Source: an uncultured Chloroflexia bacterium
GTDB taxonomy: Bacteria > Chloroflexota > Limnocylindria > Limnocylindrales > CSP1-4
Assembly (NCBI GenBank): GCA_963828165.1
Contig: CAWHDR010000001.1
Coordinates: 32,001-96,000, forward strand
Length of the DNA: 64,000 nucleotides
Direction of reading: 5' to 3'
Positions 1-64,000 of this stretch are shown piece after piece; positions within the stretch are counted from its first letter, which is position 1; the number at the start of each line of letters is the position of its first letter. A program made the translations under genes and the position numbers. Below the pieces are notes generated by a model. It did no database searches. It was not told the origin of the DNA and saw only the letters and a program-made list of their open reading frames with translations.

Positions 1-614
1 GCCGACTGGCGTCCGTACCGCTCGGGAAGGTACGCGCTGTGGCTGGGGCGCTCGATGCGCGGGTCGATGCGGTCGTGCGTTGGCAGGGCGGTGACCTATC
101 GCGGCTCGTCAGCGCTCGACACGCCCGGATGCACGAGATGATCGCCAGCTATCTCCGCGGCGTACCGGGCTGGCTCGTGGAACCCGAGGTCTCGTTCTCG
201 ATCTACGGCGAGCGCGGAATCATCGACGTGCTCGCATGGCACCCGACCACCCGCATCCTTCTCGTGATCGAACTCAAGACAGAGATCGTCGACCTCAACG
301 AGATGCTGGGAACGCTCGATCGCAAACGACGCCTTGCTTGGGCGATCGCGAAGGATCGGAAGTGGGAACCTGTCGCGGTTGGTACCTGGATCGTCGTGGC
401 GGACAGCCGCACGAACCGGCGTACGGTAGCCGAGCACCGGGCCGTCCTTCGAGCCAAGCTCCCGACCGACGGTCGAGGGGTCGCCGGGTGGCTGCGGCGG
501 CCGACCGGGCGCATCGATGCGCTCAGCTTCCTGCCAAATGTGCAAGGCCTGCACCTTGGCGTAGATCCAGCGCCAATTCGCCGCGTCGTCAGGCGCCAGT
601 CGCGTCCAAGGTGA
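1..614 (+). CDS. HTH plus PD-(D/E)XK nuclease-like protein, 5' truncated by window edge
   Basis: Frame is open from base 3 (RLASVPLGKVRAVAGAL...). Motif EVSFSIYGERGIIDVLAWH...LVIELKT matches the E..D..ExK restriction-endonuclease-like fold. An N-terminal HTH is inferred to lie upstream. Confidence 0.7.
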   Translation, partial: RLASVPLGKVRAVAGALDARVDAVVRWQGGDLSRLVSARHARMHEMIASYLRGVPGWLVEPEVSFSIYGERGIIDVLAWHPTTRILLVIELKTEIVDLNEMLGTLDRKRRLAWAIAKDRKWEPVAVGTWIVVADSRTNRRTVAEHRAVLRAKLPTDGRGVAGWLRRPTGRIDALSFLPNVQGLHLGVDPAPIRRVVRRQSRPR

Positions 615-772
615 GTGAAGTCCAAGCGTGGACTGAGGCAGATCGGCTCTTTTCCGAGGCGCCAGCTTCGCCGGCAGGGCACCCAACCGCCGCCAAGGTG
701 CAGGTGGCGCACGTATGACAGGAAACACGAGCCCGCTGGGCGATCACCAGCCGCTCCGGCCCGCTCGGCCCG

Positions 773-912
773 CTGCAACCGGCGACTGGCCGCCGCGTGC
801 CCGATGCGGCCCGCGACCTGGTCAGTGCCTAGCCGCCGGCCCCTGCAACCGGCGACTCGCCGCCGCGTGCCCGATGCGGCCCGCGACCTGGTCAGTGCCT
901 AGCCGCCGGCCC
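773..912. repeat. Tandem duplication, 2 x 70 bp
   Basis: CTGCAACCGGCGACT(G/C)GCCGCCGCGTGCCCGATGCGGCCCGCGACCTGGTCAGTGCCTAGCCGCCGGCCC at 773-842 and 843-912, one mismatch. The second copy contains the stop codon of the acyl-CoA dehydrogenase. Confidence 0.95.
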
Positions 913-2062
913 GCTTCAGGACTTCGCCCGCGACGATCTCGCGGTGGATCTGGTTCGTGCCCTCGTAGATCTGGGCGCCCTTGGCGTCGCGCATCAGGCG
1001 CTCCACCCCCGTCTCACGCGAATAGCCGCTCCCCCCGAACAGCTGGACCGCGTCGGTCGCGACCCGCATCGCCGTGTCGGACGCTGTCCACTTGGCGAGG
1101 GAGGACACCTCGGCCAGGGGCTCGCCGCGATCCTTGGCCGCCGCGGCCTCCCGGGTGAGCGCCCGCGCGGCCGCCACGTCCCGGGCCATCTCGGCGAGCA
1201 TGAATCGCAGGCCTTGCTGGTCCGACAGCGGCCCCCCGAACGCCTGCCGCTCCCCCAGGAAGCCCGCGGCGGCCTCGAGACCGGCCCGTGCCAACCCCAC
1301 GCACGCGGCCGCGATCGAGATCCTGCCCTCCCCCAGCGCAGAGAGGGCGATCCGGTACCCGTCCCCTTCCGCACCAAGACGGTTCGCGACGGGCACCTCG
1401 CAGCCCTCGAAGACCAGCTCTGCTGCCGGGCAGCCCCGGATCCCCATCTTTCGCTCGTGCGCCCCGAACCGGAACCCGGGCGTGCCCTTCTCCACGAGGA
1501 AGGCCGTGATCCCGGCGGCTCCGGCGTCTGGATCCGCGGTCGCGAACACGAGGTAGCGCTCCGCCTCCGGCGCGTTGGAGATCCAGATCTTCGTGCCGGT
1601 CAGCCGGTACGCCTCCGGCGCGTCCACCGGCCCAACCCGCTCCGCCCGTGTCCGGATCGCGGCAGCATCGGATCCCGCGTGCGGTTCGGTCAAGGCGAAG
1701 GCCCCCAGCGCCTCCCCGGCCTGCATCGCGGGCAGCCAGCGCTCGCGCTGTTCGTCGGTGCCCCAGGTCACGACCGGGTACTGCGACAGGATGTGGACGG
1801 AGAGCGACACGGCCATCGCCATGTCCGCGGCGCCCAGCTCCTCCATGACCAGCGTCCATCCCAGGTACGAGAACCCGGCTCCTCCCACGGCGGCGGGGAA
1901 GGGCGCAGCGGTCAACCCCAAGGTGCCCATCGCAGTGAACAGGGAGCGGTCGTAGCGCTCGGCCTCGTCGCGCTCGATCGCGCCCGGGGCAACCTCCCGC
2001 TGGGCGAACTCGCGAGCGGTCGCCTGGAGCAGTCGTTCCTCGTCCGTCAGCGCCGAGCCCAC
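899..2062 (-). CDS. Acyl-CoA dehydrogenase
   Basis: FALTEPHAGSD, GTKIWISN, KMGIRG and RDAKGAQIYEGTNQI motifs. Start moved to the GTG behind a TATCCT -10-like box. Confidence 0.93.
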   Translation of the reverse strand: MGSALTDEERLLQATAREFAQREVAPGAIERDEAERYDRSLFTAMGTLGLTAAPFPAAVGGAGFSYLGWTLVMEELGAADMAMAVSLSVHILSQYPVVTWGTDEQRERWLPAMQAGEALGAFALTEPHAGSDAAAIRTRAERVGPVDAPEAYRLTGTKIWISNAPEAERYLVFATADPDAGAAGITAFLVEKGTPGFRFGAHERKMGIRGCPAAELVFEGCEVPVANRLGAEGDGYRIALSALGEGRISIAAACVGLARAGLEAAAGFLGERQAFGGPLSDQQGLRFMLAEMARDVAAARALTREAAAAKDRGEPLAEVSSLAKWTASDTAMRVATDAVQLFGGSGYSRETGVERLMRDAKGAQIYEGTNQIHREIVAGEVLKRAGG

Positions 2063-2080
2063 GCGGGCTAGGATAGCGGC

Positions 2081-4771
2081 GTGCGAGAGCCGGGCGCGCC
2101 TGCCGATCACCCAGACGCCGCGGACCCCGCAGGTGCCACCACACTTCCGGCCGACGTCCCTTCAGGTTCCCCCGACCCGGTCGACGCGTTGAGCGTCCGC
2201 CTCGATCGGGAGCTGTCGCTGCTGGGCTCGCTGGCGACCGCCACCGGCGAGGCCCGGTCGCAGGCGACCCTGGCGCAGCGCGCACTCGACACCGTCATGT
2301 CGACGACGAGCGCGGATCATGGCTCGATCGTCCTGGCCGACGGCCCGGTCGGAAAGATGGCCGCGGTCAGGAACGTGCCTCCCGCCCTCGAGCACATCGC
2401 CGGTGATGTGGCGTGGTCAGATTCGCCGGGCATCCGGGCGCTCACGCCGATCGGCAGCGTGGTCCGCGGATCGGTCGATCGCCTGCCGCTCGACCCGGTT
2501 ACGCGGCGCGAGCTGATCGATGCCGGAATCCGCTCGTTGCTCCTCGTCGGGCTGCATCGCGAGGACGAACTGATCGGCGTCCTCAGTCTCGCGTGGGGTG
2601 AGGACGACGTGCCACTCCCGTCCGAGGCCCTCGCCCGGCTCGCGGCGACCACGATCGCCCGCGGCCTCGAGAACGCGAGGCTCGCCGAGGAGATCGTCCG
2701 GCGCAACGACGACAGACGCACGACCTCGGATCGATCGCGCAAGATCGACGACCTGGCCCGAGCTGGCGCGTCGGTCCGCTCGCTCGACGAGCTGGTCGAC
2801 CGATCGAGTCGGCTCATCAACAAGGCGCTCGGTGCGGCCGGGACGATGTACGCCCTCGTGGCATCCGACGGCGTCTCGTACGATCCATCCACCGTCGTCG
2901 CCGTCGATCCATCGATCGAGCGGTGGCTCCGGACGCACAGACCCGATCTCAGTTCTGCGTTCCTGCGCTGGCGGGCGGGAGAGGGGGCCTATCTCAGCGC
3001 CCTGGAACCGGGGGTCGTCTCCGCCACGGATATCGGCCTGGCGCGCGAGGCCGGCATCTCGTCCTACGCCGTCATGCCGATCCGCGTCGGGGAGGACGTG
3101 GTCGGCGCCGTGGCCTCCTACTTCGATCGCCCGATCACGGAGCTCCGCCTCGACCGACAGGATCTCGAACGCGTCGCTTCGATCGCATCCGTGGTGCTCG
3201 AGAACTTCCGGCTGCGGGAGCAGCTGGTGGGGGCAGACGAACGCTTTCGAGCGCTGTTCGCCGGTTCCCGCAGCCCCATGCTGCTGGCGTTGCAGGACGG
3301 CACCCTCGTGGATGCGAACGATGCGGCCCTGCGGCTCTTCGGATCCGAGCGGGAGTGGCTACTCGGCCGCCGACCCGAAGAGGTCGCGGCGTACGACTTC
3401 GAGCTGATCGCGACGCGACTCGAGGGCTTGCAGTTGGGCAAATCGTTCGCGGGGTCCGCGACGGTCATCCGTCGGGATGGGCGTCGACTCCCAGTCGAGG
3501 TCGAGACGACGCTTGTCCTGGTGGAAGGGGAGCCCCAATTCCTCGCCCGCATCGACGATCTCAGCGACCAGGAACGGCTGCAGAGCGAGCTCGTTGCGGC
3601 GCAGAAGATGGAGCTGGCCGGCCGCCTGGCGCCGGGAGTCGCCCACGAGCTCAGCAACCCGTTGGCGGCGATCGTTGGGTTCAGCCAGCTCATCCGCCGC
3701 GACCCGTCCCTGCCGGAGGACCTTCGGCATAACGCAGAGCTCTTGGTGGCGGAGGCCCAGCGGACCCAGGACATCGCCGGCAACCTGCTGGATTTTCTGA
3801 CCCACCGTCCGCCGGAGAGGCGCTCGACGCCCATCCGCGCCCTGATCGACAGCGTGCTCCGCCTGCAGGCCAGCAGTCTTGGCGCGGGCACGATCGAAGT
3901 CGAGGTCGGTGTCCCCGACGACCTCCCGCCGGTCGAGCTTGATCGGGGCCATCTCCAGCAGGTCCTCGTCAACCTGACCCGTAACGCGATCGAGGCCCTT
4001 GGGTCGGGCACGGGTCGCAAGATCGGGATCAACGCGGTTCGAGAAGGGCGATCCGGCGTCGACGAGCGGGTCCGGATCACCGTCGTGGACGACGGCGACG
4101 GCGTCGCACCCGAGCACGTGGACCGGCTGTTCGAGGCGTTCTTCACCACCAAGCCACCCGGCGAGGGCAGCGGTCTCGGCTTATCGGTATCGCAGGCCAT
4201 CGTGCGATCGCATGGCGGCGATCTGCGGTTTGCTCCATCCCCATCGCGAAGGGGCGCCGCGTTCACGTTCGACCTGCCGGTCCGGGCCACCTCGAAGGAG
4301 GGTGCCGTCGCCCCGTCGGCCTCAGGACGTGCGGGCGGGGGCGCGCCGGCCACGGGATCGGCCGCGGTCGCCCCCACCGTCGCGAGTGGCGGACGCGTCC
4401 TGGTCCTGGACGACGATCCGACCTTCCGTGCCTTCCTGGAGAAGGCCCTCGCCGCCCTCGGGTATGAGCCCGTGATCGCGGCCCGGGGGCCGGAGGCAGT
4501 GGACCTCGCGAGGGATGGCGACCCCGCGGCCATCCTGTGCGACCACCAGATGGTCGGCATGTCCGGGATCCAGGTCTACGAGGCCGTCGTCGGCAACCGG
4601 CCAGACCTGGCGAGGCGGTTCGTGATGATGAGCGGCGATGTGCTCGATCCGGCACTGGAGACGTTCGCGGCGACCCACGAGATGACGCGTCTGGCCAAGC
4701 CGTTCGATCTCGCCACGCTCGACCTCACGCTCCGCCGCGTGATGCGCGAGGGAGATCAGTCGCGCGGGTAG
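2081..4771 (+). CDS. Hybrid sensor histidine kinase (GAF-GAF-PAS-HisKA-HATPase-REC)
   Basis: H-box VAHELSNPL, N-box QVLVNLTRNA, G-boxes DDGDG and FFTTKPPGEGSGLGL, PAS (DANDAALRLFG), C-terminal receiver VLVLDDD...CDHQM...KPF. Confidence 0.92.
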   Translation: MREPGAPADHPDAADPAGATTLPADVPSGSPDPVDALSVRLDRELSLLGSLATATGEARSQATLAQRALDTVMSTTSADHGSIVLADGPVGKMAAVRNVPPALEHIAGDVAWSDSPGIRALTPIGSVVRGSVDRLPLDPVTRRELIDAGIRSLLLVGLHREDELIGVLSLAWGEDDVPLPSEALARLAATTIARGLENARLAEEIVRRNDDRRTTSDRSRKIDDLARAGASVRSLDELVDRSSRLINKALGAAGTMYALVASDGVSYDPSTVVAVDPSIERWLRTHRPDLSSAFLRWRAGEGAYLSALEPGVVSATDIGLAREAGISSYAVMPIRVGEDVVGAVASYFDRPITELRLDRQDLERVASIASVVLENFRLREQLVGADERFRALFAGSRSPMLLALQDGTLVDANDAALRLFGSEREWLLGRRPEEVAAYDFELIATRLEGLQLGKSFAGSATVIRRDGRRLPVEVETTLVLVEGEPQFLARIDDLSDQERLQSELVAAQKMELAGRLAPGVAHELSNPLAAIVGFSQLIRRDPSLPEDLRHNAELLVAEAQRTQDIAGNLLDFLTHRPPERRSTPIRALIDSVLRLQASSLGAGTIEVEVGVPDDLPPVELDRGHLQQVLVNLTRNAIEALGSGTGRKIGINAVREGRSGVDERVRITVVDDGDGVAPEHVDRLFEAFFTTKPPGEGSGLGLSVSQAIVRSHGGDLRFAPSPSRRGAAFTFDLPVRATSKEGAVAPSASGRAGGGAPATGSAAVAPTVASGGRVLVLDDDPTFRAFLEKALAALGYEPVIAARGPEAVDLARDGDPAAILCDHQMVGMSGIQVYEAVVGNRPDLARRFVMMSGDVLDPALETFAATHEMTRLAKPFDLATLDLTLRRVMREGDQSRG

Positions 4772-5619
4772 GTGTAGAAGCCTCGTCCTGTCTTCTGCCC
4801 GAGTTTCCCGGCCTCTACGAGCTCCACCAGCACGCGTGGCGGGCGCATGTGCTCGAGCCCCAGGCCGTCCTCCAGAACGCGCATGATCCCGAGACAGACA
4901 TCGAGCCCGATGAAGTCGGCGAGCTCGAGTGGCCCCATCGGATGGTTCAGCCCGATGCGCGCACCGGCATCGATGTCCTCCGCGCTCCCGACCCCCTCCT
5001 CGTAGGCCCGCATCGCCTCCCCGAGGAACGGCATGAGGATGCGGTTCACGATGAACCCCGGCCGGTCGATGGACACGATGACCTGCTTGCCGAGCTCACC
5101 GGACAGCGCACGCACGGCCTCGACGACCTCGTCCGTCGTCGATTCGGCTCGGATGAGCTCGACGAGCGGCATGACCGGGACGGGGCTGAAGAAATGCATC
5201 CCGATGAACCGGGAGCGGCGCGCAGGCTCGACCGCCTCAGCAAGCCGATGGATCGCGATCGAGCTCGTGTTCGAGGCGAAGATCGCGTGCGGCGGCGCAT
5301 GACGGTCGAGCTCCCGCCACAGCTCGGTCTTGACGGCCGCGTCCTCGAAGACCGCTTCGATGGAGAGGTCGGCTCCCGCGACTGCACCGATGTCGGCGGT
5401 CGGCTCGATCCGGGCCAGCGTCGTCTCTCGTTCGTCCGGCGTAAGGCGGCCCTTGTCCACGGCACGCTGGAGGTTCCCCGCGATACGTTCCCTGCCCGCC
5501 GTGGCCCGGGCGAGCTCGGGTTCGTACAGCGCGACGTGCTTGCCGATGGCGGCGTGGACCTGGGCGATGCCATGGCCCATCAGCCCGGCACCGGCCACGA
5601 ATACACGCTCGATCGTCAC
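4756..5619 (-). CDS. 3-hydroxybutyryl-CoA / 3-hydroxyacyl-CoA dehydrogenase
   Basis: GAGLMGHGIA Rossmann motif, ASNTSSI, GMHFFSPV, PGFIVNR, HPMGPLELAD. Confidence 0.93.
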   Translation of the reverse strand: MTIERVFVAGAGLMGHGIAQVHAAIGKHVALYEPELARATAGRERIAGNLQRAVDKGRLTPDERETTLARIEPTADIGAVAGADLSIEAVFEDAAVKTELWRELDRHAPPHAIFASNTSSIAIHRLAEAVEPARRSRFIGMHFFSPVPVMPLVELIRAESTTDEVVEAVRALSGELGKQVIVSIDRPGFIVNRILMPFLGEAMRAYEEGVGSAEDIDAGARIGLNHPMGPLELADFIGLDVCLGIMRVLEDGLGLEHMRPPRVLVELVEAGKLGQKTGRGFYTYPRD

Positions 5620-6812
5620 CCCGGAAGCGTACCCGGTGACCGCACGACGGGCCGTACGAGTGTTGCTCGCACGAGCCTGAGGAGCACGCTCCCGCCGAAC
5701 GCGAAGAACGCCGACGCGATGAAGATGCCGCCGAACCCGATCGATCCCACCAGCATCCCCAGGATCGCGGGCGACATCCCGAACGAGAGGTCCACGAACG
5801 CCGTCGTGGTCCCGACGACGGTCCCCCGCTCCGTCTCATCCACGCGTGCCACGGCAAGCGCCATGAGGGCCGGGAACAGGAAGGCGATCCCGAACGCGAA
5901 GATGGCCGTCCCGACGTAGACCCCGATCGGACTGCCGACCAGACCGAGCACGCCGAGCCCGAGGGCGGAACCCACCAGCGCGACCCCCGACAGGCGAGCC
6001 GCGCCGACCTGGTCGGGGAGCTTCGCAAAGACGATCCGGAGCACGACCACGATGAGCGCGTACATCGCAAACGGAATCCCAGCCCCGCCCATCCCGAGCT
6101 CGGTCGTGTAGAGCGGAAGGAACGCGAAGTATGCCGCCATGCCCCAGGTGCCGGTCATGATCAGGAAGCCCGGCAGGAAGCCGGCAGGATGGATGAGTGG
6201 CGTGCGCGGTGGCCGTTCGCCGGTCTCGCGCTGGCGCAGCGTGCCGGGTGCGGTCTCCGGCACGAGCAGCGTCAGCAGGGTCGCGACGCCCGCCATCGCC
6301 GCGGCCGCAAGCCACACCGCGTCGAACCCGGCCAGGCCGAGGATCGTTTCACCGAGGAACGGGCCGAACGCCAAACCCAGGTAGACCGCGAGCGAGCCGA
6401 TGTTGATGGCCTCGCCACGACGCTCTGGTGGGGCGAGGTCGCTGACCGCGGCGAGGAGCGCCACGAAGAAGAAGGCCTCGGCGATCCCGAGCAGCGACCG
6501 GGCGACCACGAACAGCGGCAACGTCGTGGCGACCAGGTGGAACAGCAGCGCGACGACCGTCAGCAGGCCGCCCAGCACCAGCAGCGGCCGCCGGCCGAAG
6601 CGATCCGAGGCCCAACCGACCACGGGACGCAGCGCGAGGGCCGCGATCGCGAAGGCGCCGATCGAGATGCCGACACCGGTCGCATCGGCATGCAGCGGGC
6701 CGGCAGCGAAACGGGAGGCCACGGGCAGCACGACGTTGCCGGAGGTGAAGAACACGAGCGCGGCCGCGAACAGCGCGGCGAACGCCGGTGTGAAGAGCCG
6801 CGGCGATGTCAT
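5616..6812 (-). CDS. MFS transporter
   Basis: GWASDRFGRR motif A and about 12 hydrophobic segments. Start MTSPRLFT overlaps the meaB stop. Confidence 0.9.
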   Translation of the reverse strand: MTSPRLFTPAFAALFAAALVFFTSGNVVLPVASRFAAGPLHADATGVGISIGAFAIAALALRPVVGWASDRFGRRPLLVLGGLLTVVALLFHLVATTLPLFVVARSLLGIAEAFFFVALLAAVSDLAPPERRGEAINIGSLAVYLGLAFGPFLGETILGLAGFDAVWLAAAAMAGVATLLTLLVPETAPGTLRQRETGERPPRTPLIHPAGFLPGFLIMTGTWGMAAYFAFLPLYTTELGMGGAGIPFAMYALIVVVLRIVFAKLPDQVGAARLSGVALVGSALGLGVLGLVGSPIGVYVGTAIFAFGIAFLFPALMALAVARVDETERGTVVGTTTAFVDLSFGMSPAILGMLVGSIGFGGIFIASAFFAFGGSVLLRLVRATLVRPVVRSPGTLPG

Positions 6813-7801
6813 CCGGCCCGGAGCTCCCTGAGCAGCCGGTCGGCGGCGGCATACGGGTCGAGCCGATGGGCCGCGACGTCCTCGAGGACGGCCTCGGTGC
6901 TCACCGCGCGTTCCGGCGCGACCAGCGAGGCGCGGAGCCGCTCGCCCAGGATGGCCCACACCTGCGCCTCCGCGCGCGTCCGCCGTGCGCCACCGCTCTC
7001 CTTCGCGCGGCCGGTTGCTCGGTGCCGGTCCAGCGCTGCCAGGAGCTCGGGCACGCCCTCGCCCGTGGAGGCCGTCGTGACCATGACCTCGGGGCGCTTC
7101 GGTGTCGGTCGATCCGTGGGCGTCCGCGCAACGGTCGGGACGAGCATCGCGCGGAGCTGCGCGGCCGTCCGCAACGCCCCGGGCTTGTCTCCCTTGTTGA
7201 CGACGACCAGGTCCGCGACCTCGAGCAGGCCGGCCTTGATCGCCTGGACCTCGTCGCCCATCTCGGGGGCCTCCAGGACGACGGTCGTGTCGGCGGCCGC
7301 GGCGACCTCGACCTCGCTCTGGCCGGTCCCGACGGTCTCGATGAGCACGAGATCGAACCCCGCGGCATCGAGCACCGCGGCGGCGGTCGTCGTCGTCGAG
7401 GCGAGGCCCCCGGCGTGTCCGCGCGACGCCATCGAGCGGATGAAGACGTCGCCATCGCCGGCGTACGACTGCATCCGCACACGGTCGCCGAGCAACGCGC
7501 CGCCGGTGATCGGCGAAGACGGATCGACCGCCACGACGGCAACGGCTCGGCCGGCCGCCCGGACCACGCCGATCAGCGCGGCCACGAGCGTGGACTTGCC
7601 CGAGCCCGGCGGCCCGGTGATCCCGACGAGGTGGGCCTTGCCGGCGACCGGATACAACCGCCGCAGCGCCGCCTCGGCGAGTGGTGTCCGGTTCTCGACG
7701 GCGGTCAGGAGCCTAGCCAGCGCTCCGCGATCGCCGGCCATCGCTGCATCGGCCAGCTCCGTCGCCCGGCTCGAGACCTGGGGAGTGGCGTCCTCCCCCA
7801 C
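6809..7801 (-). CDS. meaB: Acyl-CoA mutase-associated GTPase MeaB/ArgK
   Basis: GITGPPGSGKST, AVDPSSP..GGALLGDRVRM, ETVGTGQSE, NKGD. Lies directly downstream of the B12-binding subunit. Confidence 0.93.
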   Translation of the reverse strand: MGEDATPQVSSRATELADAAMAGDRGALARLLTAVENRTPLAEAALRRLYPVAGKAHLVGITGPPGSGKSTLVAALIGVVRAAGRAVAVVAVDPSSPITGGALLGDRVRMQSYAGDGDVFIRSMASRGHAGGLASTTTTAAAVLDAAGFDLVLIETVGTGQSEVEVAAAADTTVVLEAPEMGDEVQAIKAGLLEVADLVVVNKGDKPGALRTAAQLRAMLVPTVARTPTDRPTPKRPEVMVTTASTGEGVPELLAALDRHRATGRAKESGGARRTRAEAQVWAILGERLRASLVAPERAVSTEAVLEDVAAHRLDPYAAADRLLRELRAG

Positions 7802-7802
7802 C

Positions 7803-8207
7803 CTAGTCGCGCGGCCGTGCGTTGGCTCGCAGGAACTCCGCGACCGCGGCGATCGTCGTGCCCGGGCCGAACACCGCCGCGACCCCCGCGTCGCGCAGTG
7901 GCTGGACGTCGTCGTCGGGGATGATGCCGCCGACGGTGACCAGGACGTCACTGAGGCCGGACTCGGCCAGCAGCTTCGTGATGCGCGGCACGAGCGTCAT
8001 GTGCGCACCGGACAGGATCGACAGGCCGACCACGTCGACGTCTTCCTGGAGCGCGGCCGTGGCGACCATCTCGGGCGTCTGGCGAAGCCCGGTGTAAACG
8101 ACTTCGAATCCTTCATCGCGCAGCCCGCGCGCGAGCACTTTCGCCCCGCGGTCGTGGCCGTCCAATCCGGGCTTCGCGATCAGCACCTTGAGCGGTCGAT
8201 CGGTCAT
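7803..8207 (-). CDS. Cobalamin-binding small subunit of acyl-CoA mutase (IcmB/MCM C-terminal-like)
   Basis: [14 protein letters not shown] (DxHxxG), [18 protein letters not shown]. Confidence 0.93.
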
Positions 8208-8237
8208 GCCCGGATTGTATGGGACGGCCACGCTCTC

Positions 8238-9059
8238 CTACGCGTTTGCTCGCGCAAACGTCCGGGCCGCGAACCAGACGGAGAGGACGGCGAGGATCGA
8301 CGTGATCCCGACGCCGATGACGATCTCCGGATCGCCCCACTGTCCGTTGAACAGCGACCGGGCCGCATCGACCGCGTGGGTCAAGGGATTGATCGTGCTC
8401 AGGAACTGGAGCCAGTCCGGCGCGAGCGCCATCGGCAGCAGGATCCCCGACAGCAGGAGCATCGGCATCGTCAGGCTGTTGACGAGCGGCGCGAACGCGT
8501 CCTCGCTGCGCAGGATGAGCGCCCCGCTGTACGAGAGCGGTGCGAAGACGAGCCCGATGAGGACGAGCAGCCCGAGCACCACGATCACGCCGACCGGATC
8601 GACGACGAGTCCGAGCGGGATCGCCAGCACGATCAGCAGGATCGCCTGGAGCATCAGGATCGTGGTGTCGCGCAGCGACCGACCGAGGAGCATCGCGGTC
8701 CGGCTCATCGGCGTGACGCGCATCCGCTCGATGACGCCACTGCGCAATTCCGCGATGAGCCCGAAGCCGGAGAACGCGGTCGCGAACATCGCGATCTGGA
8801 TGATCAGGCCCGGCACGAACCAGTTGAACGCGTTCGTGCCCGTGTTGGCCGCCTGGGTGGCGCCCTCGAGCAATGGACCGAACAGGAAGAGGTAGAGGAG
8901 CGGCAGCATCATCCCGAAGATGATCCAGACGGGCTGCCGGATCGTCAGCCACAGGGAGCGGTGGTAGATGAGCCAGGTGTCACGGAGGGTCTGCACGATC
9001 GGATTCCTCGTCGTGTGAACGGGGTTGACATCGATGGCGGTGGCCGCAGGTGCGCTCAT
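8238..9059 (-). CDS. ABC-2 type exporter permease (DrrB-like)
   Basis: About six TM segments, ELRSGVIERMRVTP, INPLTHAVDAAR. Coupled to the ATPase gene. Confidence 0.9.
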   Translation of the reverse strand: MSAPAATAIDVNPVHTTRNPIVQTLRDTWLIYHRSLWLTIRQPVWIIFGMMLPLLYLFLFGPLLEGATQAANTGTNAFNWFVPGLIIQIAMFATAFSGFGLIAELRSGVIERMRVTPMSRTAMLLGRSLRDTTILMLQAILLIVLAIPLGLVVDPVGVIVVLGLLVLIGLVFAPLSYSGALILRSEDAFAPLVNSLTMPMLLLSGILLPMALAPDWLQFLSTINPLTHAVDAARSLFNGQWGDPEIVIGVGITSILAVLSVWFAARTFARANA

Positions 9060-10042
9060 GCCGCCGGCTCCTCTCGAAGGGATCGGCCGGTCTGGCGCAG
9101 GAAGACGTCGTCGAGGCTCGGGCGGGCGAGGGTGATGGTCCGCGCGCTCAGCCCGGCGCCATCGAGGATCCGCAGGATCTGCGGCACGGCCGTCTCGCCC
9201 TGGTCGACGTAGAGCCGGATGAGCTCGTCCTCGCTGCTCGCCTCGCGAACGAACGCCTGATCGCGGACCGTTGCCAGGATCTGCTCGCGGTCGCCGTCGA
9301 TGCCGAGGGTGATGACGTCACCCGCGACCTGTCGCTTCAGCGCATCCGCGGTGCCCTCGGCCACGATCTTCCCGTGGTCGATGATCGCCAGCCGGTCCGC
9401 CAGCGCGTCCGCCTCCTCCAGGTAATGGGTCGTGAGGAAGACCGTCGTGCCGCGCTCGCGCAGGACGCGGATCTCGTCCCACATGCGGGCGCGCGCCTGC
9501 GGGTCGAGGCCGGTCGTCGGCTCGTCGAGGAACAGCACGGCCGGCCGGTGGACGATGCCGAGGCCCACGTCGAGCCGGCGGCGCATGCCCCCGGAGTACG
9601 TGCCGGTTCGGCGGTCAGCGGCGGCGGTCAGGTCCAGCGCGTCGAGGACCTCGATGGCTCGCGCCACCGCGGTCTTCTTGTCCATCCCATACAGGCGACC
9701 CTGGATGACCAGTTCGCCGCGGCCCGTCTCGGACGGGTCGGTGGAGCCGCCCTGCGGCACGTACCCGATGCGGCGCCGGACTTCCTGGGGTTCCCGGGCG
9801 AGATCGACGCCGGCGACGGTGGCGCTGCCGGAGGTCGGCGACAAGAGTGTGGCCAGCATCCGCAGGGTCGTCGTCTTGCCGGCTCCGTTCGGCCCGAGGA
9901 AGCCGAAGATCTCGCCGGCACCCACCTCGAGGTCGACGCCGCGGACGGCCTCGACGTCGTCCGCCTTGCCGCGGATCCTGAAGGTCCGCCGCAGCTCGTG
10001 GGTCTCGATCATCCTCTGGTTCGATCTGATCATCGTGACCAT
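9056..10042 (-). CDS. ABC exporter ATP-binding protein (DrrA-like)
   Basis: GPNGAGKTT, YSGGMRRRL, LFLDEPTTGLD, C-terminal SLDDVFL. Confidence 0.93.
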   Translation of the reverse strand: MVTMIRSNQRMIETHELRRTFRIRGKADDVEAVRGVDLEVGAGEIFGFLGPNGAGKTTTLRMLATLLSPTSGSATVAGVDLAREPQEVRRRIGYVPQGGSTDPSETGRGELVIQGRLYGMDKKTAVARAIEVLDALDLTAAADRRTGTYSGGMRRRLDVGLGIVHRPAVLFLDEPTTGLDPQARARMWDEIRVLRERGTTVFLTTHYLEEADALADRLAIIDHGKIVAEGTADALKRQVAGDVITLGIDGDREQILATVRDQAFVREASSEDELIRLYVDQGETAVPQILRILDGAGLSARTITLARPSLDDVFLRQTGRSLREEPAA

Positions 10043-10108
10043 GTCCTTTCCGGTGCCGGGCCGCTATGCTGAGTCGGGTCACTTGCGCCGTTCAGCATCT
10101 TGGGTCAT

Positions 10109-10127
10109 TATCTGCACGGTTCAGATA
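10109..10127. promoter_or_regulatory. Putative MarR operator palindrome
   Basis: TATCTG-N7-CAGATA between the divergent drrAB-like operon and the marR gene. A related half-site (GTTCAGCAT) lies about 28 nt away. Confidence 0.55.
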
Positions 10128-10154
10128 GTTACCCATACAGAAGCTGGTGTCAAC

Positions 10155-11246
10155 ATGGAGCGAAGTCAACGGGTCGATAGCGTCGTCAGGGCGCTTCGAC
10201 GAGTGAACGTCCAGGGGTCGGTCTTCGGCCAGTCCGTCGCTATCCGATTGGGGCTGTCCGAATCGGACATCGACGCGCTCGAGCTGCTCATCGACACGGG
10301 CGCCGCGACGGCCGGCAAGCTGGCGGACCTGATGGGCCTTACCAGCGGCGCCGTCACCCGCGTGATCGACCGCCTGGAGCAGGCGGGCTATGTCCGTCGC
10401 ACGACCGATCCGGCCGACCGCCGGCGGGTCGTCATCGAGGTCGTCCCCGAGCGGGTCGCGACGGTCGAGACGCTGCTCGACTCACTCGAACGCGCCTTCG
10501 CCAAGGAGGCGGCCCAGTACTCCCCCGAACAGCTCGAGACCATCCAGGGCTTTCTCGGACGGATGGCCGAGCTCACCCAGACCGAGGCGGCACGGCTGCG
10601 CACGACGCCCGATGCGAGCGATCCCGCCGACCATGGACCGGCCGACTACTCGGCCCCACGCGGCGGGATCGAGGAAGCCAGCCTCATGTTCCGCTCGGGC
10701 ATGCAGGAGCTCCGGCTCCGGCCCCACCGGAGCGCGACCGAGCTGTATCGCGCCCGATTCGACGGCGCCACACCGCAGGTCCGCGTCCGCGATGGCCGCG
10801 TGCAGGTGAGCTTCCGCGGCGGGTTCTTCGACTGGCGCAAGCGCGCGGCGACGATGGCATTGAGCGTCGAGCTACCCTGGACCATCGAGATCGTCGGCGG
10901 GATCCAGCGGGTCGAGGCGGACCTGCGGACGGTCCCCGTCCGTCGCCTGGAGCTCACGGGCGGCGTCGAGCGGGTCCAGCTCGAGCTGGGCCGGCCCGAG
11001 GGCGAGGTGTCCGTCCGGATCGTGGGGGGCGCGAAGACGATCCGCGTCGAGCGCCCGGGCGGAACGCCGATCCAGCTTCGGGTCCGTGGCGGCGCCTCAC
11101 AAGTCGAGCTCGACGGCCAATCCCTCGGCGCACGGGCCGGCGATATCGCCCTCGACAGTCGGGGCTGGAGCGGATCGAGCGATCGCTACGCCCTCGAGGT
11201 CATCGGCGGCGCGAAGACCATCACGGTCGTCGAGCGGCGGGACTGA
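10155..11246 (+). CDS. MarR-family regulator fused to a C-terminal beta-rich domain
   Basis: N-terminal LADLMGLTSGAVTRVIDRLEQAGYVRR..DPADRR wHTH. About 200 aa C-terminal extension with repeated IxGG beta motifs. Real start MERSQRV. Confidence 0.85.
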   Translation: MERSQRVDSVVRALRRVNVQGSVFGQSVAIRLGLSESDIDALELLIDTGAATAGKLADLMGLTSGAVTRVIDRLEQAGYVRRTTDPADRRRVVIEVVPERVATVETLLDSLERAFAKEAAQYSPEQLETIQGFLGRMAELTQTEAARLRTTPDASDPADHGPADYSAPRGGIEEASLMFRSGMQELRLRPHRSATELYRARFDGATPQVRVRDGRVQVSFRGGFFDWRKRAATMALSVELPWTIEIVGGIQRVEADLRTVPVRRLELTGGVERVQLELGRPEGEVSVRIVGGAKTIRVERPGGTPIQLRVRGGASQVELDGQSLGARAGDIALDSRGWSGSSDRYALEVIGGAKTITVVERRD

Positions 11247-11709
11247 TCACTCCGTTCGCAGGCGGGCGACCACCTCGGTCGCGCGGTTGAGGCGCGTCTC
11301 GGACCGCTTGGCTGCGCCGACGTGATCGGCGTGTTCGCGTCGTCGCGACGGGGCGAGGCCGTCGAACGCGGTGCGGCGCCGGGGGATCCGCCGCGAGGGC
11401 GTGGACGAGCTCCGGCGGGAGCGTGATGTCGGCCGAACGCGAGCGCTCGTCGCGCTCGAGGTCGAATTCGACGGTGTCGCCGGCGACCTTGCCGATCGCC
11501 TCCCGGGTGGCCTTGTTCACGGCCATCACGACCTGCCGGCCGACGCCTTCGAAGGTGTACGGCATGAACTGGTGACGGATCGGATGGCCATCGATCGTGC
11601 CGGCCACCGAGGTCCGGCCGGTCGCCCTCAGCGCGTCGACCACCTCGGCCGGGATGACGACGAACGTCCCGCCTTCGATCGGCTCAAGGCGGGCCGTGAA
11701 CTGCGCCAC
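11247..11709 (-). pseudogene. DUF1905 / YdeI-OmpD-associated family protein with a +1 frameshift (likely sequencing error)
   Basis: VAQFTARLE...TIDGHP...VNKATREAIGKVAGDTVEF. Removing one base near 11378-11385 restores the typical ending AFDGLAPSRRREHADHVGAAKRSETRLNR*. Confidence 0.75.
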
Positions 11710-11711
11710 GG

Positions 11712-12419
11712 TCAGACGCCGGGGCCGGGCCGAGCGAGGTGGTCGAGGAATTCGGAGCGGGTCCGGTCCCGCGTGCGGAACAGCCCCAGGACCGACGAGG
11801 TCGTCATCACCGTGCCGGGCTTGCGCACGCCGCGCATGACCGCGCACAGGTGGGTCGCCTCGATGACGACGCCGACGCCCTGCGGCTCCAGCCGATCCTC
11901 CAGGAAGTGGGCGATCTCCTGGGTCAGCCGCTCCTGGACCTGCAGCCGGCGGGCATACGTCTCGACGATGCGCGGGATCTTGGACAGCCCGATGACCCGG
12001 CCGCGCGGGATGTACGCCACGGCGGCCGTCCCGAAGAACGGCAGCAGGTGGTGCTCGCACAGCGAGTAGAACGGGATGTCCTTGACGATCACCATCTCGC
12101 TGTAGTCGACATCGAAGATCGCGCCGTTGATCAACCGATCGGGATCGACGTGATAGCCCGCGGTCAGCTCGGTATACATGCGATGCACGCGCTCCGGGGT
12201 CCCGAGCAGGCCCTGGCGATCGGGATCCTCGCCGATCTCGAGCAGGATCTCGCGGACGGCGGCCTCCACCTTGCCGTTGTCGGTTGGTGCCTCGCCCGCG
12301 TGGTCGCGGCCGCGCGAACCCGTGATGTCGTCGGTGGCGACCGACGTCTCGCCGATCTCGTTCTCGATCTCGTCGACCAGGCGGCGGACGTTGGGTGGGA
12401 GCTCGGTCGGGCTGGGCAT
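11712..12419 (-). CDS. folE: GTP cyclohydrolase I
   Basis: [50 protein letters not shown]. Confidence 0.96.
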
Positions 12420-12442
12420 GGTCGCGATGGTACGCCCAAGTG

Positions 12443-13561
12443 TCAGCCGGCGACGGCGCCGCTCTCGCTGAAGCCGCTCGAGGGCATCGGATCGAAGTCG
12501 CGGCCCTCGGCGCCACGCAGCCAGGCTCGGGCGTTCTCACCGAGCGAGGGCCGGTGGTAGCCGCCCTCCTGGAGGATCACGAGCCGCCGACCCAGCCCCG
12601 CCACGCGGCGTCCGACCTCGTGGTAGACGTCCGTCGTCAGTGCGAAATCCCCGATCGGGTCGAGGCCGTACGTGTCGAAGCCCAGCGAGACCACGACGAT
12701 GGACCCCGGGACTGCCGCGATCGCCTCGACGGCCCGGTCCGTGGCCTCGAGATAGTCCTCGTTCGTCGCGCCGGCACGCAGCGGGATGTTCAGGTTCTCA
12801 CCGGCGCCATCACCCTCCCCCGTCTCGTCCGCTCGGCCCAGGAAATACGGGTACTGGCGGTCCGGATCCGCGTGGATCGAGACGTACCGAACGTCGCCGC
12901 GCCGCCAGAAGATCTGCTGCGTGCCGTTGCCGTGGTGGTAGTCCACGTCCAGGATCGCCACCCGCTCGCCGGTGGCCTGTGTGATCGCGTGCGCGGCGAT
13001 CGCGGCGTTGTTGAAGAAGCAGTAGCCGCCGTACATCGCCCGCGCCGCGTGGTGGCCGGGTGGGCGGCAGAGGCCGTAGGCCGCGGTCTCGCCGGCCAGC
13101 ACGAGGTCCGCCGTGGTCAGCGCGACATCCACGGCCGACCTGGCGGCCGCGTACGTGCCGGCAACCAGCGGCGCGGCCGAATCCAGGCCCCAGAACCCTG
13201 CCCGACCCCCGACATGGACCGGCTCGCGCACGAGCCGAGCGATACCGTCGGGACTCATCCCTTCGAACATGGCGCGGTTCGGGTACGTGTCCGCCGACAG
13301 GAACGCACGCGGGATGCCCTGGCTGCGCACCTCGGACCACGCGGTCTCGAGGAAGCGGAGCAGGCCCTCGTCGTGGACCGCGATGATCGGATCCTCGCCG
13401 TGCTCGGTCGGGCCGGTCAGCGTGTAGCCACCGTCCGCCTCGAGCGCAGACCGGATCTTCTCGGCCCGTTCGGCGACTTCGTTGGCCGGCACGCCGACGC
13501 CCATGTAGGTCTCGGTGTCGATGTCATGGGCCAGGTGGTTCGAGCTGTAGACGACCTGCAT
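12443..13561 (-). CDS. Histone deacetylase family protein (acetylpolyamine amidohydrolase-like)
   Basis: [39 protein letters not shown]. Start MQVVYS. Confidence 0.92.
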
Positions 13562-13595
13562 CGCGTCCTCGTCGTCGGGAGATGTGGGGGCGCGG

Positions 13596-14570
13596 CTAGC
13601 GGCCGCGACCGTCGATGGAGGCGATCGCCGCGGCAACCTCGTCCGGACGGTAGCGCATGAGGTTGTGACCGTCATCACCGAATGACACCTGGTCGATCGG
13701 CCCGCGGCCGGCAGTCTCCCGCGCAGCCGAGACCGCGGCGAGGGCCGCCGCACGTGACCCGGTGTCATCGTCGGCGGCGATGAGGGCGGTGATCGGGGGG
13801 TCGACGGCGGTCAGCGCGCTTACCGGGTCGTAGGTGAACATGGCGCGGACACAGGCCTCGAGGGCGTGCGGCCTGGTCGCGGGGACGACGCGGCCGGCGT
13901 GGGTCTCGACGACCGTGGCTCGCGCCGCTCGGTCCTGGTCCGCGTCCCACGAGCTCGGGTCGAACCGCGAGCGGTCGGCAAGAAACGCCGGCAGCGAGCG
14001 CATGACCTCAGGGGGCTCGTCCAGGCCCCGCAGGAATTCGTCGACGTCGAGGCCGGTGCTGGCTTCCAGGGACTCCCAGCCGCCGTCGACCAGGATGAGG
14101 CCGGCGCAGTTTGTCCCCATCTGGAGGGCCGCGGTCGCAGCCACGATCGCCCCGAACCCATGACCAGCGAGCACCACTCCCGTGGCCTCGCGGTCACCAC
14201 CGAGCAGGCCGGAGCCCTCGGCGACCGCCTCGACGTCCGAGGCGAGGACGGCGAGGTCGTAGGCGCCGTCATCGGTCGGCGCGTCCGATAGCCCGTGGCC
14301 GCGCAGGTCCATCGAGACGAACCTTCGCGACCCCGCTGATCCCCCGAGGCGGCGCGCGACCGGGGCCCAGATCCAGCCGGTCTGCGAGAGCCCGTGGATC
14401 GCCAGCACGCCCCACGAGCGCGGCCCGTCCGCCGTCCCTGCCCCGCTCGTCCCGCCCGCCCCGCCCCAATCGAGGAAATGGATGCGCTCTCCGGATCCCG
14501 CGATGACGACGAAGCCTTCCGGCTCGAAGGTCTGGTCCGGGACGAGAGCGGTGGGAGGTGGCGGCGCCAT
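13596..14570 (-). CDS. Alpha/beta-fold hydrolase-like protein
   Basis: IHGL, DLRGHGLSD and a C-terminal His. The nucleophile elbow reads GHGFG (no Ser). Confidence 0.8.
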   Translation of the reverse strand: MAPPPPTALVPDQTFEPEGFVVIAGSGERIHFLDWGGAGGTSGAGTADGPRSWGVLAIHGLSQTGWIWAPVARRLGGSAGSRRFVSMDLRGHGLSDAPTDDGAYDLAVLASDVEAVAEGSGLLGGDREATGVVLAGHGFGAIVAATAALQMGTNCAGLILVDGGWESLEASTGLDVDEFLRGLDEPPEVMRSLPAFLADRSRFDPSSWDADQDRAARATVVETHAGRVVPATRPHALEACVRAMFTYDPVSALTAVDPPITALIAADDDTGSRAAALAAVSAARETAGRGPIDQVSFGDDGHNLMRYRPDEVAAAIASIDGRGR

Positions 14571-14591
14571 CGGCCCTAGGATACGGGCGCC

Positions 14592-15014
14592 ATGCCGAAG
14601 CGCCGCCGAGGTTCCCGCTCAGCGCGCTGCCGGGCCTCGTCCCGCCTCACTCGCCATCGCCGCTTCGAAGACCTGGTCGACGAGGCCCTTGCGACCATCC
14701 CGATGCCGTTCGCGGCGGCCCTCGACGAGGTCGCGATCGTCATCGACGACGAGCCGACGCCCGACCAGCTGAACCACAACGAGATCGAGACCGGCGACAC
14801 GCTATACGGCCTGTACGAGGGGATCCCGCGAACCGAATGGGGCGCCGACTGGGTCGCCGAACCAAATCGGATCGTGCTCTTCCGACTGCCACTCGAAGCG
14901 GATTTCGCGGACCCCGACGACCTCGCCGACGAGGTCTGGGTCACCGTCGTCCACGAGCTCGCGCACCACCTGGGCATCGACGACGACCGCCTCCACGCCC
15001 TCGGGGTGGACTGA
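14592..15014 (+). CDS. Zincin-like metallopeptidase family protein (DUF1025)
   Basis: LYGLYEGIP, RIVLFR, TVVHELAHHLGIDD (HExxH). Confidence 0.88.
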   Translation: MPKRRRGSRSARCRASSRLTRHRRFEDLVDEALATIPMPFAAALDEVAIVIDDEPTPDQLNHNEIETGDTLYGLYEGIPRTEWGADWVAEPNRIVLFRLPLEADFADPDDLADEVWVTVVHELAHHLGIDDDRLHALGVD

Positions 15015-15052
15015 GGGTCGGGTCTCGCCATCGGCGCGGACCGCGTGTTGAC

Positions 15053-16408
15053 CTAGCCGACGATCGTCGAAACGGTCAGCGCCAGACCGGCTGCGCCGAG
15101 CACGAACCCGAGCAGCATCGAGCGGGTCAGCCAACGGAACCGGGGACGCCCCGGAAGCCGGATGTCCGGGTCCTCCGGACCGCCAGATCGCACGCGATCG
15201 AGCCCGAGGGTCGCGTGGGTCAGACCCAGGAACATCACCACCTGGGGTGCCACCGTGATCGCGGTCACCGTGAAGATCAGCGTCCCGAATGCGAAGGTCA
15301 CCGCCACGACCCCGATCGTGGTCGCCGCCAGTCCGATCGCCGAGGATTCGGGACCGAACCCGAGACTCCCGAACAGCCGCAACACGACGTCGAGACCGGC
15401 CGAGATGCCGAACAGGACGAGGAGGGCGGTGATGGTCTCGAACACGACCACGATCGCGGCCGCCATCTTGCGGGCACGGAAGACCCAGAACGAGCGGCGG
15501 AGCGCCTCGAACGGGTTGACGTCACCGAGCACGACGCCAGCCAGGACGTAGGCGAACGGCCCGCCGATCAGCGCCGTGACCAGGGTGGAGGTGATGACGG
15601 ACGCTTCGACCGCCTCCCCGAACGTCGGCGCGAAGAACTCGGACACGACGCCCTGGACGAAGAACACCGGGATGCCGGCGAGGAATGACGCAAGGATCGC
15701 GGACCAGAACATCCGGCGCGAGCGCGCCAGCGCCCGGCGGGTCGAGACGGGCCGCTCGATCATGCGACTCGCGAGGACCGTCATGGCCAGGCACCGGGAT
15801 TCGACCCAAGCGACGACGAGCCCGGTGAACGCCAGCAGCCCGAGGCCGGCGAACAGCGCCTCGGCGTTCGGGGCGATGCCCTCCTCGAATTCGGCGAGGC
15901 CGCGCTCTGTCTCGACGACGACCAGGCCCCACGACGCGAGCGCGAGCGGACCGACCGTCCCAAGCACGATGAGACCGATGTAGAACGACGCACGGCGCAT
16001 GTCGGCACCCGAGCGGCCCAGCAGGTCGAAGCTCGCGGTCAGCAGTCGACTCGTCGTGACGAGCGGGATCTCCGGAGGCGGACCGCTTGGAAGGGCGGAC
16101 GGGAGTGGCGCCGCCGGCTGCAACGGGGTGGCTGGCGCCACGGGCGTAGCGGCGGGATCGGGGGGCGTTGGCGGCGGCGCGACAAACGGTTCGGCGGGCG
16201 CGGCCATGGCTGGAGCGACGGACGGTTCCGTCAGCGCCGCGGCTGGAGCGACGGACGGTTCGGTTGGCGCAGCCACCGCTGGAGCGACGGGCGCCTCGGA
16301 CTCAGGCTGGGAGGCCGGCGTCGGCGTGGGCAGGTCCACCCACGGCGGCTCGGCCGCGCCCGAGGGCTGCGCCGTTGGTGCCTCCTCCGCCTCCTCTTCG
16401 TCGGTCAC
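15053..16408 (-). CDS. Hypothetical multi-pass membrane protein with Pro/Ala-rich N-terminus
   Basis: About 7 hydrophobic segments and a low-complexity N-terminus. Coupled to the upstream dehydratase gene. Confidence 0.75.
   Translation of the reverse strand: MTDEEEAEEAPTAQPSGAAEPPWVDLPTPTPASQPESEAPVAPAVAAPTEPSVAPAAALTEPSVAPAMAAPAEPFVAPPPTPPDPAATPVAPATPLQPAAPLPSALPSGPPPEIPLVTTSRLLTASFDLLGRSGADMRRASFYIGLIVLGTVGPLALASWGLVVVETERGLAEFEEGIAPNAEALFAGLGLLAFTGLVVAWVESRCLAMTVLASRMIERPVSTRRALARSRRMFWSAILASFLAGIPVFFVQGVVSEFFAPTFGEAVEASVITSTLVTALIGGPFAYVLAGVVLGDVNPFEALRRSFWVFRARKMAAAIVVVFETITALLVLFGISAGLDVVLRLFGSLGFGPESSAIGLAATTIGVVAVTFAFGTLIFTVTAITVAPQVVMFLGLTHATLGLDRVRSGGPEDPDIRLPGRPRFRWLTRSMLLGFVLGAAGLALTVSTIVG
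16208..16290. repeat. Intragenic ~33-bp imperfect repeat (EPSVAPA units)
   Basis: GGCTGGAGCGACGGACGGTTC at 16208 and 16241, with a partial copy near 16278. Confidence 0.75.
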
Positions 16409-17448
16409 GTCGCTCCGCCTGGCAGTGTCCCGGCCGCCGCCATCAGCTCGCCAAGCCGGCTGACTTCGACGTTCCCGCCCGACAGCAACACGCCGACCCG
16501 CTCGCCATTGCGAATCTCGATCCGGCCGGCCAGGACCGCCGCCAGAGCTGCCGCGCCGGCGGGCTCGACGACCTGCTTGAGCCGTTCCAGGGCGAAGCGC
16601 AGGCCGGCGAGGATCGTCGGGTCGTCGAGCAGCACGATGTCATCGACATACCGCCGGGCCATCGCCAGCGTCCACACGCCCGCGAAGGGCGCCCCGAGCC
16701 CGTCGGCGACCGACTGCGGCTGGATCGTCACGACCTCGTTCCGTTCGAGCGCGAGTGACATCGCATTGGACCGGTCCGGCTCCACCCCGATGATCCGGAT
16801 CCCCGGGCGCACGCCCTTGGCAGCCGCCGCGACGCCCGAGATCAGCCCTCCGCCGCCGACGCCGACCACGAGCACGTCGAGGTCGGGCACGTCGTCGAGG
16901 AACTCGAGCCCGGCGGTCCCGTTTCCGGCGATGACGGCAGGGTCGTTGAACGGATGCACGAACGTGAGGCCTTCGACGTCGCGGATCCGCTCCATCTCGG
17001 CGAAGGTGTCGCCGACGTGATCACCGTGCAGGACGACTCGCGCTCCGTATCCGAGGCACGCCTCGACCTTGGATCGCACCGCGCCCGCCGGCATGACGAC
17101 CGTGACCGGCACACCGACGGCCCGACCGGCCCATCCGTACGCCTGCCCGGCGTTCCCCGCCGACAGGGTGATGACGCCCCGCTCGCGCGCGTCAGGCGTG
17201 AGCGTCGCGATCCGGTTCGACATCCCGCGGGCCTTGAAGGACCCGGTCTTCTGCAGGTGCTCGGCCTTGAGGTACAGGCGCTCGTCGCGCAACGTGGCGC
17301 CGGTCGCGACGCGGACCCAGGCGGCCGCCGTGGTGGAGGTCAGGACCGGCGTGCGGTGGACCAGGCCCAACAGACGGTCCGCGGCGGCCCGGATGTCCCC
17401 GATCGGGACGTCGAGTTCGGGCTCGGCGCGTGCGTCGACCTCGGGCAT
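16405..17448 (-). CDS. Threonine/serine dehydratase (PLP-dependent)
   Basis: LKAEHLQKTGSFKARG, SAGN, VGGGGLISG, EPAGAAALAA, LSGGN. Confidence 0.9.
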   Translation of the reverse strand: MPEVDARAEPELDVPIGDIRAAADRLLGLVHRTPVLTSTTAAAWVRVATGATLRDERLYLKAEHLQKTGSFKARGMSNRIATLTPDARERGVITLSAGNAGQAYGWAGRAVGVPVTVVMPAGAVRSKVEACLGYGARVVLHGDHVGDTFAEMERIRDVEGLTFVHPFNDPAVIAGNGTAGLEFLDDVPDLDVLVVGVGGGGLISGVAAAAKGVRPGIRIIGVEPDRSNAMSLALERNEVVTIQPQSVADGLGAPFAGVWTLAMARRYVDDIVLLDDPTILAGLRFALERLKQVVEPAGAAALAAVLAGRIEIRNGERVGVLLSGGNVEVSRLGELMAAAGTLPGGAT

Positions 17449-17529
17449 GCGGCGGAGTATCGCATGGCCCACGCTCGGGTCCGCCTGGCCACCGGCCCGT
17501 CGCCCACGCCCGAGATCGTCGCTCGGCTA

Positions 17530-17559
17530 CTTGCGTGTTTGCGCAAGCACTGATACCGT
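17530..17559 (+). promoter_or_regulatory. Sigma70-type promoter overlapped by a putative ArsR operator
   Basis: TTGCGT-17 nt-TACCGT. Inverted repeat CTTGCG-N6-CGCAAG at 17530-17547. Confidence 0.6.
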
Positions 17560-17566
17560 CATCGCA

Positions 17567-17866
17567 GTGTTGGATTACCTGCCAGTCTCCGCGGAGCCCG
17601 ATCGCGAGCGGTACGCCGCCGTCGGACGAGCGCTCGCGGATCCCAAGCGCCTGTGTGTCCTCGAGTCGCTCGCCATCGGCGAGCTCTCGGTCAGCGACCT
17701 CAGCACCCGGGTCGGCTGCCAGGTTCCCAACATGAGCCAGCACCTCGCGGTGCTCCGCCGGGCGGGTCTCGTGACCAGCCGGCGCGACGGCAACACCATC
17801 CTCTACCGCCTCACGGACCAGCGCGTCCTCGAGGCGTATCGACTCATCCAGGACATCGCCCGCTAG
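17567..17866 (+). CDS. ArsR/SmtB family transcriptional regulator
   Basis: ALADPKRL..L, ELSVSDL, SQHLAVLRRAGLV.SRRDG..ILYRL. Confidence 0.9.
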   Translation: MLDYLPVSAEPDRERYAAVGRALADPKRLCVLESLAIGELSVSDLSTRVGCQVPNMSQHLAVLRRAGLVTSRRDGNTILYRLTDQRVLEAYRLIQDIAR

Positions 17867-17884
17867 GCGGGAGGAGGCATATCA

Positions 17885-18259
17885 ATGGCGGAGATCAGGC
17901 ACGTCACCGACGAGAACTTCGAGGAGCTCGTGCTCAAGAGCGAGCGCCCCACGGTCGTCGACTTCTGGGCCGTGTGGTGCGGACCCTGCAAGATGGTGGC
18001 CCCGGAAATGGAGAAGCTCGCGGCCAAGTACGACGGCAAGGTGGACGTCGTCAAGGTCGACGTGGACGCAAATCCGCGCCTTTCCCAGGCGTTCAACATC
18101 ATGAGCATTCCGACGATCGCGTTCTTCAAGCCGGGCGCCACGCCCCAGGGCGTCGTCGGTTTCCGGCCGCTCGAGCAGCTCGAGGTGCAGTTCGGCCTGG
18201 CCGAGTTCGAACCCACTGCGGCCGATACTCCCGCCACCGAGTCCGTCTCCGCCGACTGA
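17885..18259 (+). CDS. trxA: Thioredoxin
   Basis: DFWAVWCGPCK, SIPT, with a strong GGAGG RBS. Confidence 0.95.
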   Translation: MAEIRHVTDENFEELVLKSERPTVVDFWAVWCGPCKMVAPEMEKLAAKYDGKVDVVKVDVDANPRLSQAFNIMSIPTIAFFKPGATPQGVVGFRPLEQLEVQFGLAEFEPTAADTPATESVSAD

Positions 18260-18286
18260 CCCTCCAAGACTCCCGAACGCCCGTTC

Positions 18287-18311
18287 GACCCCGGCTCCGG
18301 CCGGGGTTGTT
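18287..18311 (+). terminator. Intrinsic terminator after trxA
   Basis: GACCCCGGC-TCCG-GCCGGGGTT followed by GTT. Confidence 0.6.
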
Positions 18312-18561
18312 CGATTCCCGGGCCGGTCGTCAATGGGAGGCACAGTTCGTCAACGAGTGGCGTGGTCTCATCCTTGGCGTCAGCCTCAGTCACCCTTCGC
18401 CCACAGGCGTGCGTGAACGAATCCCCAGATTGCATCCGAGCGCGCTTTTAGCTGTCGGTCACGCAGGGATGTCGGAGATTCGTGCCTACCAGTGACACTA
18501 GATCGTGTCGGCGCGCCGCGATCGACTGGCACAGCCCGAGGTCGTTCGACCTCGCAAGGGA

Positions 18562-18873
18562 CTAGGCACCCAAGCGGCGAAAGGCGGACAGGAACCAGGC
18601 GCCAGCCCGATCGGCGGCGTGGCCGTCGACCACGCGCGGGGTCATGTCGACCCAGCCGCGACCGCGGGCCGATGCCCGCACGTCCGGCGTCCGTGCCGCG
18701 GCACCCGCGACAAGAGGATCCAGCAGGAACGAGGCGGTCGTCCCGTCCGCGGAGAGCGCAGCGAAGACCTGCTCCCCCCGCGACCAGGTGACGGAGCCGT
18801 CATCCGCCGTCGCGGCACGGGCGTCCAGGCCGTACTGCGCGGCCGCCGCATCGATGACCTCGCGCAGCGTCAC
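18562..18873 (-). CDS. Hypothetical protein
   Basis: Plausible 103-aa ORF whose start overlaps the stop of the upstream gene. Confidence 0.6.
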   Translation of the reverse strand: MTLREVIDAAAAQYGLDARAATADDGSVTWSRGEQVFAALSADGTTASFLLDPLVAGAAARTPDVRASARGRGWVDMTPRVVDGHAADRAGAWFLSAFRRLGA

Positions 18874-19355
18874 CCGGCTTCCGCCGCGCCGAGGATCGCG
18901 CGCAGGTCGTCGGCGTGTTCCTCGTAATGCTCGACGGTCTCGTCGCGGAACGACTCGAGGTTCTTGGCGTGCTTGAGCCAGCGCGTCTCGGGCACGACCG
19001 TCAGGTAGCCGCGCAGCTCACCCGGCTGGGTCGCGAACCGGTCGCGTAGCTCGGCCATGGGCACGGCCGCCCAGGTCGCCTCGATATCTGCATTGATGGC
19101 ATCGAGGCCTCGGGCCTCCCGATCCGCGCTCTCCTGGGCCAGGGCCGCGCTCGTCTCGTTGACCGCGAGCTCCTTGGCGGCCCGGAGAGCGATCTCCTGC
19201 CACGCCAGGAGGTGGGCCATCAGGTCGCGGCCGGACCAGCCGTGGGCTGCCTCCTGCGGCTGCGCCAGCTGCTCGTCCGACAGGCCGGCCAGCGCCTCAT
19301 ACGGTGCCCAGGCGTCGCGCTCTTCCTCGAGGAACTCCATCGCGTCGAGATACAT
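18870..19355 (-). CDS. DinB/ClbS/DfsB-like four-helix bundle protein
   Basis: GWSGRDLMAHL..W and EHYEEH motifs. Alternative start at 19364. Confidence 0.8.
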   Translation of the reverse strand: MYLDAMEFLEEERDAWAPYEALAGLSDEQLAQPQEAAHGWSGRDLMAHLLAWQEIALRAAKELAVNETSAALAQESADREARGLDAINADIEATWAAVPMAELRDRFATQPGELRGYLTVVPETRWLKHAKNLESFRDETVEHYEEHADDLRAILGAAEAG

Positions 19356-19420
19356 ACGGCCCATGGTAGACGCCGCGGCCGACCGCTTGCGAGGACGGGC
19401 CGATGGTAGAGTCCCGACCG

Positions 19421-21586
19421 ATGGACGACCGGCGCGGCGACGACCAGCCAACCGAGTTCTCCGAGGGCGAGCCGACCGGCGCACGCGCGTCCGAACCGGC
19501 CCTGGACCCGCCATCGGAGCTCGCGGCCGACGCCGGAGCGCTCGACCTCCCGTTCGAGATCGCCCGGCGGACCGGGGTCCTGTTCGTGCACGGCATCGGG
19601 ACCCAGCCGCCGGCGGAGACGTTCCTCGACTGGTCGGCCCCGATCGTCGAGCTCCTGACCGACTGGCGCGCCGCCCGGGATGGAGCCCCGTCTGCCACGC
19701 CGGCCAGCGCGGACCGGATCGACGACCCCGTCTGGCGAGCCGAGTTCAGCCTGGCGGCGGCGTCGCCGCCCTACCTCGAGATCGTCGTCCCATCGCACGA
19801 GGGCATTCCCGAGACCACGTGGGTCGTGACCGAGGCGTGGTGGGCATCCGACCTGCGGGCGCCGAGCCTGGGTCGGGTCATCGACTACCTGCGGCGGCGG
19901 ATGCGGGTGGTCGTTTCGGGCATCGCGCAGGGGTATCGGTCGCGGGCTCCCCATCTACTTGGTCTCGCCACGGACCGGAAGGTCCTCGATGGGGAGCAGC
20001 CGCCCCTGCGCTGGCGGCTGATCGAGCAGTTGGACCACGTCCAATCACGCGCGTTCGGCGCCGAGCCGGTCGGCTGGCTGGTGGGCGGTTTGGGCGCCGT
20101 CGTCCTCGCGGGTTACGACCTGCTTCGACGCGTCCCCATCCCGGTCATCCGGGATTTTGCGGCTCGCCGGATGCTGGACAGCTTCCTCGTGGAGTGGTTC
20201 GGCGACCTGCCGGTCCTGCTCGACGAGCCGGTCCAGTCGGCCAACGTACGGGCCCGGGTCGCCCGCAGCATCGAGCTCATGCTCGAGGACGAATGCGATG
20301 CCATCGTGATCGTCGCCCACTCGGGCGGCGCCCTCGTGACCTTCGAGATGCTGCTCGATCCCGCGTACGGGCATCTCCGCGTCGACAAGCTCATCACCCT
20401 GGGCCAGGGCCTCGGCCTGGCGTGGCGTCTGGCGGCCGACCCCGACGTCCAGGAGATCACGCCCGGACACCGGCTGGTCGGCAACCTCGCCCGGGCACGA
20501 CCCGGTCTGCGCTGGGTGGACTTCTGGGCGTCGTACGATCCGGCCCCGGCCGGCCCACTGCCGGCGCGCAGTGGCCTCACGGCGTCGGCGGTCGAGGATC
20601 GGGCCGCAGGCGCGGGCGCGGGCGCCGTCGATCCGGCGGCAACCCCCGTCGATCCGGCGGCACCCGCCGGCGATCCGGCCCCACCGGTCGTGGATCCGGC
20701 GGTGGCGGCGGTCGTGCAGACCGCCGACGCGGGCGCGCCATGGCTCCTGCGGGCGAACGTCGGAACTTCCGGGCAGACGATGGCCGGGCTGGCGAGCGAC
20801 GCAGATCTGGACCCAGCGGCCCCGACGATCGTCGTCGAGAGCCGCCCGATCACGAACGAGATGAACGTCCTTACCGATCACGGCGGCTATTGGGCAAACC
20901 CGGAGGGCTTCCTGGTCCCGCTCGTCCGGCACCTTGATGCGGCCCTGGGCGACGCCTCGGCATCCCGGTTCTTCCGCAACGAGGCCGACCGGACCCGTCG
21001 CGTCCTGTGGCGTCGGGAACGGGTCGCCGCCCTGGCGTCGTGGGGCTGGCTTTGCGCATTCGGGGCGATCGTCACGGCAGCGATCCTCGCCGCACTGCAG
21101 GCGGGCGGCGACCAGCGGCTGACGCGCGCCGGCGACGGCATCGCGGCGGTCTGGGGCGCGTTGCCGGGTCACGAGCTCGTCACCGTGCCGATCGAGGCCG
21201 CCGCGTCGGTCGGCGGGGCCCTCCTCTCGACCATCGGGCTCGAGGCCTTCGCTGAGGGACTGGCGAGCCTGGGGCCGCCGATTCTCGGCCTCGCCCTGGA
21301 CTTTGCCCTATTCTTCTTGCTGGTCAAGGTCGGCCTGGGTCGATGGCATGACTGGGACCGCCGCGAACGGCGGGCGATGCACCGGGAGACACCCGTTCTC
21401 CCCGATCGGTCGCGAGCCGCCGGCGAGGCGTTCCTGTTGGTCGCGGGCGCCGTCGGTCTGATCCTGGCGACGTTCGGTGCCGGCGGAGCGTCCGCCATCG
21501 TGATCGCCTTGGGAGCCGCCGCAGGCCTGCTGATCTGGGCCATCCGACCATTCCAGCCACGGCCGGCGGAGGCGGAGCCGGCCTAG
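19421..21586 (+). CDS. Membrane-anchored alpha/beta hydrolase-like hypothetical protein
   Basis: LFVHGIG, VAHSGG, LITLG, DHGGYW, plus several C-terminal TM segments. Confidence 0.7.
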   Translation: MDDRRGDDQPTEFSEGEPTGARASEPALDPPSELAADAGALDLPFEIARRTGVLFVHGIGTQPPAETFLDWSAPIVELLTDWRAARDGAPSATPASADRIDDPVWRAEFSLAAASPPYLEIVVPSHEGIPETTWVVTEAWWASDLRAPSLGRVIDYLRRRMRVVVSGIAQGYRSRAPHLLGLATDRKVLDGEQPPLRWRLIEQLDHVQSRAFGAEPVGWLVGGLGAVVLAGYDLLRRVPIPVIRDFAARRMLDSFLVEWFGDLPVLLDEPVQSANVRARVARSIELMLEDECDAIVIVAHSGGALVTFEMLLDPAYGHLRVDKLITLGQGLGLAWRLAADPDVQEITPGHRLVGNLARARPGLRWVDFWASYDPAPAGPLPARSGLTASAVEDRAAGAGAGAVDPAATPVDPAAPAGDPAPPVVDPAVAAVVQTADAGAPWLLRANVGTSGQTMAGLASDADLDPAAPTIVVESRPITNEMNVLTDHGGYWANPEGFLVPLVRHLDAALGDASASRFFRNEADRTRRVLWRRERVAALASWGWLCAFGAIVTAAILAALQAGGDQRLTRAGDGIAAVWGALPGHELVTVPIEAAASVGGALLSTIGLEAFAEGLASLGPPILGLALDFALFFLLVKVGLGRWHDWDRRERRAMHRETPVLPDRSRAAGEAFLLVAGAVGLILATFGAGGASAIVIALGAAAGLLIWAIRPFQPRPAEAEPA

Positions 21587-21598
21587 TCCGCGGGAGCT

Positions 21599-23296
21599 TC
21601 AGACCGCGACCGGCTCCCGGTACTCCCCGAAGACGCCGCGCAGCACGGCGCATTGCTCACCGAGCGTCGCGTATGCCTCGGCGCAGCGGATGAAGTGCGG
21701 CATGAGATTGGTCTCGCTGGTCCCAGGGCGGGACGCCGCCTCGCGGAGGCCCTGGAGGGCGACTGCCACCGCCGTCGCGTCCCGCTCGCGGCGGGTCCGC
21801 TCGAGACGGGCCAGGTGCCGCTCCAGCGAGCCCGGTGGCACGGCGAGCACCGGGACGCGCGTCTCCTCGTCCGCGTTGACATGCGCGTTGACCCCCACGA
21901 CCCGCCGCTCCCCCGCGTCGAACTCGCGCTGGTACCGGTAGGCGGCATCGGCGATCTCGCGCTGCGGGTAGCCCTCCTTCACGGCGGCGACCATGCCCCC
22001 GCGCCGGTCGATCTCATCGAGGTATCGCCAGACCTGGCGCTCGGTCTCGTCAGTCAGGGCTTCGACGAACCAGGAGCCGCCGAGCGGATCGACCGTGGCG
22101 TCCACCCCACTCTCCTCGGCGATGATCTGCTGCTGGCGGAGCGCGAGCAGGGCCGCTTCGGCCGTGGGCACCGCGAGCGCCTCGTCGTAGGCGTCGGTAT
22201 GGAGCGACTGGGTGCCACCAAGCACACCCGCCAGCGCTTGCAGGGCGACCCGGGTCAGGTTGTTCAGCGGCTGCTGCGGCGTGAGCGACACCCCGGCGGT
22301 CTGCGTGTGGAACCGCATCCAGGCGCTGCGCTCGTTCTCGGCGTGATAGCGCCCGGTCATGAGGTCGTGCCAGATACGGCGGCTTGCTCGGAACTTCGCG
22401 ATCTCCTCGAAGAAATCCGAATGCGAGTTGAAGAAGAACGACAGCCGCGGGGCGAAGTCGTCGATCCGCAGCCCGCGCTCCAGGGCGGCCTCGACGTAAG
22501 CCATCCCGTCGGCGATCGTGAACGCCAGCTCCTGGACCGCCGTGGAGCCCGCTTCGCGGATGTGATAGCCCGAGATCGAGATCGTGTTCCAGCGCGGCAT
22601 CTCGCGCGTCCCGAACTCGATCGTGTCGGTCACGAGACGCATCGACGGCTCTGGCGGGAACAGGAACTCCTTCTGGGCGATGAACTCCTTGAGGATGTCG
22701 TTCTGGGTCGTTCCTTCGAGTCGATCGCGTGGCACGCCGGCCTTCTCGGCGGCGACGATGTACATCGCCCAGATCGGCGCGGCCGGGGAGTTGATCGTCA
22801 TCGACGTGGACACGCGTTCGAGCGGCAGGCCGTCGAGCAGGACTTCCATATCCGCCAGCGAGCTCACGGCGACGCCGCACGTCCCGAACTCGCCCTCCGC
22901 TTCGGCGTCGTCGGTGTCGTAGCCGTAGAGCGTCGGCATGTCGTACGCGATCGACAGGCCGGTCTGGCCGGCCGACAGCAGCCCCTGGAAGCGGGCGTTC
23001 GTGTCCTCGGCCGCTCCGAACCCGGCGAACATCCGCATCGTCCACAGACGACTTCGATAGCCGGTCGGATGGATGCCGCGGGTGAACGGCGGATCGCCCG
23101 GCAGGCCGATGCGGGCCTCGGCGTCCTCGGCCAGCGACCACGGGCCGTACAACCCCTCGATGGGCATGTCGCTGATCGTCGAGAAGCGCGCCTTGCGCTC
23201 GGGTGCGCGGCCGAGGGCCGGATCACGGCGCTGGGCTTCCCAGGTGGCGCGGCGGGACGCGACGTCGGACGGCTTCGACGTCGACCGATCGGTCAT
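21599..23296 (-). CDS. B12-dependent acyl-CoA mutase large subunit, isobutyryl-CoA mutase (IcmA)-like
   Basis: [58 protein letters not shown]. No B12-binding domain. Confidence 0.92.
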
Positions 23297-23357
23297 GGCG
23301 CCGACTCTAGCACCGGCCGGCCCCCGTCACGGCCGACGCCATCGCCGCCCACGGGCT

Positions 23358-23945
23358 TCACGGCTCGTCGAACGCCTCGACCGCGGCCTCGATCTTCGGG
23401 TCCGGCAGGTCGTTGGTGATGACGACATTGACGACATCGGCCTCGGCCGCCGGCCACACGACCACGGTCTGCTGGCGGGGGCCGGTCTCGGTGTCGATGC
23501 GATGGACCTCGCGACCGGCCAGCGTCGGCTCGCTCTCGCCGGTCACGAGGGTGCGGTTGGCCGTGCGCGCGCTGGCCGCGTAGAAGTCGGCCATCGCGTC
23601 GGCGGTCAGGCCCGGGCCGCTGAACACGGCGAGCGCCGCGGCCCGGATCCCGCCGAAAGCCCAGGTGCCGCCGGCGAAGCGCACCTCGTCGATGCCGGCC
23701 CCACGCAGCGTGCCCAGACTCTCGGCCGTGCAATGCCGCCCGGAATCGAGGGTTTCGGGCGGCGCGTCCTCGTAGCTGGATGGCACCATCGCCTCGAGCT
23801 CCGGGTACGCGCCGGGGGCGGATCCGTCCCCCGCGCAGGGGCCGCTCGGGTCGAACGAGGCTGCCTGCGGCGCGCCGCAGGCAGCGACGAGGAGGGCGAC
23901 AAGGAACGTGACCAGGAGTCGTGGGGTGGCGAGGGGTCGTGACAC
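23358..23945 (-). CDS. Hypothetical lipoprotein
   Basis: Signal peptide with lipobox LVAAC. Confidence 0.75.
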   Translation of the reverse strand: MSRPLATPRLLVTFLVALLVAACGAPQAASFDPSGPCAGDGSAPGAYPELEAMVPSSYEDAPPETLDSGRHCTAESLGTLRGAGIDEVRFAGGTWAFGGIRAAALAVFSGPGLTADAMADFYAASARTANRTLVTGESEPTLAGREVHRIDTETGPRQQTVVVWPAAEADVVNVVITNDLPDPKIEAAVEAFDEP

Positions 23946-24077
23946 GGTCCTAGCCTACGGGAGACCGCCCCAAGGCCTCCAGATCCGCGCTCGCCCTGAA
24001 CGAAAGGCACCGGGTCGGTGCATCCCGGCACCTGGTACGGGCGTCCCACTGGCGGTGCGTCGCTGCGCCCGACCATC

Positions 24078-24305
24078 GCCGTCCGCCTTTGGGCCTGTAA
24101 GTGCCATTGCCCCGTCTACGGAAATCGACGTAGTCTTCCACTTAAGCCGACCCGCGATCGAACCGGGAACAGCACCTGGGGCGTCGCGCCACGGATCGGG
24201 AAACGGACGCTTTCTCGAGGAGGTTCGAGGGAGGGATCCCGGGTCCCGGTCACGAGCCGAGTAACCGATCTTCGGCCATCAGGCCCGTAAGGTCGCAGGG
24301 ACGGC
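24078..24305. ncRNA. Putative structured non-coding RNA with 6S-like rod/bubble architecture
   Basis: Nested complementary pairs GCCGTCC/GGACGGC, GCCTT/AAGGT, GGGCCTG/CAGGCCC, ACCGGGA/TCCCGGT, ACCTGGGG/TCCCGGGT in a ~430-nt gap with no credible ORF. Confidence 0.5.
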
Positions 24306-24372
24306 AGCACTTATCGCCACGGCGCAGTCCATGCATCGATCGCCCTCCGATATCGGGGGGCGATCTTCATGT

Positions 24373-25128
24373 TCAGGCCGTGCGACCCGGGCGGACCGGC
24401 ACCGGGTGCGACCTGCGCGAGACGCCACGGGCGTCGAGGTCCGCCTGGACGACCCGGGCTGCGGCGACGAGATCGGGGTCGCGCGTGACGGTGCCCGCGA
24501 CCCAATCGATGTACGAGGGCTCGAAGGCGGCGATCTGACCCAGCGTGTGCCCGTGGAACTTCCCGAACTCCATCAGGTGCTCGCGAGCCACGTCGAGCTT
24601 TGGCGGCTTCGGCCGCCGGAAGTCACGGAGCCGGCCCCGCTCGAGCGGGCCGGTCGGCGTGGATGCGCGCGGTGGCTCGGAATGGACGCGCTCACCGCGC
24701 AGGGGCGGCTGGGCGGTGGCTCCCGTGGCGCGGCGTTCCGATGCGGCGGCCCCGGCACCGGTCCCGGCGCCGTCGTGCCGGGTGGCCTGGTTGCGCTGTC
24801 GGAACGTGCCGGTCATGTCCAGGTGACGCGTCACGGGCCGCGTCGGACGCGGCCGTGGCGGTCCTCCGCGCCGCGGTGCCGGTGCGTCCTCGAAGTCGGC
24901 GCGCTCGCCGTCCCGTGCCCGGCGGTCCGCCGCCGCCTCGCGGGTCAGCGCCGTGTAGGCGTCGTTGATCTCGGCCATCCGCCGCGTCGCGGCCTGCACG
25001 GCCGTCGGGTCGTCCCCGGTCAGGTCCGGATGGTTCGATCTGGCCAGCCGTCGCCAGGCCGCCTTGATCTGGGCCGGGGCGGCGCCTCGCTCGACCCCCA
25101 GGACCACGTGCGGATCGCGTTTCGCCAC
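24373..25128 (-). CDS. J-domain (DnaJ-like) protein with C-terminal FGK-motif domain
   Basis: DPHVVLGV...IKAAWRRLA..NHPD...INDAY. C-terminal MEFGKFHGHTLGQI...PSYIDW. Confidence 0.85.
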   Translation of the reverse strand: MAKRDPHVVLGVERGAAPAQIKAAWRRLARSNHPDLTGDDPTAVQAATRRMAEINDAYTALTREAAADRRARDGERADFEDAPAPRRGGPPRPRPTRPVTRHLDMTGTFRQRNQATRHDGAGTGAGAAASERRATGATAQPPLRGERVHSEPPRASTPTGPLERGRLRDFRRPKPPKLDVAREHLMEFGKFHGHTLGQIAAFEPSYIDWVAGTVTRDPDLVAAARVVQADLDARGVSRRSHPVPVRPGRTA

Positions 25129-25202
25129 GCCGGTCAGTGTACTGGCCGCCGCCCGCGTGCCCCCGCTTGACAGGCCGGCGCTCGGTGCCGTCCCCTTGTG
25201 CC

Positions 25203-26339
25203 ATGGGATTCGTCCGTCGAGCCGGACTCGCGGCGGCCATCGCCGCGGCACCGCTCGGCTTGGCCTACCGCTTCGCGCTGGCCTACCGCGCCCGAGCCGG
25301 GTACCCGCGCCAGCACCCACCCCAGATCAGCCCGGCGGACCTCGGGATGCCGTTCGAGGCGACCACGGTCCACTCCGGCGACGTGGATCTGCCGGCCTGG
25401 TTCATCCCGGCCAGCGGCGGGCAACCGGGTCCGGGCGTGGCGCTCATCCACGGCTGGGAGTCGGCACGCGACCGCACGCTGCCGAACGCGCTGTTCCTCC
25501 ACGCCGCGGGATTCCATTGCCTGGCCATCGACGTCCGTGGACATGGCGCCAATCCCGCCGAGGCCCTGCCACTGAGCGCGGGCGAATTCGGGCTCGATGC
25601 GACCGCGGCGTTCGACGCGCTCGTGGCCCGCCCGGAGGTGACGGTCGGAGCGGTGATGGGGCACTCGATGGGTGCGATCGGCGCCATCCTTGCGGGCGCT
25701 GCAGATCCGCAGGTGGCGGCAGTGGTCGCCACGTCGGGGCCCGCCGATCCGTACCGGCTCACGCGCCAGACGTTCCATCTTGCCCACCTTCCGATACCGG
25801 ATTTCATCGCCTACCCCCTGGCCTGGCTCACGACGCGGGTCTACCTGTCGCCGCGTGGCCACACGGTCGGTGAGATCAGCGCGACCAAGGCGATCGCCCG
25901 GTACCGCGGTCCGATCCTGCTCGCCCATGGGGACGCGGACCAGGTCGTGCCATTCGGTCACATGGGCCGCCTCGCCGGGGCAGCACGCTCCAGTCGCGAC
26001 ACCGGAGATGCGCCCGTGGAGACCCTGGCGATCGTCGGCGGCCAGCACTCGTGGCTGTACGAGGAACCGGCCTATCGCGCGGCGGTGGCGCGGTTCCTCA
26101 CGACGGCGCTCGGCGGCCCACTGGATCCCGACGAGGCGGCGAGGTTGGCGGCCGCGACCCAAGCCGAGCGGATCCCGGACGGCGAGGCAGCCTTCGCAGC
26201 CGTTGCGGCGACGCCGGGCGGCTTCCGGACCCTGGCCCAGGTCGCCATGCCGGGCGCCACGCGGATACCTACGCCGGACGTCGCCAGGGATCGGGAACCT
26301 GGCGTCCCACCGGCCGCCGAGGAGCCAGGGCTCGGGTGA
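25203..26339 (+). CDS. Alpha/beta hydrolase
   Basis: IHGW, DVRGHG, GHSMG, HGDADQVVP, GGQH catalytic triad pattern. Confidence 0.88.
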   Translation: MGFVRRAGLAAAIAAAPLGLAYRFALAYRARAGYPRQHPPQISPADLGMPFEATTVHSGDVDLPAWFIPASGGQPGPGVALIHGWESARDRTLPNALFLHAAGFHCLAIDVRGHGANPAEALPLSAGEFGLDATAAFDALVARPEVTVGAVMGHSMGAIGAILAGAADPQVAAVVATSGPADPYRLTRQTFHLAHLPIPDFIAYPLAWLTTRVYLSPRGHTVGEISATKAIARYRGPILLAHGDADQVVPFGHMGRLAGAARSSRDTGDAPVETLAIVGGQHSWLYEEPAYRAAVARFLTTALGGPLDPDEAARLAAATQAERIPDGEAAFAAVAATPGGFRTLAQVAMPGATRIPTPDVARDREPGVPPAAEEPGLG

Positions 26340-26872
26340 GCGACCCGCACGACGCCGTCTGGGACGCGGTCCGGTCGCGGCGTGTGATCCGCCGGTTCAC
26401 CGATCGCCAGCTCGAGCCCGCTCACCTCGAGCGCATCCTGCATGCCGGCCGACGAGCGAACAGCTCCAAGAACCGGCAGCGCTGGGCGTTCATCGTCTGC
26501 CAGGATCGCGCGCACCTTGGGGAGCTGGCCGCGGTCGGACCGTTTGCGGGACACCTGGCCGGCGCGGCCACCGGGATCGCGCTCGTGACCCCGGATCCGC
26601 GCACCACGGAGGCTCCGCTCTCGGTCATGTTCGATCTCGGACAGGCCGCTGACTCGATGATGCTCGTCGCCTGGGAGCTCGGGATCGGGAGCGTTCCGGC
26701 CACGGTCTACGAGCACGATCTGGCGCAGCGCCTCCTGGGCTATCCCGACGGCTACCACTGCGAGTTCCTGCTGTCGTTCGGCTACCCGGCGGACTTGGCG
26801 GACCTCCAGCGTCCGCCCAAGTCCGGCGGGCGCCGACCGCTCGACGACCTGGTCCACCGGGAGCGCTGGTAG
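26336..26872 (+). CDS. Nitroreductase family protein
   Basis: RSRRVIRRF, ANSSKNRQRWAF, FDLGQA, LGIGS, FGYP. Confidence 0.9.
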   Translation: MSDPHDAVWDAVRSRRVIRRFTDRQLEPAHLERILHAGRRANSSKNRQRWAFIVCQDRAHLGELAAVGPFAGHLAGAATGIALVTPDPRTTEAPLSVMFDLGQAADSMMLVAWELGIGSVPATVYEHDLAQRLLGYPDGYHCEFLLSFGYPADLADLQRPPKSGGRRPLDDLVHRERW

Positions 26873-26882
26873 TCCGGGCGCG

Positions 26883-27977
26883 CTACTGCCAGCGGAACTT
26901 CGCCGCCGCGATCCCGAAGCACACGACCAACCAGCCCAGGAGCACCGCGGCGCATACCCACAGCGGGGCGAAGGCGGCCCCGCCCACCATCACCTGGCGA
27001 AGCGCGTCCGAGAGGTACGTGAGCGGGATGACCCGGGCGATGCCCTGGAGCACGTCCGGCATCTCGTTGATCGGGAAGAACGTTCCCGACAGGAACATCA
27101 TCGGGAACTGGATGACGCTGGTCATGCCGTTGGCGGCATCCTCGGTCGCCGCGAAGGACGCCACGACGTACCCGAGCGCGAGGAAGGCCAGGGCCCCAAG
27201 GATCACGAACGCGGCAACCGCCGCGATCGACCCGGTCACCTCGACCCCGAAGACGACGACGCCGACCGCCACGATGATCACGGCCTGGACCATCGCGATG
27301 AGCAGTCGCATCAGGACGTTGGACCCGACGAGCTGCCAGCGCCGCAGCGGCGTGGCGGCGAGACGCTTGAGGATGAGCTTCTCGCGGTCGGCCACGAGCG
27401 GGATGGCGGCGAAGATCCCGACCTGCATGACGGATAACCCGAGCATGCTCGGCACGAAATAGCTGATGAAGTTGAGGTTCTCGGTCTGGATGGTCTGCGG
27501 GTCGGGGACCACGAGCGGCGGCCGGCCGCCCAGGTTGACGACACCCAGCACGGCGCCGACCGCCTGGTAGACCGAGCCCGCGAGGTTCGCCCGGGAGGGG
27601 TCGGTGAACACGGTCAGCGAGGCAGGGGCGGCCGCCGATCCGGCGGTTCCGGCCGTGATGGCGTCGCCGTATCCATCGGGAACGACGATCACCGCATCGA
27701 CCTGGCCGTCCTGCATCTTCGCGAGCGCGTCGGCCTCGGTCGCCTCCTCCAGCTCGTTCGTGCCGGAGGCGGTGAACGCCGTTTTCAACTGCGCCGATTC
27801 CGGTGAACCGTCGTTATCGACCCAGCCAAGGGTCAGCCCTCCCCCACCGCCGCCCTGGAAGATGAACCCGAACATGAAGATGAAGATCAGCGGAAAGGCC
27901 AGCGTCCAGAACAAGGCCGCCCGATCCCGTACGTAGCTCTTGATGTTGGCAACGGTGAGTGCGAGGAGGGCGTTCAT
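26883..27977 (-). CDS. ABC-2 type transporter permease
   Basis: TM pattern, DREKLILKRLAATP, FLSGTFFP, PLTY. Confidence 0.9.
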   Translation of the reverse strand: MNALLALTVANIKSYVRDRAALFWTLAFPLIFIFMFGFIFQGGGGGGLTLGWVDNDGSPESAQLKTAFTASGTNELEEATEADALAKMQDGQVDAVIVVPDGYGDAITAGTAGSAAAPASLTVFTDPSRANLAGSVYQAVGAVLGVVNLGGRPPLVVPDPQTIQTENLNFISYFVPSMLGLSVMQVGIFAAIPLVADREKLILKRLAATPLRRWQLVGSNVLMRLLIAMVQAVIIVAVGVVVFGVEVTGSIAAVAAFVILGALAFLALGYVVASFAATEDAANGMTSVIQFPMMFLSGTFFPINEMPDVLQGIARVIPLTYLSDALRQVMVGGAAFAPLWVCAAVLLGWLVVCFGIAAAKFRWQ

Positions 27978-27983
27978 CGGGCG

Positions 27984-28919
27984 TCAGTCACGGAGCGCCC
28001 GACCGGTCAGGTCCAGGAAGACGTCCTCGAGGGTCGCCCGCCGGATCGCCAGGTTCTGGGGCTCCAATCCGCGGCGCTCCGTCAACGCCAGCAGCGCCCC
28101 GATCGTCGGGCCGACATCGCTCGTGTAGAGCAGCATCTCGCCACCGTCCGCCTTGACCGACGCGACGGCCGGCAGCGCCTCGAGCTCGGCCGTGGTCAGC
28201 TCGGGCAGCCGGTCGAACCGGACGGCCCGTTCATGGAAGCGCTTCGTGACGAGCTCGTCGACCGTACCCATCTCGAGGATCTTCCCGTGGTCCATGATCG
28301 CGAGTCGATCGCACAGGACCTCGGCCTCCTCCATGTAGTGCGTCGTGAGCAGCACGGTCCGTCCGGCGGCTTTCAGGCCCAGCACGAGGTCCCACAGCGA
28401 CCGGCGAGCGGCGGGGTCGAGACCTGTCGTCGGCTCGTCCAGGAACACGAGCTCCGGGTCGTTCACCAGCGCCAGGGCCACGGCCAATCGCTGGCGTTGC
28501 CCGCCGGACAGGATCTTGGTCTGGGCGTTCTTGCGCTCGCCCAGGTCCAGGTCGGCGATGAGCTCGGCGGTCGGTCGTGAGCGCGCGTAGAAGCTGCGGA
28601 ACAGGTCGAGGACCTCAGTGACCGTGAGCTTCGGGTAGAGCGCCGCGGTCTGCAGGCTGATCCCGATCCGCGGCTTGAGCGCGTCCGCGTCACGGGTCAC
28701 GTCGACTCCCAGGACGCTGACCTCGCCACCGTCGGCGGCGCGCAGCCCCTCGAGGATCTCCACGGTCGTGGTCTTGCCGGCGCCGTTGGGCCCCAGGAGG
28801 CCGAAGATCTCGCCACCGGCGACGTCGAAGTCCACGCCGGCGACGGCCTGGACATCGCCGTATCGCTTGGTCAAGCCGCGAACTCGGATGACCGGGCTCC
28901 CCCCGATCGCGACGGTCAT
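27984..28919 (-). CDS. ABC transporter ATP-binding protein
   Basis: GPNGAGKTT, LSGGQRQR, FLDEPTTGLD. Start MTVAIGG. Confidence 0.93.
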   Translation of the reverse strand: MTVAIGGSPVIRVRGLTKRYGDVQAVAGVDFDVAGGEIFGLLGPNGAGKTTTVEILEGLRAADGGEVSVLGVDVTRDADALKPRIGISLQTAALYPKLTVTEVLDLFRSFYARSRPTAELIADLDLGERKNAQTKILSGGQRQRLAVALALVNDPELVFLDEPTTGLDPAARRSLWDLVLGLKAAGRTVLLTTHYMEEAEVLCDRLAIMDHGKILEMGTVDELVTKRFHERAVRFDRLPELTTAELEALPAVASVKADGGEMLLYTSDVGPTIGALLALTERRGLEPQNLAIRRATLEDVFLDLTGRALRD

Positions 28920-28968
28920 GGCGGCGATGGTGCCACAGACCCAACCTCGACGGTCGTCATCGCCCGGG

Positions 28969-30357
28969 CTATGCGTCCGGGACCGGGTCGGAAGGCGCGT
29001 CCGGATCGGCCTCCCAGCCGGTCGACCAGTCGATATCGAGCGCGATGCTGGAGTCGTCCGACGCGAGATCGGATTCCGGTGCCGGCGCGCCGAGGCCCAG
29101 GTAGGCGTCCTTCGCGGCGGAGAGTCCGACATCCTTTCCGGCGAGCTCGGAGAGGATCCACTTCTGCTCGAGCATGTCGCAGTACGCCTGGAGGGGATCG
29201 CGTCCCGGACCGATCGCCGGGACGAGCTCGCGGAGGCTCGGTTCGAGGACGTTGACCAGCCAACGCTCGGCTGCCTCCTTTTCGGAGATCGATCGTCCCT
29301 CTTCGTGCTCGAGCCAGGCCTGGTGCTCGTGCAGGTCGTTGAGCAGGAGCTGCGCCTGCCCCTCGAGAGCGACGAGCCCCGTCAGTCGACCCAGCTCGCG
29401 GGCGTGGAACCGCCGATTGGCGACGGCGACCTTCAACCGGACCACGTTCTGGCCGTGCCCGATCGGTTCGAGCGTGATCTCGTCGACCGCGAAGCCGAGC
29501 TCGTTGAGCCGGCGGATGCGAGCCCGCACGGCGTGTCGATCGTCGGCTGACAGCTCGGGCTCGAGGTGCAGCTCGTCCCAGACGTCCGCGTAGCGGGCGC
29601 GAACGGTCTCGGCGGCCTCGACCGCGTCGTCGGAGGCGCCCTCGCGCGCCTGCATGGCCCCGAGGTCAGCCAGGCCGAAGGCCACGTTCTCGACGAGGAT
29701 GTCAAGGTCGTACTCCCGCTGTCCGTCTGACAGCGACGGGTGGATCTCGCTCGTCTCTGCGTCGACGAGGAACGCCTGGATCTTGTCGCCATCACGACGG
29801 AACAGCGTGTTGGCGAGCGAGCAATCGCCCCAGAACACACCGGCTCGGTGGAGGTCCACGAGAAGCCACGCCATCGCGTCGAGCAACCGGTCGCGGTACG
29901 GCCCCGGACCGAGCGGGAAGCGCATGAGCAGGCGCCGGTACTGGATGGAGAACTCCAGGTATTCGGTCACGAGGATGGCCGTGTCCCGATCCGGGGCCGC
30001 GGCGAGCCCCACGGGCGCCACGGCCGGCAGGCCCTTCGCCTGGAGGTGGCGAAGCACGGTGAACTCGGTCGACGCCACCTCGAGCGGCTCCTCCTTGAGC
30101 GCATAGGTTCGGCGGCCGCTGGTCAGGAACCTGACGAGGTGACGGGAGGGTCCCACGGGCAGCTCGCGCACGCGCATCCCGGCGATCGTCTTCTGGTCGT
30201 CGGGGCGCCACTCCCCGAGCGGACGCTCCCAGGGCAGGTCAAGCAGCTCGGCCGCGCCCTCACGCAGCCGAAGGCGCGGGAAGGCAGAGACGTTGCGCGG
30301 GGCGGGTTCCGAGGGCTCGGCAGCGGTCTCGACCGGCCCGGTCCCTGGAGTCGACAC
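28969..30357 (-). CDS. DUF4032 domain protein (kinase-like N-terminus)
   Basis: LDLPW..PL..W, SRHLVRF, LHRAGVFWGDCSLANTLFRRD, LVDAETSE.H, LEQKWILSE. Confidence 0.85.
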   Translation of the reverse strand: MSTPGTGPVETAAEPSEPAPRNVSAFPRLRLREGAAELLDLPWERPLGEWRPDDQKTIAGMRVRELPVGPSRHLVRFLTSGRRTYALKEEPLEVASTEFTVLRHLQAKGLPAVAPVGLAAAPDRDTAILVTEYLEFSIQYRRLLMRFPLGPGPYRDRLLDAMAWLLVDLHRAGVFWGDCSLANTLFRRDGDKIQAFLVDAETSEIHPSLSDGQREYDLDILVENVAFGLADLGAMQAREGASDDAVEAAETVRARYADVWDELHLEPELSADDRHAVRARIRRLNELGFAVDEITLEPIGHGQNVVRLKVAVANRRFHARELGRLTGLVALEGQAQLLLNDLHEHQAWLEHEEGRSISEKEAAERWLVNVLEPSLRELVPAIGPGRDPLQAYCDMLEQKWILSELAGKDVGLSAAKDAYLGLGAPAPESDLASDDSSIALDIDWSTGWEADPDAPSDPVPDA

Positions 30358-30368
30358 GGACGGTCCGG

Positions 30369-30808
30369 TCAGAGCTTCTTGCGCAGGTAGGCCGTGACGG
30401 CCCCGTCGTAGCCCAGCGATTCGTACAGACGGCGGGCTTCCGGACGGTGGTGGCCGGCCGTGATCTCGATGAACGCGGCGCCGAGCTCGGCGCCGATGCG
30501 CTCGGCTTCCGCCATCAGCGCGTGACCGACGCCGCGCTCGCGGGCGCCTGCGTCCACGACCAGGGCCAGCACCCGCAGGATCCGGTCGTCGTGCTCGAAG
30601 CGGGGCATCGCGTGGAGGGCGATGAACCCGAGCAGCTCGCCTTCGTGCTCCGCGACCAGGACACGCGAGAAATCCGACCCGAAACGGGTGAGCCGTTGCG
30701 ACGATATCGCTCGGGTCCGGCCGGGTAGCCCTCGTCGGTGAACAGGGTGGCGATCGTCTCGGCGTCGGTCTCGGCCGCCGGTCGGATGGTGGGGTCGCTG
30801 TCGGTCAT
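30369..30808 (-). pseudogene. GNAT acetyltransferase with frameshifts (likely sequencing error)
   Basis: N-terminal MTDSDPTIRPA...EGYP and C-terminal LVVDAGARERGVG...YESLGY are in different frames. Removing two extra bases at about 30698-30716 gives PAGPSDIVARLTRF. Confidence 0.75.
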
Positions 30809-31215
30809 GGTGGCGATGGTACGGCCTCGACGACGAGGCGATGGGGACCGGCGGGCCCGCCACCGAGCCGCAGACGCTCGGATCCGAAGGGACCCGGCCG
30901 CGCGGCGGACAGCGCCCCGGAGCCCATGCTGGACGGCGCCGCGAGGACCCAGGTCGCTGCCCAACCCTCGCCCGAGCGGGCCAGCGACGCCGCGAGGCGG
31001 CCCTCGGTATCAGGCTCGAGCAGCGCGATCCACAGCCCCGTATCGGCCGCCCGGGCCGATCTGCAGCGCGCTCCAAGGAGCACGGACGCGGGTGCGGCGC
31101 CGAAGGCGGCGCCTGGGGCGAGCAGGTGCGCGAGCTGCTCCGCGGCGCGGTCCAGCTCGACCGTCGCCCAGCCGATGGCCATGACGCGGGACGCCACGTC
31201 CGGCAGGTCGATCAC
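30805..31215 (-). CDS. Hypothetical protein (glyoxalase/VOC-like)
   Basis: AIGWATVELDRA...IALLEP..EGRLAASLAR.GEG. Overlaps both neighbouring GNAT genes by 4 nt. Confidence 0.65.
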   Translation of the reverse strand: MIDLPDVASRVMAIGWATVELDRAAEQLAHLLAPGAAFGAAPASVLLGARCRSARAADTGLWIALLEPDTEGRLAASLARSGEGWAATWVLAAPSSMGSGALSAARPGPFGSERLRLGGGPAGPHRLVVEAVPSPP

Positions 31216-32045
31216 CCGACCAGCACCATATCCGGCGCCGGGTCGCCGCCCATCACGAACCCGAGCCGTTCGTAGAGCGCGATGGCCGCGGGATTGTCCG
31301 CGAACACCCCGAGATGGACCCACTCGCTGCCGGCTTCGACCGCGTCGAGCAGGGCTCGAGCCGTCACGAGCCGACCGAAACCCAGGCCCCGTGCGCGCTC
31401 CACGGTCCCGATCGACGAGAGGTAGCTCAGGCCGTCGAACGTCGCGCGCCGAGCGACCGCGACCGGAAGGCCAGCCTGCCGAACCACGTAGTGCATGAAA
31501 CGCCGGTCCGCGAGCGACGCCACGGTCTCCGCGACCATCGCTTCGCGCCTCGCCGCGCCGACGCCGAACGCGTCGAACAACACCGAGACGATGGCGTCGG
31601 CGGCGGCCCCGGCGGCGTCGCCTTTGACGCCCGCGAGCTGCTCCAGGACCACGTCGGCAGCCGGCGGCGCCGCCAGGGCGGCCTGCGCCGGCGTACCGTC
31701 GCGCGCGACCATGAGCAATCCCTTGCCCATGTCCTCGAACCCGTTGGCCGCCAGCCGCGCGGCCAGATCGAGCGGTTCGTCGTGTGGGGGCGAGACCCAG
31801 ATGTGCGGCTGTCGGCCGATCGAAGCGAACAGGATGCCCACCTCGGCCAGCCGCCGATCGAACGCGGCCGCCTCGCTCGGCCAGCGCGCGCCTTCGACCC
31901 GGTTCCAGAAGGGTTCCGGATCGAGCGGGTCATGGAGGAGCAGCGCATCGCCGAGATCGCGCAGCTCGCGCCCCGGGATCGCATGGACCTCGGCCTCGTG
32001 CCGGAGCAGACGGCGCAGCGTGTCCCTGTCGATCGGCGGTGTCAC
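31212..32045 (-). CDS. GNAT family acetyltransferase
   Basis: C-terminal IGTVERARGLGFG...N.AAIALYERLGF. Start VTPPID. Confidence 0.85.
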   Translation of the reverse strand: MTPPIDRDTLRRLLRHEAEVHAIPGRELRDLGDALLLHDPLDPEPFWNRVEGARWPSEAAAFDRRLAEVGILFASIGRQPHIWVSPPHDEPLDLAARLAANGFEDMGKGLLMVARDGTPAQAALAAPPAADVVLEQLAGVKGDAAGAAADAIVSVLFDAFGVGAARREAMVAETVASLADRRFMHYVVRQAGLPVAVARRATFDGLSYLSSIGTVERARGLGFGRLVTARALLDAVEAGSEWVHLGVFADNPAAIALYERLGFVMGGDPAPDMVLVG

Positions 32046-32060
32046 ACTGCGAGCCCTTCC

Positions 32061-32086
32061 GAAACCGCGCGGACCGTGGCAACGTA
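32061..32086 (+). promoter_or_regulatory. Putative ECF sigma promoter upstream of cupredoxin
   Basis: GAAAC-N17-CGTA resembles SigW-type ECF promoters. Confidence 0.45.
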
Positions 32087-32135
32087 GACGCCCCCGAACG
32101 CCGAATATCGAACGCCTCGCTCCCAGGAGGAAGCC

Positions 32136-32576
32136 ATGTCCCGCTTGCTGCCCGTTCTCGCCATGACTGCCGCGCTGGCCCTTTCCGCGTGTGCCGGCGG
32201 CGGCACGACCGGGACCGCGAGTCTCGGCCCGCCGGAACCAGCCGGCAGCGCGCCCGCGTCCGCCCCCGCGTCGTCGGACGCCGGAGCGGGTGCCGGCGCG
32301 TGCGCGCCGTCCACGGAGGCCGGCACGGTCGACGCCGCGATGACCGGGAACGCGTTCTCGCCGGGCACGATCACGGCCAAGGTCGGGGACGTCATCACGT
32401 GGACCAACGGCGACGGTGTGCCCCATACGGCGACGTACAAGGACGACCCGACGTGCACGACCGAGCGGCTCGGCCAAGGTGAGTCCGGCGGCCTCACGTT
32501 CAGTGCGGCGGGCACGTACGCGTTCTTCTGCCAGGTCCACACGGACATGACCGGGACCATCGAGGTCACGAGCTAG
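32136..32576 (+). CDS. Cupredoxin / plastocyanin-azurin family lipoprotein
   Basis: Lipobox LSAC, FSP..I, WTN.D..PHT, type-1 Cu ligands C..H...M (FFCQVHTDM), AGGAGG RBS. Confidence 0.9.
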   Translation: MSRLLPVLAMTAALALSACAGGGTTGTASLGPPEPAGSAPASAPASSDAGAGAGACAPSTEAGTVDAAMTGNAFSPGTITAKVGDVITWTNGDGVPHTATYKDDPTCTTERLGQGESGGLTFSAAGTYAFFCQVHTDMTGTIEVTS

Positions 32577-33590
32577 TCAGTCCGCTCGCTCCGCGAGGAA
32601 CACGGCCGCTCCGGACGGCAGGTCGATCGACGTCGGAGCGGGCAGTCCGGCGTCGGCGAACCATGCCAGGAAGCGCTCGCGCGACGCGAGCGCCGTGCCC
32701 TGGTACAGCTCGTCGAGCTGGACGCCGGCGATGATCTCGCCGTGCCGGGTGCGGAACTCGTCCTGGCCCGACGGCAGCGGCCAGTCGAGCACGATCAGGC
32801 GGCCACCCGGCCGCAGGGCGGCCCACGCGGCACGCAGGACCTGCGGAGCATCCCGCAGCTGGTGGAGCGCGTACTGGAAATAGGCGAGGTCGTACTCGCC
32901 GACCTTGCCCGGATCCGTGGCCTTGGCCTCGCGGATATCGATGCGATCCGACAGCCCTGCATCGGCGACGATCGCCCGTGCGCGCGCGACCGAGTCCGCC
33001 TCGAACTCGACGCCGACGAGCTCGAGCGCGGGGAATCGCTGGGCCATCGCCACGAGCCAGCGGCCCCCGCCGCAATGGACATCGACGACGCGGCCCCCGC
33101 GCGACAGGTCGGCGACGAGCTGCGGGAGTGCGGCCAGCACCTCCTGGAAGAAGACCGCGATGTCCTGACGCGTGAGCGTCGCGATGGCCTTCCGGTATCG
33201 CTCCGGTCGCTCGGCGATCGGCGTCCCGGTCCGGAAGAAGTCGGGCATGCCACCCCAGTCCATCGACGCGACGACGGCATGCACGAACTGACCACCGAGG
33301 AAGTCGGCCCGATCGCCATCGAGCAGGATCGCCGCCACGTCCTCGTCCATCACCAGTCGATCGTCGTCGAAGGTCGTCAGGTCGTGCGCGTCGGAAGCCC
33401 ATGCCCAGGCGTCCACGGCAGCCGGATGCGTGCCGGTCGCCGCCGCCAGCTCCGCCGTCGTCACGCCCGTGTCGCGGGCGGCGCGGACCTGCTGGAAGAG
33501 ACCGAGCTCGATGCCCAGGTACACCAGCCACGACCGGTGAAAGCCCCCGAGGCTGGCGATCAGGTCGTCGTACCGGTCGTCGTGGCCCAT
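32577..33590 (-). CDS. Class I SAM-dependent methyltransferase with N-terminal wHTH
   Basis: ELGLF...TTAELAAATG, VVDVHCGGG, LRPGGRL. Confidence 0.85.
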   Translation of the reverse strand: MGHDDRYDDLIASLGGFHRSWLVYLGIELGLFQQVRAARDTGVTTAELAAATGTHPAAVDAWAWASDAHDLTTFDDDRLVMDEDVAAILLDGDRADFLGGQFVHAVVASMDWGGMPDFFRTGTPIAERPERYRKAIATLTRQDIAVFFQEVLAALPQLVADLSRGGRVVDVHCGGGRWLVAMAQRFPALELVGVEFEADSVARARAIVADAGLSDRIDIREAKATDPGKVGEYDLAYFQYALHQLRDAPQVLRAAWAALRPGGRLIVLDWPLPSGQDEFRTRHGEIIAGVQLDELYQGTALASRERFLAWFADAGLPAPTSIDLPSGAAVFLAERAD

Positions 33591-33652
33591 GCCCGGATTG
33601 TCGCATGGTGCCCACGGCCGGGTTCGAGGTGACCCGGGTACCGTAGCGTCAT

Positions 33653-33678
33653 GCAACGGTTGCGGAGCGGGCGGGGTT
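33653..33678 (+). promoter_or_regulatory. Putative autoregulatory ECF promoter
   Basis: GCAAC-N17-GGTT, 10 nt before the ECF start codon. Confidence 0.45.
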
Positions 33679-33688
33679 CCGGGGGTTG

Positions 33689-34288
33689 ATGGATACGGAC
33701 GAACGCCTCACCACCGACCTCGCGCGCGACCTCGACCGCGCCTTCGATGCACTCGTCGTGGCCCACCAGGATCGGATGTACACGATCGCTCTGCGCATGC
33801 TTGGCGACCCGCGCGACGCCGAGGAGGCCGCCCAGGACGCCCTGGTTCGTGCCTATCGGGCGCTGGCCACATATGACGCCGCGCGGATCCGCGAGCTGCG
33901 GCTCCGTGGCTGGCTCACGACGATCGTGCTCAACCTGTGCCGCTCTCGTGGTCTCCGGCGGGCCTCGCGTGGTGCGCCCCCGATCTCGCTGGATGGCGAC
34001 GGAGCCCCGGCTCTCGGGCCGACCGCATCCCGGAACGAGGCGCCGACCGAGGTCGCGGAACGCCACGCCGAACGCGAGCGCTGGAGTGCCCGGCTCGCGG
34101 GGCTGCCACCCTCCTACCGCGCCGCCGTCGTGCTCCGCCACGTCGACGGCCTGTCCTATCCGGAAGCCGCCGCGGCCCTCGGTCGTCCCGAGGGCACGGT
34201 CAAGGCCCAGGTCCACCGAGGACTCGCCCTGTTACGCACGATGCTCGAGGCGGAAGCCCGCCACGAGCTCGAGGAGATGACCGCATGA
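33689..34288 (+). CDS. ECF RNA polymerase sigma factor
   Basis: Region 2 DAEEAAQDA...WLTTIVLN and region 4 LSYPEAA.ALG.PEGTVK.QVHRG. Confidence 0.92.
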   Translation: MDTDERLTTDLARDLDRAFDALVVAHQDRMYTIALRMLGDPRDAEEAAQDALVRAYRALATYDAARIRELRLRGWLTTIVLNLCRSRGLRRASRGAPPISLDGDGAPALGPTASRNEAPTEVAERHAERERWSARLAGLPPSYRAAVVLRHVDGLSYPEAAAALGRPEGTVKAQVHRGLALLRTMLEAEARHELEEMTA

Positions 34289-35103
34289 ACCACCCGCTCG
34301 ATCCTGCCACGACCGACGCAGCCGTCGAGGCCGCACTCGCCGACCTGACCGCGACGGCCCCCGCCGGGCTGCGGCCCAAGGTGCTCGTTGAGACCGGCCT
34401 GGCCGACGCCTACGCCCACATCGATTCGCCGATCGGGCCCCTGACGGTCGCCTGGAATGGCCGCGGGGTGTCGGAGGTGGCCGCGGCCACGGACGGCCCG
34501 ACCTTCCAGGCCCGCCATCGCGCGGCGACCGGACGTGACGCGTTCGCCATGGATACCCTGCCCGCTCGGTTGGCCGAGGCCATCGAACGGCGGCTCGGCG
34601 GGGACCGCCGGGTGCGGATCGACCTCGACCTGCGCGGGCACAGCCCGTTCGAGCAGGACGTCTGGCGCAAGGCGCTCGAGATCCCGCGCGGCGAGGTGCG
34701 TCCGTACGGGTGGGTCGCGGCCGAGATCGGCCGGCCCAGGGCCGTCCGAGCCGTGGGGACCGCCCTCGGCCACAACCCGGTCCCGTTGATCGTGCCGTGC
34801 CACCGCGTCGTGCGCACCGATGGGTTCATCGGCCAGTACTCGCTCGGTGGTCCGGACAACAAGCGGACGATCCTGCGCAGCGAGGGCCTGGATCCGGAGG
34901 GCCTCGAGGCGCAGGCCGCGGCGGGCATCCGCTACGTCGGCTCCGACACCACCAACATCATGTGCCTGCCCACGTGCCGCCACGCGCGCCGGACGATGGA
35001 CGTGCACCGGGTGGCGTTCCGTTCGGTCAGGGATGGAGTCGCGGCCGGGTACCGGCCGTGCAAGGTGTGCCGGCCGGATTCGGGGACATCGCTCGCGGCC
35101 TAG
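34285..35103 (+). CDS. Methylated-DNA--protein-cysteine methyltransferase with C-terminal Ada metal-binding domain
   Basis: DSPIGPL, IPRGEVRPYG, RAVGTA, NPVPLIVPCHRVV. C-terminal CLPTC...GYRPCKVCRP. Start overlaps the ECF stop (ATGA). Confidence 0.92.
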   Translation: MNHPLDPATTDAAVEAALADLTATAPAGLRPKVLVETGLADAYAHIDSPIGPLTVAWNGRGVSEVAAATDGPTFQARHRAATGRDAFAMDTLPARLAEAIERRLGGDRRVRIDLDLRGHSPFEQDVWRKALEIPRGEVRPYGWVAAEIGRPRAVRAVGTALGHNPVPLIVPCHRVVRTDGFIGQYSLGGPDNKRTILRSEGLDPEGLEAQAAAGIRYVGSDTTNIMCLPTCRHARRTMDVHRVAFRSVRDGVAAGYRPCKVCRPDSGTSLAA

Positions 35104-35164
35104 GCATGCGCGACTCCGCGGCGGCAACTCCGCCCCGTCATGTCGACAGCGACACCAGCAGCCG

Positions 35165-35259
35165 GATGTCAGCCCCAGACACCATCTCTCCACAGCCGCG
35201 CACGACCGACGGCCTGATGTCAGCCCCAGACACCATCTCGCCACAGCCGCGCACGACCG
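35165..35259. repeat. Intergenic tandem repeat, 2 x 44 bp with 51-bp period
   Basis: GATGTCAGCCCCAGACACCATCTC(T/G)CCACAGCCGCGCACGACCG at 35165 and 35216. Confidence 0.92.
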
Positions 35260-35400
35260 GTGAACCAGATCGTCAAGATCAACGTACGACGCGGTCGATC
35301 ACGAGGGATCCGTCACGGAATGGTGTCTACGGCTGACACCTTCAACGCCACAGGCCGGATCCCAGGCCCGCGCCCCTGAACCACGTCGTATGCTGGGTGC

Positions 35401-36399
35401 TTGGACCACCTGCCTATGCCAACCGAGCCCCGCCGCCCGCCCGATCGCGGGGCCGTCTGGCTCGGCCTGCTCATCCTCTATGTGGTCTGGGGCTCGACCT
35501 ACCTCGGCATCGCGATCGCGGTCGAGACGATCCCGCCGTTCCTCATGGCGGCCGTGCGGTTCGCGATCGCCGGGACGGTGCTGATGGCCTGGTCGCTCCT
35601 GCGAGCACGCGGCTCGTTCGTCGCCCCGAGTCGGCGCGAGTGGCGCGACACGGTCATCGTGGGCACGCTGCTGCTCGGAGGCGGCATGGGCATGGTCGCG
35701 TTCGGGGAGCAGACGATCCCGTCTGGCATCGCGGCCCTGCTCATCGCGATGATGCCGGTCTGGGTCGCGATCTTCGGACGCATCTTCCTCGGCGAGCGTC
35801 TGCCGCGGCTGGCCGGCGTCGGCATCGTGGTCGGCTTCGTCGGGGTCGCGATCCTCGTCGGGCCGACGATCCTGGGCCAGACCGGTGCCCTCGACCCGAT
35901 CGGCCTGGTCGCCCTGATCATTTCGCCGATCGCTTGGTCGCTCGGCTCGCTGTACGCCTCGCACCGCGCGACGCTCCCCCGCCAGCCGCTCGTCGCGACC
36001 GGCACGCAAATGCTCGCCGGTGGTGCGGTCCTCGCCCTCATGGCCGGCGTGACCGGCGAATTCGGGCGGTTCGATGCCGCCGCTGTCTCGAGCGAGTCGA
36101 TCGGCGCACTCGTCTACCTCACGGTCATCGGCAGCTTGCTCGCCTTCACCGCCTATGGCTGGCTCCTGCGCGTGGCGCCGCTACCGCTCATCGCAACGTA
36201 CGCCTACGTGAACCCGGTCGTGGCCGTGATCCTGGGCGCGCTCGTGCGCAACGAGCCGATCGACCCCCGCACGCTCGTGGCGGGCGGCGTGATCATCGGC
36301 GCGGTCGCGCTGATCGTGACCGCACGCGGCCGGATGACGGCGCCGGCGTTCAGGCCGTCGGACGCTCCCAACCCTGGGCCGGCCACGGCTCGCACCTGA
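35401..36399 (+). CDS. EamA/DMT family transporter (YedA-like)
   Basis: YVVWGSTYL.I, IPPFLMAAVRF, YAYVNPVVAV and about 10 TM segments. Confidence 0.92.
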   Translation: MDHLPMPTEPRRPPDRGAVWLGLLILYVVWGSTYLGIAIAVETIPPFLMAAVRFAIAGTVLMAWSLLRARGSFVAPSRREWRDTVIVGTLLLGGGMGMVAFGEQTIPSGIAALLIAMMPVWVAIFGRIFLGERLPRLAGVGIVVGFVGVAILVGPTILGQTGALDPIGLVALIISPIAWSLGSLYASHRATLPRQPLVATGTQMLAGGAVLALMAGVTGEFGRFDAAAVSSESIGALVYLTVIGSLLAFTAYGWLLRVAPLPLIATYAYVNPVVAVILGALVRNEPIDPRTLVAGGVIIGAVALIVTARGRMTAPAFRPSDAPNPGPATART

Positions 36400-37559
36400 G
36401 CGGCCGGTCCTCGCGGTAGCCCAGGGCGTAGTCGGCCTGGATCAGCGTGTGGAGCTGGCTCGTCCCCTCGTAGATGACCGCGGCCTTCGAGTTGCGCAGG
36501 TAGCGTTCGACCGGGAACTCGTTCGAATAGCCGTTGGCGCCGTGGACCTGGATGGCGTCGAGCGCGCTCTGCACGGAGTGCTCGGTGGCGTGCCACTTGG
36601 CGAGGCTCGTCTCGCGCGTGTTGCGCAAGCCCTGGTTCTTGAGCCAGGCCGCGCGCCACACGAGCAGGCGGCCCATCTCGATGCCTGCGGCCATCTTCGC
36701 GATCATCTGCTTGACGAGCTGGTGCTCGCCGATCTCCTGGCCGAAGGTGTGGCGGTCGTGGGCGTAGGCGACGCTGGCATCGAGACAGGCCTGGGCGAGC
36801 CCAACGGCTCCGGCGGCGACCGTGAACCGGCCCTGGTCGATGGCGCTCATCGCGACGAGGAAGCCCTCCCCTTCCTCGCCGATGCGGTGCTCCTCGGGCA
36901 CGACGACGTCGTCGAGGTTGATCAGGCCGGTGTTGCCGGCGCGGATCCCGAGCTTGCCGTGGAGCGTGCCGGTCGACAGGCCGGCCATGCCGCGCTCCAG
37001 GAGGAACGCGGTGACGCCCTTGTGCTTCTTCGACCGATCGACGCTGGCGAAGACGAGGAAATGGTCGGCGATGTCGGCGAGGCTGATCCAGATCTTCTGG
37101 CCGTTCAGCCGGTACGCCGCGCCGTCGCGACGGGCGGTGGCTTGGAGAGCTCCGGCATCCGTGCCGACCCCGGGCTCTGTCAGACCGAACGTCGCGAGCT
37201 TCTCGCCCCTGGCCTGCGGGACGAGCCAGCGCTGGCGCTGCTCGTCGGTCCCCCACTGGAGCAGCGCCAGCGAGTTGAGCCCGACGTGCACGCTCTGGAC
37301 GACGCGGAACGCGGTGTCGGCACGCTCCAGCTCCTCGCACAGGAGCGCGAAGCTGACGTAGTCCATCCCCCCGCCGCCGTAGGTCTCCGGGATCGGGGCG
37401 CCGAGGAAGCCTTGCTCGGCCATCTTCTCGAACAGGCTCCGCGGGAAGCCGTCGCCCCGCGTCCCACTCGCGGATGTGGGGCAGGATCTCGGCCTCGGCG
37501 AAGGCCCGAGCTGCCCCCTGCACGAGCCGGTTCTCGTCGGTGAGCGTGAAGTCGACCAT
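36350..37559 (-). pseudogene. Acyl-CoA dehydrogenase with a frameshift near the 5' end (likely sequencing error)
   Basis: MVDFTLTDENRLV...PHIREWD is in one frame and GFPRSLF...FGLTEPGVGTD...IYEGTSQ in another. The shift lies in a G/C run at about 37455-37462. Confidence 0.8.
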
Positions 37560-37624
37560 GGGCCGAATGCTAGCCGCTGCGCCCGGTGGTCGAGGCGCGC
37601 TCGTGGCGAACCTATAATCCCGCG

Positions 37625-38932
37625 ATGGACCGACCCGTGACCGCGGTCGCCGCACCGGCGGCCCTTGCTCCGCACCTGACGCCCGTCCTGGGCCGCTATT
37701 TCCAGCGCGACTGGAGCCACGGCCAGGGGCACCGCCTGTACGACACGGATGGGCGCGCCTACCTCGACTTCGCGAACGGCATCGCGGTCACGGCGCTCGG
37801 GCACGTCCACCCGCGGGTGACCGCGGCGATCCACGCCCAGGTCGACAAGCTCATCGGACCGATCAACGCGGTCGGCTTCACCGAACCCATCAGCCGCCTT
37901 GCCGACGAGATCGCGGCGACCTTTCCCAGTCCGCTCGATTCGGTGATGTTCCTCAATTCGGGCTCCGAGGCGATCGACGGCGCCCTGAAACTCGCGCGTC
38001 GGGTCACGGGCCGGCCGGGGATCATCGCGTTCCGGGGCGGCTTCCACGGCCGGACGTGGGGCGCGACCTCGGTCACGAGCTCCGCGATCAACTACCGGAC
38101 CGGGTACGAGCCGCTGCTCCCCGGTGTGCACCTCTCGACGTTTCCGGCCGTGTACCGAGGGTTCGGCGGTGACGAAGCGGCTGCCGTGGCGGGCGCGATG
38201 GCCGACCTTCGGACGCTGACCTCGACCGACATCCCGGCGTCATCGGTGGCATGCGTGCTCATCGAGCCCGTCCAGGGCGAAGGTGGCTTCACGCCCGCTC
38301 CGCCTGCCTTCCTGCGCGAGCTTCGGGCTTTCTGCGACGAGCACGGGATCCTGCTCATCGCCGACGAGGTCCAGTCCGGCTACGGTCGGACCGGACGCAT
38401 GTGGGCATTCGAGCACGCAGGCATCGTGCCGGATGTCGTCGTGCTGGCCAAGGCGATCGCCAACGGCCTGCCGCTCTCGGCGATCGTGTCGTCGCGGGAG
38501 CTCCAGGAGCGCTGGGGTCGAGGCGCGCACGGGTCGACGTACGGCGGGAACCCGGTGGCCTGCGCGGCGGGGTCGGCCGTCCTCGAGACCATCGGCGAGG
38601 AAGGCCTGGTCGAAAACGCCGCCGCACGCGGCGCCGAGCTTCGCTCCGGGCTCGAACGGATCGCCGCGGAGGACGACCGCATCGGGGATGTGCGCGGCCC
38701 GGGCATGATGATCGGGGTGGAGTTCGTCAGGGATCGCGCGACGCGCGAGCCGGACGGGACCCTGCCCGACCGGTTGTCGGCCGCCTGTGCGGATGCGGGG
38801 CTGCTCGTGCTCACCTGCGGGAGCCAGCACGAGGTCGTGCGCTGGATCCCGCCACTCGACGTGACCGCAGCCGAGATCAGCGAGGCCGTCGAGATCTTCG
38901 GCGAGACATTGGCGGGGATCCCGCGAGACTAG
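37625..38932 (+). CDS. Class III aminotransferase (4-aminobutyrate aminotransferase-like)
   Basis: NSGSEA, FHGRT, EPVQGEGG, DEVQSGYGRTG, AKAIANG, STYGGNP. TATAAT sits 6 nt before the ATG. Confidence 0.92.
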   Translation: MDRPVTAVAAPAALAPHLTPVLGRYFQRDWSHGQGHRLYDTDGRAYLDFANGIAVTALGHVHPRVTAAIHAQVDKLIGPINAVGFTEPISRLADEIAATFPSPLDSVMFLNSGSEAIDGALKLARRVTGRPGIIAFRGGFHGRTWGATSVTSSAINYRTGYEPLLPGVHLSTFPAVYRGFGGDEAAAVAGAMADLRTLTSTDIPASSVACVLIEPVQGEGGFTPAPPAFLRELRAFCDEHGILLIADEVQSGYGRTGRMWAFEHAGIVPDVVVLAKAIANGLPLSAIVSSRELQERWGRGAHGSTYGGNPVACAAGSAVLETIGEEGLVENAAARGAELRSGLERIAAEDDRIGDVRGPGMMIGVEFVRDRATREPDGTLPDRLSAACADAGLLVLTCGSQHEVVRWIPPLDVTAAEISEAVEIFGETLAGIPRD

Positions 38933-39050
38933 TAGGCGGCACCCAGTCGCGGGCATGCCAGAGCGCCCGGGGAGGGACCGGGCGCTCGGAGGCGGCGTCG
39001 CGAACTGTCGGGCGGGCGTGGCGACAGCCACGACCGCCGAGTCGGCTGAG

Positions 39051-39245
39051 TTAGCGGTTCTGGTGGAGGAACTTCATCACGTCGTCAAGGCGGAAGCGGC
39101 GATCGCCACGCTTGCAGACGCGATAGAAGGGCAGCTCACCCCGGTCGCCCAGGCGCTTCACCGTGTTGACGTGTAGGTGGAGCATCTCGGCGACTTCGGT
39201 CGCGGTGAGCATGGGCCCAAGTTCGTTCATGACCATCGATGCCAT
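39051..39245 (-). CDS. Small excisionase/BldC-like helix-turn-helix protein
   Basis: MLTATEVAEMLHLHVNTVKR..DRGELP.YR...GDRRFR..DV (HTH_17-type). Confidence 0.85.
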   Translation of the reverse strand: MASMVMNELGPMLTATEVAEMLHLHVNTVKRLGDRGELPFYRVCKRGDRRFRLDDVMKFLHQNR

Positions 39246-39403
39246 GGTGTGGGTTGCCTCAGTTCTGGACGCTTGTTCGGCGGCTCCGGTCCCCTGGGGT
39301 AGTCAGGGGTAGGGTCCGGCCCGCTTCGAGGCAGACTGTATGGGTGCGGGGCGGGTCCACCAAGCCGTACTTTGGGGTAGCCGCCAGTACCCCACCGGAG
39401 TCA

Positions 39404-40087
39404 TCAACGGCCGTGCGCGATCCTGCGTGCCTTGCGCGTGACCCGCACGAACTCCGTGAAGTGGTGCCAGGGTCGGATATGGGACGGTTCGCCCGCGTAG
39501 ATCGTGCGGATCGGGACCGAATCGATCGGGAGCCCGAGCGCGATGCAGCGCGCGATCATCTCGACCTCGAACTCGAAGCCCTGCTCCTCGCTGTCGAGCA
39601 CGGCGCGCATCAGCGTGCGGCCGATCAACCGGTAGCCCGACTGGTTGTCCGGCACCCAACGGCCGAGGGCCGCCGCGAGCGCCAAGCCTCCGATCGTGTT
39701 CGATAGTCGTCGGACGCGGGGCATCGAGCGCAGGTCGCGCTGGCCGATGATCAGCTCGGCTCGTCTCGCCCCGAAGCGTTCCAGGAACGCCGGGATCTCA
39801 TCTGGATCGTGCTGACCGTCGCCGTCGAGCGTCACGACCGCCGGCGCTCCCGCCTCGAGCGCATGCCGGAACCCCATTCGCAGGGCAGCGCCCTTGCCCG
39901 CGTTTGGGAGGTGGCTAAGAACGGTGGCCCCGGCCGCGCTCGCTCGGGCCGCGGTATCGTCGTGCGAGCCGTCGTCGATCACCACGACCGGCAGATGCCG
40001 GCTCGCGGACTCGACGACCGCGCCGATGCGTGGCCCTTCGTCGTAGGCCGGGATCAGCGCGAGGAGCGGCCCATCCGGGTTCGACAC
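39404..40087 (-). CDS. Glycosyltransferase family 2
   Basis: IPAYDE, IDDGS.D.T, N.GKGAA, LDGDGQH, DNQSGYR. Confidence 0.92.
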   Translation of the reverse strand: MSNPDGPLLALIPAYDEGPRIGAVVESASRHLPVVVIDDGSHDDTAARASAAGATVLSHLPNAGKGAALRMGFRHALEAGAPAVVTLDGDGQHDPDEIPAFLERFGARRAELIIGQRDLRSMPRVRRLSNTIGGLALAAALGRWVPDNQSGYRLIGRTLMRAVLDSEEQGFEFEVEMIARCIALGLPIDSVPIRTIYAGEPSHIRPWHHFTEFVRVTRKARRIAHGR

Positions 40088-40194
40088 CGGCAGAGTATCG
40101 CCGCACCAGCCATTCTCATGACTCGCTCAGGAACCGCCTCCACGCTTCACCACAGTCCACGCCTCGATAGGGGCTGCGCAAACGGAGACCTGCG

Positions 40195-41235
40195 ATGCCA
40201 TCGAATCCTCCCGATACCGCGACCGACCAAGTCGAGTTTTCCTCTCGGACCCCGGGGCCGAGCCGGCGCCGCGTGGCCCTGATCACCGGTGGGGCAGTGG
40301 TCCTGGTCGTCGGAGCCGTGGCGACCTCGATGGCCGCCTCCCCTGCCCCGTCCTCGTCCGGAGCCCCGAACGGCACGGTGCCCGCGCCATTCATCGCCGC
40401 CGAGCCTTGGCTCGAGGAAGGCGTGGTCGATCTCGAACATGGCCGCTTCGGCGGCCAGGGCTTCCGCGAGATCACGATCACCGCGATCAGCGGCTCGAAC
40501 GTGACCCTCGGCACCGACGATGGCTGGACGCGCACGATCGCGGTGACGGGGGCCGTGGACCTGACCAAGGGCGGCCAGGACATCGCGCTGACCGATCTCG
40601 CGGTCGGCGACCAGGTCCGCTTCCGCCAGACCCGCAACGACGATGGCACGTACACCGTCAACGCCCTCGCGGTCGTCGTGCCCAGCGTGCGTGGCACGGT
40701 CAGCGATGTCAGCTCCAGCGGGTTCAAGGTGACCGGTCGCGGTGGCGCGGTCTGGACGATCACCGTGAACGCAACCACCGACTACCAGTTCGGCACGGGC
40801 GAGGGTTCGCTGGCCGACGTGACCAACGGAACGACCGTCATGGTCCAGGGCACGAGCAGCGGCGACAACGCGCTCACCGCGCTGACGGTTCGGGTCAAGC
40901 CGGACCGCGCGGTCGGCACGGTCAAGGCCAAGACCGCGGACACCATCACGATCACCAGGCGTGACGGCTCGACCGTCACCGTCCACGTCGATAGCGATAC
41001 GACCTACCGGGTCGCGGGCGTCGAGAACGCCGATCTCGGCGACGTCGCCGTGGACATGGCGGTCGGCGTGTCGGGTCGCGAGCGAGCGGACGGCTCCATC
41101 GACGCGTCTGCGGTCGCCGCCGGGAATGGCCGCGGCTTCAAGCGGGGCGGCGGGCTTCGCGGCTTCGACGGTCCAGGGGTCAAGCCCGGCAACTTCGAAT
41201 TCCCGGGTCTCGAGGAGGACATTTCGGAGAGTTGA
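40195..41235 (+). CDS. DUF5666-like repeated OB-fold exported protein
   Basis: N-terminal TM/signal, then three repeats of GTV......I.V...T......DL.VG..V.V.G.....A. Confidence 0.75.
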   Translation: MPSNPPDTATDQVEFSSRTPGPSRRRVALITGGAVVLVVGAVATSMAASPAPSSSGAPNGTVPAPFIAAEPWLEEGVVDLEHGRFGGQGFREITITAISGSNVTLGTDDGWTRTIAVTGAVDLTKGGQDIALTDLAVGDQVRFRQTRNDDGTYTVNALAVVVPSVRGTVSDVSSSGFKVTGRGGAVWTITVNATTDYQFGTGEGSLADVTNGTTVMVQGTSSGDNALTALTVRVKPDRAVGTVKAKTADTITITRRDGSTVTVHVDSDTTYRVAGVENADLGDVAVDMAVGVSGRERADGSIDASAVAAGNGRGFKRGGGLRGFDGPGVKPGNFEFPGLEEDISES

Positions 41236-41249
41236 GCGCAAGGAGGGTT

Positions 41250-41325
41250 TGGCGTCCCCGGCAGGATTCGAACCTGCGACCTTCCGCTTAGAAGGCGGTT
41301 GCTCTGTCCACTGAGCTACGGGGAC
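41250..41325 (-). tRNA. tRNA-Arg(TCT)
   Basis: GTCCCCGTAGCTCAGTGGACAGAGCAACCGCCT-TCT-AAGCGGAAGGTCGCAGGTTCGAATCCTGCCGGGGACGCCA forms a cloverleaf with encoded CCA. Confidence 0.97.
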
Positions 41326-41444
41326 CGCGGCGAGTCTAGCGACCCCTCGGCGTTCGTGGCTGCTCGACGACGGGTGGGCTGGATCGCGACTCGGGAAGGA
41401 GCGGCATCAGCGGCGATGCTGCCCGTTCGCGAGCAGCCTGGATG

Positions 41445-41699
41445 TCAGTCCTGCCGACGCTTGAACCCCGTAAACCGGAATGGCTGGTCGGCGCGTGCCT
41501 TCGTTGCGGCGGCCTCGGCTGCGCGCTTGTTGTCGTCGTTCCTGGAAATCCACTGGGCGACCATCACCGAGAGCCCGACGGCGGCACCCCAGATGCTCCC
41601 ATCAACAACGCTCATGATCTCGGTTCCTTGGGCGATCAGGCCGCCGGCGATCACGCCGATGGCCGGGTACGGTCCAAGCGCCGACAGGACGTCGACCAC
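41445..41699 (-). CDS. Small hypothetical membrane protein
   Basis: 84 aa with two hydrophobic segments and a basic tail. No recognisable family. Confidence 0.5.
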   Translation of the reverse strand: MVDVLSALGPYPAIGVIAGGLIAQGTEIMSVVDGSIWGAAVGLSVMVAQWISRNDDNKRAAEAAATKARADQPFRFTGFKRRQD

Positions 41700-41830
41700 G
41701 AATCGTGCAGGCAGGGGACTAGGCCCTCCAGGCGAATGCGAACCCGAAAGACGGGGATCGCCGAATCACCCTACTCCGCCTGGCAAGCACGCGGAACCTG
41801 GGCAGGCACGGCGGAACTCGGCAATCGAAC

Positions 41831-42913
41831 CTACGGCGCGACTGAGGCGGCAGATTTGACTGGGCCCATCCACTTCTTCGTCCACGTGCGGACCTCGCCG
41901 ATCTTGAGGGCGAAGGACGCGCCAACTGTCGACTGGGCCCATTTTCTCGGCCCGAAGACGATCCCCGCCGCCTTCTTCGTCTTGGCCGATCCGACGATCT
42001 CGAAGATCTGTGGCGCCTGGGCCAGTGGCAGGTCGGTCTTGACGTAGTCCCGGGCGATCGAGATCAGCTCCGGCAACTGCAGGAGGCCGAGCTTCTTGAC
42101 GGAGCCGACCGCGGCCGCCACGAGCTTCTGCTGACGCCGGGCCCGTTCGAAGTCGTTATCGGCCTTTCGGGTCCGGGCGAAGATCAACGCGCGCTCGCCG
42201 TTGAGGTGGTTCTTGCCGGCTTTGAACGTGACGCCGCGCTTCGTGGGCGTCAGCCAGTACACCGGGTCCCTGATCGCCTTGTCCAAAACCACGTCCACCC
42301 CGCCGACGGCGTTGACGAGCCGCTTCACGCCCTCGAAGCCGAGCACGACGTAATTGTCGATCTCGACGTGCAACGCGCGACCGACGGCTTTCGACATCGC
42401 CGGACCGGCCTTCTTCTCGCCGATCCTGGAGACGTAGCGCTGGTAGAGCTCGTTGATCTTGGGAGCGAACTTCGTTCCGTCAGGCAAGGGGAATGCGACC
42501 GTGTCGCGCGGGATGCTGGCCGCCGAGACGGCGCCGTTGGTCGGGTTGACCGAGATGACCATGATCGTGTCGGTCCGATTGCCCGGGTGGCCGCGGCGAT
42601 AGTCGGAGCCCAGGAGCAGGATCGTGAACCGCCCGTCGCTGCCGAGAAGGGACTCTACCCCGGGGGTGGGGATCGGCGTCGGAGCCGGGCTGGGGCTTGG
42701 CGACGGCGATGGCGTGATCGTCGGTGACGGGGTCGCGACCGGAGCCGGGCTCCGCGACGGCGGCACCGCCGCGACCGGTATGGGCGTGGCTGCCTGCAGG
42801 GCGAGCGATGCCGTGATCGCCGCGGCTACGAGCAGCGCGACAAGCGCCCCGGCGGACAACGCGAGCCTGGGTCGGCGACGCACCGACTGCCAGGCGCCCC
42901 TCGGATCGGTCAT
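41831..42913 (-). CDS. LCP (LytR-CpsA-Psr) family protein
   Basis: N-terminal TM and Pro-rich linker, ILLLGSD, RTDTIM, SIPRD, KIN, GGVDV, ARTR...DFERARRQQ. Confidence 0.93.
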   Translation of the reverse strand: MTDPRGAWQSVRRRPRLALSAGALVALLVAAAITASLALQAATPIPVAAVPPSRSPAPVATPSPTITPSPSPSPSPAPTPIPTPGVESLLGSDGRFTILLLGSDYRRGHPGNRTDTIMVISVNPTNGAVSAASIPRDTVAFPLPDGTKFAPKINELYQRYVSRIGEKKAGPAMSKAVGRALHVEIDNYVVLGFEGVKRLVNAVGGVDVVLDKAIRDPVYWLTPTKRGVTFKAGKNHLNGERALIFARTRKADNDFERARRQQKLVAAAVGSVKKLGLLQLPELISIARDYVKTDLPLAQAPQIFEIVGSAKTKKAAGIVFGPRKWAQSTVGASFALKIGEVRTWTKKWMGPVKSAASVAP

Positions 42914-42966
42914 GGCCGGACGCTACCACTCCGCACTGCACCAATCCCCCCGTACGATGGTCCCGC

Positions 42967-43169
42967 AGGTGCCTGGTCCGCGGCCACCGACCACGACTCG
43001 CAGGAAGCCCGCCGTGACCCCGAACGTGCCGGAGGCGGCGGGCTGGTCAGGTCCGAGGTGGCCCCTTCGCCGGCGATGGCCGGACGGTGGGGACGGGGCC
43101 GGGGAGGGACCGAGCCCCACGGAGTCGGCCTGGACCGCCTCCCTGGAACCCGGGCGTCAACCCGGTTCC
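42967..43169 (+). ncRNA. Putative structured non-coding RNA with 3' hairpin
   Basis: TACGAT -10 box at 42953-42958. Stems GGTCC/GGACC, GGCCACC/GGTGGCC, GACCA/TGGTC, AGCCCGCCG/CGGCGGGCT, GTGGGG/CCCCAC, and a closing hairpin GGAACC..GGTTCC. Confidence 0.45.
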
Positions 43170-43314
43170 GCATGACCCTCGTACCTCGTCATAGCCTACC
43201 CCCGCCGAGGCTTGCCGACCACCCCGGAACGCCGATTTTCTCGTGCTACACTCCGCGCCCCATCGCGCCGACGACGACGATCGGCGTGCGGGTCAGGGAG
43301 GTATCGACTCGCCG

Positions 43315-44721
43315 ATGTCGGCCGGACCCGGTCCGAACCGAGCGCCGTTGCGAACGGCCTCCGCAGGCCAGCTCGCGCTCGAGCTCCCGGTCGAGCTGCC
43401 GGTCATCTCCCTCGCACCCGAGTGGAAGGACCAACAGCGGCTGTGGGGCCACTCGTTCCACCCGATGTGCTCGTACCTCGCGAGCTTTCCCGCCGCGCTG
43501 ACCCATGCGTTCATCGCTCGGTACTCTCGGCCCGGTGACGTGGTCCTCGACCCATTCTCCGGGCGGGGCACGACGCCGCTCCAGGCCTGCGCCGAAGGCC
43601 GCATCGGTGTCGGCAACGACCTCAACCCGTTCGCGCACCTGCTGACGGCGTCCAAGGTCCGCCCGGCGACCCGCGGGGCAGCAGCGACGCGACTCACCCA
43701 GCTGCGGCTCGCCTGGTACGCCGAGGCCGCGCCATGGTCGGAGCTTGCGCGGCGGGTCATGGCGGATCCGGACACGACCTTGGTCCCACGCGCCGGATCG
43801 CGCGACATCGCGGGCGCAGACGAGATCGTCCCGCGCGAAGTGGCCCTCGCATTCCATCCGGATACCCTCGCCCAGCTGCTGTTCGTCCGTACGTCGCTGC
43901 AGTTGGACGATCGGACGGACGGGTTCCTTGCCGCCGCGATCACCGGCATCCTGCACGGCAAGAGCGCGAGCTACCTCTCGGAGCTCATGCCCAACACCTT
44001 CAGCATGGCCCCGCGCTACGTCCGCGACTTCGCCGCGCGGACCGCCTTCGCCTCGCCACACCGAGACGCCTTCGACGGCCTGGCCGCCAAGCTCGACCGG
44101 CTGTTCCGACAGCCGCCGCCCCCGATCGAAGGTGTCGCGCTCCTCGGCGACGCACGCGACGTCGCGCCACGAGCCCGCGAGGCGTTGCGGGACCTGGGCC
44201 GGCCGGAGCGGGCCCGGCTGGTGGTGACGTCACCACCCTATCTACGGGTCGTGAAATACGGCTACTACAACTGGCTGCGCACCTGGTTCCTCGGGTTCGA
44301 CGCCCGCGAGATCGATGCGACGCTCGACGACGCCCACCACCGCGAGCCGTACCTCGCGTTCCTGCGCGATGTCCTCGCGGGTCTGCGCCCGGTCCTTGCC
44401 GATGACGCGGTGATCGTGCTCGTCATCGGGGACGTCGAGACCGACCGCGGGCGGCGCATCAAGGGCGGCGTCGGCCTCGCCGAGCGTGCCTGGGAACAGG
44501 CCGCCGAGCCAGAAGGCTATCGCCTGGCCGGCATCGCCCTGGACGATGTGGCGGCCCTCCGCAAGATGACGAAGCTGTGGGGTGCGGAGGCGGGTCGCGC
44601 CACCAAGACGGACCGCATCCTCGTCCTGGGGGCGACCGAAGCCGGCCGGCGCCGGGCCCTCGCGAGCGCCTCGCTCGACATCGACTGGACCTGGCCCCCT
44701 CGGTCGCTGCGCCCGATCTGA
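43315..44721 (+). CDS. Orphan amino-DNA methyltransferase (N4-mC/N6-mA type)
   Basis: H..C.YLASFP, motif I VLDPFSGRGTT, C-terminal motif IV VTSPPY. No adjacent endonuclease. Confidence 0.88.
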   Translation: MSAGPGPNRAPLRTASAGQLALELPVELPVISLAPEWKDQQRLWGHSFHPMCSYLASFPAALTHAFIARYSRPGDVVLDPFSGRGTTPLQACAEGRIGVGNDLNPFAHLLTASKVRPATRGAAATRLTQLRLAWYAEAAPWSELARRVMADPDTTLVPRAGSRDIAGADEIVPREVALAFHPDTLAQLLFVRTSLQLDDRTDGFLAAAITGILHGKSASYLSELMPNTFSMAPRYVRDFAARTAFASPHRDAFDGLAAKLDRLFRQPPPPIEGVALLGDARDVAPRAREALRDLGRPERARLVVTSPPYLRVVKYGYYNWLRTWFLGFDAREIDATLDDAHHREPYLAFLRDVLAGLRPVLADDAVIVLVIGDVETDRGRRIKGGVGLAERAWEQAAEPEGYRLAGIALDDVAALRKMTKLWGAEAGRATKTDRILVLGATEAGRRRALASASLDIDWTWPPRSLRPI

Positions 44722-44763
44722 GGGTCGTCGGCGACCGGGCTCCCGCCTTGCTACGATGCGCCG

Positions 44764-44991
44764 ATGCAGCAGATGTACCACCCGTCGGACCTGGCCGCGA
44801 TGGATCCGCTGGTCCTCATGAAGAACCTCGACCACGTCCGTATGACCAGCCGGCGGCTCTCGTACATCCTCCAGCAGCAGGTCCACCTTTATGCCCCCGA
44901 GGCGAATGAGCTCCGCGAGCAGATCGACCGGTATGTCGAGGCGGAGCGCCAGATCGAGGGCGAGATGGCGAGGCGCCGCATCCGCGCCTGA
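44764..44991 (+). CDS. Small hypothetical helical protein
   Basis: 75 aa with host-like codon usage, its own TACGAT -10 box and a downstream terminator. Confidence 0.75.
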   Translation: MQQMYHPSDLAAMDPLVLMKNLDHVRMTSRRLSYILQQQVHLYAPEANELREQIDRYVEAERQIEGEMARRRIRA

Positions 44992-45012
44992 TCGGCCCCG
45001 ATCCGTCCAGAC

Positions 45013-45051
45013 GAAAAGCCCCGCTCGGTGGGGGTCCGGGCGAGGCTTTTC
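45013..45051. terminator. Bidirectional intrinsic terminator
   Basis: GAAAAGCC-CCGC...GCGA-GGCTTTTC between convergent genes. Confidence 0.75.
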
Positions 45052-45072
45052 GGGATGATTGCGATGCCGGTA

Positions 45073-45519
45073 TCAGGCCCCGGCGGGCACCGCGATGAGA
45101 CGGACGGGTGTCTCCGGTCCTCGGATGGGCTCGACCGGCGGTCGAGCGATGACGATGTCCACGGGGGCGATACCTGACGGGATGTCGGCGGGCGGGTCCT
45201 CGGAGACGCTCTCGGAAACGTCTTCCGCGGCTGGCGTGATGATGACCGTCATCGGCCTGCGGGCGGTCTGCTCCTCGCCCACGATCCTTGCCGCGAGCGC
45301 GGCAAGCGCCGGGGTGTCGAAGAGGCTGAAGCCGATCCCGTGGGCGGCCAGGTCATCCGTCACGAGCCCGTGAAACAGTCCACGCGCGGCGACGGCGCAC
45401 ATCTCGTCATAGAGCTCAGGCCAGCCCACGCGCCGACGGCGGTAGCAGAACCGGATGAACTCAACCGCCTCCGGGTCGGGGTCTCGCGTGGTGGCGGTGC
45501 GTGGATCCATCGATGGCAT
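45073..45519 (-). CDS. Hypothetical protein (148 aa)
   Basis: GGGAGG RBS. Conserved-looking core FIRFCYRRRRVGWPELYDEMC.VA.RGLF, then a low-complexity tail. Confidence 0.75.
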   Translation of the reverse strand: MPSMDPRTATTRDPDPEAVEFIRFCYRRRRVGWPELYDEMCAVAARGLFHGLVTDDLAAHGIGFSLFDTPALAALAARIVGEEQTARRPMTVIITPAAEDVSESVSEDPPADIPSGIAPVDIVIARPPVEPIRGPETPVRLIAVPAGA

Positions 45520-45721
45520 GCCCTCCCTTCGATCTTGGACGTGCGGTGGCCAGGGCCAACGCGCGCTCGGTCTTCCTAGCGTGGGAACCCAGGTCGGCCA
45601 TTCGTCGACCCGGCGACGGACGGTCGGTCTTAGCCTTCCCTGGGACCGGCCAACCTCCCTGGGACGCTCGGTGGCCGTATCCCGACATCCTAGGCCGGTC
45701 GGGACCTCGCCGGAAGGGGGC

Positions 45722-45754
45722 TTGTCCACGACTTCGTCCACCTTTTTGTCCACA
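45722..45754. promoter_or_regulatory. Cluster of three DnaA-box-like 9-mers
   Basis: TTGTCCACG (45722), TCGTCCACC (45734) and TTGTCCACA (45746), same orientation, 12-bp period. Confidence 0.55.
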
Positions 45755-45768
45755 CGAACGAACGTTCT
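45755..45768. promoter_or_regulatory. LexA SOS box (Gram-positive/Chloroflexota type)
   Basis: CGAAC-GAAC-GTTCT matches GAAC-N4-GTTC. A degenerate second site GAAC-GCCT-GTGC lies at 45772-45783. Confidence 0.65.
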
Positions 45769-45816
45769 CCCGAACGCCTGTGCGGAACGTGCACGCGCGG
45801 ACCGTTTCGCCGAGAT

Positions 45817-46887
45817 TCACGGCTCGCGCCGCGTCAGGCCGAGCCCCGGTCGATCGGCCAGGCGCCAGCGCTTGTCGGGTCCGAGGTCCAGGCCTTCGAA
45901 CGGGTCGTCGGCCAGCAGCAGGTTCCCGTCGAGATCGACCCATTCCGCGAGCGACGCGACCACGGCCGAGCCGGCGATCCCGACCGACGTCTCCTCCATG
46001 CAGCCCAGGAAGGTCCGAAAGCCGAGCTCGCGGGCTCGCTCGAGCATGTGCTTCGCCGGCCCGATGCCTCCGCACTTGGCGAGCTTCACGTTGACGCCCG
46101 CGACGACGCCGACGAGCGCCTCGAGGTCCTCTTCTGCGACCCCACTCTCGTCGGCGACGATCGGAAGCGGGGAGCGTTCCTGGAGCCAGCCGAGGTCCTT
46201 GTAAGCGCGTGCCGGGAACGGCTGCTCGATGAGCTCGACCCCCAGATCGACGAGCTCGGGCAGCAGCGTCTCTGCGTCCTCCCGCGACCAGCCGGTATTG
46301 GCATCCACCCTGATCGGCCCCGCGAAGACGTCGCGGACCGCCCGAAGGGTGGCCAGGTCGGATGGGCCACCGCACTTGATCTTGAGGGCCGGAAAGTCGG
46401 CCGCACGTCGTGCGCGCTCCGCCACGACCGCCGGCTCGTCGATCCCGATCGTGAAGTCGGTCGGCGGCAGGTCGCGCGGAAGCTCGAGGAGCGTATGGAC
46501 CGGCGTCTCGAGCACCTTGCCGGCCAGGTCGTGGAGGGCGATGTCCAGGGCACATTTCGCCGCTCCGTGCCCGCGGATGGCGCCCGCCCAGGTCGGTCCA
46601 AGCCAGGCCAATCCCTGTCGCGCTCGATCCGGGTCGGTCAGATCGATCTCGTTCTCATCGGCCACGGCCAGCAGAAGGGGCCAGACCGCGGCCATCGTGT
46701 CGGGGGTCTCGCCATAGAAACGATCCGGATATCCCTCCCCCACGCCGACGATGCCCGGATGGCGATCGTCGCGGATCTCCACGACGACCGTCGTGATGCG
46801 CGTCCCTTCGTTGTGGTCCGAGCGGGCGATCCGGAACGGGTCGCGCAGGGCCAGCGACAGGACCTCGTGGCTGACGGTCAGACCCAC
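45817..46887 (-). CDS. Dipeptide epimerase / N-acetyl-D-Glu racemase (DgcA-like, enolase superfamily)
   Basis: PFRIAR, LKIK, RVDANTGW, IEQP, ADES, NVKLAKCGG, GCM.E, DLDG. Confidence 0.9.
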   Translation of the reverse strand: MGLTVSHEVLSLALRDPFRIARSDHNEGTRITTVVVEIRDDRHPGIVGVGEGYPDRFYGETPDTMAAVWPLLLAVADENEIDLTDPDRARQGLAWLGPTWAGAIRGHGAAKCALDIALHDLAGKVLETPVHTLLELPRDLPPTDFTIGIDEPAVVAERARRAADFPALKIKCGGPSDLATLRAVRDVFAGPIRVDANTGWSREDAETLLPELVDLGVELIEQPFPARAYKDLGWLQERSPLPIVADESGVAEEDLEALVGVVAGVNVKLAKCGGIGPAKHMLERARELGFRTFLGCMEETSVGIAGSAVVASLAEWVDLDGNLLLADDPFEGLDLGPDKRWRLADRPGLGLTRREP

Positions 46888-47960
46888 GGCAGGGCCTCGA
46901 CGGCATCACGCACTGCCGGCCAGAGGCGATCGGCCCCGAATCGGACCGGGTCGTCGGCGGGCAACCCGGTCTCGGCCGACGTTGCCTCGATCACGGCCCG
47001 CGCTTCGTCCTCGGACGGGTAGAGCGAGGTGTTGAGGGCCACGGCGACGACCTTCGACGGCGCCACGAGCCCGGCGATCCGCTCGTGCAGCTCGATGAAC
47101 GGCGGCAGCGCCGCGATCGGGAATGAGGCCTCGGGAAGGTGGGTGAAGTCGTGCTCGACGAGGCCCGGCTTGTGGACGAGGACCATCGCGTGCGGCGTGG
47201 CGCCATGGATGAGCCCCATGGTCACCGCGCTGTAGGCAGGGTGGTCGATCGAGCCCTGACCCTCGACGATCACCCAGTCCGCGCGTTCTTCGCCCTGCTC
47301 GACCAGCCACTCGACGGTCCCATTGGTGAAATCGCTGATGACCCGGTCCACGGCGACGCCCCAGCCCTCGATCATCATCCCGGTCTGGCCGGTCGGCACC
47401 ATCGCCGCAGAGACACCATCACGCCGGGCCGCCGCGACCAGCTCCAGGGCGACCGACATCTTGCCGATCGCGCAGTCTGTCCCGACGGTCAGGATCACCC
47501 GCTTGCCGGCCACGTGTTGCCGTCCGACGGACGTCTCCATCCGGTCGGGCGGCCGGCGATAGTCGATCAGCCGCGTTCCCGCCGCCTCCGCCGCGGCGAC
47601 GAACTCGGGGTCGTCGCCCAGGAACTGGTGCAGCCCGGAATGGACGTCCAGTCCCGCGCGGATCGCCTCGAGGATGGTCATCCGCCAGTCACCCGGGAGA
47701 CGACCGCCGGTCGGAGCGATGCCGATCAGCAGCCCGTCTGGGCGCACGCGGCCGTGGAACGTCTCGTCGAGTGTGGCCACGAAGGGCACGTCGAAGCCGG
47801 GCATCACCTCGCCCAGGTTCCGCCCGACCATCGTCGAGTCCAGGATCGCGAGGATCTCGTCGCGGCCATAGCGGATGACCCCGAGCGCCGTCTTGGCGTC
47901 GTGGAGGTTGAACTGTCCCTCGGTCAGGATGACGAGACGTCGAGGCTCGGTGGGCAACAT
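46878..47960 (-). CDS. DUF1611 protein (DgcN-like D-glutamate N-acyltransferase)
   Basis: AKTA.G, GIAP.GG, SGLH, VGTDCAIGKM, TGQTG, EGQGS..HPAY. Forms the typical pair with the epimerase. Confidence 0.9.
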   Translation of the reverse strand: MLPTEPRRLVILTEGQFNLHDAKTALGVIRYGRDEILAILDSTMVGRNLGEVMPGFDVPFVATLDETFHGRVRPDGLLIGIAPTGGRLPGDWRMTILEAIRAGLDVHSGLHQFLGDDPEFVAAAEAAGTRLIDYRRPPDRMETSVGRQHVAGKRVILTVGTDCAIGKMSVALELVAAARRDGVSAAMVPTGQTGMMIEGWGVAVDRVISDFTNGTVEWLVEQGEERADWVIVEGQGSIDHPAYSAVTMGLIHGATPHAMVLVHKPGLVEHDFTHLPEASFPIAALPPFIELHERIAGLVAPSKVVAVALNTSLYPSEDEARAVIEATSAETGLPADDPVRFGADRLWPAVRDAVEALPWV

Positions 47961-48098
47961 GCTCCGGAGTCTAGGGAAACGGGGACGCCCCCGGGGCGCG
48001 GTCCGGGGGCGTCGGAGAAGACACGTGAGCCGCGGATCCGTGCGGCTCGGATGAGTCTACCAAGCGCCGGGGGCGGGTGCTTGGGTACAGTTCCGCTC

Positions 48099-48857
48099 AT
48101 GAGCTTCGACGTCGCCGCGGACGCGTACGACCGCTTCATGGGCAGGTACTCCATCGGGCTCGCACCGCAGATGGCCGATCTTGCCGGGGTCAGCAGCGGT
48201 CAGCGGGTGCTCGACGTCGGCTGCGGCCCGGGCGCGCTCACGACCGAGCTGGTGTCGCGCGTGGGGCCTGGTAGCGTCTCGGCGGTGGATCCCTCCGAGT
48301 CGTTCGTCGCGGCGGCGCGCGAGCGCAACCCGGGGGTCGAGGTGCTTCAGGCATCGGCCGAGCGACTGCCGTTCCCCGATCGGACCTTCGACGCGGCGCT
48401 GGCGCAACTCGTCGTCCATTTCATGGCCGATCCGGTCGCCGGGTTGACCGAGATGGCCCGAGTGACCCGGCCAGGTGGGGTCGTCGCCGCATGCGTCTGG
48501 GACCACGCCGGCGGCGGTGGACCGCTGGGCATCTTCTGGCGGGCGGTGCACGAACTCGACCCCGACGTTCACGACGAATCACGCCTCGCGGGCGCGCGCG
48601 AGGGTCATCTGGGGGAACTGTTCAAGGCGGCCGGATTGCGCGATATCCAGGAGAAGACCGTGTCGGCCACTCTGGAGCACCCGAGCTTCGAGGAGTGGTG
48701 GGAGCCATACACGCGCGGCGTCGGGCCGGCGGGCGCCTACGTCGCCGGCCTCGACCCGGAACAGCAGACCCGGCTGCGCGAGACCTGCCGCGGGCTGCTA
48801 CCCAGCGGCACATTCGTGATCTCGGCACGGGCGTGGGCAGCCCGCGGTCTTGTGTAG
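48099..48857 (+). CDS. Class I SAM-dependent methyltransferase
   Basis: YDRFMGR, VLDVGCGPG, LPFPD..FD, RVTRPGG. Confidence 0.9.
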   Translation: MSFDVAADAYDRFMGRYSIGLAPQMADLAGVSSGQRVLDVGCGPGALTTELVSRVGPGSVSAVDPSESFVAAARERNPGVEVLQASAERLPFPDRTFDAALAQLVVHFMADPVAGLTEMARVTRPGGVVAACVWDHAGGGGPLGIFWRAVHELDPDVHDESRLAGAREGHLGELFKAAGLRDIQEKTVSATLEHPSFEEWWEPYTRGVGPAGAYVAGLDPEQQTRLRETCRGLLPSGTFVISARAWAARGLV

Positions 48858-48864
48858 GTGGGGT

Positions 48865-49263
48865 TCAGGCCGGGTCGTCGCTCGGGGTCGTGACCCATTG
48901 GACGAGCTGGATCACGATCCCGTTCGGATCGGTCACCTGGAGGAACCGCTCGCCCCACGGCTCGGTCTGCAGCGGGGTCGTGATCTCGACGCCGCTGTCG
49001 ACCAGGCGCTCGTGGTCGGCGTCGATATCACGCACGACGAACACCACGAGCAGACCACCGGCGGGCCCCTTCTGGGCCTCGGGCTTGAACGTCGAGAGCC
49101 CCGTGCGCAGGAAGATGAGGTTGAAGCCCGCATCGGGCCGGCTGAGCGAGTGGAAGCCGTCCCCGCGCATCTCTGTGGTGAAGCCGAAGTGAGCGATCAC
49201 GAAGGCCGCCGAGGCGTCCGGGTCCGTCACATTGAGTGAGATGGCCGAGGCAGTGATCTCCAT
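48865..49263 (-). CDS. VOC/glyoxalase family protein
   Basis: SLNV.D..AS..F, FVV.DID, PWGERF...DPNG. Confidence 0.9.
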   Translation of the reverse strand: MEITASAISLNVTDPDASAAFVIAHFGFTTEMRGDGFHSLSRPDAGFNLIFLRTGLSTFKPEAQKGPAGGLLVVFVVRDIDADHERLVDSGVEITTPLQTEPWGERFLQVTDPNGIVIQLVQWVTTPSDDPA

Positions 49264-49293
49264 GGCCAGTTCTCTCCGTAGTAGCAAGCAACA

Positions 49294-49319
49294 GGCCCGA
49301 TCCGGGATCGGATCGGGCC
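49294..49319 (-). terminator. Hairpin terminator after tRNA-Glu
   Basis: GGCCCGATCC...GGATCGGGCC followed by TGTTGCTT on the minus strand. Confidence 0.6.
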
Positions 49320-49332
49320 GAACTGGCGATCG

Positions 49333-49409
49333 TGGTACCGCATACCGGATTCGAACCGGTGATCTCCGCCTTGAGAGGGCGGTGTCCTGGGCCTCTAGAC
49401 GAATGCGGC
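49333..49409 (-). tRNA. tRNA-Glu(CTC)
   Basis: GCCGCATTCGTCTAGAGGCCCAGGACACCGCCCT-CTC-AAGGCGGAGATCACCGGTTCGAATCCGGTATGCGGTACCA forms a cloverleaf with encoded CCA. Confidence 0.97.
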
Positions 49410-49488
49410 GCAGAGACGACGGCGGTGGACGCCGTCGCCGGGCCGAAGGATACCAGCGACCCCGCGAAGCCTCAACCGTCGGGGCGCC

Positions 49489-50379
49489 CTAGAGCCGATG
49501 CGTCTCGAGGAACAAGCGGATCGCCTCGGCGACCTGCTGGTGGCTCTGTTCGCCAGCCACCAGGCCGAAGTGCGAGTGCGCCCCGAACGGCTCGTACTCC
49601 GCGCCGAGCCACTCGGCCAGCCGCTCGGCCTCATCGAGGCTCACGGTGCGGTCGAGGCCGCCGGCGATCACCAAACGCGGAACCTGGGCGACGACCCGCC
49701 GATCGACGGGCACACCCGCCAGGACCTGTCGTCGAGCGGCCCCGGCCTCGTGCGGCTTCTGGCCGAGCAGGTGCTGGATCTTGAGGATGTCCGGCAGGGT
49801 CAGGTCGCGATCGTCACGCAGCAGCTTCTCGGGGAGGGTCTCCCAGCCGATGACGCTCCGGCCGTAGACCTCCGGGATCTCGCGCAGCTCATGCTGCCTG
49901 ACCGGCTGGCGAAGGTCCCGCGGCAGGCCCGGCGCGAGGAGGACGAGTCCCGAGATGGCGACGCGCTCCGCCGCCTTCAGCGCGAGTAGCGCGCCCATCC
50001 CGTGGCCGATCGCGACGGTCGTCGGGCCGAGTCGGTCCAGGGCCGCAACGACGTCTTCGGTGTAGGTATCGAACGAGAGCGTCGTCGGATCGGCGGTCTG
50101 CGACCAGTAGTGGTTCCGCAGGTTCAGGGCGTGACCTTCCCAGCCGCGGCCGGCGAAGTAGCCCAGGTAGCGCTCCCACAGCCACGAACCGGCGAGCTCG
50201 CCATGGATGAACATCAGCGGCTTGCGCCTCGAGCGCCGCTCGGGCAGCCACGACTCGATGTAGATGCCGCGGTCGTGCAGCTCGATCTCGTCCTTGCGCA
50301 CCGGCCGGCCATTGGGCGGTGGGAGGACAGCGCGTGCCAGGATCGGATCGGGGATCGTATCGGGCATCCGGTTCACCAC
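49489..50379 (-). CDS. Alpha/beta-fold hydrolase-like protein
   Basis: MFIHG, NLRNH, GGLD, SH. The elbow reads GHGMG (no Ser). Confidence 0.8.
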   Translation of the reverse strand: MVNRMPDTIPDPILARAVLPPPNGRPVRKDEIELHDRGIYIESWLPERRSRRKPLMFIHGELAGSWLWERYLGYFAGRGWEGHALNLRNHYWSQTADPTTLSFDTYTEDVVAALDRLGPTTVAIGHGMGALLALKAAERVAISGLVLLAPGLPRDLRQPVRQHELREIPEVYGRSVIGWETLPEKLLRDDRDLTLPDILKIQHLLGQKPHEAGAARRQVLAGVPVDRRVVAQVPRLVIAGGLDRTVSLDEAERLAEWLGAEYEPFGAHSHFGLVAGEQSHQQVAEAIRLFLETHRL

Positions 50380-51692
50380 TCGTGCGGGTTGATGACGAGG
50401 CCACTCAGGGCCTTCGGGTAGAAGTAGGTCGATTTCTGGGGCATGACATCGCCGGCCCGTGCGACCGCCAGGATCGACGCCACCGGGGTGCCTTCAAGCA
50501 GGAACGCCGCGTCCGCCTCGACCGAGTCGACCTCATCGATGGCTTCAGAGGCGGACTTCGTGTACCTGACCGCGCCGTTGGCGACGGCCGCCGCATCCAC
50601 GCCGAGCAGCTGTTCCAGCGCGACGCCCAGCAGCGACACGTCGAGCGAGCGGAGGGCCTCGCCACCGGGCGGCAACAGGTTCGCGAACGCCTCTCGTCGG
50701 GCCGTGAGCACGGCGCCGCCGTCCCTGGTCCACAGCCCGAACCGCCCCCGGCCTCCCGACTCCAGCCCGGCGTGCTCGAACGGCTCCACCAGCGCCGGGG
50801 CCGTATCGACCGGCTCGACGTCGAACAGCTCCCGGGCGCGATCGACCAGTAGCTCGCCGCCGTGGGTCACACCCGTCACGATCCGATGCGTCGGCAGGAC
50901 GGTCAGGGGCTCACCGGTCGCCTCGAGGAACAGCGTCAGCAGGTAGTCGAACGCCGGATCCTCTTCGCACGACCGGCTCATCCGCCGCTCGTCGCGGTAC
51001 TGGAGCGCGGTCTCATACCGATGGTGCCCGTCGGCGATGGTGACCGGGCCCCTCGCGGCTGCGGCGATGAGCGCGGCGGCGATCTCGGCCGGAGCGCCGT
51101 CGCCGTCGGCGGGCACCGCCCACAGGCGATGGTGGACGCCGTCGTCGTCGGTCGCATCGATATCGGCGGGACCAGCGGCCGCGAAGGCCAGTCGCTTGGC
51201 CGTGCCACCGAAATCGTCATCGAACAATGCGACGACCGGGCTCGTGTTGACGCCGGTCGCGCGGAGCAGCTTGTAGCGGTCCTCGCGCGGGCCCGCCAGC
51301 GTCCGCTCGTGCGGCAGGACACCAGAGTCCGGGCCGAAGGGTTCGAGCCGGAGGCGCGCAAAGAACCCGCGCTGTGTCCGCTCGACTTCGGTCCCGGGCA
51401 CCCGGTAGGTCTGCTCGTAGACGTACACCGACGGATGCGGATCCTTGCGCAGCGTCCCATCGGAGCGCCAGGCCGCGAGGGTCCGCGCCGCGCGCCGGTA
51501 GCGGTCCTCCGGTTCATCCCCCGGCTGTTCGACCGGCAGGTCGAGGCGAACCACGTTCGCCGGGTGGCGAGCCTCGAGCGTCGCCCGCAGGTCCGGCCCG
51601 ATCACGTCGTACGGCGGGGCAACCACGAGGCCCGGGTCGCCCACCACGGTTCGGTCAAAACGAAGCGCGCGGAATGGTCTGACCTCGGGCAC
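50373..51692 (-). CDS. DUF1015 family protein
   Basis: VRPFRALR, APPYDVI, PHE.T, IADGHHRY, MPQKSTYFYPK. Confidence 0.92.
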   Translation of the reverse strand: MPEVRPFRALRFDRTVVGDPGLVVAPPYDVIGPDLRATLEARHPANVVRLDLPVEQPGDEPEDRYRRAARTLAAWRSDGTLRKDPHPSVYVYEQTYRVPGTEVERTQRGFFARLRLEPFGPDSGVLPHERTLAGPREDRYKLLRATGVNTSPVVALFDDDFGGTAKRLAFAAAGPADIDATDDDGVHHRLWAVPADGDGAPAEIAAALIAAAARGPVTIADGHHRYETALQYRDERRMSRSCEEDPAFDYLLTLFLEATGEPLTVLPTHRIVTGVTHGGELLVDRARELFDVEPVDTAPALVEPFEHAGLESGGRGRFGLWTRDGGAVLTARREAFANLLPPGGEALRSLDVSLLGVALEQLLGVDAAAVANGAVRYTKSASEAIDEVDSVEADAAFLLEGTPVASILAVARAGDVMPQKSTYFYPKALSGLVINPHEW

Positions 51693-51884
51693 GGGCTCCT
51701 CGGGATGACGGCGGGCTGGCCGACGGGGCTTGGGACGCCTCCATCGTACGATAGGTCCCGCTTGGACCGCGACTGCCGAGGGCCGGGGCTCTTCGCCGTG
51801 AGCGGCCGGGCACCGAGCGCAACTTTCCGGGGGACCCGGGCGTCCTTGCTCCGATCCTCCCCGCCTTCCGTCATCGGAGTCTGC

Positions 51885-54347
51885 GTGCGTCATCCACGAT
51901 CGGCCCTGACCACCCGTCTCGTTCGCGCCGCCGTTGCGGTTGCGCTCGTGGCGGGCCTCGTCACGACCCCGGCACTGGCGGTCGAGGCTCCGGCCGGGCT
52001 GACCATCGAAGCGAACGTCCTGATGGACGGTCATGTCCGGGTCGGTTCCTGGATGGCGATCGACATCCACGTCGCCAACACCGGCCCGGCGATCAGCGGG
52101 GAGTTGCGGCTTGCAGGCGGCGCCCAGGGCCGGACCCGTTTCGGCACCCGGGTCGACCTGCCCACCCAGTCGGACAAGACCTATCGGCTGTATGCCCAGC
52201 CACCTGGCTTCGGCCGCGACCTCGAGATCAGCCTCGTCGACGGCAACCGGACCGTCGCCACGACCAAGGCGACGTTCACGGTGCACGACGCGACCCAGCT
52301 GGTCGTCGGCATCATCGCCGAGCAGCCGGGGGACATCGTCGGCGACCTCGATCTCCTGCCGAACCAGAACAGTGTGGCGCCCCTGACCGTTCCTCTGACC
52401 GTCGGGGAGCTACCCGTCCGGGTCGAGGCATGGGGCGTCCTGGACCGGCTGGTCTGGCAGGACACCGATTCCGCGGGCCTGACCACCGAACAGATCGCCG
52501 CGTTGCGGGGCTGGGTCGCGGGCGGGGGCCGGTTGGTCATCGTCGGCGGGACCGCCGGACCGGCCAGCCTTTCCGCCTTCCCGGACGTGCTACTGCCCTA
52601 CCGCCCGACGGCCACGATCGATGTAGAGCCCGAGGCGCTCGTCGCCCTGCTCGGGGAGCTGCCCGAGACCGCGACCGCCCTCCCGGCTCTGTCCGGTGAG
52701 CTCATCCAGGGCCGCGCGCTCGCCACATCCGGCGATGGAACCGTCGCGGCTGAGCGGGCCTACGGCAGCGGTTCGGTGACGATCGTCGGTTTCGACCCGA
52801 CGGCCTCGTGGATCGCCGGCACGAGCCAGGCCGAAGGCATGTGGCGCCGCCTCCTCCCGACTCGATCGAGCGGGGGCCCGATCATCGGCGACGACAGCCA
52901 GATCGTGTCGGCGGCGACGCAGATGCCGTCCCTCGCCCTCCCGCCGATCGGCGGGCTCATCGCCCTCCTGGGCGCCTACATCCTGCTGATCGGGCCGATC
53001 AACTACCTGGTGCTGCGCCGGCTGGACCGGCGCGAGTGGGCATGGATCACGATGCCGGTGCTGATCGTCGCGTTCGCAGCGGGCGCGTACGGCTTTGGCT
53101 CGCTGCTGCGTGGCAGCGATCTCATCGTCAACGAGGTCGCCATCGTGCGCGGGGCGCCGGGTACGACCGACGGAGCGGCCCAGATCTATCTCGGGGTCTT
53201 CTCGCCATCGCGCGGGACCTACCAGATGCGGGTGCCGGGCGGAGCGCTGCTCTCCTCGCCGACCGGGGGCGACTTCCTGGGCGGCGACGGCACGACCGCG
53301 ACGCTCGACGTTCTCCAGGGCGATCCCGCACAGGTCCGCGACCTCGGTGTCGGGTTCGGCTCCCTGCGAACCGTCCGTGCCGAAACCGCGGTCGCGGTTC
53401 CGCTCGTGCAGGCGGAGCTGAGGCTCGAGGACGGGCGCCTGAAGGGCACGGTCACCAACGCCTCGGACGAGGTCCTGCTCAAGCCGGTCGTCGTGCTGGG
53501 AGGCACCGTCGCCAAGCTCTCGGACCTGGCGCCGGGCGCCTCGGAGTCGATCGACGTGAAGCTCCAGGCCGTGCAGATGGGTCAACAGCTGTCGGACAGG
53601 ATCGTCGGCCCCGTGAACTACGGGGAATTCGGCCCGATCACCGAAGGGGTGTCTCGGTTGAACGCCCGCAACACCATCATCAACCAACTGACCTTCGACC
53701 CCGCGATGGGGTTCACCGGGCAGCTGCCGACGGACGGCCCGGTCGTCCTGGCCTGGGCAGATCGGGAGCTGCTCCCGGTCGAGATCGAAGGCGTGGCCCC
53801 GCGCCGGACGGGAAACGTCCTGTGGTTCCTGCCGACCGATCTCTCGGTCAGCGGCACGACGACGTTCCGCAACGACCTGATCCGCTCGACGGTGATCAAA
53901 TCGGACGCGGCGTTCTTCAGCAAGGATCCGTTCACGATCAACTTCGGGCGCGGCAGCGCCGAACTGTCGTACCGGCCCATCGCCTTCGACGGGACGCTCA
54001 CGGCCACCGAGCTGGCAATCGGAATGAACTTCGGCGACCCGGGCTTCACGCTGGACCCCAAGCTCATCGAACCGCTGCCCTCGATCCCCGCACCGTGCGA
54101 CGAGGTACAGGTCGAGAACTGCCAGGGGCCGAACTTCGACGGGCTGCCGGAGGTCGAGCTCTTCGACCTGTCCGACGCGGCCTGGAAGCGACTGCCACAC
54201 CTCGACGCCGGCACCCGGTTCGCGGTCGCCGAGCCCGCCCGCTACGTGGACCCGGCGACGGGAACCGTTCTGATCCGGCTCGTCAACGACAATAGCGATG
54301 GCGTCGGGTTCAGCCTGGACCTGTCGATCACGGGGGACGTGAAGTGA
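51885..54347 (+). CDS. Large exported/membrane protein of the MoxR-VWA-ABC cluster
   Basis: Signal peptide, GATase-like segment (AL.GWV..GG.LV), central TM pair YILLIGPINY.VLRRLDRREWAW.T.P. First gene of the operon. Confidence 0.8.
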   Translation: MRHPRSALTTRLVRAAVAVALVAGLVTTPALAVEAPAGLTIEANVLMDGHVRVGSWMAIDIHVANTGPAISGELRLAGGAQGRTRFGTRVDLPTQSDKTYRLYAQPPGFGRDLEISLVDGNRTVATTKATFTVHDATQLVVGIIAEQPGDIVGDLDLLPNQNSVAPLTVPLTVGELPVRVEAWGVLDRLVWQDTDSAGLTTEQIAALRGWVAGGGRLVIVGGTAGPASLSAFPDVLLPYRPTATIDVEPEALVALLGELPETATALPALSGELIQGRALATSGDGTVAAERAYGSGSVTIVGFDPTASWIAGTSQAEGMWRRLLPTRSSGGPIIGDDSQIVSAATQMPSLALPPIGGLIALLGAYILLIGPINYLVLRRLDRREWAWITMPVLIVAFAAGAYGFGSLLRGSDLIVNEVAIVRGAPGTTDGAAQIYLGVFSPSRGTYQMRVPGGALLSSPTGGDFLGGDGTTATLDVLQGDPAQVRDLGVGFGSLRTVRAETAVAVPLVQAELRLEDGRLKGTVTNASDEVLLKPVVVLGGTVAKLSDLAPGASESIDVKLQAVQMGQQLSDRIVGPVNYGEFGPITEGVSRLNARNTIINQLTFDPAMGFTGQLPTDGPVVLAWADRELLPVEIEGVAPRRTGNVLWFLPTDLSVSGTTTFRNDLIRSTVIKSDAAFFSKDPFTINFGRGSAELSYRPIAFDGTLTATELAIGMNFGDPGFTLDPKLIEPLPSIPAPCDEVQVENCQGPNFDGLPEVELFDLSDAAWKRLPHLDAGTRFAVAEPARYVDPATGTVLIRLVNDNSDGVGFSLDLSITGDVK

Positions 54348-55318
54348 CCGAGATCGTCCGGACCGAGGGTCTGGTCAAACGTTACGACGGCACGCTCGCG
54401 GTGGCGGGCATCGACCTGTCCGTGGAGCAGGGCGAGATCTTCGGCCTGGTCGGACCCAACGGCGCGGGCAAGACCACGACGCTGCGGATCCTGGCGACCC
54501 TGCTGTTGCCATCCGCGGGCACGGCCGAGATCGCCGGGATGTCGGTGACCCGGAACCCGGATCAGGTTCGCCGCGTCCTCGGGTTCATGCCCGACTCGTT
54601 CGGCGTCTACGACGACATGAAGGTATGGGAATACCTTGACTTCTTCGCGCGCTGCTACGGCATCGGTCCGGCAGACCGACGGCGCATGATCAACGATCTC
54701 CTGGAACTGGTGGACCTTGGTCGCAAGCGAGACGACTACGTCCAGACCCTCTCGCGCGGGATGCAGCAGCGCCTGTGCCTCGCGCACGCCCTGGTGCACG
54801 ACCCATTGGTCCTGCTGCTCGACGAGCCGGCCTCCGGACTCGACCCGCGCGCAAGGGTCGAGCTGCGCGAGCTGCTTCGGGAGCTGCGCAGCCTGGGCAA
54901 GACCATCCTGATCAGCAGCCACATCCTTCCCGAGCTCGAGGAACTGTGCACGAGCGTCGCGATCGTCGACCGCGGCCAGGTGCTGGCGCAGGGCCGCGTC
55001 GCCGACATCGAGCGGCGCCTTCGGTTCGGCGCCGTGCTGCGCGTCCGGCTGTTGCTCGAGGGCGAGGCCCTCGAAACCGCCCGTGACCGGTTCGCCCAGG
55101 ACGCCGACGTCGCGAGCGCCGTCCTGCTCGCGGATGGCACGATCGAGATCGGGTTCCGCGGCGACGACGCCGCCTCGGCACGACTCTTGAGCGAGTCGAT
55201 CGCAGCCGGGATGCCGATCGTGAGCTTCGCCAGAGCGGCGAGCGACCTCGAGGAGCTCTTCCTGCAGGTCACCTCGCCAGATCGCGAACCGCTGGAAGCG
55301 GTAGGAGCGAGCGCATGA
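54344..55318 (+). CDS. ABC transporter ATP-binding protein
   Basis: GPNGAGKTT, LSRGMQQRL, LLLDEPASGLDP, SSH. Confidence 0.93.
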   Translation: MTEIVRTEGLVKRYDGTLAVAGIDLSVEQGEIFGLVGPNGAGKTTTLRILATLLLPSAGTAEIAGMSVTRNPDQVRRVLGFMPDSFGVYDDMKVWEYLDFFARCYGIGPADRRRMINDLLELVDLGRKRDDYVQTLSRGMQQRLCLAHALVHDPLVLLLDEPASGLDPRARVELRELLRELRSLGKTILISSHILPELEELCTSVAIVDRGQVLAQGRVADIERRLRFGAVLRVRLLLEGEALETARDRFAQDADVASAVLLADGTIEIGFRGDDAASARLLSESIAAGMPIVSFARAASDLEELFLQVTSPDREPLEAVGASA

Positions 55319-56538
55319 CCGAGCTGACCGACACGGTCGACCTCACGCCCGCGACCGTCGTGCCCCGACCCAAGCGGTTCACCTCGTTCGCGCGGGCCGC
55401 CGGCGGCATCGCCGCGATCGGCGTGAAGGAGCTGCGTGGCCGGATGCGCGGCCGGCGGGCGTTCGCGATCATCACGATCTACCTGGTGCTGCTCGGTGGT
55501 TTCGCGCTCATGGCCGAGCGCCTCGTCGAGGCGAATGCGTCCAATGGCTTCGGCGGCACCTCCGCCTTCGCGAGCGCGCAGATCGGCCAGGGCATCTTCG
55601 CGGCGCTGCTCATGCTCATGACCCTCCAGGTCGTGTTCCTGGCTTCGTCTTCGACTGCTGGATCCATCAGCCTCGAGCGCGAGAAGCAGACGCTGGAGCT
55701 CCTGATCGCGACCCCGATCAGCTCCCTTGCGATCGTGGTCGGGAAGCTCCTGTCCGCGCTCGTGTACGTGTTCCTGCTGATCGCCGCATCGATCCCCCTG
55801 ATGGCCGTCGTGTTCGTCTATGGCGGCGTGGGACCGGAAGATGTCCTGCGCGGCTACATCGTCCTCGTGGCGACCTCGCTCGGACTCGGTTCGTTCGGGC
55901 TGCTGTGCTCCAGCCTCGTCAAACGGACGACGGCCGCGACCGCCATCACGATCTTCGGCGTGCTGGCCGTGACCATCGGGACGATCTTCGTGCTCGGCTT
56001 CTGGCAGGCAATCGGCCGCTCCGACGAGAACGGCAACCGCGAGGGCCTCTTCGGCATCCGCTCGCCGGTGATCCTGGCCTACCTCAACCCGTTCGTGGCC
56101 CAGGCCGATGTCATGTGCGGAACGGAGTCCACGTTCGGTGGCGGCTGGTGCAGCCTCGTCAGCGGCCTCGTACCGAGCAACGACGGCATCATCTTCACCG
56201 ACCAGCCGGTGCCCATGCCCGCGCCGGCAGTCATGCCCGACAAGGGGTTCGTCGACGGCGGTTTCGTCAACGGTGCGGGCCGCGTCATGTTCGCCGACGA
56301 GCAAATCGCCATCGAGCGCAAGTTGGTCGCAGTCCAGGATCAGCAGGCCGGCGTCGCGATCGATCCGGCCCAGGTCCAGCCGTTCGACGTCCAGCGCGAC
56401 TTCCTGTGGCCGAAGAGCGTCGTGACCTGGCTGATCCTGTCGGCCGTCTTCCTGCTGCTGTCCGTCCAGGCCGTCTCCCCGACGCGTCGCTGGCACATCC
56501 GCCGGCGCAAGCGCGTCACTCCGAGCCCCACCGAATGA
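55315..56538 (+). CDS. ABC-2 family permease
   Basis: KELRGRMRG, ISLEREKQTLELL..TP, GKL, and several TM segments. Confidence 0.9.
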   Translation: MTELTDTVDLTPATVVPRPKRFTSFARAAGGIAAIGVKELRGRMRGRRAFAIITIYLVLLGGFALMAERLVEANASNGFGGTSAFASAQIGQGIFAALLMLMTLQVVFLASSSTAGSISLEREKQTLELLIATPISSLAIVVGKLLSALVYVFLLIAASIPLMAVVFVYGGVGPEDVLRGYIVLVATSLGLGSFGLLCSSLVKRTTAATAITIFGVLAVTIGTIFVLGFWQAIGRSDENGNREGLFGIRSPVILAYLNPFVAQADVMCGTESTFGGGWCSLVSGLVPSNDGIIFTDQPVPMPAPAVMPDKGFVDGGFVNGAGRVMFADEQIAIERKLVAVQDQQAGVAIDPAQVQPFDVQRDFLWPKSVVTWLILSAVFLLLSVQAVSPTRRWHIRRRKRVTPSPTE

Positions 56539-58472
56539 CCCGCCGGTTCGGCCTCCCGTTCCTCCGTCGAGCGTCATCGCCGGCGGGTGGTGGCGCCGTG
56601 ATCCCGCCGGATCCACGCCAACACCTTGCCGGCCAGTTGGATCCCTCGATCGATGCGCTGCGCGCGTCGCTCGCCCCGCATCGCCGGCGCCTGTGGCTGC
56701 GGCGCATGGTGCGCCGTGCCTGGATCGCCCTGGCCGGAGTCGTGGTTGCCGAGGCCGCCCTTTGGACGCTCGCCCGGTTCGTCCCGCTCGAGGCGGCACC
56801 GGTCATCGGTGCGGCGATCCCGGTCGTCGGCGTGCTCGCCTTGCTGGTCGCGGTCGTGGGGGCGCGACCGTCACTGGGCGAGACCGCACTGGCCGTCGAC
56901 GCCGAGGGCCGCCTCGGAGACCGGGTGTCCAGCGCGCTCGAGCTCGCGGTCGGGTTCCCGGCCTCCGCCACGCCACCGGCCGATGACGTTGCGCTCGACA
57001 TTCCGCACGAGGGCCCGTTCGACGAGGCCGTCGAGGCCGACCGGTTCGTCCGCCGGCAGCGCCGCGATGCATTGGTCGCCCTGAGGACCGTGCCCAGCCT
57101 GTTCAAGCCGCGCTTCTCACGGTCGCCCGCGCTCACCTCCCTGGCTTCGGCCGTGCTCCTAGGAGCGGTCCTCCTCGTGCCGAATCCGCAGGACCTGGTG
57201 ATCGCCCAGCAGCGTGATGTTCGTGAGGCTGCCGACCGACAGGCCGACCGGCTCGACGAGCTTGCCGAGGATCTGGAGTCGAAGGGCGGCGAAGCCGAGG
57301 ACCCCCGGACCGAGCTCGCCGAGGAACTGCGTGAGCTGGCTCGCCAGCTGCGCGAGCGGCCGGACGAGCTCGCGGTGAACCTGCGGCAGCTCGGCGCGGT
57401 CGAGAGCGAGGTCCGTTCCCGCATCGATCCCTCGACCGAACAGCGCGCGTCTGCGATGACCTCACTGGCGCGGTCGCTGTCGCGGGCCGCGAGCGGCAAT
57501 CCGGAGGCAAATCGCGACGGCGACCCGGAGAAGACCCGCGAGGATCTCGAGGAGCTCGGCGACAAGCTCGATGAGCTGACCCCCGAGGAACAGCGCGAAC
57601 TTGCGCGGGAGCTCGCGGAGATGGAGTCGACCGCGTCAAGCGCGGACGGCGGCGCAGCCACGGCGCTGCGGGACGCGGCGCAGAGTCTGGCCCAGGGTGA
57701 CGCGGCGGGCGCCCGCTCCGCGCTCGACCGGCTTGGCGAGGCCATGACCGGGGCCCAGGCCGGCGTCGAAACGAACCGCGACCTCGCCGAGGCGGCGTCG
57801 CGCCTGCAGGACGCTCGCCGCGACCTGGCCGATGCCGGACGTCAGGGTCAGGGCCAGCAGGGCCAGGGTCAACAGGGTCAAGGTCAGCAGGGCCAAGGGC
57901 AGGGCCAAGGGCAAGGTCAGGGCCAGGGCTCCCCTGCCCCGGGGCAGGGCCAGGGGCAAGGCCAGGGCCAGGGCCAAGGGCAAGGGCAGGGGCAGGGCCA
58001 AGGTCAGGGCCAAGGTCAGGGTCAAGGTCAAGGTCAGGGGCAGGGCCAAGGGCAGGGTCAGGGCCAAGGTCAAGGTCAAGGTCAAGGGCAGGGGCAAGGC
58101 CAGATCGGTGGTGGCGGCTCGAACGCCCGGAGCCTGGGACAGGGCACGGGGGGAAACGCCCTTCCGGGCGCCCCGACGGGTGCCAACCGCGCCGCCGAGC
58201 TCGGCGAGGACGCTTCCTCGGTGTTCGCGCCATTCGATCGCGTCGGCCGGCCCGGCGATCCGTCGTACGTGGCGGGCACCGGTGGCGACGGGCAGACCCA
58301 GCAGGGAAACCAGACCGGTTCCGGCACCGACAACGGCGTGTTGACTCCGTACCAGCAGGTCTACGCGGACTTCGAGCGCTATGCCCAGACGTCCCTCGAT
58401 CGCGGCTACGTACCGCTCTCGGTCAAGGACTACGTCCGAGACTACTTCAGCTCCCTCGATCCCTCGAACTAA
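56535..58472 (+). CDS. Membrane-anchored coiled-coil protein with long Gly-Gln repeat
   Basis: Three TM segments, LGDRVSSALE, acidic coiled coil, (GQ)n tract, C-terminal VP...KDYVRDYF. Start overlaps the permease stop. Confidence 0.85.
   Translation: MTRRFGLPFLRRASSPAGGGAVIPPDPRQHLAGQLDPSIDALRASLAPHRRRLWLRRMVRRAWIALAGVVVAEAALWTLARFVPLEAAPVIGAAIPVVGVLALLVAVVGARPSLGETALAVDAEGRLGDRVSSALELAVGFPASATPPADDVALDIPHEGPFDEAVEADRFVRRQRRDALVALRTVPSLFKPRFSRSPALTSLASAVLLGAVLLVPNPQDLVIAQQRDVREAADRQADRLDELAEDLESKGGEAEDPRTELAEELRELARQLRERPDELAVNLRQLGAVESEVRSRIDPSTEQRASAMTSLARSLSRAASGNPEANRDGDPEKTREDLEELGDKLDELTPEEQRELARELAEMESTASSADGGAATALRDAAQSLAQGDAAGARSALDRLGEAMTGAQAGVETNRDLAEAASRLQDARRDLADAGRQGQGQQGQGQQGQGQQGQGQGQGQGQGQGSPAPGQGQGQGQGQGQGQGQGQGQGQGQGQGQGQGQGQGQGQGQGQGQGQGQGQGQGQIGGGGSNARSLGQGTGGNALPGAPTGANRAAELGEDASSVFAPFDRVGRPGDPSYVAGTGGDGQTQQGNQTGSGTDNGVLTPYQQVYADFERYAQTSLDRGYVPLSVKDYVRDYFSSLDPSN
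57843..58103 (+). repeat. Gly-Gln dipeptide repeat tract
   Basis: About 260 nt of CAR-GGN hexamers, interrupted once by SPAP. Confidence 0.95.
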
Positions 58473-58520
58473 CGGAACACCGGCCGTCACGACGGTCGCC
58501 GACACACCACCGGAGGCCTC

Positions 58521-59531
58521 ATGGAAGCGACCGCCACCAACGCCGATGCCCGCCTTGCTCCGGAGGCCTTCGCCGAGCGCGCTCAGGCCATCGAGCGCGA
58601 GGTCGGCCGCGTCATCGTCGGTCAGCGCGAGCTGGTGCGCCAGACGCTGACCGGCCTGCTCGCGAACTCGCATGTCCTGCTCGAGGGAGTCCCTGGTCTG
58701 GGCAAGACGATGCTCGTGCGAACGATCGCGGACGTCATCGACTGCACCTTCAACCGCATCCAGTTCACGCCGGATCTGATGCCGGCCGACATCACCGGCA
58801 CCAACATCCTCATCGAGGAGGATGGCCAGCGGATCTTCAAGTTCCAATCGGGTCCCATCTTTGCGAACCTGGTGCTCGCGGACGAGATCAACCGGGCGAC
58901 GCCCAAGACCCAGTCGAGCCTGCTCGAGGCGATGCAGGAGCACCAGGTCACCGTGGCCCGCCAGCGCTTCCCGCTGGACCCGCCGTTCTTCGTCCTGGCG
59001 ACCCAGAACCCGCTCGAGATGGAGGGGACCTATCCCCTGCCCGAGGCCCAGCTGGACCGTTTCATCTTCAAGGTCATGGTGCCCTTCCCGTCGGAGGAGG
59101 ACCTGATCTCGATCATGGATCGGACGACCGGCTCCGAGAGCGTGACAGCCTCCAAGGTCTGCACGGCCGCCGAGATCGTCGAGATGCAGCGACTCGCCCG
59201 GGCGGTGCCGATCGCGCCCCACGTCACGGCCTATGCGGTCAGCATCCTCGCCGCGTCCCATCCCGACCAGCCGCGCGCGCCGGGGCTCGTCCGCGACTAC
59301 GTCCGCTACGGGGGCTCGCCGCGAGGTGCCCAGGCCCTCGTGACCGCGGGCAAGATCTACGCGCTCCTCGACGGCCGGTTCAACGTCTCGACCGACGACA
59401 TCCGGGCGGTGGCGATGCCGTCGCTCCGCCACCGCATCATCCTCAACTTCGAAGGCGAGGCGGAGGGCATCACGACCGAGGCCACCGTGCGGGCCATCCT
59501 CGACGCCGTCGCCGTCCCGACCGTCGAGTAG
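58521..59531 (+). CDS. MoxR family AAA+ ATPase
   Basis: LEGVPGLGKT, RIQFTPDLMPADITG, LADEINRATPKTQS, ATQNP.E.EGTYPLPEAQLDRF. Confidence 0.96.
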   Translation: MEATATNADARLAPEAFAERAQAIEREVGRVIVGQRELVRQTLTGLLANSHVLLEGVPGLGKTMLVRTIADVIDCTFNRIQFTPDLMPADITGTNILIEEDGQRIFKFQSGPIFANLVLADEINRATPKTQSSLLEAMQEHQVTVARQRFPLDPPFFVLATQNPLEMEGTYPLPEAQLDRFIFKVMVPFPSEEDLISIMDRTTGSESVTASKVCTAAEIVEMQRLARAVPIAPHVTAYAVSILAASHPDQPRAPGLVRDYVRYGGSPRGAQALVTAGKIYALLDGRFNVSTDDIRAVAMPSLRHRIILNFEGEAEGITTEATVRAILDAVAVPTVE

Positions 59532-59541
59532 CCGCGACACC

Positions 59542-60510
59542 ATGACCGAGCGAAGCGGCCCCGAGCCGGGGGCGTCATCGCCCACGGCCGTCGCGGCGGG
59601 CACCCGCCCGGTCTTCCTGCCGTCGGAGGTCGACCCAACGGTCTTCGACGAGGCGTTCCTGCGCCAGCTCGAGCGGCTGCTCCTCCTGATGCGCTCGCCC
59701 GTTCGGGGCGGCCTGAAGGGCGGCCGGCGCAGCGTCAAGCGCGGTCAATCGGTCGAGTTCGCCGACTACCGCGACTACACGCCCGGCGACGACCTCCGCC
59801 AGCTCGACTGGAATGTCTACGCCCGGCTCGAGAAGCTGTTCGTGAAGCTGTTCGTCGAGGAGGAGGACATCACGGTCACGCTCCTCCTGGACGCCTCGGC
59901 GTCCATGGCGACCGGTCATCCGGACAAGCTCACGTTCGCCAAGCGCGCGGCGGCGGCCCTCGGGTACATCGGGCTGGCCAGCGAGGATCGTGTCGCGGTC
60001 AGCGCGCTGACGGGCAGGAGCGCCCGCCGGCGGGCGGCGCTCCGCGGCTCCGGCCGCGTCTTCCGCCTCCTGGCCGACCTGTCATCGATCCAGCCAGCCG
60101 ACGGGACGACGGACCTCGTCGCCGCGGCGCGTCACGCGGCCGCACAACTGCACGGACGCGGTGTGGTCGTCCTGCTCAGTGACTTGCTGGACCCGGGCGC
60201 AGACCGGGTGATCCGCGAGCTCGCCGCGACCGGCTCCGAGTTGATCGTCCTGCACGTCTTGTCACCCGAGGAGCTCGACCCGTCGCTCGAGGGCGATCTT
60301 CGTCTCGTCGATACGGAGACCGGCGACCGGGTCGACATCACGGCCGACCTCGCGACCATCGACGCCTACAAGGCCCGGCTCGCGGGCTGGAAGGACGGCT
60401 TCGCCGATGTCGCGGCCAAGCGCCGCGCGAGCTACGTGGACCTCGCGTCCGATGTGAACCTCGCCGAGCTGATGTTCGCCGAGCTGCGCCGGCGCCGGGT
60501 GCTGGGCTAG
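59542..60510 (+). CDS. DUF58 domain protein
   Basis: G.S.EFADYR.Y.PGDDLR.LDW..YAR, LDASASM, LSDL. Confidence 0.93.
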   Translation: MTERSGPEPGASSPTAVAAGTRPVFLPSEVDPTVFDEAFLRQLERLLLLMRSPVRGGLKGGRRSVKRGQSVEFADYRDYTPGDDLRQLDWNVYARLEKLFVKLFVEEEDITVTLLLDASASMATGHPDKLTFAKRAAAALGYIGLASEDRVAVSALTGRSARRRAALRGSGRVFRLLADLSSIQPADGTTDLVAAARHAAAQLHGRGVVVLLSDLLDPGADRVIRELAATGSELIVLHVLSPEELDPSLEGDLRLVDTETGDRVDITADLATIDAYKARLAGWKDGFADVAAKRRASYVDLASDVNLAELMFAELRRRRVLG

Positions 60511-60516
60511 GCGGTC

Positions 60517-62625
60517 GTGCCCTTCACGACGCCGCTCGCGCTGCTCGGACTGCTGTTCATCCCAGCGGTCATCGCGATGTACCTGCTCAAGCTCCGCCGG
60601 GACGAGGCGGTCGTCCCATCGACGCTCCTCTGGACGCGCCTGGTGGCGGATGTCGAGGCCAACGCCCCGTGGCAGAAGCTCAAGCGCAGCCTGTTGCTGC
60701 TGCTCCAGCTCCTGCTCGTGATCATCCTTGCGCTGCTCGCGGCCAGACCGTTCGTGGAACGGCCGGCCGGCCTCGCTCGGGACATCGTCCTCGTCCTGGA
60801 CACCTCGGCCAGCATGGCCGCCACGGACGTCGTGCCGGACCGCCTGACGGCCGCCAAGGTCGCCGCGACCGAGGCGTTGAAGGACCTGCCCACCGGCGGC
60901 AAGGTCAGCGTCATCGCCGCCGGGCGGAGCGCCCGCATCGTCGTGAACGAATCGACCGACCTGAGCCGCGTCCGGGGGGCGATCGACGACGTCGCCGTCA
61001 GCCAGGGCAGCGGGGACCTCGGCGATGCGCTGGAGCTGGCCTCCAAGCTCGCGGCGCGCTCCGGCGACGCGCAGGTCCTCGTGGCGACGGACGCCGCGCT
61101 TGCGACCGATCCGACCGGTCGGGTCGCCGCCAGGGTCAAGGTCCTTCCCGTCGGTCGGGACCGCAAGAACCAGGCCATCGTGGCGCTGGCCGTGAAGACC
61201 TCGCCTTCCGCGGTTTCGCGCTCCGTCTTCGTGAGCGTGGCGAACGTCGACCTTGAACGGACGACGCGGCGGCTGGAGCTGTGGGGAGACGGAAGTCTCC
61301 TGGAAGTCCGCGACGTCCCGCTCGAGGCGCAGGCCCGGGCGAACGTGATCGTGGACGACATCGACCGCAGCGTGCGTACCCTCGAGGTCCGCCTCGTGGG
61401 CAGCGATCCGGCCGTCGTGACGGCGCCCGACCAGCTGGCCATCGACGATCGTGCGTGGGCCGTCATCCCGCCCGACCGCACGCGCCTGATCCTCGTCGTC
61501 GGCGAGGGCGATCCGTACCTCGAGACCGCGCTGTCCTACCTTCCGAACGTCGAGCTCTTCGGCGTGCCCCCGAACGAATACGGGCCGAAGACGCAGCGCC
61601 AGGACGGCCGGCCGTGGGATCTCGTGATCTTCGAGGGCTTCCTCCCGGCGACGCTGCCGCGCTCCCCGATCCTCGCCATCGCTCCCCCGCGCACGAGCGA
61701 CCTCGGGCAGGTGGCCGGTCGGCTCACGAACCCGGGGATCGGGAGCCTGGATCCGGATGAGCCCGTCCTCCGCTTCGTCGACCTGTCCACGACCCACATC
61801 GCCGAGGCCTCGCGGCTGACCACGCCCGATTGGGCTCGAACGATCATCCCGGGCCCACGCGGCGCGCCCTTGCTCTACACCGGCACCCGTGACGGGCTGC
61901 CCAGCGCGGTCCTGGCGTTCGAGCCACGCCGGTCCGACCTGCCCCTCCAGGTCGCCTTCCCGATCCTGCTCGCCAACCTGACGGGCGAGCTCCTCGGCTC
62001 CACGACCGCCCCGAGCGAAGCCGTCGAGCCCGGCACGCCGGTCGAGCTGGCCATCCCGACCGGGGCGATCGGCGTGACCGTGACGTCGCCTGACGGGAGC
62101 GTCACCGAGCTCGTCCCGGGCACCAGCGGTGGGTCGGCGGTGAGCTTCGCGGCGACCGACCTGCTCGGTGTCTACACGGTCACCCCGATCGCCGACCCCG
62201 AGGCGTCACCCGCGCCGTCGGCCAGTGCCAGCACGGGTTCGTCTCCCAGTCCGAGGGCGAGCCCGTCCGCTGCGCCCTCGCCGGGGACCTCCGCCGGGGC
62301 GGGCGCAAGCCCCCCGCCCGAGGACCCCATGGCCCCGGTGCGATTCGCGGTCGATCTGTTCGATGTCGATGAATCCACGATCGCCCCGGGTTCCGCGGCT
62401 GCCATCGAGGCCCTTGGCACGACGGCTGCCGGCTCGCCGGAGCCCGGCACCGGGGGCGCGACGACCGAGCGCCCGACGACCCGCGACGAGCTGTGGGTGC
62501 CGATCGTCCTGCTCGTCCTGACGTTCCTTTGCGTCGAGTGGGCCCTCTATCACCGTGACGGGCTCACCCGGATCAAGCGCTCGCTGACGACGCGGTTGCG
62601 CCGCGGCGCGGGTGAGGCCGCCTGA
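60517..62625 (+). CDS. BatA and VWA domain-containing membrane protein
   Basis: BatA N-terminus (YLLK.RR....PSTLLW...LLLLQLL...ARP), MIDAS DTSASM, C-terminal TM with EW. Confidence 0.9.
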   Translation: MPFTTPLALLGLLFIPAVIAMYLLKLRRDEAVVPSTLLWTRLVADVEANAPWQKLKRSLLLLLQLLLVIILALLAARPFVERPAGLARDIVLVLDTSASMAATDVVPDRLTAAKVAATEALKDLPTGGKVSVIAAGRSARIVVNESTDLSRVRGAIDDVAVSQGSGDLGDALELASKLAARSGDAQVLVATDAALATDPTGRVAARVKVLPVGRDRKNQAIVALAVKTSPSAVSRSVFVSVANVDLERTTRRLELWGDGSLLEVRDVPLEAQARANVIVDDIDRSVRTLEVRLVGSDPAVVTAPDQLAIDDRAWAVIPPDRTRLILVVGEGDPYLETALSYLPNVELFGVPPNEYGPKTQRQDGRPWDLVIFEGFLPATLPRSPILAIAPPRTSDLGQVAGRLTNPGIGSLDPDEPVLRFVDLSTTHIAEASRLTTPDWARTIIPGPRGAPLLYTGTRDGLPSAVLAFEPRRSDLPLQVAFPILLANLTGELLGSTTAPSEAVEPGTPVELAIPTGAIGVTVTSPDGSVTELVPGTSGGSAVSFAATDLLGVYTVTPIADPEASPAPSASASTGSSPSPRASPSAAPSPGTSAGAGASPPPEDPMAPVRFAVDLFDVDESTIAPGSAAAIEALGTTAAGSPEPGTGGATTERPTTRDELWVPIVLLVLTFLCVEWALYHRDGLTRIKRSLTTRLRRGAGEAA

Positions 62626-64000
62626 TGGGCTTCAGCTTCGAGGCGCCACTCGCGCTGCTCCTCCTGGTCCCGGCACTGGCCCTCACGATCGCGCTGTACC
62701 TGGGCGCCCGCCGCCGGCTCGGGGCGGGACGTCGGAGGTTCGCCCTCTTCGTCCGGACCGCGCTACTGGTCGCGCTCGTCTTCGCGCTCGCGGGCTTCCG
62801 GATCGTCCTGCCGGTCGACCGGCTCGCGACGGTGTTCGTGGTGGATCTCTCCGACTCGGTCGGGAACGACGGCCGCGAGGACGCGCTCGCGTTCCTGCGC
62901 GAGACCCTCGACGTCATCCCGGACGGGGACGTGGCCGGGATCGTCGCATTCGGCAAGGAGGCGCTTGTCGAGCGCCTGCCATCGGACCTTGGCGAGATCG
63001 ATCGACTCGCGTCCACCCCGGTTCGTTCGGCCACCGACATCGGCGCCGCGCTACGACTGGCCAGCGCGTTGTTCCCCGACGATGCCCAGAAGCGCATCGT
63101 CCTGCTGTCCGACGGCAACGACACGACCGGCGGCGGCCAGGCGGAGGCCGCGCTGGCGGCGACGCGGGATATCCGGATCGAGACGCGGCTGATCGGGCTG
63201 GGCGCCACGGACGAGGTCCTCGTGGAGCGACTGATCACCCCCTCGACCTCGAACCTCGGGGACTCGGTGGAGGCCATCGCCGAGATCCGCTCGTCCGTCG
63301 CACAGCCGGCGACGGTCCGCCTGTTCGTGAACGGCGAGATCGCCGACACACAGCGGCTGAACCTCGAGGCCGGGGTCACCCGCGTCGTCTTCGACATCGA
63401 GCCCACCGAGGCCGGCTTCCACACGTTCCGGGTGGTCGTCGAGGCGGGGCGCGACACGTTCAGCGAGAACGACCGGGCGGACTCGAACACGATCGTGAAA
63501 GGCGAGCCGCGGACCCTGGTCCTGTCCGGCAACGAGGCCGTGGCCGCGGAGCTGGTCGACGCCCTGATCGCGCAGCGCCAGAAGGTCGACACGATGGTCC
63601 CCGAGCAGCTCCCGACGGATTTCGCGGCGCTCGCGACGTACGACAGCGTCGTGCTGGTCGACGTGCCGCGGGTCCGCCTTTCGGATCGCCAGCTGGCGGC
63701 GCTGCAGGTCTACGTGCGCGACCTCGGCAAGGGTCTCGTGATGATCGGCGGGCCGGACAGCTACGGGGCCGGCGGCTATCAGCGGACAGCCCTGGAGGAG
63801 ACGCTCCCGGTCGACATGGGCGTCCGGGACCGGCAGAAGCAGCCAGATGTCGCGCTGGTCGTGGTCATCGACCAGTCGGGATCGATGGATGCGTGCCACT
63901 GCAACACGTTCGACGGCGGCGCCGGCGGCGGCGGGACGGGCATCGGCGGGGTGCGCAAGGTCGATATCGGCAAGGAGGCCATCCTGCGCGCCGCGGCCGC
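62625..64000 (+). CDS. Double-VWA / GATase-like domain membrane protein, 3' truncated by window edge
   Basis: Not in the ORF track because it has no stop in the window. Reads MGFSFEAPLALLLL..., VWA1 VDLSDS...LLSDGN, GGPDSYGAGGY..T.LEE.LPV, VWA2 IDQSGSM. Confidence 0.88.
   Translation, partial: MGFSFEAPLALLLLVPALALTIALYLGARRRLGAGRRRFALFVRTALLVALVFALAGFRIVLPVDRLATVFVVDLSDSVGNDGREDALAFLRETLDVIPDGDVAGIVAFGKEALVERLPSDLGEIDRLASTPVRSATDIGAALRLASALFPDDAQKRIVLLSDGNDTTGGGQAEAALAATRDIRIETRLIGLGATDEVLVERLITPSTSNLGDSVEAIAEIRSSVAQPATVRLFVNGEIADTQRLNLEAGVTRVVFDIEPTEAGFHTFRVVVEAGRDTFSENDRADSNTIVKGEPRTLVLSGNEAVAAELVDALIAQRQKVDTMVPEQLPTDFAALATYDSVVLVDVPRVRLSDRQLAALQVYVRDLGKGLVMIGGPDSYGAGGYQRTALEETLPVDMGVRDRQKQPDVALVVVIDQSGSMDACHCNTFDGGAGGGGTGIGGVRKVDIGKEAILRAAA

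Follow-up and report, generated by a model that had tools for sequence, protein, structure and literature searches.

A conserved small-protein gene in a bacterium of the class Limnocylindria was found to lie behind a control region in which a row of three DnaA-type boxes adjoins two LexA-type boxes, and its product of 145 amino acids (aa) passed an in silico test for complex formation with the DnaA of the same genome. The explanation that we favour, and for which we see about an even chance, is that the gene encodes a DnaA-activated, LexA-gated regulator that itself binds DnaA. To our knowledge, the control of replication initiation has been worked out in detail in no more than a few model bacteria, and we know of nothing on it for Chloroflexota, which are abundant in soil. 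The model bacteria each use different initiation regulators (Hda, SeqA, YabA, Soj, SirA, and HobA), and the locus offers a concrete candidate for Chloroflexota, namely a small, conserved protein with DnaA as its predicted partner. The initial annotation of this DNA had proposed an undescribed gene behind a combined DnaA-type and LexA-type control region, and this proposal was borne out; in the parts covered of the literature on Chloroflexi DnaA boxes, on Limnocylindria, and on the Dehalococcoides LexA/SOS box, no account of the gene or its control region was found.

The features of the locus are collected in Table 1, in the coordinates of the window, i.e., the whole stretch of 64,000 nucleotides (nt) that was analysed; the genome assembly used (G000) comprises 3.31 Mb and is 87.7% complete. 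The boxes, -10 hexamer, palindromes, ribosome-binding site, and open reading frame that had been annotated initially were all found in their places, except that the annotated protein length of 148 aa had to be corrected. When orthologue starts were compared, it was the second ATG (45510) that proved conserved, giving 145 aa, while most orthologues show ACG or AGG at the position of the first ATG (45519, 148 aa), indicating that this start is not conserved. The sequence CC-ATCGATG-GA around the start is nearly invariant in relatives (columns 222-240 of the leader alignment, 90-100% conserved). A restriction-modification link between the ATCGATG at the start codon and the neighbouring DNA methylase was considered and dropped, because the sites are not clearly avoided in the genome (ATCGAT, 1532 counted and 1757 expected; CATCGATG, 261 counted and 252 expected). 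The racemase-like gene upstream is syntenic in several f1 genera, with no evident link to the 145-aa gene.

Table 1 Features of the locus in window coordinates. Negative numbers under remarks count from a putative transcription start at ~45679, placed according to the position of the -10 hexamer.
Feature	Position	Strand	Remarks
Coding sequence	45073..45510	minus	145 aa plus stop codon; from the ORF list, orthologue starts, and alignments
Putative 5' untranslated leader	45511..45679	minus	~169 nt, hairpin-rich, with a conserved internal GCTTCGTATTGCC-type motif
Shine-Dalgarno sequence AAGGGAGGG	45521..45529	minus	10 nt upstream of the conserved ATG
Two TCCCAGGGA palindromes	45645-45637 and 45664-45656	minus	within the leader
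5'-terminal hairpin H1, arms CGGCCA / TGGCCG, loop CCCAGGGAGG	45646..45676	minus	counted on a 40-sequence alignment
-10 hexamer TAGGAT	45686..45691	minus	TA[CG][GC]AT in 85/85 distinct relatives
CCCCC-TTCCGG, putative weak -35	45710..45720	minus	GCCCCCTTCC(G/C) after box 3 in 55/85 relatives, close variants elsewhere
DnaA-type box 3, CGTGGACAA (plus strand TTGTCCACG)	45722..45730	minus	~-51 to -43; 1 mismatch
DnaA-type box 2, GGTGGACGA (plus strand TCGTCCACC)	45734..45742	minus	~-63 to -55; weaker, 2 mismatches to TTGTCCACA
DnaA-type box 1, TGTGGACAA (plus strand TTGTCCACA)	45746..45754	minus	~-75 to -67; 0 mismatches to the consensus
Proximal LexA-type box GAAC-GTTC-GTTC (minus-strand reading)	45756..45767		1 nt from box 1; ~-88 to -77
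Distal degenerate LexA-type box GCAC-N4-GTTC (plus strand GAAC-N4-GTGC)	45772..45783		second box of the initial annotation

The three DnaA-type boxes share one orientation and a 12-bp period; a point against the favoured explanation is that the arrays of E. coli oriC have an 11-bp period. Their conservation was examined in a genus-level sample of 100 related loci, which represent 85 distinct upstream sequences. Three co-oriented GTGG-core repeats with the 12-bp period are present in 100/100 of these loci (85/85 distinct), and the strict pattern is kept in 64/85. When the boxes are taken singly, box 1 reads TGTGGA[CT]AA in 66 and TGTGGAAAA in 17 of the 85 relatives, box 2 reads [GC]GTGGA[CT]GA in 80, and box 3 reads [CG]GTGGACAA in all of them. 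Conservation upstream of orthologues, which had been suggested together with the initial annotation as a check on both types of site, was thus found in all 85 distinct genus-level regions for the DnaA-type boxes and in 59 for a perfect LexA-type box. In Limnocylindria outside the genus, at least two boxes at 12 bp occur in 29/32 loci and three in 26/32, with a perfect TGTGGAYAA in 24/32. Box 1 equals the universal DnaA consensus and is likely the anchor site of the predicted DnaA array. This conservation far exceeds what chance would give, and such sites are rare in this genome: there are only six perfect TTGTCCACA/TTATCCACA 9-mers in 3.31 Mb, one of them at this locus, and pairs of GTGGAYRA 2-6 nt apart occur at only three genome loci, with a run of three only at this promoter.

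Nine-mers of the same kind were also found in the dnaA-dnaN gap, which we infer to be oriC. The commonest GTGG 9-mers in this gap, counted over 28 family genomes, include CGTGGACAA (10 times, joint commonest), GGTGGACGA (9 times), TGTGGACAA (8 times), GGTGGACAA (8 times), and TGTGGATAA (7 times), and no enrichment of the box 9-mers was detected upstream of dnaA in the 28 genomes. It took a relaxed scan and the count across the family to reveal the boxes in the gap; when at most one mismatch is allowed, no box cluster is seen near dnaA, and the GC skew of contig C1 revealed no clear origin.

The distance between the boxes and the -10 hexamer is fixed as well. Box 3 and the -10 are 28-30 nt apart in 85/85 relatives (29 nt in 70), which suggests contact between the protein bound there and RNA polymerase. 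Among the 608 GTGGAYRA sites of the genome, a TAnnnT follows at 28-30 nt in 8 cases, while the other 47 spacings tested total 16. The eight promoters with this geometry are the one described here and seven others, among them those of rsmG/gidB and parA-parB; in B. subtilis, rsmG is described as a direct DnaA target (trmEF-rsmG-noc; PMC8203912). The geometry shared by these promoters, rsmG and parAB included, also sketches for the first time what a DnaA regulon of Limnocylindria may look like.

It seems very improbable to us that the GTGG repeats are instead an operator of some other protein binding direct repeats, such as MraZ or a response regulator. MraZ does bind rows of GTGG-containing direct repeats, the genome has an mraZ gene, and GTGG-core direct repeats beside a promoter are common to the mraZ/dcw promoter and the present one. 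However, the repeats at the genome's own mraZ promoter read AAGTGG[TG] (three copies) with a 10-bp period and show no conservation 3' of GTGG, whereas those at this promoter read [TGC]GTGGA[CT][AG]A with a 12-bp period, have no AA before GTGG, and are conserved through A-Y-R-A. Moreover, the box 9-mers fill the dnaA-dnaN gap and occur at the rsmG and parAB promoters; their presence in the gap and the geometry at the seven other promoters point to DnaA rather than MraZ.

The core promoter combines a good -10 (TAGGAT) with a poor -35 (TTCCGG), and the row of one perfect anchor box and two weaker boxes lies directly upstream. We regard TTCCGG as a weak -35 because other DnaA-box promoters of the genome (C1:873759, 1134174, 2017201, and 2893046) carry a TTGAC-type -35 in that place. 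As expected from so poor a -35, a simple scan for sigma-70 promoters and terminators yielded no site in 44950-45850. A second promoter upstream of box 1 that would overlap the LexA-type boxes, and could account for an RNA contig reaching 45749, was not recognisable, with no conserved TAnnnT there. In the favoured explanation, DnaA, probably as a cooperative oligomer of its ATP form nucleated at box 1, would fill the three-box row (~-75 to -43) and activate the promoter, and the gene would thereby report the level or activity of DnaA, as sda does in Bacillus subtilis. A DnaA-box promoter that is so well conserved would also serve as a natural reporter of DnaA activity.

The opposite sign of regulation, in which DnaA represses the promoter and the protein is made when DnaA activity is low or DnaA is titrated away, appears improbable. 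DnaA is described as repressing many promoters, including that of dnaA and, together with LexA, those of E. coli uvrB, recN, and dinJ (PMC8203912, PMC6015884), and boxes upstream of a -35 can repress too. Against repression, the boxes at this promoter end at ~-43, upstream of the -35 and -10 and without overlap, and their distance to the -10 is fixed at 28-30 nt in all 85 relatives. In addition, the -35 is the weakest of the eight promoters sharing the geometry, which is typical of activator dependence.

With regard to the LexA-type boxes, the reading of GAAC-N4-GTTC as a LexA/SOS box (Cheo type) held for this genome, where it marks lexA and the imuA-like/imuB-like/dnaE2 cassette; it also occurs at a radical-SAM gene, a uvrA-like gene, and mrfA, and beside dinB, while no perfect copy was found in the surroundings of recA (2.6 kb). 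Upstream of the 145-aa gene, the perfect copies in the 59 relatives all lie at most 22 nt upstream of box 1 and keep their half-sites over 14 different N4 spacers. A second site, NNAC-N4-GTTC (mostly GCAC), occurs in 80/85 relatives at a distance of at least 26 nt upstream of box 1, most often at -29/-30 (78 matches). Both LexA-type boxes lie at ~-77 to -103, outside the core promoter and without overlapping the putative transcription start. Judged from this placement, a box ~77-88 nt upstream of the putative start would be unusual for a classical repressor, and the site may work by blocking an activator rather than RNA polymerase.

The presence of the LexA-type boxes is not uniform. Of the 85 genus-level relatives, 26 have no perfect box, and neither has any of the six loci sampled in families f3 and f4; control of the gene by LexA would therefore be at most lineage-specific. 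Of the dual DnaA and LexA control proposed in the initial annotation, the retention of both box types in orthologues was confirmed, but the LexA input proved not to be universal, as f3, f4, and a sub-clade of the genus are without it. In this sub-clade, an inverted DnaA box stands in for the lost LexA-type box, and such a fourth DnaA box is seen in 17/85 relatives, which suggests that the position is part of the same control unit.

These distributions bear on the question whether GAAC-N4-GTTC controls this promoter at all. It could be a leftover, or a LexA site serving the end of the upstream racemase-like gene, e.g., as a roadblock to read-through; we consider this doubtful yet worth keeping in view. 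Its position at ~-77 to -88 and the absence of a perfect copy from the 26 relatives and the six f3/f4 loci would agree with such a role, and LexA of M. tuberculosis is described as also binding without apparent regulation (PMC3381160). On the other side stand the fixed place beside box 1 with the half-sites kept over the 14 spacers in 59 loci, the second, weaker box kept one step upstream in 80/85, and the inverted DnaA box that substitutes where the LexA-type box is lost. In the favoured explanation, LexA on the abutting boxes (one strong and one weak, in the genus and several sister genera) would hinder the loading of DnaA at box 1 and thus act as an anti-activator; alternatively, it might stop transcription that runs on from the gene upstream. 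Induction of the 145-aa gene would then be raised further by DNA damage.

Adjoining sites of the two types have precedents. In E. coli, the DnaA and LexA boxes of uvrB, recN, and dinJ adjoin or overlap, and the two proteins are described as competing for them (PMC6015884). The control region described here resembles these in having DnaA-type and LexA-type boxes side by side, but in E. coli both proteins repress and the targets are repair genes, whereas here the geometry suggests activation by DnaA and the gene product would be one that regulates DnaA. Another parallel, already drawn in the initial annotation, is sda of B. subtilis, and the published description bears it out, with DnaA as the activator of sda and LexA as its repressor (PMC11925247). 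Like the gene described here, sda encodes a small protein, has a promoter region that binds DnaA, and belongs to the LexA regulon, such that replication status and DNA damage converge on it (PMC11925247, PMC8203912, in the parts covered); at the present locus, the corresponding sites are predicted. The present locus differs from sda in the large distance between its LexA-type box and the core promoter downstream, and the two proteins show no sequence relation, the Sda family PF08970 having no match in the genome.

The 145-aa protein founds an uncharacterised family that is present only in some Chloroflexota, with 4101 relatives at E<=1e-3 and 308 cluster representatives. Alignments delimit a helical core (residues ~11-84) with the motifs F-x-x-F-C, WPELYDEMC, and GIGFSLF and, after it, a linker that is disordered and varies; the C-terminal tail, [VI]-R-[LF]-x-x-[VA]-P-[AS]-G-A, is again conserved. 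The second Cys, that of WPELYDEMC, is substituted in some members. AlphaFold2 gave pLDDT values of 92-97 over blocks 11-80 and predicts a 4-helix domain with a disordered tail. ARAGORN, run for a tag comparison with the C-terminal tail, found no tmRNA in the incomplete genome.

Searches with the protein linked it to no known family. Pfam returned 0 families at E<=0.1 and NCBIfam likewise 0, PHROGs had no significant match (best E 0.044), and a sequence profile search of the PDB gave 0 matches at E<=10, i.e., no solved look-alike by sequence. Foldseek against the PDB (two models) and BFVD found no match at E<=0.001. The best score in the ESM Atlas was 0.81, a level that shuffled proteins reach as well, and the best VIA-align match, 7z0o_G (Z 5.9, rmsd 2.3 A, 57 residues aligned), falls in a range that the tool calls common; these fold searches exclude no fold family. 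The cluster names of the relatives are all 'hypothetical protein' or none.

The family extends beyond this class: homologues are present in 9/9 sampled closed genomes (1.4-1.9 Mb) of another class, and if these genomes are Dehalococcoidia, as we suspect, bench tests may be possible in cultured relatives. None of the 14 homologue loci from other classes has upstream DnaA boxes (14/14 without), and therefore the role of the protein does not need such a promoter design. An S41 peptidase gene lies beside homologues of other classes at two loci only, in differing orientations.

A role at DnaA is suggested by complex prediction. The 145-aa protein and the genome's own DnaA gave a score of 0.64 (runs 0.62, 0.65, and 0.64), while the best of three controls scored 0.00. 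The pass mark, which is reached by 116/157 solved complexes and 2/215 mismatched pairs, is only roughly valid here because custom alignments were used; the score is a model confidence obtained with shallow alignments of this kind (14 and 26 rows), with DnaA as the one partner tested. At least 67% of contacts are shared between the runs, and the partner pLDDT is at least 61. On DnaA, the predicted interface comprises residues 129-136, 139, 142-144, 146-147, 149-151, 155-156, 292, and 295 and sits on the AAA+ domain just before the Walker A motif (163-170). On the side of the protein, it comprises residues 31-32, 34-35, 38-39, 42, 50-51, 60-64, and 66. Y34 and D35, which are invariant throughout the family, are among them, as are P31 and F61, which are nearly so; the prediction places the WPELYDEMC and GIGFSLF motifs on the AAA+ domain. 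These results support, without demonstrating, binding of the 145-aa protein to the AAA+ domain of DnaA. The conserved C-terminal tail lies outside the predicted interface and must serve another purpose.

The predicted contact falls in a region used by known regulators. F132 of this DnaA, which from a motif alignment we take to correspond to F120 of B. subtilis DnaA, is part of the predicted interface. The YabA tetramer, whose subunits combine a coiled coil with a zinc-binding domain, binds the clamp too; in contrast, the 145-aa protein is predicted to be a 4-helix domain with a disordered tail and has no PF06156 match. The predicted contact at DnaA residues 129-156 resembles the action of the B. 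subtilis regulators YabA, Soj, and DnaD on domain III, and YabA and Soj are described as acting on this ATPase domain and targeting oligomerisation determinants (PMC5295017). For YabA control, F120, H162, and A163 of DnaA are reported to matter (PMC4705661). Control by DnaA and LexA, as predicted here, is not described for YabA in the parts of the literature covered.

Hda of E. coli and HdaA of Caulobacter offer a further comparison. Hda, a DnaA paralogue of the AAA+ type, acts together with the clamp to stimulate ATP hydrolysis, and Caulobacter hdaA is activated by DnaA. The likeness would be that of a brake on DnaA coupled to replication status (PMC5295017, for Hda), but the 145-aa protein has no ATPase fold. 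The genome, at 87.7% completeness, contains only one gene with a Bac_DnaA domain and therefore no Hda-like paralogue, and no match to YabA (PF06156) or Sda (PF08970) was found in it. YqaH, a small B. subtilis prophage protein, is described as counteracting DnaA (bioRxiv 10.1101/2020.11.18.388090). It too is a small protein that targets DnaA, the target being a predicted one in our case; unlike YqaH, however, the 145-aa family occurs in chromosomal, syntenic contexts and has no significant PHROGs match.

The protein could also be a checkpoint effector of the Sda or SulA type under DnaA/LexA control, acting on another target, such as division proteins, kinases, the clamp, or Pol IV, in which case the DnaA complex would be a false positive. 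We consider this unlikely, though not by far. It would fit the dual control, which mirrors that of sda, whose product inhibits kinases and not DnaA (PMC8203912, PMC11925247), the tail outside the predicted interface, and the fact that DnaA was the sole partner tested. A link of the gene to DNA damage is favoured by its position in f4, where it directly follows dinB in 2/2 loci examined, and this too would suit such an effector. Sda itself inhibits sporulation kinases, whereas the 145-aa protein is predicted to bind DnaA, with a score of 0.64 against 0.00 for all three controls and through the most conserved surface residues of the family. The division-inhibitor idea put forward in the initial annotation found no support, since the protein has no membrane segment and no division-inhibitor domain (Pfam, E<=0.1) and the only partner test pointed to DnaA.

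In the favoured explanation, the protein would dock on the N-terminal face of the DnaA AAA+ domain via WPELYDEMC and GIGFSLF and restrain DnaA oligomerisation, as YabA and Soj do, thereby closing a negative feedback loop that would slow initiation when replication is under stress or DNA is damaged. A more far-reaching version, which we put forward only tentatively, is a self-contained DnaA homeostat, made up of a promoter reading DnaA-ATP, a new family blocking initiation at the oligomerisation face of DnaA, and LexA as an anti-activator; this SOS-inducible system would be the main initiation regulator in Chloroflexota lineages in which no Hda, YabA, or Sda is found. If so, DNA damage would release a brake on a brake.

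The putative leader is variable in length (131-202 nt in 64 distinct relatives). Both of the TCCCAGGGA palindromes noted initially are present, but the second occurs only in the closest relatives, while the first forms the loop of the conserved 5' hairpin H1. This helix was picked by eye and its pairing counted afterwards on 40 sequences: 78.9% of cells are paired, compared with 12-46% when the partner column is slid, both-side changes occur in 5/8 pairs, and the covariation score is 0.223 against 0.147 for shuffled alignments (reached in 0/500 shuffles). RNAalifold returned 4 trivial pairs on the whole leader (42 sequences) and no helix on the first 48 nt or the H1 alignment, and the only Rfam matches in 44900-46000 at E<=1 were two chance hits to microRNAs.

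In four soil RNA libraries, each from a different study, contigs bridge the leader and the coding sequence (45316-45700, 45493-45659, 45388-45652, and 45521-45749); their upstream ends differ in position. The bins 45756-45887 were uncovered in four RNA runs, which by the rule of the tool is no sign of a transcript boundary. One contig reaches 45749, a position within box 1 that is 58 nt farther upstream than the -10; this could reflect a start located upstream, transcription running on from the preceding gene, or DNA carryover in the library.

The observation at the target locus was confirmed: all elements that the initial annotation had listed there are present in the sequence exactly as listed (see table), and the three DnaA-type boxes share one orientation with a period of 12 bp. 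Within the source genome (3.31 Mb, 69.5% G+C, 87.7% complete), perfect TTGTCCACA/TTATCCACA 9-mers occur only 6 times, and three GTGGAYRA units in a run were found at the target promoter only.

Features of the target locus (window coordinates) and related sites on contig C1 of the same genome
Feature	Position	Strand	Basis or remark
N6/N4 DNA methylase gene (PF01555)	43243-44721	+	adjoins 75-aa ORF
75-aa ORF	44764-44991	+	convergent with target gene
Target ORF	ends at 45073	-	sequence
AAGGGAGGG	45529-45521	-	sequence, ahead of target ORF
GC-rich leader, ~169 nt	between TAGGAT and target ORF	-	sequence
-10 TAGGAT	45691-45686	-	sequence
CCCCC-TTCCGG	45720-45710	-	sequence
DnaA-type box 3, CGTGGACAA	45730-45722	-	sequence
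DnaA-type box 2, GGTGGACGA	45742-45734	-	sequence
DnaA-type box 1, TGTGGACAA	45754-45746	-	sequence
Perfect GAAC-N4-GTTC	45767-45756	-	sequence
Degenerate palindrome GCAC-N4-GTTC	45783-45772	-	sequence
CAC-GCAC-GTTC-C-GCAC-N4-GTTC series	45772-45800	-	upstream of LexA box
Enolase-superfamily, DgcA-like gene	45817-46887	-	stop codon 45819-45817; just upstream of control region
DgcN-like gene (DUF1611)	46878-47960	-	pair with DgcA-like gene, 45817-47960
RNA-library contig, X16 record 14	45316-45700		joins leader and CDS
RNA-library contig, X19 record 30	45388-45652		joins leader and CDS
RNA-library contig, X17 record 23	45493-45659		joins leader and CDS
RNA-library contig, X15 record 7	45521-45749		past -10 into box 1
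Other promoters with DnaA-type box 28-30 nt before TAnnnT	C1:1134174, 2551268, 2017201, 2893046, 2893304, 873759, 1734505		
dnaA-dnaN gap	C1:1236861-1237302		likely oriC
mraZ promoter repeats	C1:2569549-2569575		downstream of TACTAT -10
dinB tandem LexA boxes	C1:1390152 and 1390184		just past stop codon
Mutagenesis-cassette LexA boxes	C1:1849575 and 1853448		

Judged by its relatives, the target ORF is a real gene. It is present in 22 of 24 same-genus genomes; 4101 proteins in a collection of 5.8 billion matched its product at E<=1e-3, its profile matched 308 representatives of 50% clusters, and the source-given names of these relatives are 'hypothetical protein' without exception. Because the first ATG is replaced by ACG or AGG in most orthologues, the conserved start codon is ATG 45510 and the product has 145 aa instead of the 148 aa first proposed. 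ATCGAT overlaps this start codon in all close relatives, and its genome-wide count showed no clear avoidance. Alignments divide the protein into a core of ~70-85 residues with family-wide invariant F18, C22, R25, W30, Y34, D35, M37, A41, L54 and G58, a variable low-complexity linker, and a short C-terminal tail of the type [VI]-R-[LF]-x-x-[VA]-P-[AS]-G-A that is conserved in Limnocylindria. AlphaFold2 predicted a confident four-helix core, with pLDDT 92-97 across residues 11-80 from one alignment (A1) and a mean pLDDT of 86.4 and pTM of 0.73 from a more diverse one (A5). Searches with Pfam, NCBIfam, PHROGs, a PDB sequence profile, ESM Atlas, Foldseek and VIA-align assigned no family or fold, and the best structural match of the core, 7z0o_G (Z 5.9, rmsd 2.3 A, 57 residues aligned), is at a level that the tool rates as common.

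By its related loci, the window falls in the class Limnocylindria. Matches to the protein were found in 58 of 401 sampled Chloroflexota genomes, the source genome included. Within Limnocylindria they occur in families f1 (23/23), f3 (15/17) and f4 (2/2), and in 0/4 genomes of f2, a streamlined 1.1-Mb sister family. Outside this class, homologues of ~75-100 aa without the C-terminal tail occur in family f20 (9/9; closed genomes, 1.4-1.9 Mb in size) and in a few further families with small genomes, all of which we suspect to be Dehalococcoidia. At two loci from other classes (L138 and L143; closed genomes, 1.4-1.9 Mb), the short homologue adjoins an S41 C-terminal processing peptidase gene (CtpB-like); in one genus the two genes are co-oriented, in the other they converge. 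In B. subtilis, the SOS checkpoint protein YneA is degraded by CtpA, as PMC6051672 describes; since the target protein has neither signal sequence nor membrane segment, no direct link is seen here.

We then compared 100 close-relative loci from two sets (20 + 80), which share some genomes and thus yielded 85 distinct upstream sequences. Conservation of the DnaA-type boxes upstream of orthologues, proposed earlier as a check, was borne out: three GTGG-core repeats at exactly 12 bp are kept in 85/85, with the strict pattern fitting 64/85. Box 1 reads TGTGGA[CT]AA in 66/85 and TGTGGAAAA in 17/85, box 3 reads [CG]GTGGACAA in 85/85, and TA[CG][GC]AT follows box 3 by 28-30 nt in 85/85 (by 29 nt in 70/85). 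Among 32 out-of-genus Limnocylindria loci from f1, f3 and f4, at least two boxes at 12 bp were present in 29, three GTGG repeats in 26 and a perfect TGTGGAYAA in 24, with (A/G)CCCCCTTCC and then TAnnAT after the boxes. The box row and downstream elements are absent in other classes (0/14 loci); the row is therefore a class-wide promoter feature and not one of the whole protein family.

Three independent lines of sequence evidence indicate that these repeats are probably DnaA boxes. Box 1 equals the universal DnaA-box consensus. In the dnaA-dnaN gap, where oriC usually lies, the commonest GTGG-core 9-mers across 28 family genomes were CGTGGACAA (10), GGTGGACGG (10) and GGTGGACGA (9), followed by TGTGGACGG (8), TGTGGACAA (8), GGTGGACAA (8) and TGTGGATAA (7), so that all three target-promoter variants are included; the region upstream of dnaA in these genomes showed no comparable GTGG 9-mer enrichment. 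Among the 608 GTGGAYRA sites of the source genome, TAnnnT lies 28-30 nt away in 8, and the other 47 tested spacings gave 16 in total. The genes behind these shared-geometry promoters are the target gene, rsmG/gidB, parA-parB, an MFS transporter gene, a PNP_UDP_1 gene followed by an AlkZ-like glycosylase gene, a PALP enzyme gene (two such promoters, one with the same ACCCCCTTCC), and a gene for an unassigned 344-aa protein followed by a MerR-GAF regulator gene. The target gene's seven fellow promoters together make up a candidate DnaA regulon with fixed geometry; in B. subtilis, trmEF-rsmG-noc is among eight published direct DnaA targets, according to part of PMC8203912. The dnaA-dnaN gap of the source genome, likely its oriC, contains several DnaA-type boxes, some in each orientation, besides an AT-rich stretch; the GC skew of C1 gave no clear origin. 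MraZ was rejected as a binder of the target repeats, the genome's own mraZ promoter having three AAGTGG[TG] repeats with a 10-bp period, a Chloroflexota example of a textbook-like MraZ operator.

With the -10 hexamer placed at -12 to -7, boxes 1-3 extend from about -75 to -43, with CCCCC-TTCCGG next at -42 to -32. At the position of TTCCGG, the other seven promoters mostly have TTGAC-type hexamers (TTGACC, TTGACG, TTGTCC, TTGTGG), and the target promoter is the sole member of the set with three boxes. From the fixed distance to the -10, the poor -35 and the strong anchor box followed by weaker co-oriented ones, we infer activation: the layout fits a cooperative DnaA oligomer that would assemble on the anchor box and the two weaker boxes and activate the target promoter. 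At other promoters, DnaA represses from similar positions, as parts of PMC8203912 and PMC6015884 describe.

As for the LexA-type boxes, GAAC-N4-GTTC was found at 67 sites in the genome, with ~26 expected from base composition. AT-flanked copies lie at lexA, before a RecA-like/imuB-like/dnaE2 cassette, a radical-SAM gene, a uvrA-like gene and the helicase gene mrfA, and in tandem just past dinB; their presence at lexA and damage genes marks this motif as the genome's SOS box. The mutagenesis-cassette boxes are of the subtype TAGAAC-N4-GTTCTA and those of other SOS genes of the subtype TCGAAC-N4-GTTCGA. The two perfect boxes past dinB are 32 bp apart; the next called gene (FTCD_C domain) follows ~330 bp on, and a small unannotated gene may lie beside them.

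Conservation of the LexA box upstream of orthologues held in part: 59 of the 85 distinct relatives keep a perfect copy adjoining box 1, with 14 different spacers, but the f3 and f4 loci have no LexA box at this promoter. An inverted DnaA-type box replaces it in 17/85, and neither is present in 9/85. One step upstream, a weaker palindrome, mostly GCAC-N4-GTTC, occurs in 80/85; the longer series containing it is also kept in 80/85, including relatives without the perfect box. At about -77 to -88, the perfect box is clear of the core promoter, and no second promoter overlapping it was found in the control-region sequence or by a promoter scan. The most economical mechanism would be competition between LexA and DnaA over the neighbouring anchor box 1; at E. 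coli uvrBp3, the two proteins have been shown to compete where their boxes adjoin or overlap, as part of PMC6015884 reports. A second, independent DNA-damage link is that in both f4 loci examined (L148, L149) the homologue immediately follows dinB in the same orientation; DnaA boxes sit in the short gap between them. Phylogenetic footprinting, together with the SOS and DnaA-box sets of this genome, supports the dual DnaA-type and LexA-type control region proposed in the initial annotation.

Complex prediction with the genome's DnaA (460 aa, alignment of 14 family sequences) and the target protein (A1) tested the idea that a small protein under DnaA control acts back on DnaA. The score was 0.64 (runs 0.62, 0.65 and 0.64), and none of three controls exceeded 0.00; of solved complexes 116/157 and of mismatched pairs 2/215 reached the mark, counts that are only rough because self-made alignments were used. 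With contact agreement of at least 67% between runs and partner pLDDT of at least 61, the prediction supports binding. The predicted DnaA interface (129-136, 139, 142-144, 146-147, 149-151, 155-156, plus 292 and 295) belongs to the N-terminal portion of the AAA+ domain, immediately ahead of Walker A (G163-T170 in the DnaA alignment A4). On the target protein, the predicted residues (31-32, 34-35, 38-39, 42, 50-51, 60-64, 66) form the WPELYDEMC and GIGFSLF motifs, invariant Y34 and D35 included. F132 of this DnaA, which by motif alignment would correspond to B. subtilis F120, is within the predicted interface. YabA control involves DnaA F120, H162 and A163 (in part of PMC4705661), and B. subtilis YabA and Soj act on the DnaA ATPase domain and oligomerisation (in part of PMC5295017), the predicted contact of the target protein likewise being on the AAA+ domain. 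YabA and Sda had no match in the source genome, and its single Bac_DnaA-domain gene means that no Hda-like paralogue was found, which at 87.7% completeness is no proof of absence.

In logic, the nearest known case is sda; in predicted action, YabA and Soj come nearest. The target protein is outside all three families. A DnaA-linked regulator under DnaA and LexA control, with a new protein family and a distinctive promoter design, has about an even chance of being right as a full mechanistic chain, which is least secure in the sign of DnaA control, the LexA mode of action and the predicted protein-DnaA contact.

The leader measures 131-202 nt in 64 distinct relatives, and its first ~35 nt form a hairpin whose stem has covariation support: 78.9% of cells are paired versus 12-46% with slid partners, two-sided changes occur in 5/8 pairs, and the covariation score was reached by 0/500 shuffles, for a helix drawn by eye and counted on 40 sequences. 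RNAalifold on the leader alignments did not predict this helix, and an Rfam scan of the region gave no family matches. A leader motif of the GCTTCGTATTGCC type and the start-codon stretch are conserved. Contigs of four soil RNA libraries from four studies map to the target gene at 85-99% likeness; strand, ends and expression level cannot be read from contigs, and RNA libraries may contain DNA. What these contigs show is only that assemblies from RNA link leader and target gene on a single molecule, which does not fix the start point.

Upstream, the DgcN-like and DgcA-like genes overlap by 10 bp and score well under NCBIfam equivalog cut-offs; the enolase-superfamily gene is the upstream neighbour in several f1 genera. 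For the convergent 75-aa ORF, Pfam and NCBIfam gave no family and PHROGs matches were weak (best E 0.015). RNA-library contigs from 3-4 studies cover it and diverge immediately past its stop codon at 44991, and a ~78-aa family-less ORF occupies the same relative position in another genus (L113). A methylase gene likewise lies downstream of the target-gene homologue in a further genus (L131).
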